A stretch of 63,823 nucleotides of DNA, the filler included, from Collodictyon triciliatum (lineage: Eukaryota): assembly GCA_043381765.1 (NCBI GenBank). It is 4 parts of 4 records of this genome, joined end to end, with 100 filler letters (N's around TTAATTAATTAA, not from the genome) between each part and the next. Parts side by side here need not be neighbours in the genome. Positions count along the whole stretch, not along the records: positions 33,555 to 58,909 come from JBHJMP010000581.1; 3 more parts are not named here. One strand, 5' to 3'. The notes beneath the pieces were generated by a model. It worked only from the letters and a program-made list of their open reading frames with translations, was not told where the DNA came from and made no database searches. Positions within the stretch are counted from its first letter, which is position 1; each line of letters opens with the position of its first letter. A program made the translations under genes and the position numbers. This document shows, piece after piece, positions 1 through 63,823 of this stretch.

Positions 1-452
1 TGACTGTCCAGAGTATTCTAGAGTCGTGGGTCATTTGGTATTGTGGGCCAAACAGGATGTCAGATGCGCTGAGTCGGTTGGGAGCATAATCAAGCTCAGG
101 GAGCATCTTGTGGGTAGCCTCTGTCACTTTTTGAGCAAGAGAGCACTTCACAAATGTGTGTTCGATAGTCATCTCCACTATGGCACATGGTACATTCTGG
201 AGAGGTCGTTGCTGCATGGACTACACGCGCGCCTATCCACAGCACTCTGTTGGAGATATTGAGAAGTAGGGCGCGATGTTTCGGGAGTAGATGAGGTATG
301 CGGGCTTGCTTCCAGCTTTTGACTATCAGCGGGTCTATATAATGCCTATACTTTCGGCCCAACGACTCATCTTCTCTCCGGTTTGTAGGGATTCGGACTG
401 ATGATTTTATATCGGAAGAATTTGGAGTACGCCATGGCCATCGAGAATTGCG
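1..452 (-). mobile_element. Non-LTR retrotransposon (L1/Tx1-like) ORF2 3' fragment, degenerate
   Basis: Reverse complement aligns by eye with 49260-49710 (HRALLLNISNR.LWIGARVVHAATTSPECTMCH, zf-RVT-like Cys motif); frameshifted; runs off the window start. Confidence 0.8.
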
Positions 453-516
453 AACATCTTGTTTGTATCTGTGGCTTTTCGATCAAAAGAAACCAGGAAT
501 TCATACACACAAACCT

Positions 517-735
517 TTTTTTCTTCTTTCTTTTTTTTTCTTCTTTCTTTTTTTTTCTTCTTTCTTTTTTTTTCTTCTTTCTTTTTTTTTCTTCTTTCTT
601 TTTTTTCTTCTTTCTTTTTTTTCTTCTTTCTTTTTTTTTCTTCTTTCTTTTTTTTTCTTCTTTCTTTTTTTTCCTCTTTCTTTTTTTCTTCTTTCTTTTT
701 TTCTTCTTTCTTTTTCTTTTTCTTTTTCTTCTTCT
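517..735. repeat. Pyrimidine-rich low-complexity tandem repeat
   Basis: Repeated TTTTTTTCTTCTTTC units just upstream of the SUGP1 ATG. Confidence 0.95.
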
Positions 736-785
736 AATGCAACCTTGCAAGAATAGCCCCAAAAACCTCCACGCAATAAGCACAG

Positions 786-1486
786 ATGTCCCAAACCGAA
801 CCCGCAGCAAACAGCGCCACAAAGGACTCGGCCAGCGGCACCGTAAAGCTCAGCCTTTCCTCCACAGCCAAACCCCTCTCCTTTTCCTTCCAGAGCAAAA
901 AACCTGCAGGAAACGTCGCTGCACTCTTTTCCAACCAAGACGACGAAGATGACAAAGACCAAAGCCCCGCCAAGCACGCAAAGACATCCCTCTCTGCACT
1001 TTCAAAAAAGACTCCATTCTTGAATGCAAAGGCCCCAGAACCAAAGCAAATGCCCGCCGCAACAATATCTATTCAATCGCCAAAACCTCAAGACATCACT
1101 GCAGAAAAGAGGCTGGTTGAGTCACACAACCCGCCTTCGTTTGAGCAGAATCCGCCAGTGAAAAAGTCTCGCTGGGGTGAAACGCCCGCAGGTTTGGGTT
1201 TGTATATGTGTGTGCGATGTGTTTGACTCCTTTGCTTGTTGTCAAAAGTTTGCCAATAGGCTTACTCATGCCAATTCTGTTGCAGAGGCCGCGGGGCTCG
1301 CTGGTGCTCCGCTTGCTTTTTCTCCTGCTCCTCTTGATTCTGAGGCGCTCAAGGTCATCGAAAAGACGGCAGAGTATGTTGCCCGCGCTGGTCCGACATT
1401 GGAAAACACCATCATGGAGAAGCAGAAGGACAACCCTCAGTTTAGGTGCGATTTATATTCGTTGAGATTGATGCAATCACACATCC

Positions 1487-1580
<94 letters not shown>

Positions 1581-3764
1581 NTATTGTTATTGTTATTGTT
1601 ATGTTATTGTTATGTTATTGTTATTGTTATTGTTATTGTTATGTTATTGTTATGTTATTGTTATGTTATTGTTATGTTATTGTTATGTTATTGTTATGTT
1701 ATTGTTATTGTTATTGTTATTGTTATTGTTATTGTTATTGTTATTGTTATTGTTATTGTTATTGTTATTGTTATTGTTATTGTTATTGTTACTGTGTAGT
1801 ACATGTCTTCACGATGCATTCTGTTTTTACATAACTATTTTTTGATAGGTTTCTCTACGACCCGACTCTACCCGAAGCCATCCTGTATCGGCAACTTTTG
1901 CAGGCAAAGAGCGGCGCGCCATGGCAATCAGCAGCTACCCAATCTGCCACGTCCTCAGGATTTTCCACACAACAGCCTCGCGCTTCAAAGTTTTCATCTG
2001 TGCCGGTAACTTCATCAAATTACTTGTGTGGCAATATTTAATCACCAGTGTTTGCTCTCCATGCCGAGAATGATTGTACTTGTGTTTATACGCGGAGTGT
2101 TTGCGTCTGTGTGTTTGAAGAAAAAAGAAAGAAGAAAGAAGAAGGGATTTGCACATGCGAGTCTCCGAGAAACAAGGGGCTCAGGCTTTTTATTCAAATG
2201 TGAAAGAAAGGAACAAGGGTTTATAGAATTCTGAGCTTAGGCAGATCAATAATGAAGTATCTTGTGGCTTCTGCGACATTGTATTTTAGTAGAAAGAAAG
2301 AAATCAAATACAGGAAAATTGAGCCCAAACTAAAAAAAAAAAAGCCCTGGCCTAGAAGATATAAGTGAGGGAAACGCGCATACTCGAATTGATAAAGATA
2401 CGCAGCCTCCTGGTTATGTAGGACCTCCCCAAGTATCTGCGTTCTCCCAGTCGCCCACAGCAACACAATCTGCAGCCCCGCCCGGCGAATCGGCAGGCAC
2501 CAACGAAGACGATGGCGACGGTGCAGAATCGGAGGCAAGTGATGAAGAAGGCAAAATCAGTGAATACCAAAAGATTTTGGATGCTTACAAGAGGCAACGC
2601 GCACCGGCCCCAAAAGTAGATAATCCTGGTTAGTTTCCCAATCTGTGTTCTTTCATTTTTCTTTTTTTCTTATTGTTTTTGTGTGTGTGCGTGTGTGGTT
2701 GATTTTGTCCAACGAGAATATGTTCTGGTAAGATATAATGCCCCAAAGCGAAGTAGAAAGGAGAGGAAAAGAAAAGCATACAGTAGGACGAAACTCTCTT
2801 CATCACGTTATTTTTCTACGCAGAGGACGATGGTCGGAAACACCACATCGGAGATTTTATTCCAAAGGAAGAGCTCGAAAAGTTCCTCAGCAAAGCTTCG
2901 CAAGTGACCGGACGTGCTATTCCAGGCATTCCGCCAGTTTCCGTAATATCCCACTTATTTTCAGCGACTGTCATTACTTTGCCGTGGCGGTCACAATATC
3001 TCGCTATAATTCGTATTATTGTTGTTATTGTTATTTTGCGCTCAAGCTCGTTCCTTTTTCATTTCTCCTATCTCAATATCAGCCTGCACCAGCTGCAAGC
3101 GTCCTGGACGAAAGCAACGTCGGCCACAAGCTGATGGCGAAGATGGGCTGGCAACAAGGTTCTGTGCTCTAGAGACTGTGTCTATCATTTCTGCTGTTGC
3201 TTTTTTCCTTGTCTTCTTTCCCTTCTTTTTCCTTTTCCTTTACCTATTCTTTTTCTCTTTTTCTCTTTTTCTTTTCGATGGTTGATGAACGAGCTTCTCA
3301 TAAACCTTACCTCTGTGTATCTCGGACTGGAAACACAGGCCAGAAGCTGGGGCTGAACGAGAATGGACTGGAGAAGCCGATTGAGGCCACAAAGAGAGAG
3401 ACTGCCCTTGGCGTCGGCGCGTATGCTGTCGGAGACGTCACGCCCGAGGACGACGAGTTTGAGCTCTACCGCAAGCGCATGATGCTCTCCTACCGCTATC
3501 GGCCGAATCCTCTGGTTTGCATTGAGCTAGATGTTTCATCTTTTTCATGATTTATTATAATTATTTTATTTTATTTTTGCTTTGCTTTGCTGGAATGTTT
3601 GTGTTAGTTTAGATTATTCTTTGTATTGAAAATAAAAAAAAGTTTTGTTTTTTTCTATGAGTCGTGTATGTATTCATGCGTAATTACTTACGTATTTTAA
3701 TTGGGTTTTGATATGGTGCCTCCTTCTTGTACGACAGGGAAACCCACGGAAGCCGTATTACTGA
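786..3764 (+). CDS. SUGP1: SURP and G-patch domain-containing protein 1 (splicing factor), 8 exons
   Basis: GT-AG exons join in phase. SURP domain VIEKTAEYVARAGPTLE...FRFLYD; HHIGDFIPKEELEKFL motif; G-patch SNVGHKLMAKMGWQQG..LG..ENG; C-terminus YRKRMMLSYRYRPNPL|GNPRKPYY* (last exon 3738-3764). Confidence 0.93.
1488..1790. repeat. Intronic compound microsatellite (ATT)n then (GTTATT/GTTAT)n
   Basis: Read directly; inside SUGP1 intron 2. Confidence 0.97.
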
Positions 3765-4227
3765 ATGGATAGATTTGATTGATTGATGTGCTGCTTCCAC
3801 CTCCCGCATCACGCTCTATGGGCTCCTCCAATCGCGATGATGCTTCATAAGCAAATGATAAAATATGCCAAAAGGAATCAACCAACCAACCAAAAAAAAA
3901 AAAGAGAGAGAGAAGAAGGAAGAGGAGGATAGAAAGAACCACGAATATATTTTATACCAAACAGACATGTTGTGATAAAGTCAAGATAAGTTCACTGCAC
4001 GAAAGACAAATAAAAGGTACAGGCGGTTTTAAGGGCTTTGTGAGTAGTAGATGCGACTTTGAATTTGAGTTTGGTTAGGACCGTGGTTGTGCGGGATGGT
4101 TAAGTCCTTTGGTAAAGCGCGTTTGTGCTTGAGAGGCAAGAAGAAAAAGGAAATAATGCGAAAGGACATATATGGCAGGGTTCAATCATGACAGCCTCCT
4201 GGGGAAAAAAGAATGTGGCATTGAACG

Positions 4228-6724
4228 TCAGCGGCCAACGTCAAGAAGGTCTTCCAGGAGAATCTCGTCGTCTGATGGGAAAACTTGCCTATAACGCGGA
4301 TATTAGTGAGAAAGGACATTTAAAAAAAAAAAGAACGAATTTGGCTGGTTATTTAGTTATTTAATTGTTAGTATGGTTTTTATTGCACTGAAATGCGACG
4401 CCAGATATTGAGCTCATTACTTTCCTGGGCCCATGAACTTTGGTTTGTGCATGTTGGACTCGCTCATTCGAGAAGCGTCGATTTTGCCCTGTGTCCAAAT
4501 GAAGAATAAGTTGCTTTTATGTGTCTTTATTATAATTCTATATTTACGTATAAACAAGCTGTTCTTCAAAAATAGAGAAATGATACATGAACAGGATTTG
4601 CAAATACCCCGCTGGACCCATAAGACTGGTGGATAGGACTGGACACACTCGGCTCTATATAGATAAAGAGATAAGATTTCAATCGGCTTGGTCACTTTAA
4701 CCATCTAGTTTCTAATATTCATGAATGAGATTGTTCATGACCTATTATGAATGAGAATAATTCAAAGTGAAACTTTCAAATGAAATTGGTTGAAATAGAG
4801 TCGTCCAAAGCCTGGGAAAAGACACCAGAATTTGTATTAACTCACTTGTTTCAAAGTCGTGGTCGCGTGTGTGATTCTTTTTTATGCAAATATGTGAGCG
4901 TGAGATTCATATTATTTTAAAAAAAATAATCTGTGAGTCGTGAATGAGTCTATCATTATGTTATCGCGGCAATGATACATAGCAGAAGGACGATAAGTCC
5001 AAAAAGAAAAATGTGTTAAATGGTCAAACAACAAATACAAAAAAAAAAAAAGCAACAAACCGTTTTTCGTGAATTTACTTGTCGAAACTTTTCGTTATCG
5101 AATCCATCGCGTCCAGTATTTCGGCGCTGTGATTTAAAAAAAGTATAATCATTCAGATTGAATAGGAATATGAAAACAAAAGTGCAACAAAAATACGATA
5201 AAAGGGGTTCATGATTAAATGAACATACATCCGCAGAAAATGATGATTTGCTGTTGGTATTTGCAAAACTATTACTCCTGAGTAAGTATTGTAATTCGAT
5301 TTATTGAAAAGCGGCTGCCATGTAGAAAGATCTAATGATAATAAATTTACTGAACATGAAAAGCTTACTCAGAATTTCTCGGTGTATTTCCAGGAGTTAA
5401 ATCGATCAGTATCGCATCTTCTTCAGCAGATGTTTTACTCTCTTTTCTTGACTTAACTTCCATTGCCCTCTGGCTCTGCTTTTAAGATTTTGGCAGAATT
5501 AGTGACGCTCTTTGTTTTTGGTTGAAGAATGAGGATCGAATGGTTCTGTGATGAACAGATGTTTTCATCAATATATTACAGTTCTACTCTCCAAGCTTTT
5601 TACCAGCAGGTAAAAATGTACTTACATAATCTTGTTCGATATATCCTGGAGCTGAATACTCTGTTGTTGCTGATATCTTTTGTGTTTTGGGGCCAGAAGG
5701 CTTGGTATTCTTTCGAGGTGATAATCCAGTTGGAGAATATCCGGCAGTTGTGTAGTACCTAGGTTGCTGGTTGATAGGAGGAAAAGATGGCACACTCGAT
5801 TGTGCACGGTTCTCTGTATCTAATTACAAAAAAGAAAAATTTCTTTCAGTCTGCTTATTCACATCTAAATGTAACAAAAATCAAAATAAAGACGAATTTG
5901 AATGAACACTTGAGAAATAATAAATAAAAAAAAGAAAAAAAGAAGAGACTCTGCTTGTATAAGTAGTAAATCATTCATCAATACACCCATTAAGCAAACT
6001 ACAGTTCCATATGATATCACAACGTCCTATATAAACAATCATAATTTGGTGAGCCTTCTTCTGCGTTATTTGAATACTGGATGTATACTTTGTGAGTGAA
6101 GCGACCCAGTAGCCAAAGGTGGAATCGGTGGTGGGCTGCGCAATTGAGACATTTTTGGAGTGGATGGCTTTGAAGTTCCAGACTTTGGGGTGGATGGCTT
6201 CGAGGTCGAGTGTTTTGAAGAGGGTCTTTTTGGAGTGGGCGGCAAATTGGCGTGGGGATCCTCAGAAAGACCGGATATTTCTTTTTTATGAGTAGGAGAC
6301 TCAGACATTCGTGTTGCTTGGATAGTTTGCTCGGGTATAGCTTCCTAATCAAATAGTTTTTTTTTTGATAGTGAATATATTACTGTGACAAAAACAGTAG
6401 CTGCAAGCGTGAAAACGACAATATTGGTAAAAGATTTATAAATCCTCGTGTTGTGTGTTTATGGTATTTATTTTGATAAAGGAAATTAGTGCGGTCACAG
6501 GCAAAACTGTGGGCAAAGAAAGAAGGTAAAATTGCGTTGAACAAGATGATGAAGTCAAATGAGGAAGTTTCGATGACAGTGCATCTATGGGAAAATAATT
6601 TCATGGCTCTTACTTTGACTTCCGTTGTAGGCGCAGAGTTTGTTTGAACGACAACTGTCGTATGGCCTGGGCGAGTCGCACGGGCGTGTTTCTGCGACGA
6701 CTGGTGAGAAAGGATCCCGCCCAT
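4228..6724 (-). CDS. Hypothetical N-myristoylated, Ser/Pro-rich disordered protein, about 10 exons
   Basis: Starts MGGILS (MGxxxS motif), donor AAA|GTAAGA near 6613. Successive GT-AG exons join in phase (EAIPEQ..., NTENRAQ..., SQRAMEV..., GKIDASR...) and end KQVFPSDDEILLEDLLDVGR* at 4228. Confidence 0.7.
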
Positions 6725-7274
6725 GGTTCGCCACTGCAGATTTGCTGTTAGTTACTCTCTTTTGTTTGGTTCTAGAGAGATCCTTGTTCAGATCATAAGA
6801 TCGTGTATTTTTTTTTCCTTTATTAATAAGATCATGTATTTTAGAATCGCCTTCGAAAGGACCGCAGTGCTTCACTTGCCACCCGCTCGGCTTCTGGCGC
6901 ACCCTTCCTTCACGAAAGGCCAGATTCATCTCTACGATCATCCGGGTATTTTGTTTGTGCTGCGGAATAGTCGTTGGTTCAATGAGGTTTTCTTTTTTTG
7001 GTAAACATTAATAATTTTTCGTACCTTCTCGAATTATTCACGAGCGGCGTACAAAAATATACCATGTTATGGTAATTGATGATATGTTTGGTTATATGAC
7101 TTCTGTGCGTTTATGGAGAATTTTTCGAGTCGTTCGCATTCTGGTTTCTTATTGTGGATTAAAGGGTGTAAGTGTCCGTGGAGAAAATTCATCTGCATCT
7201 TACCCAGTTTCCAATACGAAATGATTTGGGTGAGGCAACCCTGTGATTACCGTAGTGTTGGGTAGGCGCGGGGA

Positions 7275-9085
7275 TTATGGCGAGCTTTTCAGTTTCTTCT
7301 TAACTTTAGAGATTGAATAATCTAGTGATTTTGATAGACCCGCAGAGAAAACTCCCAATGCAGTCTGCTCGGTACTACTTCTTCGGACAATATCTCGAAG
7401 GGAACCGCAAAGCACCGCGCCGGGTTGTCCTCCGACTCTCTGGAATAGAGCTGGGTCTGGAGGCAGCGAATGTTGGATATTTTCTTTTCAGTTTACAAAT
7501 ATGTAAACAAATATAGTAGATGTGTAAATTTTTACATTTTCATATGTTTTCTTGTGCTTTGGGTGTGATACATACGGTTGGCAGGTGGGAATGAGTTTGT
7601 TATGGAACGACGAGCAATTTTTTCCAGTAATGAGCTTGGTAAGCGATGAAAAACGGTCGCCATATACTTTGGGTCCTTGTTGATCTAATGAGCCATCAAA
7701 TTGATCTGATTTTAATCAACTCATTTCGGATGCAAGACAACAATTGTAACTAATTACAGAAATGATGAATCTGAAATATCAAATCAACTGAATCTTGGTA
7801 TCAATATAAAAAAAAACTGGCTCTCCATTTTCCTTCTTTTTTTCTTTAATAAGAACCTCTATCAATCCCCTAGACGGCTCCAATATTTGATTGCTTCTGG
7901 ATAAAATTATAGGCTTGTAGAGCGCACGAAATTCAGAAAGGCTACCTTTTGCAATATTTTCGATTTTCTTTGGATTTTCAGCAAATAGCATACGGATGTC
8001 TCCTATTTTCAATATTAAATCAGCTTACTTTAACGATGGATGGTCCATTGGTTACGATTAAACAGAGAACAAAAATTATTGGAAGGCTGTTCAAATTGAA
8101 TCGAAAATGATAAGAGCTTTCATATGACCTAAGGCATTCGGGTAATCGCTATATTTTTTTAATTCTTTACCATGATATGAAATCCCAGTAATAAATTGGA
8201 ACAAGGCTAATTCGTTGGTCTTTTCAGGAAGACATAAACTAGCTACATCAATAGCAGCATTCAAATTATCGATAAAGGCACCTTCTACAGAAGGAAATCC
8301 TTGCACAAACATAACAGGCTTCTGCAGACGACCAGCCAAATACAGCTTATTCCAATGGAGCAAATCAGTTGTCGCCGACGATATGGAAGCTACTCCATAT
8401 TTTATTACCTGCTGAAGTAATTTTGATTGATACTAATTGGCTTTACAAGCAAATAAGCTTTTGCAGAGAGAGATTGGTTGAGATGTGCTTTCCATGCCAC
8501 TTTGCTGAAGAAGAGATGAAGTAAATAAATACCTGGCTGTCTCCTATCCTCACATATGGATTGAAATACACTTCAGCCGAAAAAGTGGTTTGTAGCTCTG
8601 TGATTCTGGACGACCCTAGCTTTCCAAGGAAAGAATAATGATCCGGATTTTTGATAAGGTTTTGCTGGTGCCAAACTTGTGTATTGTCAACAAGGAAGAT
8701 AAAGTCCACCATGTCGCCCTACACTTTGAGCTGGTTAGTTGGTTTTCTTGCATGTTAATTTGCTTTCCCTCTCGTGGTTATAAAGATACAAAAGCTAGAC
8801 TTATTATTTCACACCGTTTTAACTAAGTTTAAGTCAAAAAATAAAAATAAAATGCAACAAGTGATGTAGAATAGAGACACCAACAAACAACCAGGAAGAT
8901 AATACCAAATCATCAGAAATTAGTGTACTTCACAAGCGTCAACAAGAAGAAACAAATACAGATGAACCAAGACAGACCATTTTCTCTGCCTCTTGCGCGA
9001 ATACACCAGAGCCATATGCAAAGGCTGTCCTGACCGCAGGAAACCTTGAGCTCATCGTCCTCCAAAGTTGCTGCACGAGATTCAT
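7275..9085 (-). CDS. TAM41: Mitochondrial phosphatidate cytidylyltransferase TAM41
   Basis: AFAYGSGVF, MVDFIFLVD..WH..NL..NP.HYS, VYFNPYV, W..LYLAGRLQKPV, ISY.GDIRM.FAENPKKIENI, and last exon IVRRSSTEQTALGVFSAGLSKSLDYS..KV. Confidence 0.95.
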
Positions 9086-9441
9086 CCTAACTGCGCAGAT
9101 ATGGTTACAGCTACAACAGCTCCGAAGGCAAAATTATATCCTGTGCTGCGAATAATACTGCTTGCTATCCCCCAGAAAGTGCCAACTTGTTCTAGAAGCG
9201 GGCCAATACAACTTAATAATAATAATAATAATAAATCATTAGTAATTAATGGCCCATGGAAACGACGGAGTAAAAATAACGATAGGATGTAAACGTATGC
9301 GGGTTATTAACAACTCTGCCAGTCAGAACGGGGGTGGCTCAATTATCCAATAATAAAAAAAAACACACACACACAAGCAGGCAAGGAGGGTTTCAACTTT
9401 GTTTATTCGAGGAGAGGGGCGATCAAGAAGGGTCAAAATCA

Positions 9442-10369
9442 TCATGAAGAGGCAGAGGATCCACTGGTTGACTCTGCTTCCGAGGCTGACGCTTGCGGAC
9501 TGCGATACTTGAGGCCTTTATAGAGGCTGAGTCCTTCGAAGTTGCGAGTTGGGAGATAGTAAGGATCGATGATCTCCTTCACTAGGTGGTGTTTCCTTTT
9601 GCTGAGAGGTCGTGTGTGCTCCAAAAGAACCTATGGCGAGATGAGAAGCAGCAGCAGCGCCAGTGATGTAAGGAGTAATTAGATAAATAAAAAAAATACA
9701 TGAAAACTGAAGAAATAATAATGTGTAAAAGATATATGAAGCGACAGAACGCAATTTGGTTGACATTAAAAAAAAGAGTCTCTTCAAGATACGAGTGAAT
9801 TATTATATGTCGTTGGATTCATGGTAATGTTTCTGCTTGTTTATAAATATTTTTATTTGGTAATTGTATATTGTATTCATTATCTTCGTTCCTGTGTTCT
9901 CGCCAACCAAATATGTTACCAATGGTCGCAAGTGCAGTTGAATAAAAAAAAAATGTAGTGATATGGAATATTTGCTATAGACTTTTTTTCTTCAATACCT
10001 TGTCACCGACAACGCATTGATCTTCTTCGTCGTGAGCGACGAGACGAGTGTACTTTGTTACATATTTTGTGTATAGGGGGTGAGAAACCCGGCGAGGAAC
10101 TTCCACAACAACCTATTAACGGATCGATGAGGCCATTAAAAAAGAAAATGAGAGCCCACATGTTTGTAGCTTGAGTTGACAGTAACCATTGATTTTTGGT
10201 TTTATTTGAGTAGCTAGACACCATTATATTATAGGGAAGAGAATGCATACGAGCAAAAACACATGTAGAGAAAGGATGGAAAAAGGTTGTGGGGCTACGA
10301 AAAGCACGCTCGACTCACCGATTTTTGCATCTTTGCTGAGACAACACGACCAACAGCTGTGAGAACCAT
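9442..10369 (-). CDS. MRPS17: Mitochondrial ribosomal protein uS17 (rpsQ-like), 3 exons
   Basis: MVLTAVGRVVSAKMQKS|VVVEVPRRVSHPLYTKYVTKYTRLVAHDEEDQCVVGDK|VLLEHTRPLSKRKH..VKEI, the bacterial-type S17 signature. Confidence 0.92.
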
Positions 10370-10920
10370 TCTATTATGGCTTCCTTTTCTAAAAGTACAG
10401 CACGCGTGAGGAAACGAGGTCATTTCAGCCAACCCCCGACCCAAGGCAAAGGCTGTTGTGTCGAAACATCTCGTGTCTTCGTCACGCAATGGTTTTGCTG
10501 CTGGTTTGCGGGATTGTGATCCAGTTTTTGGTTTCTGTGCTTCAGCAGAAGAAATTTTCAATGAGTATGTCTGTATTTGCTTTACTAATCTGGGATATAT
10601 AATCATTTTTGTATTGTGCTTTTAATTGTTTGACAATTACATCATATAATGACACATGTCTGTGGAGATAGTATATTTGAATAGGAATTATAATGGAAAT
10701 CACACAAACTATCAACGCTGAATTACTTCTATTCCATGCGCATCACAGTGATTGTTTCTGGCAGCCCACATATCGATCACATCAACCACAGCCGATTTGA
10801 TCAGCAAGAAACCCACACAATAACCAAACCCGCAACACTTTGCCGAGAGCGCAGCCAAAGGAACGCAGGAAGAGCCAAACAGGACGCCACACAAGAGCAA
10901 AACAGAGTAAGCATCCCAGA

Positions 10921-13098
10921 ATGTCTCCAAAACCGATGACCGAGAAAATGAGGAAGCGAAAAGCTCAACAACTGTTTGACTCTGAGTCTGTTGAGGCCGA
11001 ATCTGCAAGAACGCCCACAAAAGTCCAAGTTACGCCAAAGCAGATGAAAAAAGCGGCCTTGGTGGAAAGTGAATCTGTAGAGGAAGACGAGGTAGAAGTT
11101 CTTGAAGGTGTACAAGATCCTGACTTGAGTGTTGAAGTGATCGAAGAGGATGTGGATAATGAAGAAGACGGAGAAGAGGATGTTGAAGATGAAGAAGACG
11201 GAGAAGAAGACGGAGAAGAAGACGGAGAAGAAGACGGAGAAGAAGACGGAGAAGAAGACGGAGAAGAAGACGGAGAAGAAGACGAAGAGGATGGCGACGG
11301 AGAAGAAGACGGAGAAGAAGACGAAGAGGATGGCGACGGAGAATTGGACTCAGACTTAGAGGATGACGAAGATGAAGAGAGCGAGGCTGATGTGGAAAAA
11401 GAGACCCAAGAAGAGAAAGGTACAAATGTATTATATAGGTGAATGCAGCCATAAGAATGACAAAGAGATAACAGAAACAGGAAAGATTTGCTGAAATGCT
11501 TTCTTTTTCTAATGCATAAGATAAATCTGCGCGGCCTGGTGCTTTGGGGTTCTCTGGAGTTTTGGACAAGCTTCTCAAGCAAGAGGTCAAAGAAAAGGTA
11601 ACAAAATTATGACAGAAAATGAAAAAAAGCGGTTGTTTATCACCTGGTGTTTTCTGTTTTAAAGTGCTTAATCGCCGCATCTTGTTTAAATAAGTCTTGC
11701 AAATTTTTTATCTTGACCTTATGCAGTCGAGTGTTTAAGGCACTTGATTATTAAGTGAATACCTTCTATGAGGAGTGCCTCAGAAAAAGAAAGTAGAAGG
11801 GACAACCCCAGGGATTAAAGCTAATTTATTAAAATTTTATATCATTCTCTTGAAAATCTAGGCAAATCCAATCCTGTCCAAGAGGCCATCCATTTCAACA
11901 GATATCGAGAAGGAAAAGGAGTCTAATCTGACAAACGAAGCTATAAAAGAAACCAAGAAAGAGAGGTTCATTCATTTACTTTGTTCATTTCCCACATGAT
12001 TGAGTACCATGATAGTTGGATTTGAAAGAAAATGATTTGTAATTTGCCTCCACAACAACACAACACAGCACACCATACCAAAAAATCATCAAGACATAGC
12101 ACAACAAAGTAAAACAATCAATATTGATGCAATAATTGTATTAATACCAACAATCGACCCAAAATAAAAGGATGCATAAGGGCCATGTTGTAATTGAGTT
12201 CCTTGGCGGTGAAGCCGAAAAACGATTACTAAGGATTGCCACTAAAGGAGGTTCGTTTCTTGTGTTTGTGACATGACACAAAACGCCATCTGAAAAAGGC
12301 TCCGTAATCTACCCAAGAATCATCCACTCCAATGGATATTTCCCTTTTCTTTCCCTTCATATATCTTTTCATCAACAATCTAAAAAAAATATTATCTCTA
12401 CACTGTACAGTTGTGAAGCTCTTCAACGCTGTCAACAAACACCAAAAATCGTTTGGGAAGGGCTCTGAGGCCGCCACATTGACAAAGAAACGTAAAAAGA
12501 AAGAAAAAAAGAAAGAAAAAAAGAAAGAAAAAAAGAAAGAAAAAAAGAAAGAAAAAAAGAAAGAAAAAAAGAAAGAAAAAAAGAAAGAAAAAAAGAAAGG
12601 AAAAAACAAAAAACAAGAACAGGAATATCAAATACAGAACATCAAAAGATAACATTTTAAAAGCACAATATGTAGTAGTGCTTAAGTATAGAATGAATCA
12701 ATAGCAGAAGATATTATGTCATGATAAGCTTCACAACATGCATATGGCCACTATGCGGGTATTAATGGATGGTTTCTCGTCTAGCGGGAGAACTATCAAA
12801 GGACAATTTCCTAAAATTACTAAAGGAAACACCAACGACCATCAACAGGCCATCGCACGACACACAGTCGCTCTCTCAGGTATTTGCGTTAAAGATAAAC
12901 AAGGTTGCACTCATTTCTATCAAATTCACGACCTGAACAACACAGCAAGGAAGCAGTCAAGCTGTATCAAAATGGGAGGTACTTCGTGACGATTATGCCA
13001 CTCGCCCAGGCACTAAACTGTCAGACAAAGCCACAAAGTCGGGTTCCATAAAAAAGGCTGCCCCAAGCGAAGAAGATGTCTCATTCGCCTTTCCGTAG
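10921..13098 (+). CDS. RRP15: Ribosomal RNA-processing protein 15
   Basis: Acidic N-terminal region; PILSK; EKRLLRIATKG|VVKLFNAVNKHQ; LSKDNFLKLL; KWEVLRDDY; stop TAG 13096-13098. Start codon is the first in-frame ATG. Confidence 0.88.
11161..11345 (+). repeat. Coding 12-bp tandem repeat (GAAGAAGACGGA)n encoding (EEDG)n
   Basis: Read directly in RRP15 exon 1. Confidence 0.95.
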
Positions 13099-13298
13099 AA
13101 AACATTTCTTTGGAAATAATAAAATATTGCGATACCACATCCTTTTGAATTATAAACCAGCCAGGGATATTTCCGTCCTCCTTTTCTTTAAAGTGATTTA
13201 ATCTGGGTCTTTGGCCGGGGTCAGACTCTTTTGCTTTTTTCTTCTTCTCTTTGATGCCGGGTTGGTTTCAATTATCTGGACTGGGGATATCCTCTTGC

Positions 13299-13953
13299 TT
13301 AATCATCCTCGGGAACCCCGCGAATATACAGGACGTTGTTACATCTAATATTTCATTTCGTTAATCCCGATGCTTGAAGACATGTTATATTTTTCATGGT
13401 TCAAATAAGGAATTCTAACAGGAAGAATCTACAGGATACAAAAGAAAGTAAAGAAATGAAGAAAAGAAACCTGATCAAGGTTTCTCCGAGATTTCCGGCG
13501 AACGTGCCGTCGATGAACTCCTCAGTGTTGCCCAACTACAGGAAGTGTTTCGTGTATATATCATGAATCCGTGAATATACATAAAGATGAGGTAGACTAC
13601 TCAAAGTCGAGGCGCTGTTTTGTTACCTGCAGATTCATGTATGCATCACAGGACAGCAAATATCCCTTGTACTCCATCCCCCACTTGAGCTTTACAATGA
13701 CTGGCTTGCTGACAAGCGAGTTGAGGTAGGGCCTTGGGTTGGGTGGTTGGGACTAATGTTACGGGCAGAGAGCAAGGGAAAGAAAAAATAAAGCACTTCT
13801 GAGTATTAATTCAAAATATTATTTGTCTCAAAGTTAGGTCAGTTGCGGTTGTATTTTTTTTTCTTTTCTAAAATACAGTATTGTCGAACGATCGGAATAT
13901 GTGACCAGTGCATGTGAGCGAATGGGAGGCATTATCAAGTAGAGGCTTACCAT
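13299..13953 (-). CDS. SNRPF: Small nuclear ribonucleoprotein F (SmF), 4 exons
   Basis: [87 protein letters not shown]. Confidence 0.97.
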
Positions 13954-14460
13954 GACTTGCTTTTGGGCTTCAGATCCGGCCACAAAGAGTTGCGATGGAT
14001 GCGTAAAGAGTGCATATTTTAGTATTTGCGGTTGAGAAGGTGGACTCTCTCTGGGTATATTGCGATGAGTTCATCAGGCGCGAGCAGACCAGACTGCGGT
14101 TGGTGGCGCACTCAGCGATCACTGACCAAGCCCCTAACAGAGAGAATTGCGGCGCGGCCTCCACAGCCACTGACTGTTGGACTCTGTGTGAATCTTCCAA
14201 TATCATATGACTGTTCACTTGTCTGTTTGGAAAAACATGGGCTCGATGGCACGATACCCCAAAACCGGGAAATTTCCACATATAGGAATCGGAGATTATG
14301 ATCAGATCAAATCAGATCAAATCAATCAGAGCCACAAAAGATACCGAGCGCTGCAAAGGAGGCAGGTAGGGTGTTGTTGGTTCTGTGGTATGAATCGAAG
14401 GATAAGACGAGAGTCTTCTAGTTGATTAAATTGTCGAATCGCAGTAAAGCAGAGTCGTTG

Positions 14461-16110
14461 ATGGGCGAGAGAAAGCCTTACGGGCTGCTCCTTTCGTCAG
14501 GGAAGACTAGCGAAGCCAAAGCGCCCTGGGCATCTTCGGGACTTTTTCAACGAAGATGATGAAGAGGATGTGAGCGAAACATTACTTCGCGAGTCAGCAA
14601 AGAACCGCGTATTGGAAATGGTAGGCTCTGACTCTTTGTCTTTTTTTTCCATTTTTTTAATATTTTAAACGATATATGTAAAGAAGGTCTCATAAAATAC
14701 CATTTTATGAATTTACTCTGCATATGCGCCAGTCTTTACATAGCAAAATGATACACAGCTGAATCTCGTTCAAATCAAAAGATTAAGTGCTTATCAATCG
14801 GGTGTATAGCAAAGGAGAGAGGAAGAAAAGGCCAAGGCACAGGATGACATATATGATTATGATGGCGTCTACGACTCCATGAAGAAGGCCAAGGAAGAGA
14901 CCTTAGCCAAGAAGGAAGTGACAGTTGTTAAGGTTTGTTGAGGTGGTTCTCCTCTATCATTAAATGATTCATTCAATCACGATATTCATGAAAGAAAGAA
15001 AAACAGGTTTAGTTTTCTTTCAAGTGCACATCATTAACCCCACAGGGATTGGTCTCATTCTTTTTCATTTACTAAGTAGCATATTAATTGCCAGTCGCAG
15101 ATATGATAAGTAATTCTTATTGCCCAACTCCTTTTTCTAGTCAAAATGGATCAACACCCTGAAGCAAAACGCTGAGCTAAAAAAGAAGGAATTCGAAAGG
15201 TCCTTGAATAGAATTGCTATTCGCGAGCAAGAAAAAGAAGACCATCTATACGAGGGAAAAGAATAATTTTTGTTACCTCAGCGTAGGCCACCTCATTGAT
15301 TTTAATATTTTTTCCCTTCATTTGACAATTAAATAAAAATGATTGATATTCGAATAGAGATGGCAATTGATATAAACTTATTATCTTATATTATCTCCTA
15401 GGTACAAACAAAAGCTTATCGAGGAAAAAAAATGGCAAGAGGAACAGGTAACTAGTTGACCTCTTTTTGGCAATAGTCCTACCCCAAATAAATAATTATA
15501 AACAAATATGGTCTTCCTACGCAGTTTATGCTGGGATAAAAATATAATTATCATCCTAAGCCACTGATATTCTGATACTAGTGCTTACCACTAAAACATG
15601 TAACATTCTTATTTTACAATCTTATATTTGCAGGCCAAGATAGCTGCGGAGGAAGAGAGGGAGGACGTTCGAAAGAAATCAGATCTAATGGATTTGTATA
15701 GGCATATGTACTTTTCGATGGAAAATCGCGACCAGGGTCTTGAAGAAAATGGCACTGTGACGAAGAAAGAGGGCTCTAAAGAAGACCGCCTGAGTATGAG
15801 CGAATCTGACGAGGCTCGAATCTCCAAAGAAAAGGAACTCGCTCAAAAAATACTTGAAGAAAAAAAGGAAAGAGAAAACCAAGAGTTGAAACGGAAGATT
15901 GATGACGAAGCTCCACTCAAGCCCACCGACAACGAATTGAAAGAACCAGAGCCAAAGGCAATAGCACCAGCATCAGAAACGCAAGCAACAACTACACACG
16001 CCGAAATGGCCGAGAAGGTCCAGAAAACTCTCGACAAGGAATCTATTAATGCAGCAAGAGAGCGTTACCTGGCTCGAAAGCTATCTCGACAACAGTCAGC
16101 GACATCATGA
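14461..16110 (+). CDS. NSRP1: Nuclear speckle splicing regulatory protein 1 (CCDC55), 5 exons; reading frame disrupted twice (possible pseudogene or consensus error)
   Basis: KPYGLLL; EDDEEDVSETLLRESAK; DIYDYDGVYDSMK; SKWINTLKQ.AE..KKE; GKE.FVTSAYKQKL; INAARERYLARK. Needs a +1 shift in exon 1 and a +2 shift at 15264. Confidence 0.85.
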
Positions 16111-16844
16111 TACGTCGTCCCATAAAAAGTTGCGATTCTATACCTCGAGCAAGATTTGCAGGAAGTGTTTTAGAGCTCCATATCTTGCGTCCTCTATGCA
16201 TTAATCGTCCAGGCGTGCTACCCACACTGTCTTATATTCCCGATGCCTTTCCATTCTCACACATTTTCGTATAAAAGCACATACATTATTCGTAAAGACT
16301 TCGCCAAAGTAAACAAGGACAGTGGAAATGCTAGTAAAATTATTTTCCACAAACGCAGGACGATTCCCATTGCTTTGAACAAACCAAACCAAAACTGGCT
16401 CTGTGATACCATTTTTGACCAAATATTCCCAAAACACTTGACTCATATATAAAGCAGGAATACACTTTAATCAAGGAAATTTTTCTTTTTCGTGATTCGG
16501 TGGATGCGGTTGTTGAAAGACGAAAGGATTCTTTGATCATTCTGACTCTCACGCGGCTGCAAAAGTCACGGGGTTTCGGCCAAAAGAGCAGGGTTGGTGC
16601 TTCACAGACAGAAATAAGACACACACACATTTTTTTTAATAGAACAAGTACAGGATAGTCCTGTTGCGTTACGCAGTAGTTGCTCACTAATCACACAACC
16701 GATCGCAACAGCTCTTGATTTGCGTTTTGTGGATCAGTACTTTTAATTGTCTCTTTTTTTTTTTTATGGAGAGAATCAATAGGCTGTGATCGAAACTCTC
16801 AGTTATACGTTTCTCTTAGATTTCCTTCAAAGTGTTCTGCCACG

Positions 16845-19800
16845 ATGGGACTTTGGCATGTGTCTGTGCTCTCGTGCTTGCTGATAGCTGCCTGTTGTGT
16901 TGCTGGGAATATAAACAACCAACTCGCCCACAGGTGGGAATAGCAACCATACTGTGAGCAACTTTCAGGAACTCATTTTTACTAATTTATGTATTTGGCG
17001 CTCACCCGCAAGCGAGGCAGAACTATAAAAAGCTTTATTATATTTTTCTTACCTTTAAACCGTTATCGTTTCGTTGTCATCAATCGAATGAAAATGTAGT
17101 GAGGATCCACTCTGTGCGTTTTCCGAGCAAGAAATCAAACAGCTGGACCGCGAGGCTGCTATTAAGATTCTGCTTGACATTCGATCATATTTACCCTGTG
17201 CATACTCGTCTCGAAAAAAGACAGATAATGCAAGGTTAATCACCAAAGAGTCAGAGAGAGAAATACTCTGCGATATCCATGACAAATTCACCAATCGAAA
17301 TTCACCTTGGGTAAGAGATGGTTGGTGTAAGAATGTGAATGATGATTATTGCTCTTGGTATGGTGTAGAATGCAATGGTGCTGGGGTATGTGACTTCAGA
17401 TTGATTAGTGCCACAAGCCTTGAAACAACTTCTCCTTTCTTTTCATACTATTTTTCACTCTCTTCGGAATAATGGCCATCTATATGCATTTTTATACTGT
17501 AAATACAATTTCTTAACCTCTTAATATCAATATGAAAAAGTCTGTTGTGTCAATAACATTACGTGGAAACAATCTTGCTGGGGATGGAGAAAATCTGAGT
17601 TTATTCACCAAATTACCAAATATAGAGAAAGTTGTACTGCCAATAAACAACATATATGGTGATGATAGAGCTAGTCGAAAATTATTCAACCATGATTAAT
17701 CTTTGTTTATTTTTTTCTCAATCTTGCACACTAGTAATCCATGGATTTTACTTCTCATCCCAATCTGAAAATAGGTGCCATACCGGAAATGAGCCATCCT
17801 CTTTTACAACACGTTGATTTAGGAGATAATTGTCTCACATGTGCGTCATGTTTCCGATTTTTCTTTTAGTTAATTACACATAATTGCATCAACACAGCAA
17901 ATCTTTTATTTTTATTACATCTTATTTAGCAACTGTACCTATTCTCAATATGACAAGATTGGAAAATTTGATTTTGACGAACAACTACCTTACTGGTAAT
18001 TCTTATTCACATTTTCACTGCACTATGCATATGCTACTCAATTTTTAAATATAAGAATATTTTTCATGAATTCAGTATTCCTCTTTTCAAAATACCAGGG
18101 TATAATTTGGCCCTCGATACATGAAACTTGTAATGAGTTATCACGAAAATATACGCGATATTAAAGGTTTTACATAATGATTATCAATTCATAAAGGCAC
18201 CATAGACCACTTGCTCAGCATGGATATCATTGAACTAAATCTATCAGTCAATAGATTCTACGGTATTTTGTGATATATATAATTCATTTCAAGATTCTAT
18301 GATTTATACGAGGGGTAATGATATTTTGTATCTGCTGGTTGATGGTATGGCTACTACTAATTGTAAATCCAACAGGAAATATACCATATTTTCCATCGAA
18401 GCTGGAAAACTTAAACCTGCTGGATAATTATTTCAATGGTTTTAACATAACTGTTCATATCATATCATATCATATCATATCATATCATATCATATCATAT
18501 CATATCATATCATATCATATCATATCATATCATATCATATCATATCATATCATATCATATCATATCATATCATATNNNNNNNNNNNNNNNNNNNNNNNNN
18601 NNNNNNNNNNNNNNNNNNNNNNNNNNNNNNNNNNNNNNNNNNNNNNNNNNNNNNNNNNNNNNNNNNNNNNNNNNNATCATATCATATCATATCATATCAT
18701 ATCATATCATATCATATCATATCATATCATATCATATCATATCATATCATATCATATCATATCATATCATATCGCACACTTTTCCCGTTCATTTATATCT
18801 TCATTATTACGACCGTTTTGAATGAAGAAATATAGTTTCATAAGCTCAACTGGTACTAATTTCGGATAATGCAGGCACCGTCCCAAATTACCTGCCAGCT
18901 ACCATTAAGATTCTTCATATGTCTTATAACAATTTCATCGCAAGTGTGTGAAGGACATTATAAAATAATAACAGGGCATATAATTCCATTTATACTCTTA
19001 TATTTGTATATAACAACTGACAGATTAGCATGGACTGTTGCTGTACAATAGGTAATTTTATTTCTCACTGGAATTTGAATTATATTACGAAACTGGGATT
19101 ATCGAGCACTTATCTCAAAGGTATGCGGCATCCAAAACACTATATAAATGCCTTGTATTCAGTTATGTGCGTAAGGTGCGTTGTAAATGAAATTTTCACA
19201 TTAATATTTTGTTCATAAAGGAAAGATACCACCGTTTAAAGGTGCTGAGACAGTAGACATACTACTTGCTTTCAATCAATTAGAAGGTTGTCTAATACAT
19301 TTCATTGATAATAAACAATATTATGAGCATACTTTGAAAATAAATTTGAAAATACAGGAGAGATAAAAATGGACCAGATGAGTAACCTTGTAACACTGGA
19401 TTTGCAACACAATAACTTTACCGGGTCTCTGCCAGCAATTGAAAACCTTTCCATCATCACATACAGAGTAAACAAGAATGAATTCAACGGTACATTACCT
19501 TCTTTCCTATATTCGATTCAAAAAGCGGCGCATTAACCTTATAAAACATCGCATTCTGATCATTCCATAATCAAATAGTATTAATGATTACTTTATTACG
19601 ATGAACAGGAACCATACCAAGAATAAATGCACCCGAGCTAAGATATTTCGATGTATCACACAATCAACTTAGCGGTTAGTTGCATGTTTAATTGCGTCTT
19701 TCTATAAGTGGTATGAACAGTAGTAATGCAACGCACTCATATCAAATCCCAACCAAAAGGTAATCTGCCTGATCTATACCTACCGTCTTTGATTAGCCTT

Positions 19801-22326
19801 TACATCTCCAACAATCAAATATCAGGTTCAGTCACTCAAAGGATATATAAACGGGTTGTTTTTATATGAATGTATATGATTTACTATGAACTATTTGACT
19901 ACGCCGGTAATTAAACTCAATCGCATCATCGGAAAACCGCAGGAAGCCTAGGGAAGCTTGATGCGATAAGCTTGAAATACCTTGACATAAGGGATACACA
20001 TATAACATCAACTCTCCCTAGTCTTGCCATGGCAAAGAATCTCAGATCGATATACATAGACAAGACTAGAATACACGGATCTATACCAAACGACGTCGGG
20101 AATTTCACCGATTTATATATATTTAGTGCAAAGAACACATTTATGAAAACATCCGCCGACATTATTCCAGATTGGATTGATCAAACAGGAGCTTACATAC
20201 TAGACGAAATTGAATCAAATTTTCGATGCCCAGAACTCAAACTCACTCATATCTCAGGTAGTTCTGTTTTGGTAGACCCTGAATACTATAATAAAAGCCT
20301 GTGTATTTGCAACCCTGGGCACTTTGGCTACGGAGGAAATTGCCAAAAATGTCCTGATGAATGTGACTGCCCTGACGGGCAAGAGATGAAGTATTGTTAT
20401 GCGTCTCCTGATATTTTTGACATTCAGGAAATCATTCGTTGTCCTTCTCCAAGGAACTGTTACCAAAAAATAGATTATAATCCATGGAGGAAAATCGAAC
20501 CTGATGAAAATGTATGCGAAAAGGGATATGAAGAGCGGCTGTGTGCAAAGTGCGCTGAAGGCTATGCATCCTTTGGTCAATCATGCTTTCCATGCCCAGA
20601 GTACTCAAAGATATTTCTCCCTTTCGTCTTACTTTCCATATTAGTTCTTTTCATTTTGTACGCCTCATTTGGGATGAAAAGGTCGTCAGGTAAGCACTTT
20701 TTCATTCAAATCATGGCTCCAGTTCAGACAAATTCAATTTGAATACAAAAAGTCCAAGTTTATTTCGCACATGAATTACTTTAGGAATTTGATTAGTTGA
20801 AACAATTAACACCTTATCTTTTCACATGTTATAACTTTACATAGGTGTCACCAAGATTATGATTTTCCATGTACAGACACTAACGGCATTGTCACAAGTT
20901 TTGGATTCGACTGATAACAGCTCTTCCTTCTTCACAGGTGTTTTATCAGTCATAGGAAATCTCAATATTCCAGTCCCAGGATGCCTTTTTCCAGGAAGAG
21001 ACCAATATTACATGCTTCTCCTTAGTTACATTAGAGTTTTACTTTTGATGATTATTGGGTTTATTCTGTATCTTGTTTATCACGGGAATAAGCGTAATAA
21101 GGTGGGTATTCGTATTGATTTACATAATTTTCTTTTCCCTTTCAAATGCAGCTAGTATCTAATAAAAAACCATAGGTCTTGTTTGTTGTTTTATTTTTGA
21201 TGCACACAATGTACTATGGAATCGCGCAAGACACCCTCTCGATATTTGGATGCATGTTGAAAGACAAGGATGGGAACAGATACTTGAATTTGTATCCTTG
21301 GGTCATGTGTGGGGCCAAAAATTATTTTACTCATTATGGATTTATTTTGGCTACTTTTGGGTTTTTTGTCTATGTCATTGGGTTTCCTCTGTATGTGTAC
21401 TGGTTGCTGAAGAAAGCGGCACAGAAACCAGAGAAATCCAAACTTAGAAGACGATCTGGATTTCTATTTCAATGCTTTCGCGAGGTAATTGCCAGTATTT
21501 TCACAGGTTTATAATTTACTTTTTTCTTATTATTTATATTCACCCTGTCGAAAGTGAGCAAAAACTTTTAACTTTGATAATATTTCCACAGGATATGCAT
21601 TACTGGGAACTTGTGATAATGGGTCGCCGCATTCTATGCAGCTTGTTCGTCACGATTATACCATACACAAGTGATACAACACTTTATACGTCTATCTATA
21701 TTCTCTTACAGGTAAAATGATTATCCACGGTGTTTAATGATATCTTGACTTAGTCACGATAAACCAAAACATATTGAAATATACTAATGCTATATCTATT
21801 TCACCGATGAAAAGCGGGCTTTCAAAGCGAATATCCAAATTCACATGAGATTATTCATTAGGTTTCAGTGATATCGCAACACTACTTCAAGCCATTCAAG
21901 TCTCCCATCGAAAACACTTTTGAGACCCTAAGCTTATACCTCATTCTTATTTCCTTTCTGTGGGGTCTTTTGTTAAAGGTATTCGGAGCAGGAGACATAC
22001 CAATAATCTTGGTGGTATCGAATGCTCTCCTTATTTTTCTTCTTTTATGCACTATGGCTTACATTCCTTTGCAAAAAAAGATTCGTTCCCTGTTATGGGT
22101 GGGGTATGTCCGATACCATGAGGGGGGTTCCCACATACTTTTCCAACCAGAAAGCGACGATTCATACCTGTTTATGAAATCCGATGGTTCTCCATATCAT
22201 TCGAATACAACAATACCGCAACCTTCTAGTTCCCGTTTCGATGACCCCCTTTCACTTTTGACAGAAGACGAGGGACCAAAGAACAATAGACAATGTTATT
22301 CACCAACACTAAGTTTGTTTGGGTAG
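16845..22326 (+). CDS. Signal peptide + LRR + Cys-rich ectodomain + multi-pass (about 7 TM) receptor-like protein
   Basis: MGLWHVSVLSCLLIAACCVAG signal peptide; LRRNT cap (W...YCSWYGVECN); more than 12 LxxLxLxxNxxxG repeats on small phase-1 exons; CICNPGHFG...CEKGYEERLCAKCAEGY; hydrophobic segments with GFLFQCFR..HYWELVIMGRR and KPFKSPIENTFE motifs. Confidence 0.85.
18457..18772. repeat. (ATCAT)n microsatellite spanning a 100-N gap
   Basis: Read directly; intronic. Confidence 0.97.
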
Positions 22327-23008
22327 GCGTGAACATCGCTCTTCTCCAAATGCATCGACCATAATAAAATTATCATTGAATCAAAATGAATCGATGACAA
22401 AATAAAACTGGGGAGTATGATTGAACACTCTAGTATCCATATGATAAATGTACGGTGAGGGAATAAGGGCAATAAATTAACAGAAAAGAAAAAAGTGTAA
22501 AATAAAATCAAGTGGGTTAATCACATAGCCAAAAAAACAAAACAAAACAAAAAACAAAACAAAAAACAAAACAAAAAACAAAACAAAAAACAAAACAAAA
22601 AACAAAACAAAAAACAAAAAACAACAGAACAAGGATACATAAAATTATTCTGAAGAATGAATAGCAAAAGGGAGCAAATAACTACTTCGCAGTTGGGTCT
22701 GTTCTTTTATCATTCGATTCAATCATTCCTAGAAAAGAGCATGTGCTGATTGAACCAGCGTGTCAGGATGTACCAGATAATTGCCATTCACGGCCCACCT
22801 CTTCGACTATAAACGCGCGGGCGCAGTGTGTCACAATGAATTGCCTCATGCGATTCCATAAGAAACACATTGAGCACACTCCATACAGACATCAAAAGTT
22901 TGTGTAAGCAAGATTGCAAGATTTGCAGCATTTTTATTTATTGATTTTTGGGTTCAAATTGTGTGTGTGTGTTGTTAGGTTTCAGCGACGCAGCTCGACA
23001 AGAACACC

Positions 23009-23039
<31 letters not shown>

Positions 23040-23139
23040 NNNNNNNNNNNNNNNNNNNNNNNNNNNNNNNNNNNNNNNNNNNNTTAATTAATTAANNNNN
23101 NNNNNNNNNNNNNNNNNNNNNNNNNNNNNNNNNNNNNNN
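23040..23139. other. Artificial scaffold-joining linker N44-TTAATTAATTAA-N44
   Basis: 12-mer with stops in all six frames at 23084-23095, centred in exactly 100 nt. Confidence 0.95.
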
Positions 23140-23282
23140 AAACAAAACAAAACAAAACAAAACAAAACAAAACAAAACAAAACAAAACAAAACAAAACAA
23201 AACAAAACAAAACAAAACAAAACAAAACAAAACGAAACGAAACAAACAAAAAAAAATTCTTCGATGGCACAGCTGCATCTCT

Positions 23283-26200
23283 ATGGAAGCTTTTCGGGCA
23301 GTGGCCTTTCCAGCCGAGGCACATGATGCGCTTTACTTGATCCAACTCCAAGGCTGGAGCGGCAAAGCGAAGAAGATTCTCGCCATGAACAAGACCGGAG
23401 TTTTTGTATACGAGCAGAGTCCATGGGCGGTTTGTTAATTCCAAGCAAACATTCAAGTTCTCTCTTATTTTCTGAAGCAAAGTCGTATATAAACTGTGGA
23501 TGCTTTCAAAAGAGTCTGACAATAATCGAATGTATAATAATACTCACTCCCTCACAAAAATACACTCCTGGATGCCACCCAAAAAAATTGTATTTTTTCC
23601 TTCTTTTTAGCTATTCATGCTACCAATTGGTATTAACCATATCAACAACAGGTTTCAAATACATGGACATGGGAGACATCCCTGGTTGAGGCCTATGCGG
23701 ATAAGAAATCACCATCTGATGTCATCATCGGAATCAGAGATGCAAAAAAGCTTTCGACAATCACAATCACAACCGACTTTCGATTGGATTTTCTGTCGGA
23801 CTTCCAGCGCACATTCTCTCGTTTCATGGAATCAGACTCGCCGAAACAAGAAAAGAAGGTTTCTTGACTGTTCGAAACATCACTAATAATATGATTATAT
23901 GTCTTTTGTGTTTGCTGATTTGTATGATGCTGAAAGAAGAACAAATCACCTTACCACCTTCAGGTTGTCAAGAAAGATTTTTCTGCAGTTAAAGTGAAAA
24001 AAGGAGATTCGAGGTTGAATATCGTTCTCAGAGTCAGGTATTATTGTTTAGAAGAGCTCGATGCAGAAACTAATGAAACAAGAACTACATACATGTATAA
24101 GCGAATATCTCGTGTTGGCGTTCTTGCGGAATCGAGCGATGCATTGTGCATTCAATGTAAGTACTGAATTCGTATTTCGTTGTGTCGCTAAAACGAAATA
24201 TTTTATTGGATTCATCACCGCATTCAGTTGCAGCTTCCACTATTTCCCTCTATCTTAATTGCTCTATCCACTACACGACTCTTCCGTAGTTCATAAAGGT
24301 CCACCCAAGGTTTACATCTCTCCAAACCGAATGGAAATCATCAAGCTCATGCAAGACACCTGCCTCCATCGAATTGGATTCAGCATTGAAGGGGAACCCT
24401 TCCTGACGCTGGCCAGGGCTAAAGAAGCGCGGGCACTATTTCATGGGTTGGATGAAGACTTGGAATCTGTGTCTATTGTTGAATTTCACGCCAACAAGAT
24501 AACTCCTCGTCACGCTATCGCTGCCAGTCGTCTGTTTTGTATCACAGAGAAGCGGGTGGTAGAAAGAGATCCAGGAACGTATAGCATCGTCACCAGCCGA
24601 CTATTGGAAACGATTTTTTGCATTCATCGCCACCTAGACGATGCACAAAAGTTCACTATTCAGTTCAAGAACGAAACGCAGTCGACTTATGTTTCTACTG
24701 TACGCGATGCAGTCATCACGAGTTTGTTGGATGCATCTCGTAGTGTGGGGAACATTAGTTGCTATGTAAACCCACTTCCTGTTGCAAAAGGAAAGCGTTT
24801 GACGCCTCTTAGAGCCGTTCCGAATGTTGAGTATCAGGCGATATACTTGGAAATAATTGCATCTGCCGAATTGAAGTCACTGCATATATCTGATGTTGGC
24901 CGGATTGCAGATACATTCAACGCAAACATCCCATATTCGAGCGCCACTTTTCAGGATAAAATGCAAAAGCAAATACAAACGGCAATTACAAATCTTTTGC
25001 CGCATGAAATGACTATCGCAGAAGAGGTGAAACCGATGGTTGTTGTAGCAATTTTACAAGTGAGTGAAATTTGAAAATTGATAAAAATAATAATAATAAT
25101 AATAATAATCATTAGTGCGACTCGTCGATTTTTCTAAACCCAAAAATGCCAACGAACCGTCTAACGCAAAAAAATAATAATAATTGACAGGCCTTGCGAA
25201 GGGTATTCTCCACCAGGATAGGGTTTGAGACAGTGACAGCTTTATCTGGTTTAGTTCAGAGACTTCGTGAGACCATGAATGCGTGTATGCGAATTTTAAA
25301 TGAACATGTAAACTTTGCTGCTACAGAGGTCAGTAACAAATCGCTTTTATGTTTTTTACATCATATGGCTCTTTCAGAAACTTCTGCTTTTAAGTTTGGT
25401 TATCAAAAATATTAAACATTTGACTTACTTTTGTATTATTGCAATTTACAAGATTTTTTTGCTTGTCTTCTTCCTTTTTTTTTCTCATCCTCATTTTCAC
25501 CTTCTTTCTTTCATTTAGCTTTTGACTTCTCTGGTCCAGCCATCTTTTGAGAATGTTTTGCCATCTGATGCTTCTTTTGAACAGCTCAATAAAAGAGCTT
25601 TTTTTACATCAGAAGATATCTACCTGAATTTGATTAAAGTACGTAACTCAGAATTTTCTTTTCGTTCTCGTGTAAATAGCTCATACAACATTTATGTTAT
25701 AATATTTCATATAGTTTGTAGAATTTTATTGTCGTGTGAAAACGGGCTCCATGGTTATAAATGGGACTATAGATGTTTTTGTCTACCTACTGTGTATCCC
25801 ATATGCAGATACGACAGACCAGGCAATCTTTGAAAAAGTCCTTGACAAGGTTTTTTCTCAGCAGATTACTTATAAGGGAAACACTGCTCGCTTTGTATTT
25901 ATTATTCTTATTATTGTTATTATTAGGTTGCGAATATCGGGCGCTTTCTCTTCAAGTTATTTCACCATCCATGTTTGACTGTGACAAAGGGTGTCGGAAT
26001 GCTGATGAGTGCACTGATATCTGAATCAGAAGCTCAGACAGCAAAGAAAATTCAGCTTTATTCACTTATGGAAGGTTCTCTGCTGAGGCATCTGCATGTG
26101 TCTATTTTCACCAGCACAAAGACTGATATTCGTCAACTGCGACAGCGAAATCTCTCTCGGTATCCTACCGATGATACATAATTACTCTCATGTCATCGAT

Positions 26201-28832
26201 GATTATCATGAAAGGTGAAAAGTAGTATCATCATCTTTTTTTTTTTTTCTAGGGAACTAGTTCGCCTCTGGACAGGCTCAAATACTGAATGTATGGAAGT
26301 TGTTAAGAGAATTCTTCTTCCAGGACTCTTGACTGTATGTCTTATTTGGAATTCTATTGCTACCACAATTGGTTTACATGAATTCTGTTATACCATTCCC
26401 CTCCCATTTACTGGATTCAAAGAATTCTTTTCCTTCATTTCATATAAATTAGTATTTGCGAATGCACGAAATAGCCCCTGCTGATCCAGAAGAAGAGGTT
26501 TTATTGTCAGCAATCCTATTAGCAAAAATGATACGATGTATTTGAGTTGTTGCTTGTTTCCATGCTCTATAGCTAATATATATATATATTTAAACGTAAA
26601 GGCCCTTCTCCAAGCAAAGAAGAAACCAACTGATGAATCATCTGCCAAGGGCTTGGCTATGTTCAATCCTTTTCTCAACTGGCATATCCGGCAGGTATGC
26701 ATCTCAATCAAGACTGGCACTTGAAGAAATCTTTTTTGTATTATAACAAGGTATTCATCTTATTAGGCAGCCAACAGAAGAGGAGAAATACCCAAGGCGA
26801 TTATACGGCAGAGACGTGCAGACAATGGTATTACCTTTGGAAACTGGCCATTATTATTTTCAAACATAAGCAAAGATCATTCCAGGGTATGAGCACTTTT
26901 ATAACAAACTTTATTATTTACCATCATGAATTTATGTATTGTTTCCCATCTTTAAAGAAAATATATATAGTACGCACCTGATTTATAAACCTTAAAATAA
27001 TACTGAGACGAACATTAGTACGATTTGATTTGGAATTACTATACGAGAGAAGAGCTAAGGGAATCATTAGAGGGTGAAATTCGTGCATTTATGCAAGACC
27101 AGGTTTACCAACCAGCTCGTTTCATTGATAATAATTTGAATATAAAGTTGCCTTAAACCAGTTTTCAATTGTGACTTATTTTGGATTTGTTAAAATGAAG
27201 GAGATAGCACAAAGTGAAATGCTTACATGGAATTATCAAGAGTTTGAAGTGACTTACCCAAGTTTGTCAAAGGAACCTCAGGTGAGCCACAAAGACATTT
27301 CAAAAGATATAACCATAGGGTATAAATTCAGTATCAAACAATTTTTCGTTGATGCCGTATGAAACATGAGAATATTCCCAAAAAAATAAGAAAAGAACTA
27401 TATGCTATCTATTTAGAACATGTTAAATAATAGGCAGGCGATTATTTTTTGCGGTTGCTACTGGAAAGCAACAAAGTTGAAACAGTTAGAGTCCCACACC
27501 CGAAAGATTTCTTCAACGACCTTTATCAACAATTTTTTCATGAAGAATCGTTGGAATCGAAAGGCTTATGCCTCGAATGTTTGGCTATGATATATCGTAA
27601 TCAATATGAGGTAAAAAAGAAATATTCGAACTTTACTTTAATAATTCGTGGAAAATTCGAATGAAAATAAGCAAATCGCAAAAAAAGCTTGTTAAAAACC
27701 TTTCTTTTTCTTTTTTCTTTTTCTTTTTCTTTTTCTTTTTCTTTTTCCTTTTTCTTTTTCCTTTTTCTTTTTCCTTTTTCTTTTTCTTTTTCCTTTTTCT
27801 TTTTCTTTTCTTTTTCTTTTTCTTTTTCTTTTCTTTCGACAGATAACGCGTAATGATGTTTACATCAAAAATCTGATGTTATAATTAATCTTATTTTTTT
27901 CATTAGGAAATAGGTAAATTCAAAGAAACAAAATTCGTCGCTTTTCTGTTGAATGGATGCGTTAATCCATTTATTCGTGACCGTTTGCTGCAATTTCTTG
28001 TGAGCCTGGTGCTTCATCAGGACAACTCGAGGATTTTTATAGAGTCCCGCGGTATTCCAATGGTTGTCAATTTTCTTACCTTGGCTCATCTAGAGGCCCA
28101 AAGAACAGTTGCGCCAGTACATGCAAATATGATTACGTCATCTGAAAATCAGGTTTGGCTTCGAAGAAAAAAGTCTAGTAAGCTAAAATATGGTGAATAT
28201 TTCGTTTATAAAGCAAGCTTCATATAACTGAGTCACTTGTCAATCTCTTTGCAAAGATTTCTTTAATTGAAAAAATAAAACAGGTTCGACCGGCAGAGAA
28301 AGAATGGTATTACTATTCTAAAAGCGAAGAGCGTTGCGGGCCATATAGTCTATTAGAACTGGGCGAACTATGGGATAAGGGCACAATTAAGTCCAAAACG
28401 CTGATGTGGGCTTTCGGCATGGAGGATTGGGCTTCTCTTGAGTCTATTACTCAGCTAAGGTTTTTCTTCACTTTTCTTGGTTTTTAGCTATATAGTGAGG
28501 ATGATCATATGCATTACATAACAAGTTGTATTGATGTTTTATGGGAAGTAATTATATTCTTTTTTCTAATTTTCAGATGGATATTCATCGCATCTGGCCA
28601 GCCATTACTGACATATACACAACTTGGCTCGCTATGCCTTGACATACTCATCCAATGTGTTAAGCACTACTCGAACAGAGATTCTGAGGGTTACTTGATT
28701 CGGCCCATATCGAAAGTCAAGCGGCTTCTTTGTGATTCATCCATCCTCCCGCATATTGTCCAGGTTTAAAAAAAAATAGAAAGCAAGCATAACTGTTTGT
28801 ATGATGAATTTTTTTCACGAATGAGCTCCTTT

Positions 28833-28892
<60 letters not shown>

Positions 28893-31709
28893 GAGTTTAT
28901 TAACTTTCGACCCCGACATTGTGGACCGAGCATCCTACTTAATTACTGAACTTGCTCGCGAAAACATGGTCACCCTGCCTAAGATTTATTCTACTGGCAT
29001 TTTTTATTTCGCCTTGCTTTATCCTGGGTCAAATGTCATTCCACTGCACCGATTGCTCAAGCTTATTCACGACCAGCAAAGATTCATCATGGGCGATGGA
29101 GGACAGCATGTCTGATCATTACTTATATGTGTTTATATATAAAATATCACTTATCTATCAACATAGCCTTACATTTTCTGCTACTATCCTGTATGAAATT
29201 CGAGATTTCTTCACTATATGACTTTTTTTTTCTCTCGATTCAACCTTCACTAAATAACATATTACGTTCGTGCATTAAAGTCACCAGTGGCACGTAGTTT
29301 CCTCCGCACGATTCTTCCCGATGCTATGGTGTGCTTCCTCAGTAGTTATGAAGTGAGTGAATTGGTTGCTTTTTTTTTTGTGTTTTTCTGTGTTTTTTTT
29401 TGTGTTTTTTTTGTGTTTTTTTGTGTTTTTTTTGTGTTTTTTTTGTGTTTTTTTTGTGTTTTTTTTGTGTTTTTTTGTGTTTTTCTGTGTTTTTTTTTGT
29501 GTTTTTTTGTGTTTTTTTGTGTTTTCCTCTCTTGTTTAGCTGGGACTGAAACCCTAAATCGAATTCAAAAGGAAAAAAATCACCCCATTCATGCACATTT
29601 TTCATCTAATTCGAAGTATTATCCCTTTTCTTGAATATTGCCCCCAAAACGAATACTTTTTTAAAAATACTTCTTTCGATTTTTTTTTTTTGAAAAACTA
29701 TAGCCCGAGAAGTTCACTGATATATTCTTGGGGGAATATGATAATCCTGAAGTTATTTGGTTGCCGGAGATGAGAAGGCGCATGATTGAAAAGATATCTT
29801 TGCATCTGAACAATTTCCCCTTAAAGCTTCGAGCAAACAACAAATCGCTCTACCAGTTCGTCCCCATCGCGCCAATTACATATCCTGAATTGGAAGAGGA
29901 GCTTTTCTGTAGCCGATATTATTTGAGACACCTTTGTAATACACAGAGGTTTCCCAACTGGCCCCTTACCAATCATGTAAATTAATGATTCTTTTCATTT
30001 ATCGTGGCGATGAAATGCTTTGTATTCTGACTATACATCTTGTGATTCATTCGTTGATATCATCCTTTCATTTTTTACCTATTTTCATTTACTTTTCTTA
30101 GTCTGATTCTTAAAATTACTGGTCTGCAGATTTCATATAGTTGTTCTGTATTTCTTTCTCACTTAAAAATAAATGGAATTGTTAGGCAGATTTTCTGCAG
30201 TCTATTCTCATAGAATGGAAAAAGGAATCGGAAAAGAGAGGTTTTGGAATGACGCGCGAGGAAGCACGTGCTACTCTAGGATTAAAACCTGAACATAAAC
30301 ACGAAGACCAAATCCGTCGCGCATATTACAAAATGGCTGCGAAGTATCACCCCGACAAGAATCCCGATGGAAGAGATACGTTTGAAAAGATTCAAAAGGC
30401 TCATGAAATACTTATTTCAAAAACGAAGCTCGATGGGCCTGACCCTCGTCGCATTATACTCATTATCCAATCACAAGTGATTTTGTACAGCAGGTCTAAT
30501 TATTCATGAAATATAATCAATCATCTTCTTTTTTCTTCTTTTTTCTTCTTTTTTCTTCTTTTTTCTTCTTTTTTCTTCTTTTTTCTTCTTTTTTCTTCTT
30601 TTTTCTTCTTTTTTCTTCCTTTTTCCTTTTAATTGTTATTCTTTACAAGAATCGTGTTCCCTGATAAATGTGACCGATTTTATCTCGCATTTGAATCCAA
30701 AAAGGTACCCAGAACATGTTGAGCCGTTTCGATATGCAGGCTACAATATGCTTCTTCCTATTATGATATCAGATATCAAAGACCCCATGGTTTTTTCTCA
30801 TAATATATTAAATCATCTTTGTGCTTTTATATGGAAACTACCTTTGCTCTACGAACCCTCAATAATAACTTTTGTTCTCATTCAGCCTCTTTTTTTCTTA
30901 TTTTTTTTTTACTTTCACTTTTTTTAAATAAATTTAATTATTTTTTTGATTTTTTAATCCAATTTTCTGCCTTCTCCCAAATGAAAAAAAAAAAGCTTAA
31001 CAACAATTTTTCACAGCTCTTCTCGAACCCGAATGCGATGCTCCATCACACAGCCGAACTCTGCTACCACACCATGAACGTATCGCCTTTGAATACTGAA
31101 GAAGTTCGAAGGGAAGGTGGCATCGACATTCTTGCAGCGGCTCTTCAACGAGGCTCAGAGTTGCTATCTTTAAATATCACAAATGAGAGCATCGCGGTCC
31201 AAGTATGTGTTCATTCCTTGAAAGCATTTAGTGTACTTGGTCGCTTCCCTGTCAATCGCGAAGTGATTTCAAGACACCCTGCAATTGCCGCTAATAATGT
31301 TCGATGTCTGCACTATCATTCTGCACCAAGGTATTCACATTTGAAAGATAAATGAACAGCTAAATGTATATCCTTACTCATTTTCTGGATTATTTACCAA
31401 ATAATATAATAAATCATTTTCTAATATCCTAATAAACTAACCATTTTCAACCTTTTAATAAATCTATCTTGAAGTCTGGTTGGTGCCAGTATATTGTGTG
31501 CCTCGTCATTTGCTGCTGATGCTGAATTACAGACACAACTTATGGAATCTGGGGTTTTGTGGTATGCACTCAACATTTGCTTAAGCTACGATTATACTTT
31601 GGAAGAGTCTGGTGTGGAAGTTACAACTGAAAAGCATTTACAACATCTACGAAATCAACATGCAAAAGATGTCGTAGTCCTTTTGACTCGGTTTGTTTCT
31701 CCAAAAAAA

Positions 31710-31789
<80 letters not shown>

Positions 31790-33091
31790 ANNNNNNNNNN
31801 NNNNNNNNNNNNNNNNNNNNNNNNNNNNNNNNNNNNNNNNNNNNNNNNNNNNNNNNNNNNNNNNNNNNNNNNNNNNNNNNNNNNNNNNNNTTTTGTTATC
31901 TTTTTGTTATCTTTTTGTTATCTTTTTGTTATCTTTTTGTTATCTTTTTGTTATCTTTTTGTTATCTTTTTGTTATCTTTTTGTTATCTTTTTGATTGGT
32001 ACAAATTATGTGAACTATTATTTCTTACCTTTATCCGATTCAAGTTTTGTCCACTTCTTTTTAAAATAACATATATGGTGCAGGCTTGGAGGATATTCTG
32101 ATGGAGAAAATGGAACACCGAAGAACGACCTGGCTCGGCAATCCATGGACGCTCTCGTGACCCCGTTCATAGTCAGAAATTTGACAAGACCTCCCTCGAC
32201 TAATCTTTTAAAACATTTCAACACGAATGCAGAAAATCCTTATTTTATCTGGAACAACGAAATGAGGGCTGAATTAAAGGGGTATCTAGAAAGGTTGAAA
32301 TTCTCTTCAAAAAAAATTTTTTTTTATTCTTACTTTCAATTTTGTGCAGGATGGTGGAGATGTTGGCACTCTTCAAAAAATATAATATAATTCATCTCGT
32401 ATTAATCAAAAAAAAATGCCAGTAAGATATAATGTGAAGGCCAAATTAGCTGTCCTTTAATTATCAATATGTTACTTAATTATTTTGATGTGACACACTC
32501 AGTCGCATAGACCTTGCATACCGAAAAGGAAAGCATGAGCCCGAGAATGCCCCAAACTTTACTTATACATGCATCAAGAAGGAGCTTCGTGTTGGTGCCT
32601 TGTATATTCGCATCTACAACGAACAGCCAAAATTCCCTCTTGAAGAGCCCCAGGAAAGATTGGTGAAAAAAAATATATAGAAACAAACATCCCAGATAAA
32701 ATAATACTCGTTCAATAACGCCTATATGCGTTAGCTTCTCCCACAATCAGGCTTTACATATGGATCTTTTTATCATGGCAGCATTTACAAAAAAAAAATA
32801 AAAAAAAATCATAAATAATAATAAATTTGTTGGATTACTCCTCGATTTTAGAGAGAAATGTTGGCCTACTTGGAAGAAAAGACAAAGGGCATTAATCTGC
32901 GCTCTCCGCCAAACTCCAAGGAATGGCAAAGGAACTGTAGACGTATCTCGATGGTTCTGGAGTCTGTGGTTAATCTACTTACGAATCATTATGGAACGGA
33001 GATTGAGTTTTCCAATTCAAGCTCTATAAAGCTTATGGGCTCGCTTCTGGATATTCCCACCTTTGACGAAATACCTGCACGCGCAATGGAG
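23283..33091 (+). CDS. DNAJC13: RME-8 / DnaJ homolog subfamily C member 13, more than 25 exons, 3'-truncated at the scaffold end
   Basis: KITPRH...TEKRVVERDPGTYSI; IWN motifs (DLIWNYYTREEL, YFIWNNEMRAEL); GYF-like EWYY..GPYS...W (28283-28459); PITYPELEEELFC.RYYLRHLC; J-domain YYKMAAKYHPDKNPDGR; PFRYAGY; YDYTLEESGVE. Confidence 0.95.
29369..29525. repeat. Intronic (T5-8 GTG)n repeat
   Basis: Read directly. Other RME-8 introns carry similar tracts (27700-27836, 30525-30630, 31710-31992, 33145-33454). Confidence 0.95.
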
Positions 33092-33454
33092 GTTTGTCAT
33101 ACACTTCATAATTTTGAAAAAAAAATGATGTAATTTATGTTGGTTTTTTTACTCTTTTTTTACTCTTTTTTTACTCTTTTTTTACTCTTTTTTTACTCTT
33201 TTTTTACTCTTTTTTTACTCTTTTTTTACTCTTTTTTTACTCTTTTTTTACTCTTTTTTACTCTTTTTTACTCTTTTTTACTCTTTTTTACTCTTTTTTA
33301 CTCTTTTTTACTCTTTTTTTCTCTTTTTTACTCTTTTTTTACTCTTTTTTTTCTCTTTTTTTACTCTTTTTTTACTCTTTTTTTACTCTTTTTTTACTCT
33401 TTTTTTACTCTTTTTTTACTCTTTTTTTACTCTTTTTTTACTCTTTTTTTTACT

Positions 33455-33554
33455 NNNNNNNNNNNNNNNNNNNNNNNNNNNNNNNNNNNNNNNNNNNNTT
33501 AATTAATTAANNNNNNNNNNNNNNNNNNNNNNNNNNNNNNNNNNNNNNNNNNNN
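33455..33554. other. Artificial scaffold-joining linker N44-TTAATTAATTAA-N44
   Basis: 12-mer at 33499-33510. Confidence 0.95.
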
Positions 33555-33580
33555 ATAATAACAATACCAATAATTAAAAA

Positions 33581-33696
<116 letters not shown>

Positions 33697-34421
33697 ATGA
33701 TGCTAATGGTGGTAATGATAGTAATGATAGTAGCAAACGACAGCCTGTTTCCAGTCAAAGGCGTGGCACTGGTGAAGTGGGAGTAATTAAAAAAAAGAAT
33801 AATAAATTCTATCGGCAGAAATAGCTGAGTATTAAATTTATATTTTTTTTAAACGTTAGACATTCTGATTCCATACAGATGAGTTTTGGTAAAGGAATTT
33901 CTTATCATGAAAATTTGTAGGTTTTCTACAAGTATGCTCCCATTCAATAGGTCTTCCTTCTTGGATTTATTTATTTTGATATGAAAGTGGCTCACAAACA
34001 TTATAGCAACCTGATTATAATGTCGTTCGTGAAAAAAAATTATAGAAGGAATTCAATTGTAATTTTTTCTCTGAGGGATAAAAAACATGGGCTAGCCCTG
34101 GTAAGAAACAGTTAATTTTAAAAGGACTCAAAGAATATACTGTATGTAGCCTGAAGAAAGAAAAATATGTTGATTGGGATATCATACACTGAAAAAAAAA
34201 ATGAAAATAGTTCGAAGTCGTAAAAATTTGTCGCTGTACATATCATTTCTGCATTGCTGTAATGTGGTTCGTTATAACTACAAGCCTAAATAAATAAATA
34301 TTTATGATTGGAATTTTTACAAAAAAATGTATTTTATGGTGCTTTGATGATGTAGTCAGAAAATACATAAGTAACACTTACATGGATAGGGGATTGAAAG
34401 TATAATCCATTCATAGGAACT

Positions 34422-36101
34422 CTATGATATTGAAACCAGATATTGGGTATAAACAACACAAAATATCGATATTAGACATACAACAAGCTTGTTTTGGATT
34501 TTCACTATGTTTTCTTCTTTTTCAAAAACGACCGTGCCATAATGTAATTCGTAAGATAGAGAGATAATGTCTCCGAAAAAGACAAAAGCCAACTGAATGA
34601 ATATCTGCAGCAAGCATTCAGAAACGTCGGTTATTGTATTGAAAGATGTGTCTGGATATATAGGGGCCAAAAAAAACATTAACAATGGCGCCATGAAAAC
34701 AACGATCATTTCGTAGCCAAGTTCATGAAACATATTAAGGCTGCGAAACTTGATAGATTTCTGCAGATACTTGTCCAAATCGCTTATTGGCAATTGACTC
34801 AGGCCAATCAATTCAAAATTTTGCATTGGGACAATAGATACAATTCTATTTTTCCTCGGCTTATTTTTGAACAGAGAGAGCAACCACTCCCTAAATTTGT
34901 AGAGACCCACCGTCCTGTGTTTGAAAGATATTGTAGATACTACATCCACGAGTGATAAAAGGAAATTAACAGCCACATATTGCTTTGCTGATGATCCCGT
35001 AGAAAGGTTTGACATAACTATCCTCCCAATATATTTGATGTAGCACGCCGAAACACGATTCACGATCAATCTCCTGTCCATTTCGTCCAATGATAGTCCA
35101 AATAATACGTAAGTTTGGAACATCTTGATAATATAAGATATGAGCGGAAAGAAAAATAACCGAAATATAAGCTGCGTATAGAACGAGAGCGAAAACAGAT
35201 ATGGCAAGAAATACCCAACACAAAAATTTAAAATAAGGAATACACCAATTAGACCTTTGAGAAAGGCTATTGGCGTTCCATCTTTTGTAAGATTGTAAAA
35301 CCTTGACTGTTGTTCGGTCATATTTTCGAAAGGGCTGCTTGTCTTGATGACATATATACCAAGACAACCTGCTGATATGCCCATCACATTGACACCCATA
35401 TTCGCCCAAAATGAATCCCGCTGGGGGATAGTGCGAAATATAAAATCTAAGGAGCAGCAAGGAAGCATAACATAGCGAATGGCACTTTTTGTGAAATCAA
35501 TGGAGAAAATACTGATAGAAACGGCAGCGACAGTAGAATAATAAACTGACATGCTGATGTATCCCCTTAATCGGTCGTAAATGATTGTTGATGTTTCATG
35601 CGATGTACTTTCCGACATTATCAATCCTGGTAGATAATACATAAACATAAACCCCATCACCGATAGAAATATGTAGAATGATTTCATCACGGTTTGCACC
35701 CATAACGCAAGAGCTGTCGCGATCGACTCACGCCAAGTGGGTAATTGTACCTCAACCGTGAGCTGACTCACCTGCTCAGGCACTATAGAGCAAGTGCTTT
35801 GTTCTCGCTTGTACTTCGCCTTGTACTTTTGATCGCCCTTGGCGGCGCTGGTAAAAGCCTGAGGAGCATCAGACAGGCTCTCTCTGCTTTTGGGCTCGGG
35901 CACGTTTGGATTGAGATCGATGACTCCGTCTGCTTCCATCCTTTTACCCAAAGGTGTGAATCTGCAAAGGTATTTGTTGTCAGGCATATTGCAAGGAGGA
36001 GTGCGATGAATGTCTGGCCCTACTGGGTGGCTCCAGGGACTGCTTCGTGATACCCAACGGCAACTTTGTTGTTGATATGTCTGTTCATCAAGTTCTTGCA
36101 T
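34422..36101 (-). CDS. Intronless polytopic membrane protein of unknown function (about 559 aa, roughly 10-11 hydrophobic segments)
   Basis: Uninterrupted ORF; likely start MQELDEQ at 36101 (the ORF-track extension runs through an A-rich tract); hydrophilic N-terminus followed by many TM-like helices. Confidence 0.8.
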   Translation of the reverse strand: MQELDEQTYQQQSCRWVSRSSPWSHPVGPDIHRTPPCNMPDNKYLCRFTPLGKRMEADGVIDLNPNVPEPKSRESLSDAPQAFTSAAKGDQKYKAKYKREQSTCSIVPEQVSQLTVEVQLPTWRESIATALALWVQTVMKSFYIFLSVMGFMFMYYLPGLIMSESTSHETSTIIYDRLRGYISMSVYYSTVAAVSISIFSIDFTKSAIRYVMLPCCSLDFIFRTIPQRDSFWANMGVNVMGISAGCLGIYVIKTSSPFENMTEQQSRFYNLTKDGTPIAFLKGLIGVFLILNFCVGYFLPYLFSLSFYTQLIFRLFFFPLISYIIKMFQTYVLFGLSLDEMDRRLIVNRVSACYIKYIGRIVMSNLSTGSSAKQYVAVNFLLSLVDVVSTISFKHRTVGLYKFREWLLSLFKNKPRKNRIVSIVPMQNFELIGLSQLPISDLDKYLQKSIKFRSLNMFHELGYEMIVVFMAPLLMFFLAPIYPDTSFNTITDVSECLLQIFIQLAFVFFGDIISLSYELHYGTVVFEKEENIVKIQNKLVVCLISIFCVVYTQYLVSIS

Positions 36102-36108
36102 ATTGCCT

Positions 36109-36605
36109 TTTTTTTTTATCTTTTTTTTTTTATTTTTTTTATTTATTCTTTTATGAAATCGCAAAGGTTTGCTGTGGAGTATGTAAATGATGCATGAAAA
36201 AAAATAAAATCAGAGCGACAGGGAGAGCGATAGGAGATCACCAACGCGGAAAAGAAATCAGTGATAGCGAGTTGGTTAGATGGGCAACCCAACTGGTTGA
36301 TTAGTTGCTTAGGGTAGCAGGGGTTGGATATGCTGTGGGAGATATCGCATGACACATTCCCACATCTCTCTTCGCTTGCGGTCAGAGTAGCGAAAAAATA
36401 AATATCAGCAGGCTGTTCAGGAAGCTGCATTGCACGAGGCTCTCATGCCTGTATACATTGATTTCTCGTTCGGGTGAATCATTAGAGCGAGAGAATGCAC
36501 GCACACTCCATAGGGACCACAGCATATGTCCCCTTGTGACTGTCCAGAGTATTCTAGAGTCGTGGGTCATTTGGTATTGTGGGCCAAACAGGATGTCAGA
36601 CGCGC
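36109..36605 (-). mobile_element. 5'-truncated LINE 3' end with AATAAA and A-rich tail
   Basis: 36250-36605 matches the reverse complement of about 49640-50000 (SDILFGPQYQMTHDSRILWTVTRGHMLW). A-rich tail at 36109-36146; its assignment to the element is inferred. Confidence 0.8.
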
Positions 36606-37381
36606 AATATATAATGGTAGTTCTTATAGAGATTGGTTGAAACAGTTTGGCTCCAATGTCCTCAAAAATGTGGTTCATGTAAATCAGACATGGAGTGTAC
36701 ATATTTGGATTGACTTTGACGTCATATTCTATACAATTTACAATATTGCTGGAAATGATACGATTCAAATGCGCTATAGCCCATTCTATGTATTGTTTCG
36801 GTACTTCAAGTTTCTTGAAGATGGCTTTTTTTAACTTTCGTAACTCTGGCTTTTGAATAGCTTCCGTCATATTCTCATCTTTAGGAACTGTTTGATTTAT
36901 AAAGCGCAGTAATCTCTTTACAAAATGTTCCTTAATGTTACCTTGATAAGCTGTTAACATTTGCTTCGCTGAGTACGGTAATACACGAGACAGTCCAACC
37001 AACGGAAAGCATTCTTCTCGGGACAAAAGGAATAGAAAATCATTGAGATCGAAATTCAAAATGTCTTCTCTCATTTCTGGTTGTTTTTTTTTTTTTAAAA
37101 TCTTGCTGGGTCTATCTTGTGAAAATATTCCGACTGTCTTTAAAGCGTACAAAGAAACAAAAACATTTCATCGATTGTTGGGAGTTGTAGTAGTTTCAAT
37201 TTATACCATCTTGCAAACAGATAAGTGTCGGTAACCAAATTATGACACAATAAACCTGCATCGTTGATTTTTTCCTAGTCATCCGCATTCTTTACAATCG
37301 ACTATAGAGATGTTTTCACATTTGGATAGTCTGTTTTTACATACTTTAGTTTCTCAGACTCAATACTTTTCTTTTCTTCAT
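36606..37381 (-). pseudogene. Degenerate Fanzor1 (eukaryotic TnpB-like RNA-guided nuclease), N-terminal half; RuvC region missing
   Basis: VKTSL*SIVKN...KINDA.L.CH.LV.DTY.F.R.Y....LP.IDE.F; QMLTAYQGNIKEHFVKRLLRFIN; YDVKVNPNMYTPCLIYMN..FE..GAKLFQPISIRTTII. These match Fanzor1 motifs as I recall them. In-frame TAG at 37302-37304 and 37275-37277, frameshift near 37155, no introns. Confidence 0.75.
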
Positions 37382-38117
37382 CTTAATGTCTTTGTTTTAC
37401 TTTTTACTTTACAGAACTACCGAGTTTTCAATTTCAATAAAACTTTAATCAATCAGTAATCAAATAAAAACCAAATACATAAAATCAATTTATGTAAAAC
37501 TAAGCATCCGCCGAGGCTCTCAAATATGCGCATTGCGGCAAACAGACACACAAAGTTTTTTTTAAGAGAATTTGAGACAAGATGCTGAGAGCCGATTCGG
37601 CGAGTTCGAAAGGACAGCGGCATAGCCATTGCGACTGAAAGTCAACATATCGACCCCAAACAACATGATTACCGCCGCAAGTGTGGATAGTATGCTTTTT
37701 TTTAAAAGTGCATTTTTGGTAGCAGGTTTATAGGGTGGGTTCTGTATGGGCCAACGCAAGGGCTTGTTTGCAATTTTTGAATTTTAATGATATAATTATA
37801 TAAATGATAAATAAAATATAAATTGATTATAGGAATGATATTAGGTTATTAAGTTTTTAAACCTTATTATATACTAATTATACTATTATGTTATTCAGGA
37901 TGTTTCTTGGATGCATCAAAGATCCTGCTTTTGTCAACCCAGATTTAATTTGATGGTTTTCTGTGCAATAAACTGCTATATATTTGTACACTTTCGTTGT
38001 ATGAAAAGTGTTGTGCCTTGAAAGGGATAAAGCCAAGTTCGTCACAAGCTCTGCAATGAAGTTTATCCATTTACGGACTGAATGAGACCGGAAAAAAAGA
38101 AAAAAAGAGAAAGGAAA

Positions 38118-38212
38118 AACGAAAAACGAAAAACGAAAAACGAAAAACGAAAAACGAAAAACGAAAAACGAAAAACGAAAAACGAAAAACGAAAAACGAA
38201 AAACGAAAAACG
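38118..38212. repeat. (AAAAACG)n repeat adjacent to an N gap
   Basis: Read directly. Confidence 0.95.
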
Positions 38213-39083
38213 NNNNNNNNNNNNNNNNNNNNNNNNNNNNNNNNNNNNNNNNNNNNNNNNNNNNNNNNNNNNNNNNNNNNNNNNNNNNNNNNNNNNNNNN
38301 NNNNNNNNNNNNNNNNNNNNNNNNNNNNNNNNNNNNNNNNNNNNNNNNNNNNNNNNNNNNNNNNNNNNNNNNNNNNNNNNNNNNNNNNNNNNNNNNNNNN
38401 NNNNNNNNNNNNNNNNNNNNNNNNNNNNNNNNNNNNNNNNNNNNNNNNNNNNNNNNNNNNNNNNNNNNNNNNNNNNNNNNNNNNNNNNNNNNNNNNNNNN
38501 NNNNNNNNNNNNNNNNNNNNNNNNNNNNNNNNNNNNNNNNNNNNNNNNNNNNNNNNNNNNNNNNNNNNNNNNNNNNNNNNNNNNNNNNNNNNNNNNNNNN
38601 NNNNNNNNNNNNNNNNNNNNNNNNNNNNNNNNNNNNNNNNNNNNNNNNNNNNNNNNNNNNNNNNNNNNNNNNNNNNNNNNNNNNNNNNNNNNNNNNNNNN
38701 NNNNNNNNNNNNNNNNNNNNNNNNNNNNNNNNNNNNNNNNNNNNNNNNNNNNNNNNNNNNNNNNNNNNNNNNNNNNNNNNNNNNNNNNNNNNNTTTTCTT
38801 TTTCTTTTTCTTTTTCTTTTTCTTTTTCTTTTTCTTTTTCTTTTTCTTTTTCTTTTTCTTTTTCTTTTAGAGAATTTTCGGGTGTTTTTTGGAGTTTTTT
38901 TTTTGGTTTTTTTGTTGTTGTTTTCCTTTCCTTTCCCTTCCTCCTTCCTTTAGATGTTATTTGGTTTTTTTCATTTGGTTTTATTCGCATTGTATGGATA
39001 GATGAAGTACACCACTACATACAGCTGGTTGTATTAAATCATTTACGACCGATTGTTCTAAACTAGGCCATACCGACTGGCCT

Positions 39084-42000
39084 ATGGGTCGAAGGACGTC
39101 TAAGACTCTTCCAAGAAGCTACTCAACAACTTTCCGAAGCAGGAAGTCATACTTTGAGAACGAAGGATCGCCATTTACCAATAGCTATCGTACAGAAAGG
39201 GTGATGCGTTCAAGCAGTACAGTAGAGAGTTTTGATTGCATCACAGATATCTCCTTTCTTGCCCATGATGGTGCTTTGGGCGGCTTTGAGGTTGCAAACA
39301 ACGATGATGTATTGACCCCCGGCATTTTTCCGAGGTAAACAGTGGGCTTCTACTATTTTTTTTTTAAAAAAAAAAGAGAAACAAATAAATGCCCTAATGT
39401 TTGTTTTGTGCCATACATCTGAAAATGTTGTCGGGTCATCTCCGTTTGCAATAGATTTAAGAACGAAAAAGACGAGACTCGGTATTTGAACGAGCTTAGA
39501 CTTATCCATCTGAGTCCCTTGAAATATCACGTCTCTATTTTGGTCCTGTTCGTAACATTTTTGATTTTCATGGCCATTCGAGAAGACGAAATATCCACGT
39601 ATGATTAACAGAAAAGTTACCCACATCATATACGGAAGAACACTTTTTTCAACCCGAAAATAATTTAGTTCGAAAAAGGGTGAAACGAAATACTAAAGCT
39701 TCAATGAAATAGAACCGATTATATATTTTATGCATGGGTCGCACTAGCATCACTGTCTGCTACGTTCCTCTCTTTTGCTATATTCTTCAAGGAAAAATTG
39801 TACTTTGATGATATTGTTGTATCAGAGGACGAATATTGTGTTACACAATACTGCAATTAGAAATATACTATTTCCTTATACAAACCGACTTTAGGTTGCT
39901 TCGGTATACATACTACCAAGCTTTGGTTATGTGTATCCCTGTTGTTCTCGTTGCTGTATGGAGGGCTGAACGTTCGCGACAATTCACTCCCATTTTTTTG
40001 ATAAACACCCTTTATGTAAGTCGTTTGCAATGATTTAACTAATGATTTCTCCATTTAGCCCCAATAAATTATTTTCTGTGGATAACGAAACTAAACCAGC
40101 ATTAATTCAATTAGCTATCTTGCTTTGAAATTAAGACATCCAACAAATTTTTTGTTGGATCATCTACCATATCCATAACGGCGTATGTAATAACCGCGGC
40201 TATATACGACCGGTCTCTTGACTTTCGGCTGTTTCTAGCTCCAATCGTACTTATCGCCCTCCATATGTCCATCGCGCATCACAACTTAGAGATTTGGCAA
40301 AGACGGTACTAAATAACATCTTTTTCATTTCATACACTTTCATTTTTTTTGATTATCTGAAAAATTTATAATAATTGCAATGGTTTATAAAAAAATGATG
40401 TGCATATTTGTTCTCGAATTACAGCCACTTTTCCGTGAAAAACAAACTGGTATCAAGAAAAAATGTTTTGGAGGGGAAAAACAAGCGACTTCTTGCATTG
40501 TTGCATTCTATTTACCCCCCGTGAGAATTCCTCTGTTTTAAAATTGTTTATCTTCATTCCAATATGTCATTTTGCAATTTAGCTGAGATACTTGATGCCT
40601 GAACTTTACTTTGTAATTTTATTCTTTGCTTTATTTGAAGAGATAATGTGGTGTTACACTCGTTCAATAGACTCATCATACGAGACGTCTGTGAGAATCC
40701 CCACAAGGCAATATCTACGTATGCCTGTCCACATGCAGTGGTTATGTCTGTGAGGATACACGAATTCTCTAAAATATTCAGCGAGATGGACCGAGAAACT
40801 AGGATAGATTTCTTTGACAACATGTTCAGGTACTTTTTTTCGGAGTGTTTTATTATGTTTTCAAAAAAATGAATAATTTTCTGCAAGATTTAGTCTCAAA
40901 TGTAATAAATATCAATCATATAGGAAAATTTACAGAATATCTCAATCGTAAGTATAAAAATATTGCTGATATGATTATTTTATTTTTATAAATAATTGGC
41001 CGATGTAATTGGTAGTTCCCCATTGTCAATAAATAATAAAGAATTCATTCATTCACGAAATCAAAATTTTAGATACGGCCTTCATAGGGTGAGAACGTCA
41101 GGTGACTATCTCAATTCAATTGTGTATAAATATACCGTTCTCCAACATCACTCGAAGATTGACTTTCCTTGTCTCCTAATTGACTTTATTTTCTTCTGTA
41201 TTTGAATGACGTTTACAGGCGGACAATTCTTGGTAATTTTTTTTCAACAGTATACGCGATGGGGTTTTGCTCTATATTTGATTACATTTTGGAGACTCTT
41301 TATATTTTATTTTATTTTTACATTCATCCCGGAAAAAATATTAAATTCTAGGCCGTCGGCTCTCTGACCAACAGCGGTTTGGAGTATGTTCATGACGCAC
41401 TACATGCAGCAATTCGAATAAAAGATTTAGTTATACACCTAAATCAACCTAAGGTTAATGGTGATCTATTTTCAATAGAATAACACCAGTAATGAAGTCT
41501 AAGCAAAAAAGAAATCTGTGAGAAAATCTAGGTATCCAAATGCTGTTATGTATAACGTAGATCAAGGTATCAATTGGAATGCACCGGGGTCCCGTTTATG
41601 CTGGGGCTGTGAACTCGGAGAAGGGCTCTTTTGAAATATTTGGAGATTGTAAGCGACTTTATGAGAAACGAACCTTGTTTGGATGTACTTCTTAATGCAG
41701 TTGCATATCATAACCAAATCTATATGAACTCAATACGAAGCTCTTTCTGTGGCTGAGGAAATTTTAAGATGTGCAAGTCATTATGAAATACTGGTATCTG
41801 ATGAGATTTACTCTACTAGTAAGGTATGAATGTTATTCGTTCATATCATATTTATTGTGTCAATTAATTTCTTTGATTTGCAGAGTAATTATATATTAAT
41901 CGGAAAATGCTGCCATAGACGGAGTTCGATTTTACTGAAGCACCATCTTTCTCCTTTACAAGTGGAAAAGTGTGGATACTGTGTAAGATGAACAGTGGCC

Positions 42001-44773
42001 GAGGGCAAACTTTTAAAGATGGGCACCGAGTCAGTGACGAAGGAAATCTATTCAAAGCCGGGGTGTTTTAATTTCCATCGCATATATTAACCTCGTTGTT
42101 AACTTTGATGATAGCAAGTATATGATGTTATTTTTTCCTATAGATATGCTTCTTTAAAATTATTTATTACTTACATCTCATTTATCCAGGATTTGAGTGT
42201 GAGTTTATCAAAATACTGCACAATCAATAAGCTATTTGGCTTCATCCTTCGTCTCAGATTTAAGGATGACGCTTTAGAGACAGACTACCGAAAATACAAT
42301 TCAACTGTCGTGCAAGACTCATTGTATAGGTTGGTCAATTAATTTAAGTTTGCGTGGTTCCATATAATCAGAAATATTTTATGCAATTCATTTAATCTAC
42401 TTATAGTGCCGGACTGTACTCTGTGGTGGGTGTATCCGTCCTATTTTCTGTCTACGATATCACAATTTTTGGGGTATCATTGAATGCTCAGGACATGCTC
42501 GACCAACCCACAGTCTTTATAAGATTTGGTGTCTTACTACCAATCGTCACCTTTCACCTTCTATCACACCTCCTTGGTTCTGCCAAAGATACTCGATATC
42601 GATTTCACGGAAACAATGTCTACCTATCGTCCATTCTTGTTTACGGGGTGTGGATTGTGGTTAACACATCACTTCTAAAGGAGCAGCCACAAAATCTTGC
42701 AGACAAGCCATATGAACATTTTTTACTGGAGCTTTATGTTTGGGCGATAATTTTCTTTTCCAATGGATGGACAAATAAACATGGTCTATACACAACCGGG
42801 GTTATGTGGATAGCATATGCTAATTTCACGCTATATCATCTTGAAGATATTGGAATGTATGAGTTGCTTCCTTTTTTTTTTTATCGCGCACAAACATAAA
42901 TTTTATCTTTCCAATTTTTTCAGATGACCCCGAAGGGTCACGCACAAACATAAATTAATTAATTTTTTTTAGTCATATGTGTATTCCTAAAAAAAACTTT
43001 TTATTTATATTTTTAGAATGGACAATTTAAGTTTATACCTGAATGGGATTATATTCAATGCTCTTCCCTTATGGAACTTGATATGGGGCGAAACTGAAAG
43101 GGAACTTCTACGAAGAAAAGAATTTTTACTATCTGTCCAAGAATCCGAGGTAAAAGAATATTTGTTTGAATTATCTTATGAAATTTTCTATTTCCATTTA
43201 GTTCTTTTGGTTACATATATATATATCGGTTTATGGCGAATTAGTATGGTCAATCCCCGAATAACTGTTTTCCTTTACGCCAGGCAATACAAACATTGCA
43301 GAAACAGCAAAAGTTTGTCGATTCTATCCTTTGCACTGTAGTGCCTCCTTACTTGCTTTCCTCAGTTCGTGATGTGCAGGCAAACACAAAAGAAGAATTT
43401 CCAAATGCCTCTTTGATAGTCATAGACATCGTCGGCTCTCGACAAATATTCAGATTTCTTTCAGCACGACAAATATTTGCACTTTTATCGGGTCAGAGAT
43501 TCATCCTTCTATATTTTTTTTTGAAAAATAAAGTGAATATGTTCCTCCTCAACCCCATTCTCATTTTCTGTGCTTTTTTATATTCATACTTAGAGATATT
43601 TCAGTGCATCGAGGCACTGTGTAAAACATTTGGAGTTGTTCCCATCAAGACCGTGGAAGACTGCTTCATAGTAAATAAAATTCGCGTTTGAATAACTTCA
43701 CTACCCTATCTTAGGTTCTGACTGTTGTTTCTCTTTTAATGTTGCGGCTGAAAATAAGTCTCCTTTATTTAATCAACCATTCACAGGCTATGGTTCCAAA
43801 TAGCTCGGAAACTAGGAAAGGGTTGATGTGCATATGCCAACTTTCACGGCAGGTAAGTCGAAGAAGATTACGCAGATAGACTCATCATTTGAATATAAAA
43901 CTCTGCCTGCTGCAGACATTTCTCTGACATTTTTTATGAACAGATTCACCAAACAGTGAGCACGAAAAAGTTTGAGTTTTGGACAGAAATGGTCGAGGTG
44001 AAAATCGGTATATCATGCGGCGATGTCATAGGATATGTTTCAGGTAGTTGTTTCAAGACTGCATCTTTATTTTGTTAAATCTTGCATTTAATTTGTTTTG
44101 CTTTTCTTTTTTATCCTCCTATTTTTATAATATGGTCATATTTTCCTTACGTAAGTAACCCTCTGCTCTTTTTTTTAGCCCCCACGTTTCCTTGCAAATA
44201 TCAGCGATTCCATGCATTTTTTTCTTATCAAAGACAATGACCTTTATTTTCAAATTTGATGCTTAGGGAAAGACTATCTTTCGTATGAAATATGGGGAGA
44301 TTGTGGTAAGCGCGTACTTTTTTAACCCGAATTCATGGCCAATCAAGGCTAGAAATACACGGTGTTTTTTTTTCTTTTTTCGATTCAAAGAATTGATGTA
44401 TTCCTAGTTAACGAAGCCTGGGAGCTCATACATGATACAGAAGCCGGACGTACACAGGTTTTTTCCCACTTTATTCGATTCAAATTCGGACGTACACAGA
44501 TTACTTGGATATGTACATCCAGCGAATCGAACATACCCATACTCGTCTGTGGTTAGCATACACTCTAGAAACAAAACTATTCACTCGGCAAAGGTCTCAC
44601 ATTCATGTGTCAAGCACCTGGAAAGAGACCACATTCTGCAAAAGGAGATGAGGCACGACCCAAGCGATCCAGACTGCCCCAGGACAAAGTACTATGTTGT
44701 TGAAAACCAAAGTGTGTGGGAGATGTACATCCAGTACATCGATTGGATGGAGCGCGAAGATTTATATGTGTAA
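39084..44773 (+). CDS. Membrane class III adenylyl/guanylyl cyclase-like protein, TM-C1-TM-C2 architecture, multi-exon
   Basis: C1: LLHSILPP, RVRTSGD, IGMHRGPVYAG...FEIFGD. C2: ILCTVVPP, ASLIVIDIVGS, IKTVEDCFI, VKIGISCGDVIG, YEIWGDCVNEA, GRTQ|VS. Two hydrophobic clusters (about 39700-40300 and 42400-43100). Confidence 0.85.
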
Positions 44774-45329
44774 CGCGTTGTGTCTATGGCATTCTATATT
44801 CAGCCGATCTTTCTAGTAAAAAAATACAGATTTTTATAAATAAATCAAGACAAAAATGAAAAGATATGCTCATCCTATGTCTTTGAGTACCTTCATATAA
44901 GAGTAAAACCATGTAATAAACATAAGAATCATTATAGCAATTATGAGGAATCGGGCGGGTGCGTTCATTGCCCAACATATCCCTTAATTTCCACATATGT
45001 GGGGAGTGACGTCATTTGCAAACACAGCCACGAATCACATCGCGAATAAGAAGCGAGCAGAAAAAAGGAGAGGAAAAGGAGAAGGTTTAAAGAAGGGCTG
45101 CTTGTGCGTTGAGGGTCACTATGGCCAACTGACTGGATACGGGAGTGAGAGGAGAGAGGAACCAATAGGAAGGAGAATCCTAGGGATTGCGGTGCCTCAG
45201 ACTTTCCAACGCAGAGAACCTCGCCATGAAGTTTATGCGTTGATTTTTATTTGCTCGAAATACTCTGCTATTGAACTAACTTCCTCGATCGGCCATTTGA
45301 ACTTGCTGGCTGGAGCAGCGCGAGGCATA

Positions 45330-47615
45330 ATGCTTAAGGTAAATGAAACACATTAGAGTACTTTCGCCTTATTTGAGTCGTTGAAAGCCAACCTTTTTTT
45401 TGTTTTTTGTTGTTGTTTTGTTGTTGTTGTTGTTGTTGTTTTTTGTTGTTGTTTTTTGTTGTTGTTTTTTGTTGTTATTGTGTTGTTGTGTTGTTATTGT
45501 GTTGTTGTTTTGTTGTTGTTATGTTGTTGTTATGTTTGTTTGTTTTTTTTTGTTGTTATTGTGTTGTTTTTTTGTTGTTATTGTGTTGTTATTGTGTTGT
45601 TATTGTGTTGTTGTTTTGATGTTGTTATATTGTTATTGTGTTGTTGTTGTGTTGTTATTGTGTTGTTATTGTGTTGTTGTTTTGTTGTTGTTTTGTTGTT
45701 GTTATGTTGTTGTTTTGTTGTTGTTTTGTTGTTGTTTTGTTGTTGTTATTGTGTTGTTATTGTGTTGTTATTGTGTTGTTATTGTGTTGTTATTGTGTTG
45801 TTATTGTGTTGTTTTTTTGTTGTTATTGTGTTGTTGTTTTGATGTTGTTATATTGTTATTGTGTTGTTGTTGTGTTGTTGTTTTGTTGTTGTTATGTTGT
45901 TATGTTGTTGTTATGTTTGTTTTTTTGTTGTTATTGTGTTGTTATTGTGTTGTTATTGTGTTGTTATTTTGTTTGTTTTTTGCTTGTTTTTTGTTTTTAA
46001 AACGGAACTACCTGCACGAATCATGCATACGCATTCACACACGACAATCACCCAAGAATAATAACAAGTGCCTAACCTCCTTCACAGAGTCTTGCTCCCA
46101 CAGCCTCAAAGGCCTTCCGCCAAGCCGCCCTTATTCGTGCGTCGTCCTTTCAGGTGCGAGTTGAGACGGACACCTTTGGACCTATCGATGTACCCAGCGA
46201 AAAGTATTGGGGAGCACAAACTCAGCGGTAAGACTTTGACACTTGCAGAACTTTCCTCTCGCGCTTGCTTATGGTTTAGATCAGCTCTGTATCTACGCAA
46301 GTATTGCTCAACTATTCGCACCTTTTCTCTCCATGCCCGTATGAACCAGCTCTCTCCAAAACTTTGAGATCAACCAAGAGCGTGACAAGATGCCTTACGA
46401 AGTGATCAAGGTATTTACCGCTGCTACAGCGGAAACATTATTTATATACTTTTCTCTTTATTCACATATTATTAATTCTAATACACCACCGTATTCTCCA
46501 AGTGTATTTACGCAGCTCTGCTGGAGTCCGGTATGCGATCATGTATTGTGAAACAAAACATACCACTAATATTGCCAACCTTGTCTTTAGGGTATGGCGA
46601 TCCTCAAGAAGGCTGCAGCCGAAGTCAACGTCCAGTTCGGACTTGACCCAAAGGTTTCTGCTGCCATCCAGAAGGCTGCCGACGAGGTTATCCTTTACTT
46701 CATATTTCCTCATTCATCCGCCAAGAAGAAGCGGGAAGAAAGAAAGAAAGAAAAGGGCGATAAGTATCTCATAGCCTCTCCTCAAACCCTCTTTAACCCC
46801 TCTCGTTACCCTCTCTCCCTCTGGGTGGATGGAAACCCATCTACACACGCCTCTGGAGAGACATCTGAGCAAACCCTTCTTGAAATCCACTCCAGGTCAT
46901 CAGCGGGAAGCTGCAGGACCACTTCCCCTTGGTCATCTGGCAGACGGGAAGCGGAACGCAGACCAACATGAACGTGAACGAAGTCCTCTCGAACCGCGCC
47001 ATCGAGCTGCTGGGCGGGCAGGTGGGGAGCAAGAAGCCAGTCCATCCGAACGACCACGTCAACATGAGCCAGTCCTCCAACGACACGTTCCCGACCGCCA
47101 TGCACATTGCCGCGGCCTTGGAGGTGAAGCAGCGCCTGATTCCGTCGCTGAGCACGCTGCGGGACGGGCTTGCCGAGAAGGCGCAGGCCTTTGCAAACAT
47201 CCTCAAGATTGGGCGCACACACACGCAGGACGCCACGCCGATGCGCCTGGGCGACGAGTTTGGGGCGTATGCGTACCAGCTGACTCTGGGGCTGGACCGC
47301 GTGAATGCGGCACTTCCACGCATCTATGCACTGGCTGCTGGGGGCACGGCTGTCGGGACCGGGCTCAACACATACGAGGGCTTTGCCGAGGGGGTCGCGT
47401 CGTCTGTGGCGCGGCAGACGGGGCTGCCTTTCGTCACGGCGCCAAACAAGTTCGAGGCTCTTGCGGCACACGATGCACTGGTGGAGCTGCACGGCGCCCT
47501 CAACACCGTGGCCGTCTCGCTCATGAAGATAGCCAACGACATCCGCCTTCTGGGCTCGGGCCCCCGCTGCGGCCTGGGCGAGCTGCTTCTGCCCGAGAAT
47601 GAGCCCGGCTCCAGC

Positions 47616-47654
<39 letters not shown>

Positions 47655-48286
47655 ATCACCATGGTCTGCGCCCAGGTCATGGGCAACCAGGTGGCTGTCT
47701 CTGTGGGCGGAAGCAACGGCCACTTTGAGCTCAACGTCTTCAAGCCCGTCATTATCCACAACGTCCTCCACTCCACCCGCCTCCTTGCCGACGCCTCGCT
47801 CTCCTTCCACAAGCACTGCATACTCGGTCTGCAGGCCAACGAGAAGCGCATCGCCAGTCTTCTCAACGAGTCTCTCATGCTTGTCACCTCCCTCAACCCG
47901 CACATTGGCTACGACAACTCTGCCAAGGCTGCAAAGAAGGCTCACAAGGAAGGCACCACCCTCAAGGAGGCTACAGTCTCCCTTGGACTCTTGACCCGTA
48001 TGCACTATCTCTTTTCTCTATTTTTCTCTATTTTTCTCTATTTTTCTCTATTTTTCTCTATTTTTCTCTATTTTTCTCTATTTTTCTCTATTTTTCTCTA
48101 TTTTTCTCTATTTTTTGGTTTGCTGTTTTAGACTTTATATTATAACTGGGAGCAAGCAGCTGCCCTTTTCTTTTCTTCTTCTCTTGTATTGACGAGGTAT
48201 AATGATGAATAGCCGACCAATTCGATAAACTTGTCCGCCCTGAAAACATGCTTGGCCCGGAGAAGTACCAGCCGAAGAAGAAATAA
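45330..48286 (+). CDS. FH: Class II fumarate hydratase, mitochondrial precursor
   Basis: [21 protein letters not shown] presequence; [61 protein letters not shown] signature; ends [17 protein letters not shown]. Confidence 0.97.
45400..45995. repeat. Degenerate (GTT/GTTATTGTGTT)n intronic microsatellite
   Basis: Read directly; fumarase intron 1. Confidence 0.95.
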
Positions 48287-48494
48287 GCCCAGCTCGCCTT
48301 CTTTCTCTATTCTCTGCCCAGAAAAACAATAAAAGAACCACACACATGTCCGGCAAGTATGCAGTCGTCTCAGCAAGAGACCCCACAGAGTCAAATGGGT
48401 TTTATCGCTGCTTGAAGACACACGCACTCCTAAAAGAGTATTCCACAGGCCGCTTTTTCACAGCGTGCTTCTACCGATTATCGCGTTCTCTTAT

Positions 48495-48541
48495 TTCACC
48501 ATCCTGCACAAAATTGAAAGGAAGAATAAAAAGAAAAAAAA
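48495..48541 (+). mobile_element. 47-bp 5'-truncated poly(A) retroposon with 15-bp TSD
   Basis: ATCGCGTTCTCTTAT at 48480-48494 and 48542-48556. The insert ends AATAAA + A-tail and is identical to 51759-51795. Confidence 0.85.
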
Positions 48542-48684
48542 ATCGCGTTCTCTTATCGTTGCCACAACACCGAATTGCTGTGCTTACACTAGTATTACAG
48601 ATTTCTCGGTATAAGGTTCGTATGATTACAATTTATGCTCATAAAATAACTCGCAACTTCATCACTACGAATAATCAACATTAT

Positions 48685-50050
48685 AAAATCAAGACGCTCT
48701 CTGAGCCACCTACGGAGGGAGGGCTGGGACTCATAACGCCTGGTATTACACAGGCATCGCTCACGACGAGATGGTGGACAGATATGCTTACCCATCCGAA
48801 AGATTTTGGCAGCGTGGAATGTGGCACCTCATCCATCGCATATGTCCGAACTTCAAGGCACAGCTCTGTGACAGCAGAATCCAATCACCACCGCCAAACA
48901 CTCCCGAGCCGCTACTAGCGCGGTGGAAGGTTCTGTATGAAAACTGTGAAATGTGCGAGTCTATCCAACTACATGCTGTTACAGGCCAACTTTGCTGGGA
49001 TAGAGCAAAAGGCTTCTGTATCATCAAGTCGAGAGAAGCAACAGCTCATTCATCCTGCAACAAGTCGCTTTCCAAAAGGATGGGAGCTTCGCACCGTCGA
49101 AAAATGCATCGATATTTCACTCCTCCGATGTAACCCCAACTACAGTCATCCTGAACAACAAAGTAGAATGGTGCTCATATCGTCCCATCTCATACGGAGC
49201 GCCATCGCTATTTTTCTTTCGCCTGAAGAACCAAACGCGGTCCATTACGCCTGATTCTCCGCTATTCTCGATGGCCATGACGTACTCCAAGCTGTTTCGA
49301 TATGAAATCATCAGCCCGAATCCCTACAACCTGAGAAAATGGGTTGTTGGGCCGAAACTACAGGCATTATAGACCCGCCGATAGTCAAAAGCTGGAAGCA
49401 AACCCGTATACCTCAGTTACTCCCGAAGCACCGAGCCCTACTTCTCAATATCTCCAACAGAGAGCTATGGATAGGTGCGCGCGTAGTCCATGCAGCAACG
49501 ACCTCCCCAGAATGCACCATGTGCCATAATGGAGATGAATCTATCGAATACACATTTGTGAAGTGCTCTCTTGCTCAAAAAGTGACAGAATGCACCCACA
49601 AGATGCTCTCTGAGCTTGATTATGCTCCCAACCGACTCAGCGTGTCTGACATCCTGTTTGGCCCACAATACCAAATGACCCACGACTCTAGAATACTCTG
49701 GACAGTCACAAGGGGACATATGCTGTGGGCCTTATGGAGTGCGCGTGCATTCTCTCGCTCTAATGATTCATCCGAACGAGAAATCAATGTAACAAGGCTT
49801 GAAAGCCTCGTTCAATCCAGCTTCCTGAACAGCCTGCTGAAACACGCCCGCATTCTTCGCTACTCTGACCGCAAGCGAAGAAAGATGAGGGAATGAGTCG
49901 TGCGATATCTCCCACAGCATATCCAACCCCTTCTACCCACGCAGCCAATCAATCAGTTGGGTCGCCCACCTGACCAACTCGCTATCACTGACTTCTTTCC
50001 AGTGCCAGCATCACCACACCAGTGTATCCTACTCACGTTTGCCCTCTAAT
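48685..50050 (+). mobile_element. L1/Tx1-like LINE ORF2 C-terminal remnant (end of RT region + zf-RVT-like motif), frameshifted
   Basis: LSEPPTEGGLGL...TRW (post-RT motif), CTMCHNGDESIEYTFVKC, LWALWSAR. Further copies at 1-452, 36250-36605 and 52269-52423. Confidence 0.82.
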
Positions 50051-50440
50051 ATGCGCAGTTAATTCGTTTTGTCCTTGTCAGAATTAAACTTCCTGATATA
50101 CTGTTGAATCTTTGTGCTAAATCCGGTACTGGCAATAGCAACAGCAATAGAATAAGTAAATGTAATGAAAAAGCACAAGTAGTGATAATAAAGATAATAT
50201 GTGCACATAGTTTGTTTGAATCGATGATAAATTGATAGTGTTACGTAAATTTATGCATAATTTCCAGAAATAAATAATTATACGGACCTGCCAAACTAGT
50301 TTGCACCAATGCTCCTGTGTGCCGTAAACGTGAATATAAAAGTTTTTTCGTTTGCTCTGAATCACGACGACAATACCTATCACCGCACAAACAAACATCA
50401 TGTAGCACAAGATCCTAACAACAGACCCACAATAAAGAAG

Positions 50441-51685
50441 ATGAAGGACGCAGAGATTCGCCTGGAGCTGTCAAACCCCGGCTTGATATACTATGCGGGG
50501 CAAGATGTCCAAGGGAATATTCATGTGGTTGTCCGCAAGACCATCAAACCCCGAAAGATCAAAGTTGAGTTTCGAGGAAAGATATTCGTGAGCTTCTCAA
50601 GCGGTGGTGGCGAGGACAGTACAACTTACACTGCTATCAAGAGGCTGTTCTCAGAGACTGTTGTAGTGTGGGAGCCCAACAGAAATGGTGCCTCCGACTC
50701 GCTTCCTCCTGCAGAGTACCGCTTCCCTTTTAATTTCAAGCTGAGTCCCTCCAACGAGTATCCTCCCCCGTTCACTGGTTCCTGTGGCTACATCAAGTAC
50801 AAACTCGAGGCAAACATAGACCTGGCGTGGAAGATTGACCCGAAAGCTGAGGTAGACCTAAACGTGATCGGATTATACAACGCGAACGAACCAAGATACC
50901 ATCATCCAGTCGAAGGCCAAGGTATGAAAATCCTGGGCTGTCTGTGTTGCTCCTCGCCTCCCATCACTTGCAAGGTTGTCAACCAAGCTGGGAGCGCCCT
51001 TCCCGGAGAAACCATCAAACCTGTGATAACCATAAACAATCCCTCCGGCAGCTCCATCAGGTCTGTCAAATTACTTCTGCGGCAACATGTAGAATATCGA
51101 GCTGAGGGAGCTCTCCAGGTATCCCTCAACGACTTCAATCTCCATGAATATCCTGGTGTTCTCTCGGGGAGCCAGAACGCCACCATGACCAAGGATGTTG
51201 TGTTGCCAGCCGTGCTAACCCCGTCATTCTCATCTGACATCCTAACGATTTCATATAAAGTCACAGCTGTTGTCGAAACCCCAGGAATGTCTCGAAACTT
51301 TGCTGTAGGAGCCCCGTTATTCATCGGCAATGTGCGAACGGTCCAAAACTCAGATTTCGGCGCGCAAAACACATACCCCCAACCACTATATCATCCTACC
51401 CCTCAGGTTTACGCTCAGCAGCCGCAACAGCCCTTTAACCCAGTCCCTCAGGTTTACGCTCAGCAACCGCAACAGCCCTTTAACCCAGTCCATCAGGTTT
51501 ACGCTCAGCAACCGCAACAGCCCTTTAACCCAGCCCATCATGTTTACGCTCAGCAACCGCAACAACCCTTTAATCCCAATCAACCATACTACCAACATCC
51601 AACCGGCCCTGTTACACCGATGTATCAGCCTTATTACCCGCAATATCCTCAAGGCCTCCAGCCACAGCAAGAGCCACCTAAATAA
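50441..51685 (+). CDS. Intronless alpha-arrestin (arrestin N + C domains) with Pro/Gln/Tyr-rich tail
   Basis: YYAGQDVQGNI, YRFPFNFKL...PPPFTGSCGYIKYKLEANID, GCLCC, LTPSF....ISYKV. The ORF is open from 50309; MKDAEIR at 50441 is the likelier start. Confidence 0.92.
   Translation: MKDAEIRLELSNPGLIYYAGQDVQGNIHVVVRKTIKPRKIKVEFRGKIFVSFSSGGGEDSTTYTAIKRLFSETVVVWEPNRNGASDSLPPAEYRFPFNFKLSPSNEYPPPFTGSCGYIKYKLEANIDLAWKIDPKAEVDLNVIGLYNANEPRYHHPVEGQGMKILGCLCCSSPPITCKVVNQAGSALPGETIKPVITINNPSGSSIRSVKLLLRQHVEYRAEGALQVSLNDFNLHEYPGVLSGSQNATMTKDVVLPAVLTPSFSSDILTISYKVTAVVETPGMSRNFAVGAPLFIGNVRTVQNSDFGAQNTYPQPLYHPTPQVYAQQPQQPFNPVPQVYAQQPQQPFNPVHQVYAQQPQQPFNPAHHVYAQQPQQPFNPNQPYYQHPTGPVTPMYQPYYPQYPQGLQPQQEPPK
51400..51577 (+). 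repeat. Four 45-bp coding tandem repeats (xQVYAQQPQQPFNPx)
   Basis: Read directly in the arrestin tail. Confidence 0.95.
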
Positions 51686-51701
51686 GAAACCTTGTCCTCT
51701 C

Positions 51702-51797
51702 GCCCGGCCACCAAGTAGCGCCCATGCAAACGATGGCTAGCGAACCAAAGCCAACATCTTCACCATCCTGCACAAAATTGAAAGGAAGAATAAAAAA
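51702..51797 (+). mobile_element. 96-bp poly(A) retroposon with 15-bp TSD (same family as 48495-48541)
   Basis: AAACCTTGTCCTCTC at 51687-51701 versus AAACCGTGTCCTCTC at 51798-51812; AATAAA + A-tail. Confidence 0.85.
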
Positions 51798-52029
51798 AAA
51801 CCGTGTCCTCTCAGAACACCGCGATTCTTTTGTGTTTATGGAGCCCATGCACAATGAAACATTGATGAGATACTTTTTTATCTTTTTTTTTTTTGCATCA
51901 TTGTCTCAATCTTTCGATACATAAAACCTCATTCACGCAATGGTGCTTTTCATCTTCTTGTTCGCGTCCCACAGTTTATTCTAGATGCGGAGGCGATTTT
52001 CTCGACTTTCTTTCTCCTAAAATGATATC

Positions 52030-52560
52030 AAAAAGAAACAAATTAGAAAATATCTCTTGGGTAGGACAAACACCCGCGGCCGTCTTGAGTGCCAGCCGAA
52101 GAATCTCGCTGGCTGTTTTGAGCGAAGGGGCATTGCACAAATGTGTACTCGATGGATCCATCATCTTTGTTGCAAAGTGTGGATTGTTGTGAAACTTCAC
52201 CGCTCTCTTGTGCTTAACATCACCAATAGGAAGTTATGGATAGGCACACGTGCGGCATAAGCTGGTGATTTTTTTTTCCTTTATTCGATTCAAAGTGCAA
52301 CAAGGTTATGCCATACAAAGCGGCGAGATAGGTGCGCATGGTAGAGAGCAAACGCGACTAAGAGAAGACACTACTGTGGAGATGCTAGCACTGGAAAGAA
52401 ATCAGTGATAGCGAGCTGGTCAAGAGAGCGGTGATTTGGAAGGACTTGCGGGGTTCATGCTTGTCTTCAGCTCGCGGTGAGCGGGGCGTGTGTGGTGCCT
52501 AGTGTTTCGATTTTTTGTAGGGCGTCGATGGTGGCAGGATTTTATATCCCGAGGTTTTGG
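52030..52560 (-). mobile_element. Rearranged, diverged LINE remnant containing a LINE 3' terminus with AATAAA-poly(A) (52269-52423)
   Basis: 52340-52423 matches the reverse complement of 49970-50048. HRSLVLNITNRKLWIG lies on + (52198-52250) while the zf-like segment (52100-52185) lies on -. Confidence 0.72.
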
Positions 52561-53101
52561 AGAGCATGCATTATAATTGTTTTTTTATTTCTACTTATGT
52601 GCGTCCTGATAAAATTTTGCAGTCACATACCTTACCTTACAAACAAGTGACCAAAATCATCTATCTTTCTATATATTGGATGACTGGACCATGTAAGAAC
52701 CATACAGCTTCTAGGTGATACAAGATCGGAGACATCAACACTCAAGGGAGACCGCGCGAAATGCTTTTCTTGTTATTTTTTCTTTTATTTTTTGGAACTG
52801 TTCCCTTCAGCATTTTTCTTAAAAGGATTTTTTGGAAAATTATTCTTATAGATAAGAAATGAAGTAAGGCTGCTCAGAAAATGGCGCTTTGTATATGCGT
52901 ATCATATATGTTTAAATTAAAATATAAGGTCGAAATAAAGCAAAATGGGAGTGGAAATTCGACCAAATGGATACTAATATCAGAGGAGCAAAGAAACCTA
53001 AATTATCATTTTGGTTTCCTGTCTCTTGAAATAACATTTGAATTAAAAAGGGAAAAAAGTGGGGAAAAATTCACTGGATGATATCGGAAGTCAATGCCGT
53101 C

Positions 53102-56100
53102 TCAAGAATCATCATCTCCGGTATTTGTGATTCTTATTTCATCAGTCTTGTCATATAATGATTGAAACCGAGGTGCTGCACTGTCCTTCACTTTTTGTTT
53201 TTCATAAGGTGTGTGCCAGGGTCTTTTCTTCTCGGACAAAGAATGTGTTCTTGCTGCAAGGATTGGGGAATTTTTCCCAGTGTTGGGCGATACAGCTTCA
53301 TGGATGGCCGGTGAGCTCACTGTGTTATAGTAAAGTGAACGACCGCCAAGATCAACCAAGATTCTCTTAAGGACAAGCAACTCATCAACAGATCGCGTTT
53401 CCAATTCATAGTCATCCTTGTTAATCTTGAGTCGAAATCTCTTTGGTTTCACTGGATCAACTATCATTTGTACTTGGTCCATGGTAGCCTTGCTCTTTGT
53501 CTTTCCAGATTTTCTAAGCTTGACCCTAGTTTGGTCAATTATGATTAATGTTCGTTCTTTCTTACGGTTTCCTTGCACATAGCAAATAAATTCATTCATA
53601 TATGTGCTGCTTTCATCGCCTCCAGTGTCTACCAGAGTCACAGAGTTGATTAATTTTGGATGGAGGCTGTGAACTGACTCTTCGATGTTGGAAAAATCAT
53701 GGGGTGATGATGATGACTTTGATCCTGTGGGGATGGTAAAAGGCCTGGAGAATGTAAAAGACCCTCTCTTACTGCCACTTTTGCTTGAACCTGCAGTGGG
53801 GCTAGATGTGTTTGACGAAATAGACACCCTCGAATTAGATGATTTTGAACGTGCTCTATCGCTTTCTGCATTGGAATCATTTAATGCATCCTCAGCGGGC
53901 TCTTTCTTACTAGAGGACCTTGGTTTCTTGTCCACCATGCTCCCTATCGATGCATCATGCATATCTGATGAAAAAGACTCCATGTCATCTGTCGCCACAC
54001 GAGAGATTTGCTCCTCATGATGTGCATCTTGTTTTGTAAATCTAGTGTTCCCAGCTGTCTCTATTTCTTGTATTTCTATATTGAGTACTTCCAGCAGACT
54101 CAATACTAAGTTCTTTTGCAACTGAGATGCAAAATACAGCTGATAACCTTTATCCCTGCTAAAATGGAGAAAAAAATGACCTTTCTGTTCGGCAGATGTC
54201 TTGGACTCTGACAAACTTGGCAGAAAAACCTTCGGGTAATACTCTCCATACTGTATTTTATCAAAAGTTTTTTCTTGTCTCCGGATTTTGATTTTATAAA
54301 GTCCGATTCGTAGGCTCCATCCTGTTTTATCAACTGCGGGCGATTCTTTGCCGCTCACTTGGGGGGTGAGTGCCTCCAGTGATATTGATAAAAATACATT
54401 CTTACTCCATTTCTTCACCGTGCTTTCTTTTGTATAAATAAACAACTCGCCTTCAGGGTCGCTCTGGTCTGCTCTTTCATCATGTTTCGTTCCAAGTCCT
54501 GGTTTTGATTTGGAAGTTTCTGCTGCCCATACAGATTTGCTGGATCCTCTGGGGATCTCAGACTCCTTTTTAAGTTTTATTTCCCTATGAAGAGAGGAAA
54601 ATACTTTTGTCAGGTAACCTATGTCCCCTAACTTTAGTGCAAGATGAAGTGGTGTGCTCTTCGTCGAATCCATAGCCTGTGGATTTGCACCTAGTTTTAA
54701 GAGGCATATCGTGGCATTGGAAGATCCGTTTAAGGCAGCTGCATGAAGGGGAGTTGACCCAACAACCAAGTACTTTGTAGGGCCCGTTGTTTTGGCATCA
54801 TAATCTGGATTTATTCCAAATTTTCCTAGTCGTAGTAGTGCATCATCCATATTCGCGAATGCTGCAAGGTGGAAAATAGTAAGCCCATTTTGATCAGTGG
54901 CATTGGAATTAGTTAGCTCTGGAAGGCTTCGAGAAATTTTTGCTTCAAAGTAATCTATTAAAAAATGAACCAATGACTTGTGACCATAGGCTAAGGCTAG
55001 CATTATCGGTGTTCTTTGAAGTTGGTCCTTGACATCGAAGGCGCATCCTTCGGCTAATATATGTGAAACCATTGCAACAGACCCGGATATGCACGCCCAA
55101 TGCAGACAGGTTCTTCGGAGCTGGTCCGTGGTATTTAAAATAGAGGGAAACGAGTGATGTAAAACTTCAAGACATAAAACATTGCCTCTTGAAGACGCGC
55201 AATGCGCAGCAGAAATGCCTTGTCTGCCTCCGTGTATGATAGCATCTAAATAATTTTCATTTTTTGTTGTTTCAAGTACAGGGGATAGCGATTTCGTGGC
55301 TGTTTTCTCGTCCATTTTTTGGTGACTGCCTTGAAAAGTGACATCACCTTCGGTTTGATGAGATGATATCGGAGAGTGCCCTGTTGCCTTCTTTAGAATA
55401 AGAGAAACTGTCGTTGGTTGGTTATAAATGCAGGCATAATGAAGGGCACTCCAGCCATCGAAGTCCTTACTGAAGATGTCGGTGTTCCTATCAATCAAGA
55501 ACTTGCATATATCTGTATGGCCATTCATAATGCTGTGCATTAATACTGTCGTAGAGCGGGCATCACAATCATTTGCGTCTGCGCCAGCGTTATAGAGTAA
55601 ATGCATCATTTTCAAATCACCTTTCACTGACGCCCAGATAAATGGGCTACAACCTTCAGAATCCTTGAAATTTAGCATGGATTGTGTAAACTCGTCGAGA
55701 TGCCTACTCGACAAGCTCTTGCTTGACATGTTTGTTTCTATTATGGAGCTAGAAGTAGATATTGCCTCAGACTTTGCAGATAGAATGTCCCATTTGTTTG
55801 AGAAGGATTTCCTCATAGAGGTTGATAAATCGTAGGGCGTTTCACTTTGATGGTAAAGACCAGGGGGTTCTAACAGCGCTTCTACCGTTTCACACGATCC
55901 GCTATACACAGCCCAGTGAAGTGGTATAGTTCTCTGGTTGTTATACAGCATCGGATCAGCTCGAAGGGAGAGTAAGAATTTGACCATTTCAGAATTTCCC
56001 TTCTTTGCTGCATAATGCAAGGGACTGAACCCATGCTCATCTTGATCCGAGAGTCTTCCACCGTTCTCAATAACGAATTTTACCTCTTCGTAACGATTGG

Positions 56101-58005
56101 AACTGACAAGCCAAAATATAGGGGTCTTCTTGTGCTCATCACAGTAATTGATATTCGCTCCATGCCCCAACAATATACGAGCAGTTTCGATGTTACCACT
56201 TTTAATTTATGTTAAATGATTAGAGTTTCATATGTGCTTATGATGATTTTATTATTATTTATATATTGAAACTTTATTTTTTTGGAAGTTTATAAAAAAA
56301 TTTAAATTGGTAAAGACAGCCAATAATCATAATAAGTGCAATAAAATATTATGGAAGAATGGGGAAGCTTGTTGATGTATTACTTCATGAGCGCCCTTAG
56401 TAAAGGGGTTGTTTTTGTGTTGGGGTTCATTATATCCGGGGGTATTCCTGCTCGAATAATGTATTGAATGCATTCGTTAGCACCAAATAATGATGCGCGG
56501 TGTATAAGTGAATATTGATTTCCATCGACAGAAGTAATCTTGTCGTAAAGGGTTAGTAAAAACTTGAATGAATCTAGGTCATTTCCTTGTATAGCAATAT
56601 GAATGGGCTTGAGCCCAGTGCCACCAGATAGGCGAAGATCCCTGCCTGAGTCTGAAAAGTATCTTAGCATATGAGTATGCTTACATTTTGCTGCCAAGAA
56701 AATAGGAGTGTCTCCTTTGCTGTCAAGCGTGACAAAAGGAAGGTGCTAAAAAAAAAAAAAAGGGGTGGGGGGGGGGGGGGAGGGTGCGAGTGTTGTTCAC
56801 CACATAAACATAATGGATCATTGGACTTGTGTCATCCGCAAGGTNNNNNNNNNNNNNNNNNNNNNNNNNNNNNNNNNNNNNNNNNNNNNNNNNNNNNNNN
56901 NNNNNNNNNNNNNNNNNNNNNNNNNNNNNNNNNNNNNNNNNNNNAAAAAAAAAAAAAAAAAGGGGGGGGGGGGGAAGGGGGTAAGGGTTGATTACTTCAA
57001 AAAAATTAGGCTTTAATTTGGTTTATTTGGTATGAATCTGAAAACTAAATAAAAAATGACTGCATCTTTGGAAACTAAATGTGTAAACTGAACATACGGA
57101 TCCATATGGATATATTTCATTCATCTTTGTTTCCAGCATGCGAAAACATTCTAACTGACCAGCAGCTGCAGCGCAATGGAAGACAGAGTATCCACTTGAC
57201 ATACTTTCGATAGCAACACGATTGGCAAACTTCAACACCTGGTGAAGTAAATCGGGTTTCCCAAGGACAGCGAGCATGTGCAATATGTCAGGGTTGAAAT
57301 ACTCTGTAAATATTTCTGGGAGGGAATTGAAGGGGAAAATGATATTATGAATAAAATTTTATTGCTCAATTATTTAAAACTTATGTGTGTGTGTTTTTTT
57401 TTTTTACATGTTGTTACTATGCATTGTGATGTTTAGTTGCATGATAAAGAAAATATCACAAATGGGGTATACTAAGAAAAAAAATTGAACATGTTTATTT
57501 TATGAATGAGTCGAAGTTAAATTCTGCTCTCGATGTTTCGTAGCAAGGTAGAATTCAGACCTTTTGTATCTGTATTTCTCGTGGCAACTTCAATGATGAG
57601 CTTTAGTGTGTCTACATGTCCCATAAGGATGGCGCGATCGGCTGCCTTCATACCAGTGACATCTTTGTGAAGTAAAGATTTTTGTTGCCTCTTTTTGGAT
57701 AGTAAAACCCTCATGTGTGTACAGAGTCCATAATGTGCTAAAATGTGCACTTTAAGGAATCCAGAGGGCTCGATCAACTGATCCAAATGACCGGAAATGC
57801 CTTCTTCGTCGATGGCTTCTTGTTTTCCCAACTCCATCGCTTCGTCCTTCCATGAACCAAAAGAGGTTTTCCAGGAGCTTGTCTTAGTTGCGTTCATGAT
57901 CGATGGCATGGCAAAGGACTCATAGGGGAAGCGATCTGTGTCTGGATCTGCCGAGGTAATGTCACGGCCATCTGTTGGGCTAGGGTCAAATCCAGCTCGC
58001 TCCAT
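53102..58005 (-). CDS. Large ankyrin-repeat protein with two C-terminal PH-like segments, 4 exons
   Basis: Many ankyrin motifs (SPLHYAA, IPLHWAV, TPLHAAA, TPLHLAL); exons join in phase (LMN|GNIETARILLGHGAN); last exon over 1000 aa. Confidence 0.88.
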
Positions 58006-58909
58006 GGGCTATGAGACTAATAAAGAACAAACAGATAAACAAAACAAAACAAAACAAAACAAAACAAAAAAAAGAAATTACAGAGAAGCAGAATAGTCAG
58101 GAGAGGCTTCCGGGAGGCTGTGTTGGGAAGTGGGAATTAGGCAAGGGCCAGAGAAGAAAACTGAAAAGAAAAGGCAAAGATGTCGAGTGCCTTTGGGTCT
58201 TTTGTGTGGGTTTGTTTTGTATGGTTGCGTCTTTGACCAGTCTCAAGTAAGGAAGAGATAGATGGGACATGCACCTTGTGTGTAGGAAGGAGGGCGATCT
58301 GTATGGGCAGCAGTTGCAAGCAAAGGTCTAGTCTATTAAAGTCGAAAGCAGCGGTAGGCTCACAAAGACCGGAAGCAAACGAGGCGATCGTGTTCTTTAT
58401 GTCCACCGCTTTGTAAACTTCTGTTTCCAATAATGGGATAATGACATCCGAAACGGCGAAGCGGTTGGCGCAAGCACATATTCGGTGGTGCTACGAGGTG
58501 GGTGTAGAATGAGCGCTTGATGGACTTGACTTTTCTGGTCGAGTTTTTCAATTTTTTATTTTCAATTTTCTATTGATATATCTGTATTAGGATCACAGAG
58601 AAAAGAGGAAAAAAATCCATGAAAGGTGATAAAACATATAATTTCTATATTTTCCATATTAGAACACAACGGACTTGCAATTTTCCTATGGCACATGTCA
58701 ACACAAGTCTGTTGCGATCAGATTCATCGGCAGCCGACTCCCGCACAGCCACACACCCGCCCATAGAAACGAAGAGAGGGGCCGCTAAAAACAAACAAAC
58801 ACGCAAACAGATTGATAAACAGAAAAAAAAAAAAAAAAAAAAAAAAAAAACGAAATATTATTTTTTTTTCCTTTTTGAACCAACCCTTTTTTTTTTTTTT
58901 TTTTTTTTT

Positions 58910-59009
58910 NNNNNNNNNNNNNNNNNNNNNNNNNNNNNNNNNNNNNNNNNNNNTTAATTAATTAANNNNNNNNNNNNNNNNNNNNNNNNNNNNNNNNNNN
59001 NNNNNNNNN
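58910..59009. other. Artificial scaffold-joining linker N44-TTAATTAATTAA-N44
   Basis: 12-mer at 58954-58965. Confidence 0.95.
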
Positions 59010-61023
59010 GTGGACATGAAGCTGTGAGCGCCTGGGAGAACGACGATGGTGGTGAGATTAGCGGGAATCATGATGACAGTCACAAAGACGATGATGATAT
59101 TGGTGGCTCAATATGGGGAGAAGATAATGATGACAACGAAGGTGATGGTAGTGACGATAATGAGACCACGGCCATGAATTCAACACGTCAGAGGCGATTG
59201 ATTAGTCGCACTCGGGCAATGAGCCGAATACAAGAGGAGAGAAGCAGCAGTGACCAACATGAGGCCGAGGGAAGTGGAATCGGGACCGCAGAGTTAGTTA
59301 GCCTGATCTATGCAAAGCATGATGCACGAAGACATGTTTGTATCCATTCTATCTACCGTTTGTTTTGACCTTGGATTCACTCGTCCTTCCTCATATATGT
59401 AGGCAGTTTAACATGAATGTCGTTTGTTGGTTACTATCGATACTATTTGACATTTTGTTAAAGTATTTCACAAAAGATTTACCTGCCATTTCCACACCGG
59501 GTGTACATATGAATAGGAGCTGATTAGACAGAACAGAATGAAGCTTGCGAAGTTCCTATCAAGAAGTGTCCAATCTCGCACCACATTGTTTCCGGCCAGA
59601 CCGAGTAGATGGGACCAACAACCAGGTATGCACGTAAACTATTCCATACTCACACCTTAAGTGGATAGTGTGCAAGATAATTTTAGATCAATTTGGGTTG
59701 TCAATACATGAAACTGAGCCTTTTCTTTTGCGTGGTATGCAAGAGATGACGCCTTTGCTGATGCTTGTAGTTTAAAATAAAAAAGCGGTCAATTCATATT
59801 TTCACGCCCACCACCTAGATTCATTATTGGCTCACTCTCACCACAACCGAAGAAAAGATAGCACTGAACCACCCCCCGAGATGATATTAAGAATGACACA
59901 TGAGATACCAAGAGGCACAACATGGACAAAAGTCATTCGGAGCGTACCAGTAATACATTTTGCTTCACCCTCGTTTTGAATGTCTGGTTTCTCCTCAAAC
60001 ATTCCGTTGTTGAATGTTATGAATCGTTTTAGAATGCTACGATGTTTTATTTGGTTACGTGATGTCTGTTAGCAAAAGGATCCATCGAGTATATTATGAT
60101 GTTCAATTGGAATTGTCATTATTAAATGTTATTGTCACACATGTACCATCTAGAAGAACCTGTCGATGAGCATTATTTATTTTAATCTAGGTCAAAGAGC
60201 AAAAAACGTTGGGCTTTTCTCTAGAGGAGGAGTATGATCCATATAACGAACTAACCACGAAAGATATTGGAACATGTAAGTGATAATGTCTCATATAGCA
60301 GATTGTAGCTGAATAAAACACCACTCTACATCAACAGTCAATTTAAAAATATCAAATAACTTCTCTTTATATTATACAATTATCGTTTATTCTGTTCCGG
60401 CGGGGTAGTAATAGCTGATATAAACATTTTCTAGATGTCGGAGACGAATTAGATGATGATTATGCTAGAGATGAATCTATCAAAGAGTTATTTCCAATTG
60501 AAATTGGTGATCAAAATACATGCATGCATTTGAGTCAAGTATCTAACTATGCACGGATAGGTGCTGACTCTTCCGTGAAAAGAATAGGAAAACGGTTCTA
60601 AACTATTTAATATATTCAATGCCCTAAAATATCGTAAAGTTTGAGGATAAAGAACATCTTTCTGGGAAATGTTCTAAACCAAATTAATAATACTGGAATT
60701 TAGATGGCTCTATTTGAAAGAAGCTGAAATGAGCCATCAAAAAATCGTAGAGCCTGTTTCGTACGTTGGTATCTTATAGCAAACTACAATCGAATACATT
60801 TTTTTTTTTTTGCTATTTCTTTTTTTATATAATTCTTTTTGTATTGGCTATAATATTACATAGGAAACCAGAGAATTACATGAGCTCAATAAGGTAAATA
60901 TGAAGGTTCTCTCATGACAATGAACAAAACAACAACAACAACAAAAAACAACAACAAAAAACAACAACAAAAAACAACAACAAAAAACAACAACAAAAAA
61001 CAACAACAAAAAACAACAACAAA

Positions 61024-61056
<33 letters not shown>

Positions 61057-61751
61057 AAACAAAAACAAAAACAAAAACAAAAACAAAGAAAAAGACAAAG
61101 ACAAAGACAAAGACAAAGACAAAGACAAAGACAAAGACAAAGACAAAGACAAAAACAAAAAACAAAGAAAACAAAAACAAAAAAAACAGGAGTTAAAATT
61201 AGACTCTTCTTTTTCCCTCAGTTAATTGCAATTACCTAATATTATTACATTACCCTCTGCTCATGCATTACAGGACTCACTTCTGCATAATGTGTCTTAC
61301 TTATACGTGCCAGCATCATCCTTACATGACTGGCTATATGACAAAAGTTGAGCATTGGTCAAGAGTTGATCATGGTATTTTGGAAGAGGCAAGTTCTATG
61401 TATAATTATTCATTTCTTTTCAGTATATGATTTTCGTAATGTCTCTCACATATATCCTTTGAGTAATCAGACGAGAATGTATGGATGTCAACCCATAATA
61501 TATATATATGTAGCTTCAATAATAACTAACGATAATTCTTCTTCAATACAGTCTTTGAAGAAGCCTCCGCCAGAAGGTCTCTCTCTTTTCTTCAACATTA
61601 TATACCACTACTTTTTTTATGTAAAAAATAATAATGAAAGAATATAAGAAGAGCAAAAACGACGACAAATTAGAACCAGGCGTGTTTGATAGACTAAAAT
61701 TTAAGCAGTTGCTTAAATTGAAGTATAAAATAGAGGCGGAACAGTCCTAAC

Positions 61752-61825
<74 letters not shown>

Positions 61826-63362
61826 CAAATTACCTTCATGCGCGCTAGGTTGGACAAAAGACGAATGGGTTTTGTTACTGCGGGGGTTGGCTATATATCC
61901 CCAGACCGAATTAGCCTCTTTAAAGGATTTTGTTTTTACAAAGACCGTTGAAGATATTGCGGAATGTATCAAAAAGTACAACTTAACTGTAGAACCATTC
62001 CCAAACCCCCCAAAGAGGCCCCGCAATTTAAAATCTGGATACCAAGTTCATCTGCTTCGTCGGAACTTTGACTCGGATGCATCCACAAATACATACTTAC
62101 CATGCACACACTCTGGACCTTGCAAAGAGGATGAATGTCGGTGTCCCACATCGCATCACTTGTGCACAAAATTCTGCCGTTGCAGCCCTGATTGTCAATA
62201 TCGTTTTCAGGGATGTGTGTGCAAAGGCGATTGCCTGACTACAGGATGTCGCTGCTACTCGTATGGATTTGAATGCGACCCTGATTTATGTCAATGCGGG
62301 ACTAAATGTTCTACAAGTTGTATGAACCAGCAATTGCAAAGAAACAAGTAAGTCCTTTGTATTCCTGTTTAATCGACGAAGAGACAACAATGTATACCTT
62401 GTGCATATAAAGCCATGAGACGTGTACAATATCATCGAATCTTTGTGAAACTGAAAAAAAAAAAAAAAGGATTGAAAGAAATCAGTATTTTTTTTTTTAC
62501 CGAAGTCATTTCCCCTCTATAAAGGGTTCAATTTAATTCGACCATAGAGAGAAATGCCTTTATCTAGCCAAGTCAAACCTTCCGAATGCTGGATGGGGAA
62601 TATTCCTCGCTGAAAAGGCAGACAAAAACGAGTTGATTCAAGAGTACACTGGGGAGGTATACGTTCATGATTTTCAAGTATCTGAATCTATGTTAAGTTT
62701 GATACTTCACATACGCTCTCTTTTTTTCTTATGCTATTAGAAGTACCTTCCAATAATGATTTGAATATTTCTCCTTTAAGCTCCATATAAATTATATTAT
62801 CTAAAAACTGTGTCTTTTTTATTTTTTTTTGTTCATTTTGAATAGCTTCTTCCCAATCCCGAGTCTGAGCGTCGTGGAGTGATATATGCCATTATCAAGA
62901 GAAACTATATTTTTGGACTTACCGAGGAGCATGACATAGATGCCGCTTATTTAGGAAGCGAGGTTACAATTTCTGACACGTATTGTTGTTTGTATTCATG
63001 CACGCCTCTTTGTGAACGAATTCATGATATTGAGCTAATAATTAGGTACGGTTTGCCAACCATTCCATGCGCGGAACATGCCACCCACGTCGGTTGTTTG
63101 TTGCCGGAAAATACAGAATCGGAATTTACGCATCAAGGTTAGGGGATGCAGTTCCTGTTAGATTAATGCGCGCGAACAAATATGATTTTATCATAAGCCA
63201 TGTATTGGATGATTACTCGTGCTCCAGGCGACCATGAACGCTAACTCACCAAACGTCCTTGTATTTCTTGTACATCACAGAAACCTTAGGATTGGAGACG
63301 AGGTTCTATTCGACTATGACTACGCGGAGGAACATCGAAAACACTACGGAATTCATGGATAA
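59010..63362 (+). CDS. EZH2: Enhancer of zeste-like histone H3K27 methyltransferase (CXC + SET), 5'-truncated, multi-exon
   Basis: Y.PC.H.GPC...C.C......CTKFC.CSPDC..RF.GC.C...C.T..C.CY....ECDPDLC CXC domain; SET AGWGIF..EYTGE, ESERRG.IY, IDA..LG..VRFANHS, RIGIYA, GDEVLFDY; stop 63360-63362. 5' exons are uncertain. Confidence 0.9.
60926..61187. repeat. Compound intronic microsatellite (AAC)n/(AAAAAC)n/(AAAGAC)n
   Basis: Read directly. Confidence 0.95.
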
Positions 63363-63704
63363 AAACCACCTTCCAAAGAACGGGCTGGTTGTCTATTGTC
63401 GTGACGAAAAAGAGAGCACTCATAATTTCCACATATAGACAGAAGATAATTAGGCACTGGCGTTTCCTTGCGATCTTTCGTTTTCCAGCAACCCGGAACA
63501 GAAAGTCTGCAGGAAGCAAAAGGCTGGGTTGTGTTTCCACTTTTCTCGTTCTCTTCGTTGTTTGTTCTTTACAGCAAATAGTGTGTGCACAAAAAAGTAA
63601 AGTAACACATAACAAGATAAAGTAAAACTTATCACTTGCTACTGGATAACGGTATGCCTCGCAAGACACGCAGATAATTATGTAAACCAAACTATTCAAA
63701 AAGT

Positions 63705-63815
63705 AAACAAATAAACAAATAAACAAATAAACAAATAAACAAATAAACAAATAAACAAATAAACAAATAAACAAATAAACAAATAAACAAATAAACAAAT
63801 AAACAAATAAACAAA
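63705..63815. repeat. (AAACAAAT)n repeat
   Basis: Read directly. Confidence 0.95.
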
Positions 63816-63823
63816 AAAAGAAA

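What the first reader, a model, noticed from the sequence alone, without database searches (positions are those of the whole stretch)
44445..44502. Tiny antisense LINE-tail insertion that duplicates a 5' splice site in the cyclase gene
Seen: CGGACGTACACAG|GTT (44445-44460) is repeated as CGGACGTACACAG|ATT (44487-44502). Between them lies TTTTCCCACTTTATTCGATTCAAATT, whose reverse complement (TTTGAATCGAATAAAG...A-tail) matches the LINE 3' terminus at 52269-52295. The duplicated site spans the exon end and donor, and the downstream copy has GT changed to AT. Inference: a roughly 26-bp TPRT product landed on the donor and the redundant donor was then inactivated. The geometry (TSD containing AG|GT) is the one that can create new introns.
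Basis: partly seen in the sequence, partly recalled or inferred. Interest (0 to 1): 0.72.

Follow-up and report, generated by a model that had tools for sequence, protein, structure and literature searches.

The report
LINE tail insertion duplicating a splice donor
A 26-29 base scrap of a LINE retrotransposon's tail landed exactly on an exon-intron boundary of a cyclase-like gene and copied the splice donor; the gene still splices correctly from the upstream copy, so this is a tidy but ordinary retrotransposition scar.

Summary
Observation confirmed and interpretation largely supported. CGGACGTACACAG occurs exactly twice in the window (44445-57, 44487-99). The two copies flank 29 bases whose minus strand reads TTTGAATCGAATAAAG, then TGGG, then six A.

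That 16-mer is the true 3' terminus of a LINE family. It ends a 162-bp LINE 3' fragment at 52269-52430(-). It also ends an independent metagenome copy (L004) that is 92.7% identical over 562 bp to the zf-RVT ORF and 3'UTR at 49498-50056.

cDNA-like contigs from two public runs join 44457 to 44594 (GT..AG, 136-nt intron), so the upstream donor copy is the one used. The spliced ORF stays open across 8 joints to TAA at 44771. The downstream copy reads AT, not GT. An original 16-bp duplication that included GTT, followed by G>A, is the most economical history, but no empty site could be found.

No new intron was made: an existing intron grew from about 94 to 136 nt.

The window holds at least three more tiny tail insertions with exact 12-16 bp duplications, so abortive target-primed reverse transcription looks common in this genome.

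Corrections: the ORF beside 52295 is an ankyrin gene, not a LINE body, and the "cyclase" label has only weak Pfam support. This is a new member of a known kind, of modest interest.

The parts
44408..44457 (+). 50-nt coding exon ending ...ACACAG; its last 13 bases form the upstream copy of the target-site duplication
   Evidence: Joints 44304>44407 (cut +1) and 44455>44592 (cut +2) in contigs of X1 and X2; reading frame
44445..44460 (+). Upstream duplication copy: 13 exact bases plus GTT. The GT at 44458-44459 is the donor in use
44458..44486 (-). Micro-insertion of 29 bp, or 26 bp if GTT belongs to the duplication. The minus strand reads two unmatched A, then 16 bases identical to the LINE 3' terminus, then TGGG, then a short A run
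   Evidence: 16/16 to 52279-52294; same terminus in L004
44487..44502 (+). Downstream duplication copy: 13 exact bases plus ATT. This is the dead duplicate of the donor, with A where the donor G would be at 44500
44458..44593 (+). 136-nt GT..AG intron. It consists of the 29-bp insert, the 13-bp duplicate and the 94 nt that are the presumed original intron (44500-44593)
   Evidence: joint present in both X1 and X2, 4 ambiguous letters AGGT
44594..44773 (+). Last coding exon, ending in the stop codon TAA at 44771-44773; poly(A) addition near 44862
   Evidence: (loose end of 17 A behind 44862)
52269..52430 (-). 5'-truncated LINE 3' fragment of about 162 bp, ending in the motif plus 9 A
   Evidence: (90.7% over 162 bp to L004)
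49306..50056 (+). LINE ORF2 C-terminus (zf-RVT) and 3'UTR of the same family; its own tail is replaced or rearranged after 50056
   Evidence: Pfam zf-RVT 30.4 bits; L004 92.7% over 562 bp; distant full-length relatives carry endonuclease, reverse transcriptase and zf-RVT domains
44365..44390 (-). Second tail copy of the same family (1 mismatch in the 15-mer, 9-T run) in the preceding intron, 17 nt before its acceptor; no duplication recognisable
   Evidence: also present in the unspliced X2 contig with one T fewer (table 4)

Best explanation
An L1-like LINE started target-primed reverse transcription on the + strand at the first bases of an existing intron of a cyclase-like gene. The inferred target was ...ACACAG|GTT/ACTTGG.

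Reverse transcription copied only the last 16 bases of the LINE RNA plus a short A tail and then aborted. Repair of the staggered second nick duplicated about 16 bp of target: the last 13 exon bases plus GTT.

The locus therefore briefly carried two donors 42 bp apart. Using the upstream donor (CAG|GTTTTT, partly rebuilt from the antisense A-tail) gives the original mRNA. Using the downstream donor would add 42 in-frame bases, or 14 residues, inside the conserved domain.

Today the downstream copy reads CAG|ATT and cannot serve as a donor. The intron is 136 nt instead of about 94.

Shown: the insert, the duplication, the family terminus, and the exon junction.

Inferred: that GTT was part of the duplication, that G>A came after insertion, and that selection against the +42 isoform favoured it.
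For: - Exact 13-bp repeat, unique in the window, flanking 29 bp.
- 16 of 16 identity of the insert to the terminus at 52279-52294. The same terminus is followed by an A run in an independent copy, L004, which matches the window LINE at 92.7% over 562 bp.
- The motif plus A run is otherwise only a chance match: 9 of 10 metagenome loci and 10 of 10 prokaryote-genome loci match no more than 37 bases.
- The family is an endonuclease-type LINE. There is a zf-RVT ORF in the window. 3 of the 7 relatives scanned have Exo_endo_phos plus RVT_1. One of them matches human L1 ORF2p at E 3e-57.
- The junction 44457^44594 is seen in contigs of two runs. 9 of 9 joints are GT..AG, and the spliced model across 8 of them reads open to the stop codon.
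- Other donors in the gene include GTTGGT, so a GTT-type donor is usable here.
- Other micro-insertions with exact 12-16 bp duplications show the process recurs: 48495-48541, 32315-32368 and 42903-42940. A scan found 5 candidates against a mean of 0.23 in 30 shuffles.
- The G at 44458 is hard to explain as part of an A-tail. It is needed as the donor G, which argues that it was in the target.
Against: - No empty site was seen.
- No laid contig covers 44458-44593. It is therefore unknown whether the organisms behind X1 and X2 (about 99.5% identical in exons) carry the insert. Donor use in the window's own strain is deduced from the only available GT.
- X1 and X2 are labelled 'RNA?' as a guess.
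- The exact duplication is 13 bp. The extension to 16 bp needs one mismatch, placed exactly where the story needs it.
- The A tail is short (6 A) and separated from the motif by TGGG, unlike the other two tails.
- Two bases at the 5' junction (TT at 44485-86) match neither the LINE nor the target.
- A second tail copy sits only 68 bp upstream, so local templated repair is not excluded.
Confidence: 0.72

Rival explanations
1. The duplication is only the 13 exonic bases. The G at 44458 was added at insertion (untemplated, or a misincorporation at the end of the tail) and, together with the T run, created the donor de novo. On this reading the downstream ATT is ancestral and was never a donor.
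For: Only 13 bases are identical. Untemplated bases at LINE junctions are known: an 8-bp filler is described in PMC3219598 (passage seen). The 5' junction here also carries 2 unmatched bases.
Against: Before insertion the gene would have had no GT at the exon end that two runs show joined to 44594. Read-through from ATT runs into TAG after 18 codons. ATTACT with an AG acceptor fits no known intron class (my own knowledge, not tested). An exon end that is conserved in frame argues the donor pre-existed.
Confidence: 0.1
2. This is not retrotransposition. A double-strand break at the donor was repaired with filler DNA copied from the nearby tail copy at 44365-44390, or from another genomic tail, and staggered ends produced the 13-bp duplication.
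For: A related tail lies 68 bp upstream in the same orientation.
Against: The insert matches the family terminus 16 of 16 but matches the nearby copy only 15 of 16. The architecture of A-tail plus 13-16 bp duplication recurs with a second, unrelated tail family at 48495, 32315 and 51702, with different truncation points. That is the signature of target-primed reverse transcription rather than local copying.
Confidence: 0.06
3. The insertion history is as in the best explanation, but G>A at 44500 is neutral drift or a fill-in error rather than selected inactivation of a harmful second donor.
For: There is a single substitution and no population data. The duplicate donor may have been outcompeted anyway.
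Against: It is the only difference among the 32 duplicated bases and the 16 motif bases. It hits one of the two positions that abolish a donor, roughly 2 in 48 by chance (my post hoc arithmetic). The +42 isoform would insert 14 residues in the conserved block.
Confidence: 0.3

Closest known systems
Severely 5'-truncated L1-mediated insertions in human genes (for example the poly(T)-only insert in NF1 exon 25; Wimmer et al. 2011, PMC3219598; passages read)
   Same: An endonuclease-type LINE, an antisense A-tail seen as a T run in the gene, a flanking target-site duplication, almost no element body, and occasional filler bases at the 5' junction.
   Different: Here 16 element bases survive, so the source family can be named. 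The hit is on a donor and is tolerated rather than pathogenic. The host appears to be a protist: the best named fumarase relative is Acanthamoeba at 80% identity, which is a weak lead.
Introners and other transposon-born introns with splice sites co-opted from the target-site duplication (PMC11282704 and PMC12130899, passages read; PMC9860276, search listing only)
   Same: A duplication containing splice-site bases sits at an exon-intron junction. The stretch from GT at 44458 to AG at 44498-99 has the geometry that would excise the insert plus one duplication copy exactly.
   Different: The intron pre-existed: 94 of its 136 nt are unrelated to the element. The acceptor in use is the old one at 44593. 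The element is an aborted LINE tail, not a multi-copy intron-generating family.
Intron gains flanked by short direct repeats attributed to break repair
   Same: Direct repeats containing AG|GT at intron ends; this intron has AGGT at both ends (both = 4).
   Different: Four bases is what the splice consensus alone gives. Here the 13-bp repeat lies inside one end of the intron, not at both ends.

Membership tests
5'-truncated non-LTR (L1-like LINE) insertion made by target-primed reverse transcription | Sequence identity to the 3' terminus of a LINE family | tested here: met
   16 of 16 to 52279-52294; the same terminus in L004
5'-truncated non-LTR (L1-like LINE) insertion made by target-primed reverse transcription | A-rich tail next to the 3' duplication copy | tested here: met
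   Six A on the minus strand (44459-44464), separated from the motif by TGGG; shorter and less clean than the 9-A tail at 52269
5'-truncated non-LTR (L1-like LINE) insertion made by target-primed reverse transcription | Flanking target-site duplication | tested here: met
   13 bp exact and unique in the window; 15 of 16 if extended
5'-truncated non-LTR (L1-like LINE) insertion made by target-primed reverse transcription | Source family encodes an endonuclease and a reverse transcriptase | tested here: inconclusive
   The window and L004 hold only the zf-RVT C-terminus. Distant relatives at 26-30% identity have Exo_endo_phos, RVT_1 and zf-RVT domains and match L1 ORF2p. No full-length family member was seen.
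5'-truncated non-LTR (L1-like LINE) insertion made by target-primed reverse transcription | Empty site in a relative or allele | not testable with these tools
   No genome is held; no contig covers the intron; flank pattern scans returned 0 hits
Transposon-born intron (introner-like) | The whole intron derives from the element and the intron is absent before insertion | tested here: not met
   Only 29 of 136 nt are element-derived. The joint uses the acceptor at 44593, 94 nt beyond the duplication.
Transposon-born intron (introner-like) | A splice site supplied by the duplication or the element | tested here: met
   The donor GT at 44458-59 lies at the boundary of the upstream duplication copy and the T run, and it is the one used
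Class III nucleotidyl cyclase (host gene) | Guanylate_cyc catalytic domain above the Pfam threshold | tested here: inconclusive
   1 of 16 exon or ORF pieces scanned hit PF00211, at E 0.0012 and 18.9 bits against a cut-off of 21.9. That exon aligns to the spliced C-terminus at 11 of 30 identities. The spliced protein could not be submitted to Pfam.

The most novel reading that the evidence does not exclude
In this genome, aborted target-primed reverse transcription is frequent. It leaves 25-100 bp tails of at least two LINE families, with 12-16 bp duplications. The window holds four exact cases in 64 kb, three of them in or at introns of one gene.

Because these duplications are longer than a whole splice-site consensus, they could be a retroelement route to splice-site duplication, intron lengthening or sliding. 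When the target is an exonic AG|GT, they could produce ready-made short introns.

The 42-bp GT...AG module at 44458-44499, which would excise precisely and in frame, would be a caught-in-the-act example of that geometry.
Probability: 0.12. Interest if true: 0.7.

Novelty: new member of a known kind. Interest (0 to 1): 0.36.

Why it matters
This is a clean natural example of a retrotransposition scar sitting exactly on a splice donor without harming the gene. The duplication preserved a working donor, and the spare one is dead. It shows how long LINE target-site duplications can copy whole splice signals.

It also flags a genome in which very short LINE-tail insertions seem common enough to test whether they shape intron boundaries. 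On its own it does not change what is known about LINE biology or intron origin.

Tried and rejected
- Whole genome: none is held.
- Earlier notes of this scan: nothing by place, sequence or words.
- No RNA holder is listed as such for the stretch. X1 and X2 are 'RNA?' guesses that I read as cDNA. Their reasons: 9 GT..AG joints, a 17-A loose end, and adaptor-like loose ends that I recognise from memory as template-switch oligo.
- X3 and X4 (metagenome runs) give no cover at 44413-44674, so they say nothing about an empty site.
- LINE body next to 52295: rejected, because that ORF is ankyrin repeats.
- A flanking duplication for the 52269 fragment: no exact k-mer of 8 or more was found.
- A flanking duplication for the tail at 44365: none seen by eye.
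- Full-length gene product in the protein database: 0 hits for the largest exon.
- LINE ORF against solved structures directly: 0 hits.
- 'Longer' homologues by word search: only 1, of 345 aa.
- Pfam on further cyclase exons: nothing above noise.
- Exon-flank pattern for an empty site: 0 hits in genome contigs and 0 in viral contigs.
- Tail motif in viral contigs: 0 hits. In prokaryote genomes: 10 chance hits, none extending beyond 29 bases.
- A count of all 13-mer repeat pairs was swamped by tandem repeats. It was replaced by the tail-aware scan.
- The idea that the 42-nt GT..AG module is itself spliced: not seen in either contig.

Full report
**What is in the sequence.**
At 44445-44457 the + strand reads CGGACGTACACAG followed by GTT. 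At 44487-44499 the same 13 bases recur, followed by ATT. Allowing 2 mismatches on both strands, these are the only two occurrences in the 63,823-base window (expected 0.33; 5 of 100 shuffles gave 2). The 29 bases between them are GTTTTTTCCCACTTTATTCGATTCAAATT. On the minus strand that reads two unmatched A, then TTTGAATCGAATAAAG, then TGGG, six A and a C.

**Is the motif a LINE terminus?**
The 15-mer TTTATTCGATTCAAA is exact only at 44470 and 52280. It has 1 mismatch at 44375 and 19508. The remaining 8 of 12 hits at up to 3 mismatches are at chance level (expected 8.5).

At 52269 the motif is preceded on the + strand by nine T. On the minus strand it is therefore an AATAAA-containing end followed by poly(A). 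The 98 bases further in (52333-52430) are 80.6% identical, in inverted orientation, to 49963-50057. That stretch is the 3'UTR behind an ORF (49306-49893, + strand) that passes Pfam's threshold for zf-RVT, the zinc-binding tail of LINE reverse transcriptases (30.4 bits against 27.5).

A profile-free search of 1.84 billion proteins gave 15 relatives of that ORF at E up to 0.001. I scanned 6 of them plus the one word-search hit. Three (1226-1275 aa) carry Exo_endo_phos plus RVT_1, with the match at their C-termini. One of these matches human L1 ORF2p at E 3.4e-57.

A scan of metagenome contigs for the motif plus an A run returned 10 loci.
- Nine share only the motif (at most 37 bases).
- The tenth, L004, is 92.7% identical to 49498-50056 over 562 bp and 90.7% identical to 52269-52430. 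It ends ...CACTTTGAATCGAATAAAGG followed by A's.

So 2 of 2 family copies that keep their tail end in this motif. The same pattern in 596 Gb of prokaryote genomes gave 10 hits, none extending beyond 29 bases. This shows what chance looks like.

But the piece at 52269 is only about 162 bp, and the 1034-aa ORF beside it is an ankyrin-repeat gene. More fragments of the family lie at 1-209 and 36251-36605.

**Is the donor used?**
No genome is held, so I used public runs. Two small runs (X1, X2; labelled 'RNA?' as a guess) hold 22-27% of the sampled words of 42300-45300.

Laid on 41400-45300, their contigs show 9 joints, and 9 of 9 are GT..AG. They carry adaptor-like loose ends and a 17-A loose end behind 44862. 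I read them as cDNA. The adaptor identity is recalled, not tested.

Both runs join 44455>44592 with the cut 2 places to the right. That is an intron at 44458-44593 (136 nt), with four ambiguous letters AGGT.

Joining the RNA-supported exons by coordinates gives one open frame across the 8 joints in the model, ending at TAA 44771-44773. The junction reads ...EAGRTQ|VSHSCVKHLERD.... By contrast, read-through of the intron hits TAG after the 14 inserted codons plus 18 more.

The exon before it (44267-44305) and this one continue a block that aligns to an upstream exon (41561-41692) at 11 of 30 identities. That upstream exon is the only piece with a Pfam Guanylate_cyc hit, and it is sub-threshold (E 0.0012). 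'Cyclase-like with two homologous domains' is as far as the tools go. My reading of the junction as falling in a conserved cyclase motif is from memory.

Caveats:
- No contig covers 44458-44593.
- X1 and X2 come from organisms coded A and B and differ from the window at about 0.5% of exon bases.
- They therefore prove the exon junction, not that those organisms carry the insert. In the window's DNA the only GT that yields this junction is 44458.

**How it most likely happened.**
The minus-strand element implies first-strand nicking and priming on the + strand. The C that ends the 'A-tail' (G44458 on the + strand) is not expected in a tail, but it is exactly the donor G that the gene needs. The economical reading is that the target was ...ACACAG|GTT/ACTTGG and that about 16 bp were duplicated. 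The downstream copy later changed G>A at 44500.

This leaves 15 of 16 identity. The single difference falls on one of the two bases that abolish a donor. Among the 32 duplicated and 16 motif positions this is the only change, roughly a 2-in-48 coincidence by my post hoc arithmetic.

Using the downstream donor would have added 42 in-frame bases (VFSHFIRFKFGRTQ) inside the conserved block. Selection against that isoform is plausible but unproven.

Other donors of the gene are GTTGGT, GTATGA, GTAAAA, GTCAGA, GTAAAT, GTAAGT, GTAGTT and GTAAGC. GTT-type donors therefore work here. The net effect is an intron lengthened from about 94 to 136 nt, with positions +4 to +6 of the donor rewritten by the antisense tail.

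**Rivals.**
- A 13-bp duplication with a donor created de novo would require a gene without a GT at a conserved exon end before insertion. I give this 0.1.
- Filler DNA copied from the tail 68 bp upstream is disfavoured. The insert matches the family terminus better than it matches that copy (16/16 against 15/16), and the same architecture recurs with another family. I give this 0.06.
- Neutral rather than selected G>A remains open (0.3). It is a variant of the main story.

**The wider pattern.**
A scan looked for exact direct repeats of 11 or more bases, 26-400 bases apart start to start, whose inner segment ends in an A run or begins with a T run. It found 5 candidates against a mean of 0.23 in 30 shuffles (7 of 30 shuffles gave 1, none gave more). 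One candidate (15739) is borderline. The other four are:
- the finding itself;
- 48495-48541: 47 bp, + strand, A8 tail, 15-bp duplication;
- 32315-32368: about 52 bp, minus strand, 12-bp duplication;
- 42903-42940: 38 bp, 16-bp duplication, in the cyclase intron 42857-43016.

The first two of these extra cases, plus a roughly 99-bp copy at 51702-51800 (12-bp duplication with 1 mismatch), share a second tail sequence. They start at three different points in it, which is the mark of 5' truncation.

A decayed family-1 tail with a decayed duplication sits at 19500-19522, and another without a recognisable duplication at 44365-44390. Both family-1 tails in the cyclase gene, and the T-rich insert at 42903, are antisense to the gene. 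This fits the known bias against sense poly(A) signals in introns (recalled, not tested).

**Comparison with what is known.**
Severely truncated L1-mediated inserts, down to a bare poly(T) stretch, are described in NF1 (PMC3219598; passages read). Splice sites co-opted from target-site duplications are described for introners (PMC11282704 and PMC12130899, passages read; PMC9860276 seen only as a search listing).

My two literature searches did not surface a described case of a LINE tail duplicating a donor with the spare copy silenced. Two keyword searches are thin grounds for saying it is not in print.

The locus fails the defining test of a transposon-born intron, because only 29 of 136 nt are element-derived and the old acceptor is used. 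I file it as a new member of a known kind: a tolerated, extremely 5'-truncated LINE insertion.

**Organism.**
The fumarase ORF at 46884-48128 is 86% identical to an unnamed transcriptome protein and 80% identical to Acanthamoeba castellanii. An amoebozoan-like freshwater protist is therefore a lead only.

**Verdict.**
Interest is modest (0.36). The bolder reading, that frequent micro-insertions with long duplications remodel or create introns in this genome, is not excluded. I put it at about 0.12.

Noticed in passing
window 48480-48556: A 47-bp insert (48495-48541, + strand, ending in AATAAAAAG plus 8 A) flanked by an exact 15-bp duplication, ATCGCGTTCTCTTAT. It lies inside the degenerate LINE region. 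Its first 38 bases recur at 51759-51796 and 32321-32356, so it is the tail of a second retroelement family.
   Followed up: partly
window 32303-32380 and 51690-51812: Two more copies of the second tail family: about 52 bp on the minus strand with a 12-bp duplication (CTCTTCAAAAAA), and about 99 bp on the + strand with a 12-bp duplication carrying 1 mismatch. The three copies have three different 5' truncation points.
   Followed up: partly
window 42887-42956: A 38-bp insert with an exact 16-bp duplication (CGCACAAACATAAATT) in the cyclase intron 42857-43016. It holds a 16-base palindrome (TGACCC..GGGTCA on the minus strand) and a tail loosely like family 2. Its source is not identified.
   Followed up: partly
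window 44365-44390: A family-1 tail (9 T, then the motif with T>A in the AATAAA) lying 17 nt before the acceptor of intron 44306-44407, where its T run could act as a polypyrimidine tract. The CAAAG at 44390 is not used as an acceptor in the contigs. The unspliced X2 contig has one T fewer.
   Followed up: partly
window 19495-19535: A decayed family-1 tail (TTTGAATCGAATATAGGAAAGAAGG on the minus strand) with a decayed duplication of about 15 bp (AAGGTTAATGCGCCG against AAGGTAATGTACCG).
   Followed up: no
window 46000-52300: A G+C-rich block (46-55% against 30-42% elsewhere). It holds an intron-poor fumarase ORF (46884-48128), LINE fragments (about 48700-50056, and a zf-RVT-like piece around 52213-52244) and a 461-aa arrestin ORF (50300-51682). 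The reason for the compositional jump is unexplained.
   Followed up: no
window 42507-42846: Freshwater metagenome run X3 holds two 151-base pieces, identical to this cyclase exon, at word depth 32, but almost nothing else of the stretch. This is odd for a low-abundance eukaryote.
   Followed up: no
window 45357-46000; N runs: A long GTT/TTG-rich microsatellite directly downstream of the cyclase gene. Assembly gaps come as 100-N runs and as paired 44-N runs 12 bases apart (23040, 33455, 58910).
   Followed up: no
window 44456-44459 and 44592-44595: The intron has AGGT at both ends (4 ambiguous letters at the joint). This is what the splice consensus alone would give and is not evidence of a duplication origin.
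   Followed up: yes
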